Source: Pavona decussata (lineage: Eukaryota). From it: DNA of 64,000 nucleotides. A program made the translations under genes and the position numbers. The first letter of the stretch is position 1. Every line of letters starts with the position of its first letter. The DNA lies in contig CDRNST010000070.1 of the NCBI GenBank assembly GCA_977016875.1, forward strand, positions 496,001 to 560,000. The letters run 5' to 3'. Shown in pieces: positions 1 to 64,000 of this stretch. The notes beneath the pieces were generated by a model. It did not search any database and was not told the DNA's origin. It worked only from the letters and a program-made list of their open reading frames with translations.

Positions 1-3
1 TAG

Positions 4-653
4 GAAATAAGCGACCTTCAAGAACAACTGGCAGATCTCATGCGTCATTTGGAGACACAGCAAGCGATAGCGAGCGTCCCTGATGAAACGAGACAGGTGA
101 ACTTGCTCTGTTTTGAATGTGTTCTTCCAGTGTATCCTTGTTTGAGTGATTGTTGCAAAATATTGTAACGATTTTTTTCTTTTGTACAACCCGATATAGA
201 ACAAGTATTTTGAACTATAGTCTCCTGTGCAGCCGTTATTAGGGTCGTCACGCAACACTTTCCCCCACTATGGTCGTCACGCAGCTTCCCCCACCAACAC
301 TGTTCGTTAGTGGGGAGATGCGTTGCGTGACGACCCTAATAACGGCTGCGAAGTAGGGCAGTGTTCAAAAGGCGTAAAGTGAACTTTTTTAGTTATTGCA
401 TCGTACTGAAGTAAGGTGTAAGGTACCGCCGAGTCTTTCACTCATTTGTATCTCAGTTTTGAAGTTGTCTCTAATAGTTTTTAACAGGGTTTTTAAATAG
501 ATTATCAAACCCTTTCCTTTGTTCCACTCTTGCACGCAATATTGATGCGTTAACATTTTTGTTCTTTTACAGGAGCTGCAAGACGGTCAAATAATTGTGG
601 GTGAAGGATCAGCTGCGACACCCCAAACGAGAAAAACTCGACGAAAGAAATAA
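4..653 (+). CDS. BRAP: BRCA1-associated protein (BRAP/IMP), last two coding exons (4-96, 573-653); gene starts upstream of the window
   Basis: tag|GAA...CAG|gtgaac exon gives EISDLQEQLADLMRHLETQQAIASVPDETRQ; ttacag|GAG...TAA exon gives ELQDGQIIVGEGSAATPQTRKTRRKK*. This resembles the remembered vertebrate BRAP C-terminus (EIQEQLRDVMFYLETQQKINHLPAETRQEIQEGQI...basic tail). Both exons are multiples of 3. Confidence 0.85.
229..349. mobile_element. Short palindromic MITE in the last BRAP intron
   Basis: Perfect 28-bp inverted repeat: gcagccgttattagggtcgtcacgcaac (229-256) / gttgcgtgacgaccctaataacggctgc (322-349). Confidence 0.7.
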
Positions 654-2454
654 CATAAACGAAGACAAATTTTGAGATATTTATAAGTAGAATGCTCAAC
701 AAACGTCGAGTATGTCTGCTTCGCTTTTCGTGAACCCGACCGTTACCGGAGACATTTTAACTCAGTAGGGCGCTGTGAACTTGGCCCAGGACTGAATTGG
801 AGCAGGTTTTCTTCGAGTAAAACTCGTGGCAAGACACATTACTGCCTTTTAGTTTTGCTGAGCAGAAATGCCAATATCAGTAGCTGAAATCTCTCCTTCA
901 GTGCGAGTTCACTTCGAGCAGAGATCGCTGGGAAAAGTGCAAGATGAATTTCTGCTGAAATGCAGTCGCCAGGACTAAATCTTAAATTGGTTTATAAACC
1001 TCGACCCTACGCTGTACAAGCTGGTTCCATCTTTTGAGTTTCTGACAGAAATCTGCACGTCACCATTAAAACGAAAACTACCATGTGGTAGCTCTATGAG
1101 ATGCTGTTTGTTTCTCGATGTTATAAAATTAAATTTGGGTTGAACTGAATATTTCCTCGAAAGTAATGTTTTAAGAAATATGTCAGTCACAATGATATAC
1201 ACGATGGTCGAAATGAGCAATGGCAAGACAGTTGATTGTTGTCGTCCGGATAAGCAAGAAGTTATTTACATGATAGGACAATTGTAAAACAAAAATGTAT
1301 AATAAAAGAATTGACTTGAAAGTTTTGTTGGCTAGGCTGCACCATTCTCCACAGGAACCCTAATTTTATAACCCAGTGGAGCCTAGGCGGATTTTTCAAC
1401 GAGTCGCTGTGGTTTGTTGCGATTATTTTGGTAACTGGTTGTGGACGAGCTCGGAGTGTCATAAGTGCCGTTCGACACTGGCAATTTTAAGCGCTATTTC
1501 AACTCGGCCGCGTAGAATACCGGTGATTTGCGCTGCCATTTCACGGTGATTTCATGTCGATAAGACAACGCATGCGATGTCGTCTTAAGGGTGCCCTGAA
1601 ATCACGAAAGTAAAGCCTCGCAAATTGAAGGGTTGGTCGAATTTGCTACTTGATTAAGTTGGCACGAAAAGTTACAATTTAGTTTAAACCGGTTAAGTCC
1701 AAAAGATATTTTAATGTACTAAGATTTCTACAAAAACAAAGAAACTAACAGGATCACATCTGGTTGTTCACAATAAAGGTTAGACTAGAAAACTTGTTTG
1801 CACTTTCCCCGTTGATTATATACAAAAGCACACACACTCTTTACATCAAAGCAAGAAGATAGTTAATGCTTCCTTGTAAAAAAGCATGTGGGTTACACAA
1901 GTGTATCATCATCGCTGTGTAAAGGCAATTTACAAAACAAAGATAGTTTCGACTGCACAGATTGACAACACAAAATCCTAACTACGTTTCCCATGAGAAC
2001 CTTTCACAGATCGACTTAGCTGGTCAAATTATGAGCTGCAAACTGCAGGTGTACCGTATTTATCTTAAAATACTAACAAAACGTGCATGGCTGGTATTGT
2101 TTCGTGTGCAGTTGCATGCCATAAGCATCAGTTGGCATGAAAAGGTTGCGCTAGCATTTTTCCGTCATTTTGTGCGCAAAAACAGGGTGGTCCGCTACCG
2201 TGGAATTTCCAACTTATCTGGAGATCGCCCTGGCATATCAGCTACTACACAATTTTGGCCATTGCACTATTTAACCTCCTAAGCTTGCGGTCATTTTTTA
2301 AGATTTAAATTAAAGCAATTGAGAAGAACTTTCGCGCAGCGTTGGTTATTTGCAAATTCTTTGCAATAACAAACTTTAGATTTTCGCATTTGTTTGCTTG
2401 ACCACTATAAGTTGGTGCATCGACTTTCCCAGTACAGCTTATAGACTGGGCAAG

Positions 2455-29226
<26,772 letters not shown>

Positions 29227-29653
29227 AATGGCGGAAAGCTACACAACAAAACCTGCAAACACAATCGCAAAACAGCACAGGTTACAATCCGCATCTCCAG
29301 TAGCCCCGCCAAATTCCAAAGTAAACAATAAGAGCTTCAATTACCTGAAAAAGAGTTTCCTTTCTTTGCAATTTGCAGGAAAATTTGATTCTAACGTTGA
29401 CACTACGAAACGTGCACGCTGTCCGCCATGTTGTTACGTCACGGCCCTGCAAAAACTGAAAAGCGCTCCCGCAGATTGGTTTGAAGGCGAGGCTCGAAGC
29501 GGGAGAATATCCCACAATCCAACACGGGATAATCTCGACACTGGCGCATGCTCTTTATCCGTGTGTTCTTCACCGACGTGGCGTTTGGACAAAGGATTTC
29601 ATGTGGAGAGTTCACCGGTTGAAAACAGCTTTATCCAGCCTTTAGGGACAATT
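29227..29653. promoter_or_regulatory. Bidirectional promoter PRPF8/TMED2
   Basis: 427 bp between divergent ATGs; CpG-richer than flanking introns. YY1-like ccgccatgtt (29423-29432), CRE-like ttacgtca (29434-29441), CCAAT (gattgg 29474-29479), ZNF143-like tcccacaatcc (29510-29520), NRF1-like gcgcatgctc (29544-29553), UPRE-like gacgtgg (29575-29581). Possible PRPF8 5'UTR intron (donor 29344, acceptor 29239 or 29253). Motif assignments are by eye. Confidence 0.7.
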
Positions 29654-32497
29654 ATGGCTTCTTTTCGTTTAGAATTGTGTTCAATATTATTTGTACTCCT
29701 CTTTGAGGTCTCATTTGGCTATTTTATAACGATCGACGCACATGCAGAAGAATGCTTTCACGACCAAGTTACATCTGGAACCAAGATGGGTCTCATATTT
29801 GAAGTAGCGGAAGGTGGCTTCTTGGACATCGATGTTACGGTAAATAACACATTTCGAGAATCCAAGGGTTCCAGTATTAAATATAGTTTAGATATAACTG
29901 CTCAATAACCTCGGCGAATCTTAACAATCAATTTACCTGTATAGGCTCAAATCAAGATAAAATTTTTATCATGTGCAGCCTGTGTCATAGTTTCTCCAAA
30001 AAAACAAAAACGTTTGTCGTGTTACTGTTTCAATTTCCATTGATAGAGATTTTCAGAATGTCGCTGACATTTTCAGTAATAAACTAAGCTTATTTTGTTG
30101 AAATGTAGGCTACAGTGTTTAATTCATACATGTACCTACTGCAGTTAAGAAGCTTAACGTGTCTTTTAAGTGACTTCCAGTGAAAAGATGTGCCATTTAA
30201 ATTTTACCCACCCACCCCCCTCCCCCCCCTCTCTTCTCTTTGATAAACCTCTGGGCCTGGTTGTCTAAGCCAATTAATGCTAATTCCCGATTAAAAATTA
30301 TGCAAGGTTTTCATCTCGTTTATGAAAAATGTTTTTAAAAGCTAATTTCAAGCTTAAGGTAAAGAAAAGTCTAAATCAAAATTGACCAACAACAATATTT
30401 TCGAAGACTCTCTATTGATTAATCTTGAATCAAAGTTCAAGTTAACCCAGGATTAGCTTAATCAGGCTTTGAACAACTATGCCCTGTTCCCTTTATATAT
30501 GGTATCTAAACCTTTTTGCATAATTGCAAACACATTGATAAGACACCCTCCATGGTATCGATGCTCCATATACTACAGACACCACATAAAATACAGAGAA
30601 CAGTTTACCTAATGCCATAAAAGATGTGAAGTAAACGGACGTCTTCATTTGAAGAAATCACAGAATGAGGTTTCTTGTTGGGCAAAATAGAGTGACAGTA
30701 ATAACTTAACAGGTGGTCGTAAACTAGGGTTCCAGTGTACATGCAGTTCTCTAATGGGAATGAGATCTAGAGGGAGGATGCTGGTCATCCGAGAAACACA
30801 TCCCAACTGTGGATATAAAAATCTATTTTTCCTTTCTTACATTGGTGACCATTTACATGAATAATGAGAAAATTTATATTTGAAAATTCAGATATATTCA
30901 TCATTCTTTTAGAAAACTTGCAAATCAATGCAGGTATGCGGCTAAGAAAAAGCTCAGCAGGCAAATTTAATTAAACCCCGCTGGCTCTTTTGAACTGTGC
31001 ATGTTTAAAATTAGCCTGAAGTACTGGTGTTCTGTTAAAATTTCAGACTTTGAAATTCGTCAGTAGCTGGGCCTTAGAAACATCCCTATCAATGTGGGCT
31101 ACCATACACATTATTATGGTCCACATTCCTCTTCCTATTTGATTTTTAGTCGTATTTTTTTACAAAGTTTATTTTATGATGTCAAGATGTATGCAGAATG
31201 TTAATATAATTTGCACCTTTTCCTTTTCGTATGTCAGATAAGAGGTCCAGATCAAAAAGTTATTTACACAGGAGAAAGGGAGACCAATGGAAAGTATGCA
31301 TTTGCAGCATACATGGATGGGACATACCATTACTGTTTTAGCAACAAAATGTCCTCCATGACACCCAAAATAGTCAAGTTCTCAATGGACCTGGGAGAGC
31401 CACCTAAAGACACCAGTAAAGAGGAAGGTGAGAGGCATTAGTAGACAGAGAGACAGAAAAACTGATTCTTCAAAGTCCTCAAAATGGAACATTCTGAGAG
31501 TAGTGTGTGCCATTTTGAAGCAATTAAAAAAAAAGTGGCGCACAAACTGTCGTTTAAATTGGTGCATTCCGTTTGCAAAATATTGAACTGGTCAGCCAGT
31601 TCTGACAAGTGGAAGGTGCCCAAGGCACATTCAGTTATAATGGGTAATGTTAGTTGTTACTGGTTATGACTTTTAATGACAATCCTGACCCTGCTATTTT
31701 GCAACTACAAGAGCTGTCACAGAACAGGGTAACAATTTTATTTTCTGTTTTTATTAGGTGCCCATCATGATAAGTTAAGTGAGATGATTGGTCAACTATC
31801 TGAGGCAATGACAGGAGTCAAACACGAGCAAGAATACATGGAAGTTAGAGAACGAATCCACAGAGCAAGTGAGTAAAAAACATTCCCTTTCAGTAAAAAA
31901 TGTTGTCATGGGTAGTTTTAAAGTAGCTTCCCTCATACATCTAATCTTTATCATTGTCCCATATGATTGGTCATACCACATTAACTTTTCATAGTTTTCT
32001 GTGTAAAATATTATTAATAGTAAGCACCCTTGAATTTCAGTTATCTGAAACAAATAATTGTTTTCTTCAATGTTAAAAGGAACAGAATTCTACAGTTTTA
32101 ATTACTATTTTGTATTTACATGTACATGTATTTTCTCACTTGTTGCCCATACTGCAAATATTTAGTTTTTGATGGGACTTTATGTTCCTTGAAAAACTGT
32201 GATTGCATCTTGCATTCACACATTAAGTTAATCTTTATTCATCTCCACGTCTCCACATAATGCAATAGAATTCGCACATAATTGGTTTTACTTTGCAAAC
32301 TTAATTATTCTTGCTGCTTCACTTGTAAAGAGTTTTTAGGTTTTAACAGTGTTTCTCTTTCTCACTCTACAGTCAATGACAATACAAACAGCCGTGTAGT
32401 CTGGTGGTCCTTCTTTGAATCCCTTGTACTTGTTGCCATGACACTAGGACAAGTTTTCTACCTTAAACGATTCTTTGAAGTCAGAAGAGTGGTATAA
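29654..32497 (+). CDS. TMED2: Transmembrane emp24 domain protein 2 (p24 beta), 4 exons (29654-29839, 31238-31427, 31758-31868, 32373-32497), 203 aa
   Basis: Signal peptide, then [13 protein letters not shown]...[20 protein letters not shown] (GOLD domain), coiled coil [18 protein letters not shown] segment and diagnostic tail [12 protein letters not shown]; GT-AG introns with consistent phases. Confidence 0.96.
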
Positions 32498-35342
32498 ACT
32501 GTTGACGCTCATTTCTAGAAATTCAAAAACTGTACCATACTGTACAATAAGCAGGCCATGGTTGTTTGAGAGCAGATTAATTCTAATCTTGGATTAAAAG
32601 CATTTACACTTTCAATTTTATTTCCAACATTAAACATAAAGCTGGCAAAGTTGTAAAATTTTTGGCAAAAGAATGACTTTTGTTTAGTATTTTAGTTAAC
32701 TTTTTTCTGTTTTGAGCATGGAACTACAGATTTCATAACAGTTTGCAACCTGTTACGTTCTGTTCACTAGTCTGGTGCTCTGACTTTTAACTTGTAAAAT
32801 TTGAAAAATTGAATTGGCACTTATTGACTGATCAGCTTTATTTTGCTTTCAAAAACCTAGTCCAAACTATGTATCACAAATTATGTATCACAAAACCAGC
32901 CAGAATTGGATCTTTTTTGTAGTCTGTAAAGTACCTTTGCGGCCACTTAGGCCTAATCTTCAAACAGCAGCTAAAAGGTCCTAAAGTCAACATTCAAGTT
33001 CTCCTTTAAGTGGACATCCTCAGGACAAGGTTTATCTCTCCACCTTAGAGGTATCCGCTGTAAAGAGAGTTAAATTACAGACAGCCAAGTAAAATCTCTC
33101 TGGACTAGCCCACTTGTTGGTGTCTGTCTTAGAGTTTGTCTTATAGTGAGTCCAATGTACTGTTAGTCTACTGGGGCCAGCCAAGTGAATTGAAGAATCT
33201 TTGACTGCTTAATTAAAACACTTGGCACATTGGGATTTCAAAGTAATTGACTTTATTTTGGGTGTGTTTCTTGGGACATATTCCAGCTATTCAGAATCAA
33301 ATTCCTCGAAATCTTTCTTATCCCAAGTCCAAATGTTTAATTTAAAAAAAATTCATTGTTTACAATGATGGGGTTACTTCACCCCATGCTACTGAAACCT
33401 GGATTGAAGGTCAATGATTACAGTGGAAATCTAGCTGCTGTGAACACCTTTAATTGCAAGCTTGTTTTGATGGCCAGAACTTTATGCTAAGGTAGGTTTT
33501 CCCTTTTCTAAAACCCCACTTTATGCTGAATATGTCCCAAAACAACACACCACTTATCAACTTTTCCACAATTATCACAATCTTTAACTGTTTTCGTTTT
33601 TGCTAACATAAGTGTAATTCAGAAAAAAAAAATATATCGAACATGTACCACATTGAGTCAAGTTTGAGTTTAGGAGGTAGTGAAAAAGTTACCTTAAATG
33701 ATATTTGTTGTTCAAAGGTGTTGAAAAATTTAGCCCTCAAGTCCAAGAGTGTGGAAATTATCAGGGGTTACCTTTTAAAACATTTCTATTTATCTTGAAC
33801 AAATTCATTGTTGGTAGTTTTTTATGTTGTCACTTTCTGTGCTATTCAAAGTGCAGGGTAACTGCACCTTTCAATAACATGCGGGCTCTGAAGTTTAAGA
33901 TTCAACCAACTGCTACGTTTTTCACTTCCATCAATCATTCTAAGAAAACAAACGTTTGGCTGAACTGTGTCAAAAGGTCATGTTTGTGCGCTGTGATTGC
34001 CAGATTTCGATCGACTTTGTCAGTTTTTGTATTTTTGCAGTCAGTGGTTTGTCACTGTAATTATGATTGACAGCAGTAAAACATGCAAATTGAAGTTCAG
34101 AGTCCTTATGTTATTGAAAGGCACAGTAAAAAGATTGCACTGTGCTTCTTTTAGGCCATCCTCATAAAATATTACATTTCCCATTGTACTCTCTCTACTT
34201 GTGACAGTACATCGGTTGGTTAAAAAAATGAGACAGGCTGCAAAAAAGAAAGATAGAGAAATAAAATTCAAGTGCACCTTGATTTGTATATTCTCTGTGA
34301 TTGCCATTTTGTACATTCAAACCAATATCATTCAGAAAGTGTTTGAAGACGTTATAAGGGCTGATCAAGATACCAGGGTCATTTAAAGGAATACACAAAG
34401 CATTTTGTAATTGGAAATCAGACTTCAATTGGGTTAGTTGGAAAATATCCTCCCTCGTAGATGCTCTTTTGGCTTGTCACGCAATCTTTCCTCGTTCTCG
34501 AGGAAAGATTGCGTGATGAGCTAAAAGAGTGTCTGCAAGGTAGCCTAGTTGGAAAATGGGAAATGAAAATTTTATGGGTATGGCGTCAGTCTATATCAAC
34601 AAACAAAAATTTTATATGCACCTTGCCTGTTTCACTGTCAGAATTCATGTATACTAAGCAATTTTAGTCAACCTGATGTCTTTAAAATTTTTGCTGGTTG
34701 TAGAATTTGTGAAATCGTCCAAACTGGCCAGCTTTCACATTGACCAACCAAAAAATAAATGATTTTGAGTAAACTAGAGTACGTTATAATCACCCTATAT
34801 TTTATTTATGGAAGCAAATACGTTAAGTCGTTTTCTTTTCTAACTTGGTTTAATTTTTGGGAACATTTCACCATGTCTGAAAATGATGAAATTAAAACCA
34901 TGTAAATTTTAAAGGCGTTAGGGTAAGTTTGTCGTGAGAAAAATCCCTTTGAATGAGATTGTCAATTCATTGTAGTACTACTACAAAAGGCAGTGTGATA
35001 GGTATTTGAGAATGGCATCCATTTCATACTGGTTTATTGCTCATTTTGCCAGAGTTAAAGTTATTAAAATTGACAGAGTACTTTCAATCTTAACACTTTG
35101 TGGTGGTAGTTTTTTCTTTAGCAAGTATTGGCGGCATCTCAAAGACACAGGCAGTTAGTCAAGGTGGGACAAAGTAAGTAGCAAAAGTTTCCATGATTAT
35201 CAATTACTTCATCCCACCCTAACTGCCCTTGAGTCTCTGAAGATGAACTGACAAGGCCTGAGCATTATGATCGGTCCTCGTGTTTGGGTAGCCTTATTCC
35301 AAGATCCAAGGTACAGGCTAGCATAGCAGATGGTATTGTTAA

Positions 35343-35725
35343 AGGGGCACTGTCACTATGATTTTGCTGGATTTTAATCAAAACGACACAAATATTTTAC
35401 AAAGAACGGTTTTGCTGACATGAAATTGCTCTTAGAGCACCGGGAAGAAAATATTTAGTGAATTCTCGCAGGAAAAACTATAAAATTATCCGTTTTGAGT
35501 TATTTCTCCAAAATACACAGGTAGATATTGAAAAAATTGGTCAATTTTTTCTAGATGCAATCTATTTCTATCCTATCCATCCGCAGCCAAGGATAATTAA
35601 TGCCAGTTTCTGTGCACCAATAGGGTTATTGTTAATAAAACTGAACCATTATGTCAACGATTCCACCTATTCAAATAGGGTTTTGGGCCATTCGAAGTAA
35701 CACAAAAATCGGTGACACTGCCCCT
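35343..35725. mobile_element. Non-autonomous Kolobok-like DNA transposon (TTAA TSD); related element ~58697-59070
   Basis: TTAA|aggggcactgtcac ... gtgacactgcccct|TTAA, 13/14 TIR match. Confidence 0.7.
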
Positions 35726-36356
35726 TTAACACAAATGCAATGTTCAGCAGCAGATCCACTAATGTGGCTAGCATTTTTACGTCCTTGAGGCTCTTGTCAC
35801 TCATTTACTCAAACTCTGCCTTTCAATAAACCGTAATACAGCCAGTCACATGATCTCCTGGGGGGGGGGGGGGAGGTACTCGCCCATATAAGCTATACTG
35901 GTATGTGCAGGGCCAAAGGGTATGGATTTTGAGCCGCTTTAGTCTGGAATAGGGTATAGATTCTACCCCATTTTGGTCTGACAGACTAAAAACAGGTATG
36001 GATTCTAGGAGCATCTTAAAATGGGTATGAATTTTAGAAGTCAGGTCTGACAACGGGTACTGGAAAATTACATATTTTGGTCCGAAATAGGGTCAGGGTT
36101 TTGAGAACTGAGCCATACACCCCCATCATCGGCATCCTTCCTTCCGATTAGGATTAGTTTTTGCTAGGCGCTATTCTTGTGAGGGGCAAAGGGGGACCAG
36201 GCAAGAAACAGAAATAACATTGCTAGAGGGAGACAGGTGGTGGACTACCTGGGAGAAGGGGGCACCTTCTCCCTTTCTTCTCCCTTTGTACCCTGGCTGA
36301 AATAGGATGTATGGAAAAATCTTTCACTCCTCGTGGGATAGTCAGATAGCTTTAAG

Positions 36357-36755
36357 TGTTAGTTGTCCCTAAAGGGGATGACCAAACCTCAAATTAGTTT
36401 TAACAGAGGAGACAGTTTTAATTCTATTTATAGTTACATTTACGACAGATGAGAGGAATGATTGTGAAACTCAAACTTTTACTGATTGAACATTTACTGC
36501 ATTCTCTAAAATAAGCTGTTGATAAATAACTTAACAGATAACATAATTCTGCTACAAGGACTCGAGTCATAAAGACTGAAAATGAAACTAAAACAACTTA
36601 TTAAGCAAAAGCTAGCTTAAAATGAAAGGGGGTTGTGGAACAACAGCTGGGTGAAAAACCTCCCCGTACGTCCACTCGCTCCTAGGAGGAAAACCCCGGG
36701 CCAGCTGAACCCCCAATCTAAGACCTCCCGGGCTGGGCCAAAATGAAACACAACA
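36357..36755. repeat. Possible solo LTR or other insertion
   Basis: TGTT...AACA ends and a GC-rich subterminal block. No exact TSD at those ends; an atagct direct repeat lies nearby (36346-36351, 36755-36760). Confidence 0.3.
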
Positions 36756-38129
36756 TAGCTAATGTATGGAAAGGATTACTAGGTTTACTTAGTTTGCTTT
36801 AAGTTAAAAAAAATAGCATTCACGGACAAAATATCTTTCACTTGTTATCACTTAGCCAAAGAAACATGTCGTTTCCAACACTGAAAGGTTGAAACAACAA
36901 GACCAGCTGCCAGGGTTGCCATTCATCAGGATAAAACAGAAAAGTTTTAACAGGATAAAAAAAAGTTCCCTAGCTGCAGAAATAAATTCGTTCACAAATA
37001 TTTTTGAAACGATATTACCTTATCCAACTCTTTTGCAAACCTTTTGGATAGAGGAAAATAAAATCCCCTGATTTGATGCAAAATTCGCTGAGTTTTCCGT
37101 GACCTTGAAAAAATCTTTCTTTTCCTGACTGTGGCAAACCTGACGACCAGTTGCACTGACTACCCTATTCCTGGTGAACACCTTTAACTCTTTCACTCTG
37201 GAGTTTGAAATTGGAAAAATTTATGTTGTTTTCTGAACTTAAAACCAGCTACACATTAGCCTTCATTGGAGTGATCACCCTCTAGGATTTAATTCACGTG
37301 CCCACTATAATAAACAGCACCAGGCCACAGAAAAGTGCTAAGTAGTAGCTTTCAATTGAATGGTCACACTTAAGGATTTCATCTACAGACTCGAAAATTA
37401 CGACATCAAACACAGCTCTCAGTTCTTGAATCTGGAAGCGAAAGAGTTAAAAGCATAGAGAACTGATGTGAATCCATATTCACATCAAACAAATTTACTT
37501 TACATTATGCAAGCCTCACTTGTGAAACACAAAGCTGTAAAGTTTGTCAGTCTAACGAATTCTAGAAGCAGAAAAGTTAAAAAGAAACACGCAAAAACCC
37601 TATCTCGCGAAAGGTTAACAACTAGGAACATGTGTCTGTAAGCGAGGATTGGTAGTACTTTTTTAGTCGGTGACATATATAATATGTACAAAATACCTAC
37701 TCCCTCTGTGCAAATCAAGGCCACAGACATCTTGCGAAGGTAGCGAAAATCATCCTGATTTAAAAATTCCATAACCTCTTGCAATGATTTTTCTCATTTT
37801 AGTAAAAGTAAAGGGAGAATTTTGACTCTGGCCTACAGTACATTTAGGGTTAAAATTTATCAAGTCGTACCACATCTCTATATTGTATTGTGTGTCTAAT
37901 GCTAATAAAAATCTTTTAAAAAAAAATTTCACGTCTCGCACTCAAATTTTTTTTGCAATTAGACATGTATTTTTATTGTAGCGAAACTTTCATTTAAATC
38001 ATATGCATATGCATATTTTCTCTCGCACAGTACAGTTCAGTATCACGAAACATACTTTACGTACTTAACTAATTAACGACCATGTGCGCACCCTTAAATC
38101 CTGCATTAATGTTATCACATCATTCTATC

Positions 38130-40420
38130 TTAACAAAATTAGTTATTTGCTAACACGTGCACTCTTCTAATCTTACTGCATCATCCCTTCTTAATTCAAT
38201 TATAAGTTGTTTGCTAACACGCGCACTCTACTAATCTTATATAATCATCATCATCCCTTCTTAATTCAATTGTAATATGTTTGCTAACAAGCGCAAACTA
38301 TTAATATTATATAAACATCACCATCCCTTCTTAATTCAGTTATAAGTTGTTTGCTAACACGCGCAATCTATTAATATTATATAAACACCAGCATCCCTTC
38401 TTAATTCAATTGTAAGTTGTTTGCTAACACGCGCTGTCTATTAATATTATATAAACACCAGCATCCCTTCTTAATTCAGTTATAAGTTGTTTGCTCACAC
38501 GCGCACTCTACTTATCTTATATAATCATCATCATCCCTTCTTAATTCAATTGTAAGTTGTTTGCTAACACGCGCTGTCTATTAATATTATATAAACACCA
38601 GCATCCCTTCTTAATTCAGTTATAAGTTGTTTGCTAACACGCGCACTCTACTTATCTTATATAATCATCATCATCCCTTCTTAATTCAATTGTAAGTTGT
38701 TTGCTAACACGCGCAATCTATTAATATTATATAAACATCACCACCCCTTCTTAATTCAATTGTAAGTTGTTTGCTAACACGCGCAATCTATTAATATTAT
38801 ATAAACATCACCACCCCTTCTTAATTCAATTGTAAGTTGTTTGCTAACACACGCTGTCTATTAATATTATATAAACACCAGCATCCCTTCTTAATTCAGT
38901 TATAAGTTGTTTGCTAACACGCGCACTCTACTTATCTTATATAATCATCAGCATCCCTTCTTAATTCAATTGTAAGTTGTTTGCTAACACGCGCAATCTA
39001 TTAATATTATATAAACATCAGCATCCCTTCTTAATTCAATTATAAGTTGTTTGCTAACACGCGCACTCTACTTATCTTATATAATCATCATCATCCCTTC
39101 TTAATTCAATTATAAGTTGTTTGCTGACACGCGCAATCTATTAATATTATATAAACACCAGCATCCCTTCTTAATTCAATTATAAGTTGTTTGCTAATAC
39201 GCGCAATCTATTAATATTATATAAACATCATTATCCCTTCTTAATTCAGTTATAAGTTGTTTGCTAACACGCGCTGTCTATTAATATCATATAAACATCA
39301 TCATCCCTTCCTCATACAATTATAAGTTGTTTGCCAACACGCGCAATGTATTAATATAATATAGACTTCATCACTTCTTAATTCAATTATAAGTTGTTTG
39401 CTAACACGCGTAATCTTTTAATATTATATAAACATCAGCATCCCTTCTTAATTCAATTATAAGTTGTTTGCTGACACGTGCAATCTATTAACATTATGTA
39501 AACATCAGCATCCCTTCTTAGTTTAATTATAAGTTGTTTACTAACATGCGCAATCTATTTATATTATATAAACATCACTATCCCTGATTAATTCAATTAT
39601 AAGTTGGCTTTTAACACGCGCACCCTACTAATCTAATATAAACATCACCATTTTCTCTTAATTCAATTATAAGTTGTTTGCTAACACATGCACTATACTA
39701 ATGTTTTGAATAAACATCACCAACCCTTCTTTATTCAATAACAATTGTTTGCTAACACGCGCACTCTACTAATCTTATAAACACATCTTATTGTAATATA
39801 ACCATTTCTACTTAATTTATCAGGTGTTTAGTAACATGCGCTTTCTATTAATCTTATACAGTAATACCATCCCTTCTTAGTTCATTCATAGATGTTTAGT
39901 AGCACGCGCGCTCTGTTAATCTTATATAAACAGGGGCACTCAGTACTTAACTTATACAAACTTAACCATCCCTCCTTACTTCAACGACTTATAATTATTA
40001 TAAGTTGTTTACAAACTCACGCACTCTATTAATCGTATATAAACATCACCATCCCTTCTCAATTTGTTCTCTGCTCGTTGCCACACACTATTAAATCTTA
40101 CAGAAAAATAACATCCCTTCTCTATAAATTTAGTTGTTGTTTGCTAGCATGCTCTCTTATATCTTATGTGCACATCATTCTTTCAGTTATTTGCTAACGC
40201 GCGCACATCTTATATAAAGATCACCAATTCCCTTTTTCTTTGCTGACATGCACCCTTCCTTCCAATCCGATCGATGCTTATAGTCCCTTTTTGCAGAAAA
40301 ATTTGATTAAAGTTTTTGCTAACACGTCCATGCTTTTAAATGTTACAAAAATATCACCTATTCTCACCCGTTTATGAATCAATTGTTTACTTACACTCAC
40401 ACTCTCCTAAATCTTCACCT
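38130..40420 (+). repeat. 70-bp minisatellite, ~22 well-conserved units plus a degenerate right flank
   Basis: t(a/g)taagttgtttgctaacacgcgc recurs at 38201, 38271, 38341, 38411 ... 39321 (exact 70-bp period), then at ~39388, 39458, 39528, 39598, 39668, decaying to ~40400. Confidence 0.95.
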
Positions 40421-43400
40421 TCCCCATGTCTTGATTTTTGTTTCTTAAGTCCTCTACATAATGCAAGTCGTCTTTGAACCTATTTTAACATTTAAAGTTC
40501 CCAACTCAGAGTCAAAATTCTCCCTGGATTTTATTAATTATCTCACAAATTTGATTTTCGGTTAAAATGTTTGCCTCACGCTTCAGGTAGTAAAAAAGTG
40601 AGAGAAAGGAGAGATTGATCTCTGTTCATTAGTATAAACCTAAAAGAAAATTACCCTAAACCTATCGTATCTTAAATCAAATTCGCACACTAAATGATAT
40701 AAATAATTATTTTTGTTGAGTACCTTGAGTATGACAGTTTTTCACTGGCTCTGGCAATTATGAGCGTGCTACTTCTTTTCCCTTTGCCACAAAACGATTG
40801 AAATTATTGCCAAAGCTCCATGCAGAGAATAACCTAGTTTGTTTCAGCTTATCAAGTCATCTACCAGATATGTAATTACTGTGATTGCTGGTTGCGTATT
40901 TTTCTTTTGTGCATGGCTCTATTAATCGCCTTAGGAAATTGTTTCGATTGCAACCTTAGGGCCGCAGCTTGGCACAGTCTGTGTGTTATACTTAAGTTTT
41001 TCACACTCCAGTGAAGAGGTGCTCTACAAGGACTCAGTTAAAAAGATAAGTATTAAATATTGAACAATTTTACTAAGTACAATTATGCAAGACAATTGTT
41101 ACTTTATGAGGAAACAAGAACAGCGTCTGGCCCATCATCCTGATCTTGTGTTATGCCTTCGTTTGAGCTGACAGAGCTTCGCATCTGGTGAACCCGGCCG
41201 ACGATTCTTCCATAGAATTTTCAAAGTCCCCTGGGTCATAGCTGCATATAATGGTAAATTTAAGAATTAGCCTGCAAGCTGGGATTTGTTTTGAATATAG
41301 TTTGAGAGAAAGTCCATCGCAAACAATCATAGTTGGTATAAACCGAGAGAAAAACGTCTACTGTACATAGCAACACCGAAGGCCTCATACCTGTGAACCA
41401 ATACCAGAGCAGCATTTTCCATGAATGCGGCGTTCGTTCTGTTAATTTGTACGTAGATAGTTCGTTGCTTGAAGTCATCCCTCCTCTCTCCCCTCAATTA
41501 CCATCTACAAATTTTGATAATGATGTTTAATGGCGCGTTGTTTGAAGACATTAACTACGAATATTGATAGAAAGGGAATTGAATAGCTCCATTACTGAGC
41601 AGCGAAAATTATCCACACCGTCAAAGTAAAAAGAAATTCGGAATATAAGAGTTAGGCTTATATTTGTGCAAGGGGTTTCTTGGAGCTTATTTTTCTTGGG
41701 GGATTACTTTCGTAAGGGATCAATAATTGCTGGAAGGACTTTTTATTCCAATATTGGTTGAGTTTGACAACAAAAACATGGGCGGCTTAAAACACTAAGC
41801 TAAGATCGTACAACAGCTACACTAGTACGTTGACGGTCCGCGAGGGTTTGCATGTTATCGAGAGGATACTGCGACCCGGGATTTGGTGGGCTTTTTTTGG
41901 GGGGGGAGGGGGGGGGATTATTTTAATTTTCAAATGGGTTTACGTACATATCAGTCTGGAATAAGTACCTTTGAGTCACTTCTGCTCTTGTTTAAGCAAC
42001 TACCATTGCGTCAACACAGCTGTCCTCGAGACGGAATCCGGCCTTTGTAAAGCTGTAACAACAACGATAATTGGTTAAGTTCTGACTTCTCCAACATGAA
42101 TTTAAGCTAGATAACTGATGCAACTGACATTAATCAAGGCCAACATAAGCAAAGGAATTATGTTGCGGAAACATCAGAAACAGCTTTGCTTTTTACCCGT
42201 TTTTGCCGTTTGTGGACGCAGACTCGGCAACGTTTACTGTGGATGTTTACTGAATTCTTTACACGAATCAAACAAATCCTTGTAGCCGTGGGTTACCGAG
42301 CTAGTAGACTATTGAAATTTTGGAATCACAAGAAAATATTTAAGTGAAAAAGGTAATACACTCGGACCTAACGCTAAACTATAACAGCTATCATGGCTAT
42401 CTTCCAGCAATAACTTATTTGATTCACGCAAGATTAGCAAAATATAGTTTTTTAGTGCCGGAAAAGGGGTGACATACAGTAAATACAACCCCATAAGTTT
42501 TTCTTTTTAACTTGATTGGCTGGGAAAAGCTGATTTTTGCTATAATTGGTTAGACACGCCACTACGTATTTTTTAACCAAAGCCCCAGCACTAGTCCACA
42601 CCGCGGGTTCCCGCGCGCCGTGCGTCTTGAATTTCGGTTCTGTAATTCGCATCTCCTCTTTACATTCATTTTGATTCTTAATTTCTACTTTAACAGATTT
42701 AAATTATAAGTATCATAATTTAGAAGTGAAGGGCCATTTAACTTAATGAGAAAAACGGAAATACCCAGTAATTTTGAGTCATGAGCGTTGATCACTTAGT
42801 TCCTTGAACAGAGGCCAACCTCAACAATCGCAAACAAAAGCGGATTAAAAACGTTTTAATCAGGGCTCTCATGACGTACCTATAAATTCGCATCTTGCGT
42901 CTTTCTAAAGCCCTTTTACTTGAATTTTAATACTTCACAGCGAGTGTAACTACGCTTTCGTCGTTGTTCACTATTTAATCGGTAGCTTGTTTATAACGTT
43001 GTATCAACTACTCTAAAAAATATCTCACCAGTTCTGGTTCTCAACAAATAATTTCCGATGCGCGCCTTTTTAAAAACTCTCATTTCAGTGTTGAAAATCC
43101 TTGGGAAACGCGCGATTCCTTTATGGCGCATGGATACGAGTTTGAGTCTTGAAATCAGTACAGTACCTGTGTTTCACTATCATATTGAGTGATTATCCTT
43201 TTATCATCCGAACTTGCTGTCCACAAACTGAAGGACTCTGGAGCTGGTCGTCCTCATTTCAGGCCGCGTTGAACTGTAAGAATAAAGTTACAGAGGCATC
43301 ATTATTCCTATCCTCAGTTGCTTTAGTTCTAACAAAACACTCTCACCTTTCCCGGATTTTAAAACGAGCATGCATTTCACTGATCATAACATGAGAAGGG

Positions 43401-45537
43401 TACAAACTTGGAAAGATCGCATCAATTTCATTTGAATTGAGGAGATTAAATACTAGCAAAATTGAAGAAGCGCATTTAAAATTCTTCTCCCCTCTGTGCC
43501 CAATTTCATAGATTCAGACAGTCGTCATATTACGTTTCAACCATTTGCAGATCAGGTAATGATAATTAAATGCAACAATGGGAATCTACTTTTACAAAGT
43601 GCCATGCATGTCAACCCTTCTTGGAATTGATGACCGCTGACTCGTACCTGTAATTAGTATGCATGGTTGCGAGTTTGAGTCACTCTTGTATCGAGGAATT
43701 ATCCTTTTAACATCCAAACTGGCTGTCCTTCAAGTGAAGCTTGTCGTCATTATCTGCGTCGAACTGTAAGAATAAAGTTTGTTGAGTCATTTTCAGTTAG
43801 TTGCTACAAAACTTCCCCTTCCAACTCCCTGGGGAAGGATGACTTGATGCAAAGCGGATTAGTTTTTTTAAGACGAACATTTTCCTAATCATAGCATGAA
43901 AAGAAAGTAAATTTCAAAAGATGGACGAATTTTATTTACACCGAGATCAAATGTTAGCGTTAAATGAAGCAGTGCGTTGACAAAAACCGTCAGTCTTACG
44001 CCGGTGCACAAATTTCATAGGTCCGCATAGTCCTCAATAACATTTCAAGCGTTTGTTCTAGATCAGGTAAAGGTAATGTAACAATTGGGTTCTCCCATGA
44101 AAAAATGTTATGCGATTTCAATTCTTTAGAGTTAATGTACCTGTGATTCCTATGTCGTCTTCGCTCATCCAGCCATCCTATGGTCTGATTCCTAAACAAG
44201 ACCTTTTGTACGGTAGGTAAGTGGAAGTTCAGGAACTGGAATATTCTTTGCTAGCTTCTGTTGCTTCTGTTCAATGTGTAGAACTTGGACTGCAAGCAAG
44301 AAAGTCAGTTGAACCCTCCTCTGTCTCCTTCTTCTTCAACAAAATGTAGACTCGCAACTTCTTTTCTTATCTGAACAATCATCTGCAACAATCCACTTGT
44401 GAATAAAACTGTTTACAAGATAAGGGGCAGCATATAAATGAAGTAAGATCATTGGCAATTAAGCACGGCCACAAATCAGTACAATTATTAAGCCTGCAAA
44501 AATTAATTTCATTAGTAATAATCAAAGATTACGAAGTGCGTTCGATGATCTCGATCCTAGGCTCTCTCACCTTTGCCAAAGTTGCTGATGATGACATCCT
44601 CCCCTGCAAAATCTGCGGTGGATACCAGATACGCGTTCCAAGATCCATTGATTCGTTGATTGTCCCATACAATCTCGACTCCAGACGAAATTAGGAGTGC
44701 GTTCTTTCTTCGACGAACGCAATTATCGCGCACGTGTCAGCTGCGCCGCGTACGTCCTCTCGCAATTGCAGGCGTTGCGCGGTTCACTCTCTCTCACACA
44801 CTCTCGCGCACTCACTCCACAGACACACACAACTACTGACACAAACAACAAGTATAACAAATACAACAAACACTACATATATGGGAGAGGAAGTAATTAG
44901 AATCTGAAGACGGTAGGATATAGTAGCGTAAGGCTCTAGCGTTTAGAAAGAACAGAATTGAGCCTTGCATGGGACATGGTGTATGAGGAGAGAAAATTGC
45001 CCTTAGGGACGTCAGTTAGAAATTAAGAGACAAGAGAGGATTCAGAGTCCACACGAAGATTAAAAAGGTACTCTAAAAGGTAATAAGAAAACTCAAAGTG
45101 AATGATACAAAATCATATTGCATGATAGAGGAGAGGAATGCTATTAAGTTGGAACTCTAAAAGGTACCATGTGGAGTATGAGTAAGCCCAAAGTGGTACA
45201 ATGTTGATTAAGCAGAGGGATTGTATTGTGTCCAGAACTACTGGAGACAGACGGTAGTGTCTTCTGGGATTCAACATTTTGAGCCAGCGCGACAGCCCGG
45301 CTTTGTTGTTGTTCTTGTCTTCGACGAAAACAACAACAAAGGCTGGGAAAAACAGAACAGTAATGTCCGCTATTGAAAGCAGGAACTTTCTCTGCACACG
45401 TTGCAACTATGTCGCTTCGATCTATGTAGTCTCCTGATCCATATGCGTCAATGAAGTAGAAACCGATATACATCTACGTACATTTGGAAGGCAATGTGGC
45501 TTTTTAAAGTCGCAGTCCATGACGCTTACAAGTATTT

Positions 45538-48530
45538 CAATAAGAAGAGCAAATACGACGAGAAGACCGAATGATGGTATAGCAAGATTGCAAAAGATGA
45601 TAACGACATTTCCGCGCGATTACCGGTTTGTCGATGGTTTGCATAACCGGAGTCGATGAGCATGCATTTGCCGTGTAGGGCATGATAAGGTATCGAAAAA
45701 GATCGCAAAAAACGATGGATGATGGACTGCAATAAACACAGTGCGCATTTATGTACAGTTTGTGGTACCAACATCGATTGCAGAAAACAATGGACGATGG
45801 ACAGCAATATTTTGAATACGGAGCGCATTTATGAACAGTTTGCGGCACCAACACCGATTGTACAAAGCAACGCGTGTAGATAGACCGCATAAGAGACTAT
45901 AAGATTGCAGAAGACGATGGATGATGGACTGCAATAAACACAGTGCGCATTTATGTACATTTTATGGTACCAACATCGATTGCAGAAATCAAGTAGAAGG
46001 ATCGCATAAGAGACTACAAGATGGCAGAAGACGATGGAAGATGGACAGCAATACTTTGAAGAAATACGGAGCGCATTTATGGACAATTTATGGCTTCAAC
46101 ATCGATTGTACGAAGCAACGCGTGTAGATAGATCGCATAAGAGACTATAAGATTGCAGAAGACGATGGATGATGGACAGCAATATTTTGAAGAAACACGG
46201 AGAGTATTTATATACAATTTATGGCTTTAACGTCGATTGTACGAAGCAACGCGTGTAGATAGATCGCATAAGAGACTATAAGATTGCAGAAGACGATGGA
46301 TGATGGACTGCAATATTTTGAAGAAATGCGGAGCGTACTTATGAACAGTTTACGGCACCAACATCGATTTAGCGAGGCAATGCGCGTAAGACAGGCGGCT
46401 TGTTTGCGAAAGATTACGGATACGAGTCTGCGTTGATAAGGCGGATATGGAAATGAACTGCGGTACAAAATAGCGAATTACAGGTCGTATAGGAAATTCC
46501 GTGGAAAAACGCGCAACCGCACCGCCTGCATAACGATGGCGTTAAGCTCCCAATTTTGTGTATAACTTACCCAAGGGAATAATAGAAATGTGACAGAGAA
46601 CAAAGCCGTTTACGGTTTACAGAAGATGATGATGCAGGTAGATGACCAGTGCGTGCGAAACGATGAGTGCCCACAGTTTTGAACAGATAGGCACCGAATT
46701 GGATTGCAAAAACGAAAATCATGCGTCTGGTCAGTTATAGGTTATATCGAAAACATCGAAAAACACGCAATTGTTTATTGCTTATAAGATATGTTGCATG
46801 CATGAAGAGTGAACAAGGCACGATGGAAAGGGTAGGTGGATCGAACTCCATAAGCGATGGAAGTTATACAGCCATTTTGCGAATAAACTGCAAATTTATA
46901 ACGGACGAATGCACGCGCGTCTGTGTGGATTTAGTTCCAAAATGATTTGCACAACTGAAAGCGGTAAAAGAATCACAGCTCGTGTAGATGTACATGAAAC
47001 AAACGCGCAACCGTCAACCGGCGTCTGTAGCATGCATAAGTTAACGCATGCAAGTAAATTGCGTACGAAACGTCTAATGGTATAGATGAGTAGATAAACT
47101 TGAATGTTGACGAGATTGAAAGCTCCGATTTGAAGCATGAGGTAGCAAAGACGATCGCAAAATTTGAGTGATTGATAGATTGTGAGTGTATAAGAGAAAA
47201 GCGTGAAGCATTTATGAGAGTGCTAACTTTCAGCATGGTCAGAACATCCATCACGTTACTTCTACTTGGTGCTCCGTGTTTTGAAAAAAATGTATTGGTT
47301 ACACGACGACGAAAAGGCACCAAACTAGGTTGCGCAATAAGAAGAGTGAATGCGGTGAGAAGACAATGGTGGTAAAAAGATTGCAAAAGATGGTAACGAC
47401 GGCTGCGCGCGGTTACCGGTATGTCGATGGTCTGCATAGCGAATTGATGAGCATGCATTTGCACACGGTACGGCATGATAAGGCATCGAAGACGATGGAT
47501 GATGGACAGCAATATTTTGAAGAAACACGGAGTGTATTTATGTACAATTTATGGCTTCAACATCGATTGTACGAAGCAACGGGTGTAGATAGATCGGATA
47601 AGAGACTATAAGATTGCAGAAGACGATGGATGATGGACCGTAATATTTTGAAGAAATACGGAGTGTACTTATGAACAGTTTACGGCACCAACATCGATTT
47701 CACGAGGCAATGCGCGTAAGAAAGGCGGCTTGTTTGCGAAAGATTACGGATACGAGTCTGCGTAGATAAGGCGGATATCGAAATGAACTGCGGTACAAAA
47801 TAGCGAATTACAGGTCGTATAGGAAATTCCGTGGAAAAAACGCGCAACCGCGCCGCCTGCATAACGATGACGTTAAGCTCCCAGTTTTGTGCATAACTTA
47901 CCCAAATTAAGGGAATAATGGAAATGTGACAGAGAACAAAGCCGTTTACGATTTACAGAAGATGATGATACAGGTAGCTGACCAGTGCGTGCGAAACGAT
48001 GAGTTCCCACAGTTTTGAACATATATAGGCACCGAATTGAGTTGCAAAAACGAAAATCATGCGTCTGGTCACTTACAGGTTATATTGAAAACATCGAAAA
48101 ACACGTTATTGTTTATTGCTTGCAAGATATGTTGCATGCATGATGAGTGAACAAGACAAAATGGATAGGGTAGGTGGATCGAACTCCATAAGCGATGGAA
48201 GTTAGGCAGCCATTTTGAGAATAAAAGACAAATCTATAACGGACGAATGCACGCGCATCTGTGCGGATTTAGTTCCAAAATGATTTGCACAACTGAAAGC
48301 GGTAAAAGAATCACAGTTCGTGTAGATGTGCATGAAACAAACGCGCAACCTGTCACTGAACCGTCTGTAGCCTGCAAAGTTAACGCATGCAAGTAAATTG
48401 CGTAGGAGACGTCTTATGATATAAATGAGTTGATAAACTTGAATGTTGACGAGATTGAAAGCCCTGATTTGGGGCATGAGGCAGCAAAGATGATCGAAAA
48501 ATTCGAGTTATTGATAGATTGCGAGTGTAT
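45538..48530 (+). repeat. Tandem duplication (copy A ~45538-47195, copy B ~47335-48530) containing a ~130-bp subrepeat array
   Basis: 46289-47195 aligns to 47619-48530 (offset ~1330); 45538-45720 aligns to 47335-47500. The gaagacgatggatgatggac...gagactataagattgca unit repeats ~6 times in copy A and 2 times in copy B. Confidence 0.9.
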
Positions 48531-48899
48531 ACGAAATGATGGCGAAACATCGAAGGAGAAATCGAAGATGATGATGACTGAGGTTGAATATGGGACGACA
48601 CAAACCTGCACAACGATTTCGAAATGAAGTAGTCGATGCCAATTTACTGTAGTCAGTATGTAGCTGAGGCGTTTGAAATCTGGACATTCCTAAGTATTCT
48701 TAAGACTGAGATGAAGCGTTGCTGATTGGTGGTTAACTTGGCTGAAAAGGATATTAGTAGCATGTCTGACGCAGCCAGGCAAGTGAGGTGCCAAGGGAAA
48801 AGGCAGTGAACTCCACCTAGGTTTCAGTTGCAGTTTGGTCCCATGAACCTTTGTGTTAGACATCTTGGAACTTGGAGATATCTAGTTTCTTGCAAGCTA

Positions 48900-50515
48900 C
48901 CTGTAACGAAATAGTTAGTACAAGGTGATGATGATGATGAAGAAGGGGATGGTGGGGCTGGGAGTGACGCTGAATTTGATGAATGGAAATAATTATGAGT
49001 TTTCAGTGGCAACAAAACGACTCAATTCATAGCTACTGAAAACAGAGTTGCAGAAGGCTGCAATTTACAGTCACTGAGGACTGCTAGGGAAAGGTTGTGA
49101 AAACACAAGCACTCAGCTCAAACCCCTTAGGAGTAGTTTAAACCAAACAAGGCAGGCGTTCAACCAAGAGGATGTCAGTGAAACGGGAACCAGTTACACC
49201 TTACACTGAAAACGTTTTGTTTCCTTTCAAGCTCGTAATAACGTCATTCACTCACCAGGTCATAAGAGTAACTCAGTGTAATGATTGTGAACTAGACATT
49301 GCACAGGAATAGGACTGTCATTCAAGTCTATGGCAGTGAAGAAAAGAAAGGATAAGAAGACAAGCGAATTCATTCCTGGCATTGATTAGTGGAAGATTTA
49401 AGCGGTGAGGTGAACAACTCTCAAGTGGGAGACCTGACATACAGCAGCACCTGACTCTCCAGGTCGTGGGGCTTTGTGACCGTATTTTCAGTCGACAGTA
49501 GAAGAGGATTGAGCTGAGTTAGAGCACTTACAGAACTTTGAAATCAAGCACTTCCGGTATCAAGAAGAAACGAATGTAATAAGCCCGTGTTAAGTAAGGG
49601 GCATTTCAGAAGTAAAGGATAAAAAAACACCCAAGTTCAAAGTAAGTTATAAGAGGATAGAGCAAGAAAGCTGTTGTCTTCCCGTTTTGGCAGTGCAGTA
49701 ATCTTAGAACTGAAGAAGGAACTTCAAGATGAACTTGAAAAAATAGAGCCAAAAACCAGCAAGGGCTGATAAGGAAACACTCTCAGGTCAGTTTGAATAT
49801 CTTGGCAACATCAGGAAAAATTTGCTTTTAGGCAAAGATCATTTTCCAGAAAGCAGTGAGAAGTTACACAACTTAACAAAGAAGATAAACAGGAGCATGA
49901 GCGGTAACAATTAAGAATCTGAGACAAGTCAGTTTTTAAGATGGAGCAGAGAAATTTAAAGGGGCACAGAAAGGTTGACCTTTAAAGCCAGATTGCCGGG
50001 GCCACAAAATTATCAAGATTAAACTCTCACGGAAAGAATACTGATGAGAGTAGGAGCAGCAAAGAAAACTTTTTCTTTAGGAAAAAAACGAAAACGGAAA
50101 TTCAATCGAACCATAGATAGACCAATTTACAAAGAAGTGAAGCATTTGGATCGGTGAAGACTTCAAGCCTTCACAGGCGCCATTGATAAAGCGTATACAC
50201 AGTGGAAGAAAGGGGTGAAATGGGAAGACAGTAAGATAAAGAAATAGAGAAGAAAAGGGACGAAAAGAAAGAGAAAAGGAAGGCGGGATGCTGTCAAAAA
50301 GCAAACCATTAAAGGTGGAAAAAAATCCATGAAAGGGCTCAAGGCGTGTAAAAGAAATCTAAGGTGGGTTTTGAAAAGGGTTTGACCAGGCAGCGTTTAG
50401 ACGTCGATGTAGCGACGAGCTGCAAAGTCTGAAGTGAAAAAGTTTATTGTAGACCACATGTGGCACCAGATCCACGTCACAGATGCAGAAGAGACCACAG
50501 CAAGTACAATCTGAA
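48900..50515 (+). pseudogene. Decayed long ORF of unknown family
   Basis: Purine-rich plus strand with long stretches readable as protein between scattered stops and frameshifts (e.g. AVILELKKELQDELEKIEPK, GKKRKRKFNRTIDRPIYKEVKHLDR*RLQAFTGAIDKAYTQWKKGVKWED). No recognisable domain. Confidence 0.4.
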
Positions 50516-50770
50516 GTATGCATGAATACATCCGGTGAAGAATTCCCTTCCTTTTTAGCTTGTTTCTTCTCTCTTTCTCCCAGGTCAGTTAATATGTTTG
50601 TCGGTCTTCTGTTCTTCTGGAATTCTTCACACCTTCACAACTCTTTTGAAGGCCTTTGCTTCTTTCCTTGTGGTCTTGTGCTACAGCTTCCATGCAGGTT
50701 CGTCTTGTCACGGCAAAGTGGTCTTTATAAATTATTACTGTTTATTTTCCTAAGTAACTACTCACTAAAA

Positions 50771-53075
50771 GAGTACGCGACCAGTCCATGGGACGCAAGG
50801 TGTCGCATGAACCCCCGCACCACTCTGTTTAATAATAAATATAAAATTAAAAATAAACTAAGATTGAATCTCTGGTGTTCCCTGCGTTTGAGTCCAGGCG
50901 TTTCTTCTCCTGAATCTTCTCACGAGGACGGCTCCTTTAGATTTTCTTTGCTTCCAACGTTCTTCTTGAGTCTTCCTGAAATTGTCTTGGTTTCCATGGC
51001 TTGCCTTCCACTTCCACGTACAGCTTTTATTTGCCAGGATTCTTCTTGATCTACAATGAATCTTTTCTACATGAGGTGCAACCTGAGTGCGCGGCCGACC
51101 CATGGGATTCATGATATCCCATGAATCCCCGCTCCACCAGTCTTACTTAACTTAGAATTATATTGATTGTTGTGGCAAATAACAAATATTTCTAAAGTCC
51201 TCTTTTTCTTTCTGTCAACACTTCTTGCTTTGTCGTATCCTTCCTTGTTGCCTTTACCGATCTTTTCTGCCAGTGTTTCACTCTTCCCTAGTGTTGTCCG
51301 CGTCCACAGATGCGACGACTTTTTTGGTCTTCTGTGCACAGCTTCCAGTGTCACCTTCTTGCTGATATTTCTTGATCTTGGTTTCTGATCCATTTTTAGA
51401 GCCTGAGTACCACATTAAACAATCAATAAAAGGCAAACAGTGCGCGACCAGCCCATGGAACGAAAAAAATTCCATGAGCCCCCGCACCACTGTTGCAAAA
51501 TCTTAACACGGAAACTGACTGTCTTTAAAGTTAAACTTGTGAATTCCAGGACAAGCTGTTTGGCTTCTTCAGACTCTCTTGCTCTTCTTTTACCTTCCGA
51601 AATTTCTTCTTATTGTCGTAGGCGTTCCTATCCTTCTTCTAGTTTGTGTTTCTCTTAGTCTTGCTATTTCATGTTTTCTTGGGTGTCGTTTTTGCCCCAT
51701 CCCAGACTTCGCTGATGTCGCTGCTAAAGTGGACCGTCCAGACGGAAAAAATCCGAGAATACGTATTAAGGGGTTTGTCAAAAGTTGTCACTAGAGAGAA
51801 GGGTGGTAGAGAGAGATTTGGCACAGAGGCAAGGATCCACCACTTTGCCAGCCTCACCAAAATAAGAAAGCAACAAAGAATTCCTTGAGCCACCGTTCTA
51901 CTTAGTAAACGTAGTTAAAGCCAACATAATTTTCACCGCACCTACAGCTCCGTGTCCTCCACTTCTTCTCCGCTCTGATCTTCAATTTACGATCATTCGC
52001 TGTTTTCAGTGCTTTCGTAATGTTGACATTATTCTTCTTGAGTTGCTTTGAATTTTTTACCAAGGCTTTGACTTTTCCACTGCGGTTTTCCTCGTCATGC
52101 TTTCTTCCTTCATCTTCCGAACATTCTTGCTCAGTCGACTCCGTATCTTTTTTGTCAAGTAGAATCACAGAAAACATCGAGTTACACGAGAGTGTACCAG
52201 TAGCAAAGACAACAGAAACTCCTTGAACCCTTCAGAGCAAACAGACCAATAGTTAGGTGAACAGAGCAAAAAGAAAAAGTAGCCAGAGGAACTAAGCTAG
52301 AAAAGGCAACAGTTCCTTGACTCCCTCTTCGTCCTCTTTCTTCTTCTTCCTTCCTTCTTTATCTTCCTCTTCTNNNNNNNNNNNNNNNNNNNNNNNNNNN
52401 NNNNNNNNNNNNNNNNNNNNNNNNNNNNNNNNNNNNNNNNNNNNNNNNNNNNNNNNNNNNNNNNNNNNNNNNNNNNNNNNNNNNNNNNNNNNNNNNNNNN
52501 NNNNNNNNNNNNNNNNNNNNNNNNNNNNNNNNNNNNNNNNNNNNNNNNNNNNNNNNNNNNNNNNNNNNNNNNNNNNNNNNNNNNNNNNNNNNNNNNNNNN
52601 NNNNNNNNNNNNNNNNNNNNNNNNCGTCCTCGTCCTCGTCTTCGTCTTCGTCTTCGTCTTCGTCTTCGTCTTCGTCTTCTTCTTCTTCTTCTTCTTCTTC
52701 TTCTTCTTCTTCTTCTTCTTCTTCTTCTTCTCAGTTGTTGTTGTTGTTCCTTTCTCTCTTCGTCTTTCCCTTCAGAGTACTCTCTGCAGTTCTCTGATTT
52801 TGTTCATCGCACTATGGTTTGGTGGCTATTTGATCGAAGTTCTTTCTTGCTCCTGAGTCTTGTAACCTTTTGTCGAGCTGATCTAACTTAATAAATACGC
52901 GCGGCCAGCTTACTGGATGCTAGTCATCCCAAGAAATTGCACACCACAAAAAACATATGAAAATGTTCCTTAAAACAGTATTGCATTCTTAAAGTATTAA
53001 CTTATGTTAAACGTTATGTTAACATATACGCGACCAGCCCATGTGATGTCTAACATCACATGAACTCCCGCGTCT
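50771..53075 (-). other. Five copies of an unrecognised conserved ~50-nt hairpin motif (50771-50825, 51083-51140, 51439-51491, 52898-52947 degenerate, 53025-53075)
   Basis: Minus-strand consensus GUGCGGGRGUU-CAUG-N15-CAUG-GGCUGGUCGCGY, with a self-complementary variable N15 and compensatory changes in the lower stem. Confidence 0.85.
52320..52750. repeat. (TTC)n/(GTCTTC)n/(GTCCTC)n microsatellite spanning an assembly gap (N at 52374-52624)
   Basis: Directly visible; the minus strand would read as poly-Glu/(Glu-Asp)n in one frame. Confidence 0.9.
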
Positions 53076-56000
53076 AATCTATTGATTAATGTTAATGATC
53101 GTTTGCGTTTATTGCTATTCTAGCTACCCTGTTCCACCCCAAAGTAACCCAACTACCCACCCCAGGGGAGAAGAAAAGTATTAAGCAACCTCTGCTACGA
53201 TATTAACACTGGACCAACAAAAACACGTAGGCTATGCTCTTACATGGTAAAATTGTTTAGCTGAGACATAAGTGAAATGAATCATCGGAAGAAAGCTATG
53301 AGCCTACAGTAATAGGAAAGCTATGAGCCTATACAGTAACAGGAAAACTATGAGCCTACAGAAACAGATCGAACGCTTTGTCTTCACAATAGAAAAAGCG
53401 ACGAAAATCAATCGTGGAAAAAAAGTCGCCATTAAAATGCATCACAAGACTGCAGAACTGGACACGAATGATGAGCTACAAGAGCCTAAACTACAAGCCT
53501 AAAGTAACGGATCGAAATTCTGTGGCAAAGCTACTTCGAGGAAAAAAGCGAATTGAAAAACCAATCGCGGGAGAAAATGTCGCTATAGAAGAGGAAACAC
53601 CTACAACACCGGACGTAAACGGAATTTCCGCGTTAAAACTGATTGTTCAAAAGATAACGAAGCTAATCGAGATAATCACTTCGTGGAAAAAATTCGTCGA
53701 GCCCTTAAACTGCGCATCGCAGTCATTGGCAGTGGTGCATGAATGTCGAAGTGAATTCGATCTCATGGCGAGCCATAAACTGCGCATCGCAGTCGCTGAC
53801 AGTGGTGCATGAATGTCGAAGTAAATTCGACCTCATGCTAATGTGGTGAATAATGCTTAAACGCTGGAGAGTAAAAAGAATACAACACTTACCGCAGATT
53901 TAAGGTATATCTCACGAAACACTATCAAACTGAAGCTACCTTAAAGTTGAAAAGTGCCTCGTGAAAGACACCTTCACTTAAAGTATAGAATTAGTCTTAA
54001 GCCCATTTATATCCCAACACCTGGCACTCAAATCAGTTGGGCAGTGTACCAATTGGCTTGAAGTGCCCAGTGAAAAGCGTTTAAGCATATACAATCTGAA
54101 TGGACTCAGGTTGGCTCGCCCCAGTTGCAGAGAGAATTCTGCTACTGAGCTGAGCCAAATGACACAAGGAGAAGTCGGAAAAAATCTTCGACGATCGAAT
54201 AAGCGGTAAAGCAGATAACGAAAGAGGCACGAAAACAAAAAGACTCGATTGAAAAGCCATTCAAGTCGAAATGCCAGTCTCTTAAAAAGCGAAAAAAGTC
54301 GAAATCCGCAAAGGTAATCATTCGAGATACCAATCAACCAAAATATGCCAATTAAATGTCAGTATCCCTCAAAAATGTCAACCAAGCCAAAAAGCGAAAC
54401 AACCCAATTGCGAATCATGCGGACGGTTCATAAAGATAAAAAGTCGAAGTAGTTGAAGAGCAGGACCATTTGTCGCACAGCCAGTAACTGAAGAACAAAA
54501 AAAAGAGCCGGAAAAAAGACTGTGCATAAAGATACCCATAAAAGATCGAAGACGATGGACAACGTCGCAAACAAGCGCTGGGTTCCATTCAGACCAAACT
54601 TAATTACCCCCCTTAACTAACCCGTCCCCAGTAAAACAAATCTGAAAAGGGTACGATACCAAGACCATAAAAGGTCTCGACGGACTTGTCGTGCTGCTTG
54701 TAGTTTCCATTTATGCACGAGATAGTTCATTTATGTCCACAGAGAAGTTGTACCGGTTTGTAGAAGTTGTGTAGGTTGTCCATGGCGGGAACCAAAGTAT
54801 GTGAAGAAGAATCAATTATTTTCCTGAAAACAAAACAAAAGAGGAGCTTAGATACACGACTGTTTGAATGAATTTCAAAAATAGTACTGAGTTTGTTTAG
54901 AGAATAATGAAGCGCCTTAAAGTTCGGTGCAAAAAATGTTTCCTGAAATTCAAATAAATTCGAGTGATTAAATATCATGATCATTATGTTTGAACAGTGG
55001 GTGAAGAATTTCTGTAGAAGACTACCTAAGTTATGTGCGGAACTAAAGCGCGCAGTTGCGAAAAGAAAACCTTAAAAAACAAAATAAAAACAATTCAGCG
55101 CGCGAGTTCCTCGAAAGGGTTCTAACCCTCCCAAGACTGAAATTTTTTTAGATTTTCGTTTCACAACTGCTCAAGTTGCGAAATAACTGTGATGGTGTTC
55201 CATGTATTATCCACGTGTTAAAAAACACATAAATAAATTGAGCTAGACTCCAAATCCTTTATAGAATATAATTAGGTAGTGAGCCCAGAGGTACAGAACC
55301 TTTTACAACCAAAAATCAGTCCAAGACACTTTCATGCTCAGAAAATCAAACAAATTTAAATTTGAAATTAAAAGTGAATTTTAGGAAATTTAGGATTTGT
55401 CTGATTTTATCGCCTTTGTATTCTACCAAAGAAAAAAATGACCAATACCTCATTGTAAGAAGAGGACATACGTATTTTGTTTGAACAAAAATTGAGTGAA
55501 CAGGAAAGGAAAATAATGAAACAACAGCCATAACATATTTTCACCCAGAGCTGTTTTTCTCAATGTTTATAACACGAGAATTAATTTTTTCAGTAAAATT
55601 GAGTTTCCACATGTTTGCGAGATCACATTTTTTGTCAAAAGCAGGATGTTTTAAAATTTGAACACAAGTTTTAGAAAAAAAAAGAGAATACAACTTTTAA
55701 AAAGATTTATAGGTGTGAAATTTAACCATTGATTCCTTCAAGCGTGTTTATGTGAAAAAAAAAAAAAAAAAAAAACTTGAAGCGTTTCTGCGAATAAAAA
55801 TCCCGCGAAATTTAAAAGAAACATGTTTGTCGCCTTGAATGGAAACTTGCTATTAGTTGTTCAAAGTCAAGTCCTTCTGACAAAACAGCATAATTTGGCT
55901 TAAAAAAAAATAATAATAAAATAAAAACAAACAAACAAGCAACAAAGTGTTTTCGAAGAGTATTTTAACTCTATAATCAATGTTATGTTTCGCAGTGTAA

Positions 56001-57848
56001 ATATTTTGTTTGTCTCGTGAATGAAACTTTGAAAAGCTTTCGCGCTGTTTCAACTAAACGCACAAACTTAAGTTTAAAGCAAATTTTCGCAATTTAAGGC
56101 CAAAACTATAAAAAGTTGTTGTCAAACTCAGTTTGCCATGAATTTTCCCGCGCCGAGTGTCCACGCGTAAAGTTGCTGTCTTCTTCAAAAAACATTTTGC
56201 GTCGTTTTGCAACTTTTAACGCTTTAAACGTAGCGTTGGAGGTTGGAGCTTCCTTCCTGGTCATGTAAAATGCTGAGAAAAATTTAACTAAAGCAAATTT
56301 GAGACATGTACTAACTTTAAAAACACACTGAAACTTTGCAAACGCCAGCATGTGTATTGAATATGCAAACTGTTTCTTGATAATTTCTTACCTTGCAATG
56401 CCAAAAAAGACTCCAAAGTTTACTTTCCGTCTTCTCCTTGTTCAGCGCACTGCTCATATATGGTTCTTGGTGAAATTTTCGTTACAGCTAAGAAATAATT
56501 AGCTTAAAACTCGGAGAAGAAAATAAAACTTCACTCGGCGCTTGCTTATCAGAAGTGTGAACAAACTGCATGGAACAACGTGAAAAATTTGAAAAGGGCG
56601 CGAATTTGCGTGACGGCTACCAGAATGAAGCTCATTCTTTCTTCTGATTGGCTGGCTGAAGAAAAATTTGGCGAAAGCAAACCCTATTGGCTGAATGGTG
56701 ACACCTATCATTCATCAGAGGATTCAAAGCCACGTGGGAAATGCAACTTGTTAGCACGCATTATTGATAATCGGAATATTAAATTGGAACAAACAAATTT
56801 TCTTGGAGCAATTGAACAATGACGATGGAAATTAAACGCTTCGCTATTGTGAAATATTGTAAATTTTTCCAGCTCGAAGCCTTACCGTAGTATTTTATCA
56901 CTTTCATGATGAAGCAAACAATGAACACAGCTGGGGTCACATGACCTGATACTCACTTTTAAATTAAAGGGTTTATATGGAAAGAGGTATTGGAGACAAA
57001 GGTTAAGGTCTTCGGCAAATGTTTCATACAAATCCTTTAATGTTTTAAAACATTCAAATCATCTTTATAACTCACTTAACATCAGCAACCTCAAACATGG
57101 CAATTTTGCAACTTTTAACATGCCTTTATCATTTCTAATATTCTTTGATTTAGCTGTAAAGTGGGTCATGTGATACCTTAGCTGAACAGTCGTCTGCACC
57201 TTGCTACAGGTGTCTGTGTTGTGGTTTAAATTTTTTGGTTTAAAATATTTCAAACCAGTTTAATTTTTTATTTTCCTTTGTGCAGGATTCATTACCATAA
57301 TCAGAGACAATGGGAAAGAAAAATCATGAAACTGGTTTGAAACTTTTTGAATCAAAAAAAATTTGAACCACAACATCTACATTATTGTGATCTGGTATGA
57401 AAATAACTCAGAACATGAAAACAGGAGTGGTGTTTTCCATTTATTTCTTAAAACAGAAACAGCTTGACACTGCCACTCAGTTTGTGGAATGGAAGAAAAA
57501 ATAAAAACATGTAGCTTTAGAGGAATATCTACAGCTTCAGTTAACAATATGATGGCAAGTTCAAGGTCTATATAAGCTGATAGTTGGAGAGGGCAACGGC
57601 TGAGCTAATCGTCAAAGTCCATAGAAACTGAGAGTGTGCCATCTAAAATTGTTTTGTAAATAACTCAGTGACTGGTCTATTCAAAGAAATTGGCTAGAAG
57701 TCATTTATTTCTCTCTATTGAGTTCAGCAAATTTCCTTGCAAACATTCCCAGGCAGTCTATCAAAAATAAGGCCACACTTGCATGACAAATCAGACCTAG
57801 AGTTTGTCCAATGTTGATCACTGGGTCAAGTTAACAACAAATAATAGC

Positions 57849-60800
57849 TCATTTTGTTCGAGTAAGGTGCGCCTTTTTTCTCTTCGAAGTTGGCAGCCTC
57901 AACCACTTTCTTCTTCTCTTTATTGGTGTATAATCTGCAGAGGGGAAGAGCAGGGGGGAAACATTGGTTAGAAAAGAAACAAAAATTACTAAAAACCACC
58001 AGGGAAAGCTATGAAGGAATTCACAAGCAGTGAAAAAGGTGTCTGTTCTTGGGGGCCATGAATTGGATGTCATCCTAATAACAATATTTAAGACTGCAGC
58101 TGACTGATAATATCATCAAAAGTTATAAAATAATGGTAAATGATAAAATCTGTGTGCTGTGAAGCACTCATGCAAATTGATAAAGGTTATTTCAGTCACT
58201 TCTGTTTCTATCACTGAACTAACCTTTCTTTCAATAAAAGTTACCACATTTAAAAAAACTACTTTCTTTCTTTGAATACTCAGGAAATAAACTTACACCT
58301 CACTTATCCATCATATTTTAGTTACACTGAATAAATTTCAAGTCACAAGTAAGAACCAAGTCAGCAAATTTATCAGTTAAGGTGCTTTTACACTACTAGG
58401 CAATTTTTCTTGCAACTTGCCTCACAAATTTTGGTGCAACACAAGTTGCACAAGTCGTTGCCAAGTGTAACACGCCCTGAAATGAGCATGCCTCACAATT
58501 TATTGTTGCTGCAACAGTTGCAAAAAGTATAAGTCGGTTCTACTTCGTGCAATGGTGATTGCAACAAAAATATTGCCAGACAGGCTCATATCAAAACATG
58601 TTACACTATGCAATGTTTCATGCAACTTGTGTTGCAATGGTGCAACAAAATTGCGAAACAAGTTGCAAGACAAATTGCCTAGTGTAACAGTGCCTTAAAG
58701 GGGAAGTATCATGGGGTTTTTGGTATCTTTTGTAAAAAATGATGAAATAAGACCTTCAAGCAGCTGAAAAATAATTCTAGAATGACGAGCGGAAAAAAAT
58801 CAACTCAATTGTTGAAGGGAACAACTCGTGATCTGTTCTAGCGCATTCTGGAAACAAAAATGCCAGAACTTAAAAAACATTAGCCCAACGTTTTTCAAGT
58901 TTCAATCCCTACCGGCCTACTCTGTCTCTGGCCAGAGAAGCTAATCAACAGTTTTATTGCACTGAGGTGATAATTTATAACAAACTTGACAATTATTTTT
59001 TTGTTTCTGATGACAGACAAACATTTTTGGGATTTGAAATGACCACAAATTTGCATGATACTTCCCTTTTAAGGCCATCACATCCATCTCCCAAACTGAA
59101 ATGTATTGTTGATAATTTAATTTGTGTGGTTGTTGGGCTGATTCAGTGGAATTTTTGTCAGTTTTATGACTTTGAAACTGGGCCTTATGAAACACATTAT
59201 GAGTTATAGCATTACTTCTTTGACTTAATTTAAAATGCTTTCTTACCGCAGTAAAATGTTTGAGGATGTATAATTCTTCTAGGTTCATTAAGTTGTACAG
59301 CACCTCCCTTGGAAAAAGCACTAGCAAATGCTTTGATCTGAAAGGTGGATAATGTCACACAATTAGCAATGTACTAAACCCTTTAATCCCTAATTTCAAA
59401 GAACAAATTCTCCTATTTTGTCCTCATACTTTTCTTATTAAAAGTACTGGGGAGAACTTATTAAAATATTAAGAAATTCACCTTAAGTGATCACATCCTT
59501 AATTCTCATGACCTCAGGGATTGAATAAGCATTGACATTACAAGGAGAAATTTGATGTTGATCACTGTTAGGGCTTAAAGGGTTAAAGGGGCTACATCAT
59601 AGAAACTTTTAAGGTTTAATCAAAGCTGTGCTGAAATTAAAACTAAGCACCTCTTCTCATGCATAAAACGCTCCTAGTATACTAGGAGTAAGAAACATGT
59701 TGCAAGCTCAAAAAAACAACCAGAAACACTACTAACTTAATTTCAGTAGGCCAAATGCTTTTATTTTGTTACCACACATTTTATATAAAAAGTTGATCCC
59801 ACAGAAAACTCGTTCAAGAAGGACGTCCAATCTACAGAGAGAGAAAAAGTGTACAAAAAGGTGATCAAATTACCCGTAATTTTGTTCTGTCCCCATACTG
59901 TGGTTCCCAGTAAACTCTTGTGATTCCTGCTTCTAGGCATCTTTGTGCCAACACCCTGCCAAGGTTTCTCGCTGCACTGATGTCTGTAGTTTTGTAAAGG
60001 TGTCTTGAGATTTCAAACTCTACTGTGGATGCTGAGGCAAGAACCACTCCACTGTTGTGCAGCACTTCAGCTCTTGAGTGTCGGTTTGAAATAATGAACT
60101 TTAGCCTGAGGAAGAAAAAAAAAAGCATTTTCACATATCCGCAGAGCTGACATGTTCCTTTCTCCCATCCCATCCCACTGCTTCTAGTGTTCTATAATGC
60201 AGGTCTGATAATAAAATTAATAGAAGTAAGACCCTTGTAGTTATATAGTTTACACAACTTGAGCAGTTGCAAAAAGGAAGCCTGAAAAAATTTCAGGTTT
60301 GAATGGTATTTGAGCCCATGACCTCTGCAATGTTGGTGCAGTGCTCTACCAAATGGGAGCTGATTATATTGTGAGTTCAAATTATAACTGTGGAGGATGA
60401 ATAAGGCTTTCTTTTTGCAAGTATGAGGGTTTTTCTTCTATTTAATGTTTCACCCACAGTTCAAATAAATGTTTTGTAGATCCATATTCATGTCCGATAT
60501 TATTAAGTAAATTAATGAAAACCGCATTCACAGAACACTACAATACTGGTATATCACACTTGTCTGTATATGAGTGCATAGATGTGGGACTTAAAGAACA
60601 CGTAGATATGAAGGACAAATGAGAAATCAGAAAGAGCATAAAATCAGCAAGATTATGCATGCCCCCATACATTAAATGTGGCTAAATGTAATTTAGGCAA
60701 GGATAAAGTCAAGACAATGCTGTTCAGCAGTCGCCCCTTGTCACGGCTAGGTGACAATCATTGAGCTCTCTGCTGGGGGCACCTCTTGGTTCGTTTGCAT

Positions 60801-61805
60801 TTGCTTGCTTGCTGGCCTGTGAGAAAGGTTATTTTGCTTGCTTTGTTTTCAAACCTTTTTTCCCTCTCCGCCCTCCCTTTGGTAAGTATCAGGTTTGGTA
60901 AGTAGTCCACCGATTGGGTTCAGTGTGATGGTGTCTTTTGGTGGTGGCCGCTCGCAGGGTTGCCATGGATACCTCCTTCCCCGTGCCTGATTGCTGCCCG
61001 TCACCCTTTTAGGCACCAGCTCCCAAGCTCATCTATTATTGAAGAGTTTAATTTAAGATTCTGACTGCCCCCATACGCCCCCATAATTTATTATGCGCAC
61101 ATTTTCCAACTCAAACTCTCACACAGTAGTGCATGTATAATTAATGTAAAGGCAATGTCAAAAATTTTCCAAAAAACCTAGTGGGAAATTTTAATTACTC
61201 TATAAGCACTTGCCATTACATTTTTTTATTTTTCAAGCACACTCTACTGTATCCCTGGGTATTGGATGAAGGCCAGTGGCATTGCTGGGAAAGACGGATG
61301 AACTATCTACATGCTGCAATGTCACTCCTGCAGAAGCTTCCACAACACTTAAAGATGAAAGCATCACTATTGAAGGTTTGAGGTCACAACCCACAATTGA
61401 GAAGGCGGCAAAAATATGCACAATTTAGTTCAGCTGGAAGCCTAACTGTAGCATATCACCGATTTCGTCTTGATAAAAAGGGATCACTTACTTGTTGTAG
61501 AAATCTGTCCTGTATTTCTGTGTACCATGACCTCTTGGTTTGTTATATCCAAAATACTCAGGATTTCGGGGATTTCGGTTCTCAAAGTCATTTAAAATTG
61601 GAATTTTAGTAACCTTATTTTTCCGGTCAATTTCGTCTGCATTCTCACTAGTTTTTACTTGTGCTGCTGCAATAGAAAGATTGCATCTTGCAAGCTGAAG
61701 AATTGGTCTTGAAATAGCACACAGATCGACCTTCGTATATGGCGGTAACCTCTGTCTAAAGGAAGAAAAACATTGCGATATTCTCCCAATGCTGTTGGAA
61801 GCCAT
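57849..61805 (-). CDS. MRPL18: Mitochondrial ribosomal protein L18 (uL18m), 4 exons (61805-61492, 60105-59874, 59337-59247, 57934-57849), ~240 aa
   Basis: FENRNPRNPEYFG, LASASTVEFEISRHLYKTTDISAARNLGRVLAQRCLEAGI and GAVQLNEPRRI match uL18m motifs; basic N-terminal transit-like peptide; GT-AG introns with consistent phases. The last exon is less certain, and an alternative start is at 61811. Confidence 0.88.
58378..58698. mobile_element. MITE with internal gcaac/gttgc repeats (Harbinger-like)
   Basis: TIRs taaggtgcttttacac..taggcaatttttcttgcaacttg / caagttgcaagacaaattgcctagtgtaacagtgcctta. Confidence 0.65.
60655..61100. mobile_element. Possible DIRS/Ngaro-type terminal-repeat remnant in MRPL18 intron 1
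   Basis: GC-rich island bounded by the repeated motif tgcccccatac (60660 and 61066). Family assignment is from general resemblance only. Confidence 0.3.
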
Positions 61806-61921
61806 CTTCATTAACTTAGCGCGCACGCTCGCAAGCCTCGTAGTACATGATGCGTTAACCGAACGAAACATTTACCGCTGGTTCGATACAGAGAAGAAAA
61901 ATTCACGTGGAAATTGAAAAA
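61806..61921. promoter_or_regulatory. Very compact bidirectional promoter MRPL18/NLE1
   Basis: Only 116 bp between divergent ATGs; CpG-rich; E-box cacgtg at 61904-61909. Confidence 0.65.
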
Positions 61922-63855
61922 ATGAGGTAAGAAATAGATCAGTGATAATAAGTGTTAGAAATTCCATGAACGCTATACCAAACGTAGATTTTTATCTCTG
62001 ATTGTGTGAAGTATTATTTACAATAGCGTTGGTAACATTAAACGCGAGACTGACTTTGACAAACATGCTCCCCTCGGGCTTTGGGCCCCCTCAAATGAGC
62101 TTACGTTCTTTTTATATGTTTAGGTCGTTAAATAAATAAAACAAAATAAAATAAAATAGGGAGACATAAGGTGTTCCTGATAAAATTAAAAAACCTAGCA
62201 ACACATAACATATGCCGTTCAATTCGAACCTTTAACATCCATACCCCATAGGGGCTGGAATTCAAACAAGCCAATTGTCAAAAGTTCTAATGCCTGGGGG
62301 GTGGGGGTATCGGGGGGAGGGATGTTAACGTTTCAAGCTGATCAGCGTATAATTATCATCCACTGCATCCATCAGGAATCAGGGTCCTAAATAGGGAAGG
62401 GGGGGGGGGGGGGGGAGTGGGGATTTGGAGGGGGAGGGGGAATCCTTTGGAGCCCAGATCCAAAAATTTCACATGATGCTGATGCTGGTAAATGGAAACC
62501 TAAGACACTATTCATTTGGCCAAATTTTCAGTTCAACTGGTTGAAAGCAAATGGAAAGTACAGATCAAATGGAAATTTTCTGTCCAGAGCACATGAACAA
62601 CCTTCAGAGATGCTAAACGTTTCCCATTCCAACCAGTAAGAATGGAAATTACCATTCCATTTGTACAAAATTTCATTTCTACTTTGTTGCCATCATTGAA
62701 GTCTTTTTATCTACCAATTAGATTGCAAGTTTGGAATGAATGGAAAAAAGCCTTTCCATTTGACGCGGGAAAGTTTCTGGAATGTGCAGTTCCAGAAAAT
62801 ATCCATACTCCCCCACGGAAGGTTTTTTATTTTGCAACCCCCCCCCCCCCCCCCCATCCCCTTACGAAATTCCAGTTTAGCTTCATACTTTGGTTCTAAA
62901 AATTTGACTTTTAAGACCCCCCTCCCCCTGGGAATTTCCAATGACCTTCCATGGGGTAGGTATGGATTTTTCCTGGAACTGCACAATGTCCTTCTCTTAA
63001 TGCTTGTTCTGAACCATGAGGTATCATTAACAATGTTTGTCTTAGGCAACACTAGTTATCTTTGATTTTCATTTATACCAGTGAAAGGGGTCGTATTCTT
63101 GCACAGTTCAAGAGTGAACTTGGAGAACTGATAGGTACACCATTCGATCTTCCTCTTGACATCACACCTGATAAACTGGAATTAGTCTGCAATGCAGTGC
63201 TACAAAAGGTAATTATGAATTTCTGCTATGTGTAGGTGTTAATGAATTTTCTTCAAATAAATTCATTGACTCACCAAGCTAATTTGGATGTTAGAGATGT
63301 TTAATTTTTAGACTGTAATCATTCTTTAGGTCTACTCTATTGGGCAAAAAATGGCATAAGCAAAAAGACTTTCTCCTTATTTTTGTTCACATAGGTGGAA
63401 ATTCCCTTACTCATTCAGGCAGTCTTGTCACCTTTTTTCAAATTGGTTCAGTGAGTGACCAGACATATATTTCCTTGAAGAGACTGATTATTCAAAGGAG
63501 TTTATTATTCATAGTATGTTTTAGAGACAATTATTCTAAAAGATTTACCTAAATGATGGCTATTGTTTGAGAGGAAAAGGGTGGGATGGGGCGGTTATTT
63601 GAAACTCTCGAAAAAGCTCAAAATTAATGACTAATGCTCTGTGGTAAGTTGTCAACTTCTCTTGTTTTGTTGTTTTTGTTTAGGATGAAAGTGTACCATA
63701 CTCATTTTTCATCAATGAGTCAGAAATCACAGGAAGTCTCCAGGAAACTCTTGAGTCACAAACACTGGAGACAGAGAAGGTGGTGGAGATAGTGTACCAA
63801 CCCCAAGCTGTGTTTAAAGTTAGAGCAGTCACTAGATGCACAAGCACAATTCCTG
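61922..63855 (+). CDS. NLE1: Notchless homolog 1 (Rsa4), first three coding exons (61922-61926, 63082-63208, 63684-63855); continues beyond the window
   Basis: [59 protein letters not shown]...[28 protein letters not shown] is the NLE (UBL-like) domain leading into the first WD40 repeat; GT-AG introns with consistent phases. Confidence 0.93.
62781..62988. mobile_element. MITE in NLE1 intron 1
   Basis: TIRs tgtgcagttccagaaaatatccatactcccccacggaagg / ccttccatggggtaggtatggatttttcctggaactgcaca. Confidence 0.7.
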
Positions 63856-64000
63856 GTACGTATACCACTGTAATACAAATTTGTTCTTAGCATAGGAAAT
63901 TTTCCATTCAAACTCAGGAGTATTACTGGTAGTTTTATTTTTCTGTTAGCATTTAGTGTGTCTTGTTTGAGCATTTAGTTTGCGCCAAGTACTGCTATTC

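Follow-up and report, generated by a model that had tools for sequence, protein, structure and literature searches.

Minus-strand hairpins with an invariant G / GG internal loop in repeated noncoding units of a stony coral: a possible new RNA gene family

Palindromic elements with freely varying tips recur along one strand of a coral contig; are they held in place by selection on a fold and, if so, what might recognize it? The window—the whole stretch of 64,000 nucleotides from Pavona decussata that was analyzed—had been described in a sequence-only reading as containing four intact copies and one decayed copy of an unrecognized minus-strand hairpin. All five are present as described, and the stem pairs which that reading listed for its copies 1, 2, 3, and 5 agree with the sequence:

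50777–50818, with its lower stem 50763–50832, minus strand: hairpin A (copy 1 of the earlier reading); covariance model R1 score 76.2 bits, fold −30.4 kcal/mol
51091–51132, extended 51077–51146, minus strand: hairpin B (copy 2); covariance model score 72.1 bits, fold −34.5 kcal/mol
51444–51485, extended 51430–51499, minus strand: hairpin C (copy 3); covariance model score 79.4 bits, fold −36.8 kcal/mol (z −5.4), stem of about 26 bp
52898–52947, minus strand: decayed hairpin E (copy 4); aligned with the other copies and colinear in nhmmer with a second family of units
53030–53071, extended 53016–53085, minus strand: hairpin D (copy 5); covariance model score 70.4 bits, fold −32 kcal/mol (z −6.3)

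From base to tip, each hairpin, about 50 nt in length, consists of a GCGG/YCGC helix, a G / GG internal loop, a YUCAUG/CAUGGR helix, and an apical helix with its loop. Wobble pairs bracket the invariant internal loop, and the apical helix and loop are free. The core comprises 18 pairs; counting the lower extensions, the stems of types A, B, C, and E are 24–29 bp long, interrupted by a single small internal loop and a single bulge, and that of type D is about 20 bp long. These lower-stem extensions pair even though they are wholly different by type (AGAGU/ACUCU, CAACAGU/ACUGUUUG, AAAUUC/GAAUUU), and type B differs from types A, C, and D in having A-U and G-C swapped at pairs 3 and 4 of the stem. 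On the plus strand, the intact hairpins read as CATG-N15-CATG, at 50787, 51101, 51454, and 53040, within the flanking consensus GCGRCCRRYCCATG ... CATGARYYCCCGC; the window contains seven such matches against 1.12 expected, a number that none of 100 shuffles reaches. The exact length of 23 nt claimed for this element holds in the four intact copies but not as a fixed length, since paralogs carry N10, N13, or N19 between the CATG boxes; one hairpin type has CTTG/CCAG instead of CATG/CATG. The same 90 nt fold to between −30.4 and −36.8 kcal/mol on the minus strand and to between −20.9 and −27.9 kcal/mol on the plus strand (z-scores down to −6.3), a difference of 7–13 kcal/mol in favor of the minus strand. 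Further copies were readily found in the genome: a search with the exact CATG-N15-CATG-type pattern gave 38 matches, against none for the reversed control, and a scan with the covariance model recovered at least 64 hairpins.

These copies belong to a larger repeated unit, of which the following parts lie in the window:

49030–56870 (about 7.8 kb), minus strand: whole repeated noncoding unit of family 1, from blastn against eight paralogous loci (67–82% identity)
50440–51499, minus strand: three diverged tandem subrepeats of 310–390 nt (C 51147–51499, B 50833–51146, A 50440–50832), aligned at 58% mean column identity
52320–52745, no strand assigned: TTC/GTC trinucleotide repeat (GAA/GAC on the minus strand) holding an assembly gap at 52374–52624, from the sequence and eight paralogs

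The five hairpins do form one array in the window, as first reported, but the unit of this array is itself repeated, 13 times in family 1 and about six times in a second, distantly related family. Six of the 13 family-1 units in the 602-Mb genome stand in tandem with a period of 6.2 kb. In this family the hairpin types always follow one fixed order, with hairpin A at an identical position and hairpin E identically decayed in every unit. The second family, with at least 5–6 units, retains only the two older hairpins, D and E; there the homologue of the decayed hairpin E is an intact hairpin of the CTTG/CCAG type. Across both families there are about 19 units, each with two to five hairpins, all on one strand. 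Contigs of another coral taxon (L046, L047) display the same arrangement and order. Hairpin D, with homologues in L039–L042 and L046/L047, is the oldest type and is common to the second family and the other taxon. The dispersed family-1 copies have a common right-hand end near 56870, a feature that would also fit a mobile element.

The sequence surrounding the hairpins had been thought barely alignable. It proves otherwise: the units of hairpins A, B, and C align as tandem subrepeats that have diverged, each with its hairpin at the start as the best-kept part, and with spacers that are purine-rich on the minus strand. Short repeat arrays also occur within the unit (25–27 nt in three copies; 70 nt in two). 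In 8/8 paralogous loci compared, the sequences to either side of the assembly gap keep one order and one strand, separated by a simple repeat whose length varies (about 105 nt in L033); in nhmmer, the alignment with the second family also spans the gap. The order and orientation across it are therefore supported, and no reading frame is at stake there because no ORF is conserved. A purine-rich simple repeat likewise follows hairpin E in the other-taxon contig L047.

The covariation proposed from the copies in the window persists when 65 distinct hairpins are aligned. Paired cells amount to 87–89%, compared with 80–82% in shuffles (0/500 reach the observed value) and 32–45% when partners are slid, and both-sided changes occur at 12 of 24 pairs. 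The 18 core pairs include 278 G·U and 18 A·C combinations, a wobble excess of about 15:1 on one strand which, together with the better fold of the minus strand, bears out the strand specificity claimed earlier; two wobble pairs stay wobble in 59 of the 65 hairpins. Helices have been reassembled from other base pairs, and in type E the CATG box itself has changed in a compensatory manner, from A-U to U·G. Within hairpin types, pair-keeping changes outnumber pair-breaking ones (66 vs. 35). Hairpin cores have diverged by 0.095 per site versus 0.226 for the remaining unit, an approximately 2.4-fold slower change, and hairpin D, at 0.040 per site, has the lowest divergence among the four intact types.

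The fold is thus under selection. The earlier proposal that selection acts on fold rather than on sequence stands in its first half, through the covariation and the slower cores, but not in its second: in the lower stem, sequence is conserved along with the fold, and among the 65 sequences the G / GG loop and the GCGG/YCGC helix show little or no variation. On the two arms, variable positions fall in matching paired columns, and neither arm is better kept. In types A, B, and C the loops are free to vary, indels included, so that only the lower stem can be a common binding surface; in type D, whose stem covaries, both families and another taxon retain the loop UUAGA. Compensation, wobble excess, and slow change in some 19 copies, along with the second coral taxon, make the sequence by itself strong evidence for a selected fold. 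The comparison of copies further indicates that the palindromes are maintained by selection in every genomic copy and are not products of one-off template switching, an origin that the divergence rates, the wobble ratio, and the balance of pair-keeping changes all contradict.

As judged from its reading frames, the unit is noncoding. Nine paralogous loci yielded no ORF of at least 130 aa with content, and long ORFs are missing from every copy; ten ORFs of the units have no Pfam domain, and substitutions between paralogs, where indel rates are high, show no codon periodicity. A protein search with the 188-aa ORF over hairpin A returns only itself. Among 5.8 billion proteins, the unit ORFs have no homologues beyond the window's own, and an exact look-up gave assemblies of this genome only. 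Minus-strand ORFs of 94, 84, and 25 aa do lie between hairpins in the window, and it had been suggested that the hairpins are sites between small ORFs. However, the 94-aa ORF corresponds to 15–51 aa in paralogs, 1-nt indels shift frames, and the small K/R-rich ORFs are not kept. That the hairpins serve as punctuation between Lys/Arg-rich ORFs, whether as terminators, 3′-end signals, or translational signals, is therefore largely refuted, and we regard it as the least probable of the readings considered. Searches for genes of mobile elements were likewise negative: no transposase-type gene lies near the hairpins, every unit and its neighborhood lack HUH, Rep, and integrase genes, and 0 of at least 100 PF00589 matches fall at hairpin loci.

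Two further features bear on how the unit may be transcribed:

54584–54687, minus strand: conserved 104-nt block, with 19 genome copies, all in these units; candidate promoter or regulatory block
50443–50448, minus strand: AATAAA, candidate poly(A) signal read from the sequence, about 330 nt after hairpin A

The hairpins are linked to this block, which lies on the hairpin strand 1.5–1.8 kb upstream of hairpin D and is followed by hairpin D in 18 of its 19 copies. It is common to both families and L046 and has diverged by 0.072 per site, among the lowest values in the unit; it shows no folding signal relative to shuffles (z about 0) and no Rfam match. A role as a telomerase template, considered because the block contains GGGTTAG, was ruled out, the match being only 7 nt long and the block present in 19 copies. 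Between block and hairpin D the minus strand is pyrimidine-rich; the transcript may start nearer to the hairpins, or this stretch may be an intron. L033 and L036 retain the putative poly(A) signal, as AATAAA or AGTAAA. Short contigs from coral RNA libraries fall on 50429–51446, with a depth above that of the flanks (relative to the run holding the locus); these contigs are strandless and mostly 90–95% alike, as paralogs or a related coral, and may include DNA carry-over. Joints in the contigs have no GT-AG ends and reflect differences between paralogs, which rules them out as introns. The AG ahead of the hairpins and the GT behind them were rejected as splice sites because these dinucleotides are not kept between paralogs, and a mirtron reading because the hairpin 3′ ends are without AG.

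The supposition that the hairpins match no described family is upheld by Rfam 15, which gave no match anywhere in the window at gathering thresholds and, with E up to 10, three weak matches in 50300–53500, none on a hairpin and none to a ribozyme model. The viral contigs collection had no match to the hairpin pattern. To our knowledge, the structured noncoding RNAs described in cnidarians are few once the universal ones and a limited number of miRNAs are set aside, and the motif makes a specific candidate for addition to Rfam as a new family. The prospects seem to us about evenly balanced that these units form a hitherto undescribed noncoding RNA gene family of stony corals, with its own upstream block, in which the G / GG-loop hairpins constitute either a new RNA–protein module or non-canonical short-hairpin small RNAs.

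The likeliest single explanation, held tentatively and as somewhat less than an even prospect, is that the hairpins are RNA recognition modules of coral-lineage noncoding minus-strand transcription units, most plausibly docking sites for protein. We infer the following scheme for where the transcript begins and ends, which kind of protein binds it, and what it does. The unit would be read on the minus strand, probably beginning between the 104-nt block and hairpin D and ending at the AATAAA (50448–50443). The transcript would fold into two to five stem-loops of 46–70 nt, with the conserved lower half of the stem-loop as the surface being read. By analogy with known systems, the probable reader would be a protein that binds RNA at several hairpins of one transcript and so builds a multivalent RNP; in the main variant, an RNase III-type enzyme would cleave the same hairpins.

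The A-repeat of Xist and the roX-box stem-loops of Drosophila are repeated stem-loop modules of long noncoding RNAs. The coral family resembles them in having a short conserved hairpin in several copies, with stems kept and spacers free, and in the multivalent platform that this implies; it differs in having no sequence likeness to either, spacers of 110–350 nt, and a multi-copy host (19 units), and its hairpins are known from sequence and strandless contigs, with a hypothetical partner protein. A second parallel is offered by stem IIB of the HIV-1 RRE and the 5′ hairpin of 7SK, with its repeated GAUC, both of which bind protein through purine-rich internal loops. The coral hairpins likewise possess an invariant, purine-only asymmetric loop flanked by non-canonical pairs, with the palindromic CAUG/CAUG nearby. 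However, their loop is 1×2 and all G, no gene for an arginine-rich partner lies nearby, and the K/R-rich ORFs are not conserved. The family is also a test case for the use of lncRNA scaffolds or non-canonical small RNAs by corals.

It is also possible, if rather unlikely, that the hairpins are clustered small-RNA precursors, a tandem-duplicated family in which a polycistronic transcript is cut at its hairpins by RNase III enzymes (Drosha and Dicer, or Dicer only). Zebrafish mir-430 and primate C19MC are polycistronic miRNA clusters in tandem repeated units, and the coral family shares with them regularly spaced same-strand hairpins, conservation of both arms, and tandem duplication. The clustering of two to five hairpins on one strand of a noncoding unit, in fixed order and with an AATAAA downstream, is what would be seen for miRNA hairpins; the extended stems of types A, B, C, and E and the free loops of three types are also in keeping with this explanation. 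But canonical Microprocessor substrates have stems of about 33–35 bp, whereas the coral stems of 18–29 bp, shortest in type D, do not reach the roughly three turns of a canonical precursor (a 22-nt duplex and a lower stem of about 11 bp). The arms show no guide/star asymmetry, being equally kept, and a seed in the conserved part would differ by type, as the first conserved bases do (GGUGCGG, GGAGCGG, GACGCGG). Genome sites within one mismatch of either 18-nt arm are hairpin loci only, with no trans or slicing-type target, and the arm sequences had no relevant match in the literature searched and none in the Stylophora miRNA supplements. In the Stylophora study, reads mapping more than five times were thrown out (PMC3962355), a filter that would drop a family with at least 13 copies; the absence of these hairpins from coral miRNA lists is therefore no counter-evidence. 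The usual multi-mapping filters can hide multi-copy hairpin families from coral small-RNA catalogues, and if the coral hairpins did yield small RNAs, standard miRNA pipelines would drop arms mapping to more than five places.

Explanations that invoke DNA mobility fare less well than RNA recognition by a docking protein. The hairpins could act in cis for a mobile element that is not autonomous—for instance, one related to the tyrosine-recombinase retroelements, of which this genome has many, or one of the rolling-circle kind—with a role in RNA packaging, priming, or ssDNA recombination or termination. The like ends of the dispersed copies, the tandem arrays, and the short internal repeat arrays would suit such an element, but we consider it quite improbable: there are just 19 units, at 67–85% identity, with no autonomous copy, no long ORF, and no PF00589 match at their hairpins, and dead copies would lose hairpins neutrally, yet all copies keep them. 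Low copy number, the lack of a coding copy, and selection on each copy argue against mobility. A Helitron 3′ terminal hairpin, which stands about 10–12 nt ahead of a CTRR 3′ end, is in particular not indicated, as no CTRR follows the hairpins, post-hairpin sequences differ by type, and no copy encodes Rep/helicase; nor was a terminal repeat seen at unit ends. Less probable still is a signal in the minus DNA strand itself, for nicking, recombination, or replication, of the attC or HUH-origin type. G·T wobbles work in DNA, and the strand asymmetry fits any single-stranded form; but the units have no HUH, Rep, or integrase gene nearby, their loops, unlike from type to type and variable within types, contain no conserved nick motif, no viral contig matches, and RNA contigs cover the region. 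Helitron 3′ hairpins and attC sites do resemble the coral hairpins in being strand-specific, with structure kept and apical sequence varying; unlike them, the coral units have no Rep/helicase, integrase, CTRR end, or extrahelical-base pattern, and combine low copy number with selection on every copy.

Equally improbable, in our view, are a new self-cleaving ribozyme in tandem, retrozyme-like units and neutral palindromes formed by local template switching. Tandem repeats of the retrozyme type, with hammerheads, have been reported in cnidarians and other invertebrates, and the subrepeats of about 330 nt with one conserved structured motif each recall such tandem ribozyme units. However, coral arrays have only 3–5 units, and no self-cleaving core (hammerhead, twister, or HDV-like) matches even at E up to 10; the motif is a plain hairpin with a 1×2 loop, in which we know of no catalytic core. 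Template switching would leave unexplained the one-strand wobbles, the slower change in each copy, and the conservation in another taxon. In its favor, the type-D loop of L034 is inverted, reading GUCUAAC rather than GUUAGAC, and a palindrome-mediated DNA event has thus happened at least once.

The hairpins of the window constitute a new and well-supported structured motif, belonging to a known general kind, that of repeated hairpins in noncoding transcripts. Reading of 50400-53400 confirms the four intact copies of GCGRCCRRYCCATG-N15-CATGARYYCCCGC on the + strand, and the one decayed copy, that the sequence-only reading had described. Seven CATG-N15-CATG matches occur in the 64-kb window (1.12 expected), four of them inside 2.3 kb. 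The minus-strand motif is GUGGUGCGGGGGYUCAUG-loop-CAUGGRYYGGYCGCGYAC, and the pairs listed below the CATG box in that reading were correct when checked pair by pair in the intact copies (types A, B, C, and D, copies 1, 2, 3, and 5).

Minus-strand hairpin types and their pairs 1 to 4 below the CATG box
Type A: U.G, U-A, G-C, G.U
Type B: U.G, U.G, A-U, G-C
Type C: U.G, C-G, G-C, G.U
Type D: U.G, U.G, G-C, A-U

Beneath these pairs follow a G / GG internal loop and a GCGG/YCGC helix, and the stems of types A, B, and C extend past the conserved part to ~26-29 bp. RNA folding of 90-nt minus-strand segments gives -30.4 to -36.8 kcal/mol (z -2.7 to -6.3), compared with -20.9 to -27.9 kcal/mol for the + strand. 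No Rfam family matches the hairpins, in keeping with the earlier impression of an undescribed motif, and their arm sequences were found neither in the literature searched nor in one coral miRNA supplement.

Further copies are present in the 602-Mb coral genome: the exact pattern has 38 matches (reversed control, 0), and a covariance model made from 39 hairpin copies has at least 64 among 150 candidates scored. They fall into sets, each with the four hairpin types in one constant order. The entire stretch from ~49030 to 56870 (family 1) has 13 copies in the genome at 67-82% identity, six of which form a tandem array with a period of 6.2 kb. Hairpins A, B, and C align as parts of three diverged tandem subrepeats, and two other features mark the unit:

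50448-50443, minus strand: AATAAA, closing the last of the three subrepeats
54584-54687, upstream of hairpin D on the minus strand: 104-nt conserved block, common to both families and a contig from another coral taxon, and their sole shared part besides the hairpins

Between the block and hairpin D lie tandem arrays at 53291-53367 (25-27-nt unit, x3) and 53698-53837 (70-nt unit, x2), the latter among the better-conserved parts of the family-1 unit. The assembly gap at 52374-52624 falls within a TTC/GTC trinucleotide repeat. Its flanks are colinear and on the same strand in all eight paralogous loci compared, with a variable-length simple repeat between them, and a profile alignment to the second family crosses it; order and orientation across the gap are therefore supported, and no reading frame is affected.

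The lower-scoring model matches form that second family, a separate repeat of 3.6-kb tandem units (loci L039-L043) with hairpins in pairs ~110 nt apart, one D and one type E per pair. Type E has CUUG/CCAG in place of CAUG/CAUG, turning an A-U pair into U.G. By nhmmer, this family is colinear with the window from 54696 to 52277, and its hairpin pair therefore corresponds to window copy 5 and decayed copy 4, the decay of which is common to all family-1 copies. Cross-species evidence comes from two overlapping contigs, recovered in a scan of public metagenome contigs, that bear the D and E pair; their identity to this genome is only 66-71%, and they are thus assigned to another coral taxon. A U-A pair of their D stem is exchanged for G-C, and the loop UUAGA is unchanged.

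Selection on a single-stranded, minus-strand fold, proposed in the sequence-only reading from covariation and G-U pairs, is upheld in the larger alignment. The pairing test, earlier run on 39 sequences, was repeated with 65 distinct hairpins. Pairing holds in 87.2% of cells, versus 80.1% in shuffles (none of 500 as high) and 32-40% after sliding the partners, and 12 of the 24 pairs vary on both sides. The 18 core pairs of these hairpins comprise 818 Watson-Crick, 278 G.U, and 18 A.C pairs and 46 other mismatches. A DNA palindrome in decay should yield as many G.U as A.C on a given strand; the 15:1 ratio therefore identifies the minus strand as the folding strand. Two wobble pairs stay wobble in 59 of the 65 sequences. 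Family-1 divergence per site is 0.095 in hairpin cores versus 0.226 in the rest of the unit, and within-type changes at paired positions are pair-keeping in 66 cases versus pair-breaking in 35, about twice the single-substitution expectation. Each dispersed copy shows this pattern, so the target of selection is the individual genomic copy rather than a former master element.

The family-1 unit is noncoding. No copy contains an ORF of at least 130 aa with real content, a Pfam search of 10 unit ORFs recovered no domain, and a search of 5.8 billion proteins gave no relative for the 188-aa ORF that overlies hairpin A; paralogs differ by substitutions without codon periodicity and by frequent indels. 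Small Lys/Arg-rich ORFs between hairpins are not retained in paralogs: the 94-aa ORF of the window corresponds to 15-51 aa in other copies, owing to 1-nt indels visible in the alignment. Short contigs from two coral metatranscriptome runs cover 50429-50690, 50767-50995, 51144-51446, and 52222-52373; most are 90-95% alike, which places their origin in paralogs or in a related coral. Relative to the locus-holding run, their summed depth is ~0.3-1.1 over 50336-51503 versus 0-0.3 on most flanks. These contigs, which carry no strand and no ends and may include DNA carry-over, suggest that the hairpin family is present in RNA.

Exactly 19 copies of the 104-nt block exist genome-wide, every one inside these units, and in 18 of them hairpin D follows 1.5-1.8 kb later on the same strand. 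No part of the unit changes more slowly (0.072 differences per site). The block folds no better than shuffles, so what is conserved is its sequence. Within it, CCTTTTATGG and TAATTAAG resemble sites bound by MADS-box and homeodomain factors; the inverted repeat around the CArG-like CCTTTTATGG is perfect over 6 bp. We infer a candidate regulatory or promoter-proximal element. The block 10-mer TCCATTCAGA (~54588-54600, +) recurs inverted ~480 nt away (~54100-54110, -), within another well-conserved stretch (54050-54150); the two copies may serve a single factor as paired sites or may reflect long-range pairing.

RNA-level recognition modules are the best fit to this anatomy: the lower half of the hairpin is conserved, and wobble pairs enclose its invariant 1x2 internal loop, which is all G; the apical part is free to vary; and each noncoding unit carries the hairpin two to five times, with a linked upstream block. 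Our first-ranked, though tentative, interpretation is that the hairpins are candidate protein docking sites on a noncoding RNA. Processing by RNase III into small RNAs ranks second and is rather less probable: the canonical pathway uses longer stems, the arms lack guide/star asymmetry, and no near-perfect target was found elsewhere in the genome. Absence from coral miRNA lists is no argument against such processing, since a Stylophora miRNA study discarded any read with more than five mapping positions (PMC3962355). A lone match to the 18-nt 5' arm, with one mismatch, lies outside the known units (G000:C215:344947-344964) and may be chance.

Protein docking is also preferred to a cis-signal of a mobile element, which is improbable. 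Dispersed family-1 copies do share a common right-hand end, as such an element might, but none of the copies is coding, and the fold would be lost from neutral relics. Tyrosine-recombinase elements are abundant in this genome (at least 100 phage-integrase domain matches, many in ~400-450-aa open frames), and none of these matches is at a hairpin locus. It is unlikely that the hairpins act in the minus DNA strand as a single-stranded DNA signal, that they punctuate ORFs in this noncoding unit, or that they are ribozymes. One type D copy (L034:8321-8390, contig C214) has the loop GUCUAAC rather than GUUAGAC on the same stem, inverted relative to all other copies. This flip shows that palindrome-mediated DNA events occur, but they do not explain the pattern, and template switching is an unlikely origin of the palindromes.

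At the left edge of the unit is a GAT/GGT trinucleotide repeat (48876-49021) whose very high summed contig depth of 4917 in the locus-holding run marks it as a common simple repeat. Left of the unit, 41261-49000 is common to only three paralogous loci (L034, L035, and L037), is purine-rich on the + strand, and contains tandem repeats of 131 nt x3 (45993-46388) and 80 nt x2 (45701-45860). This stretch may represent a second noncoding unit, convergent with the first. Ordinary host genes lie elsewhere in the window: minus-strand exons of the PRP8 spliceosome protein (~3100-26500), with PROCT, PRP8 domain IV, U6-snRNA-binding, and PROCN domains, are followed by a + strand p24/GOLD-domain gene at 29228-29905.
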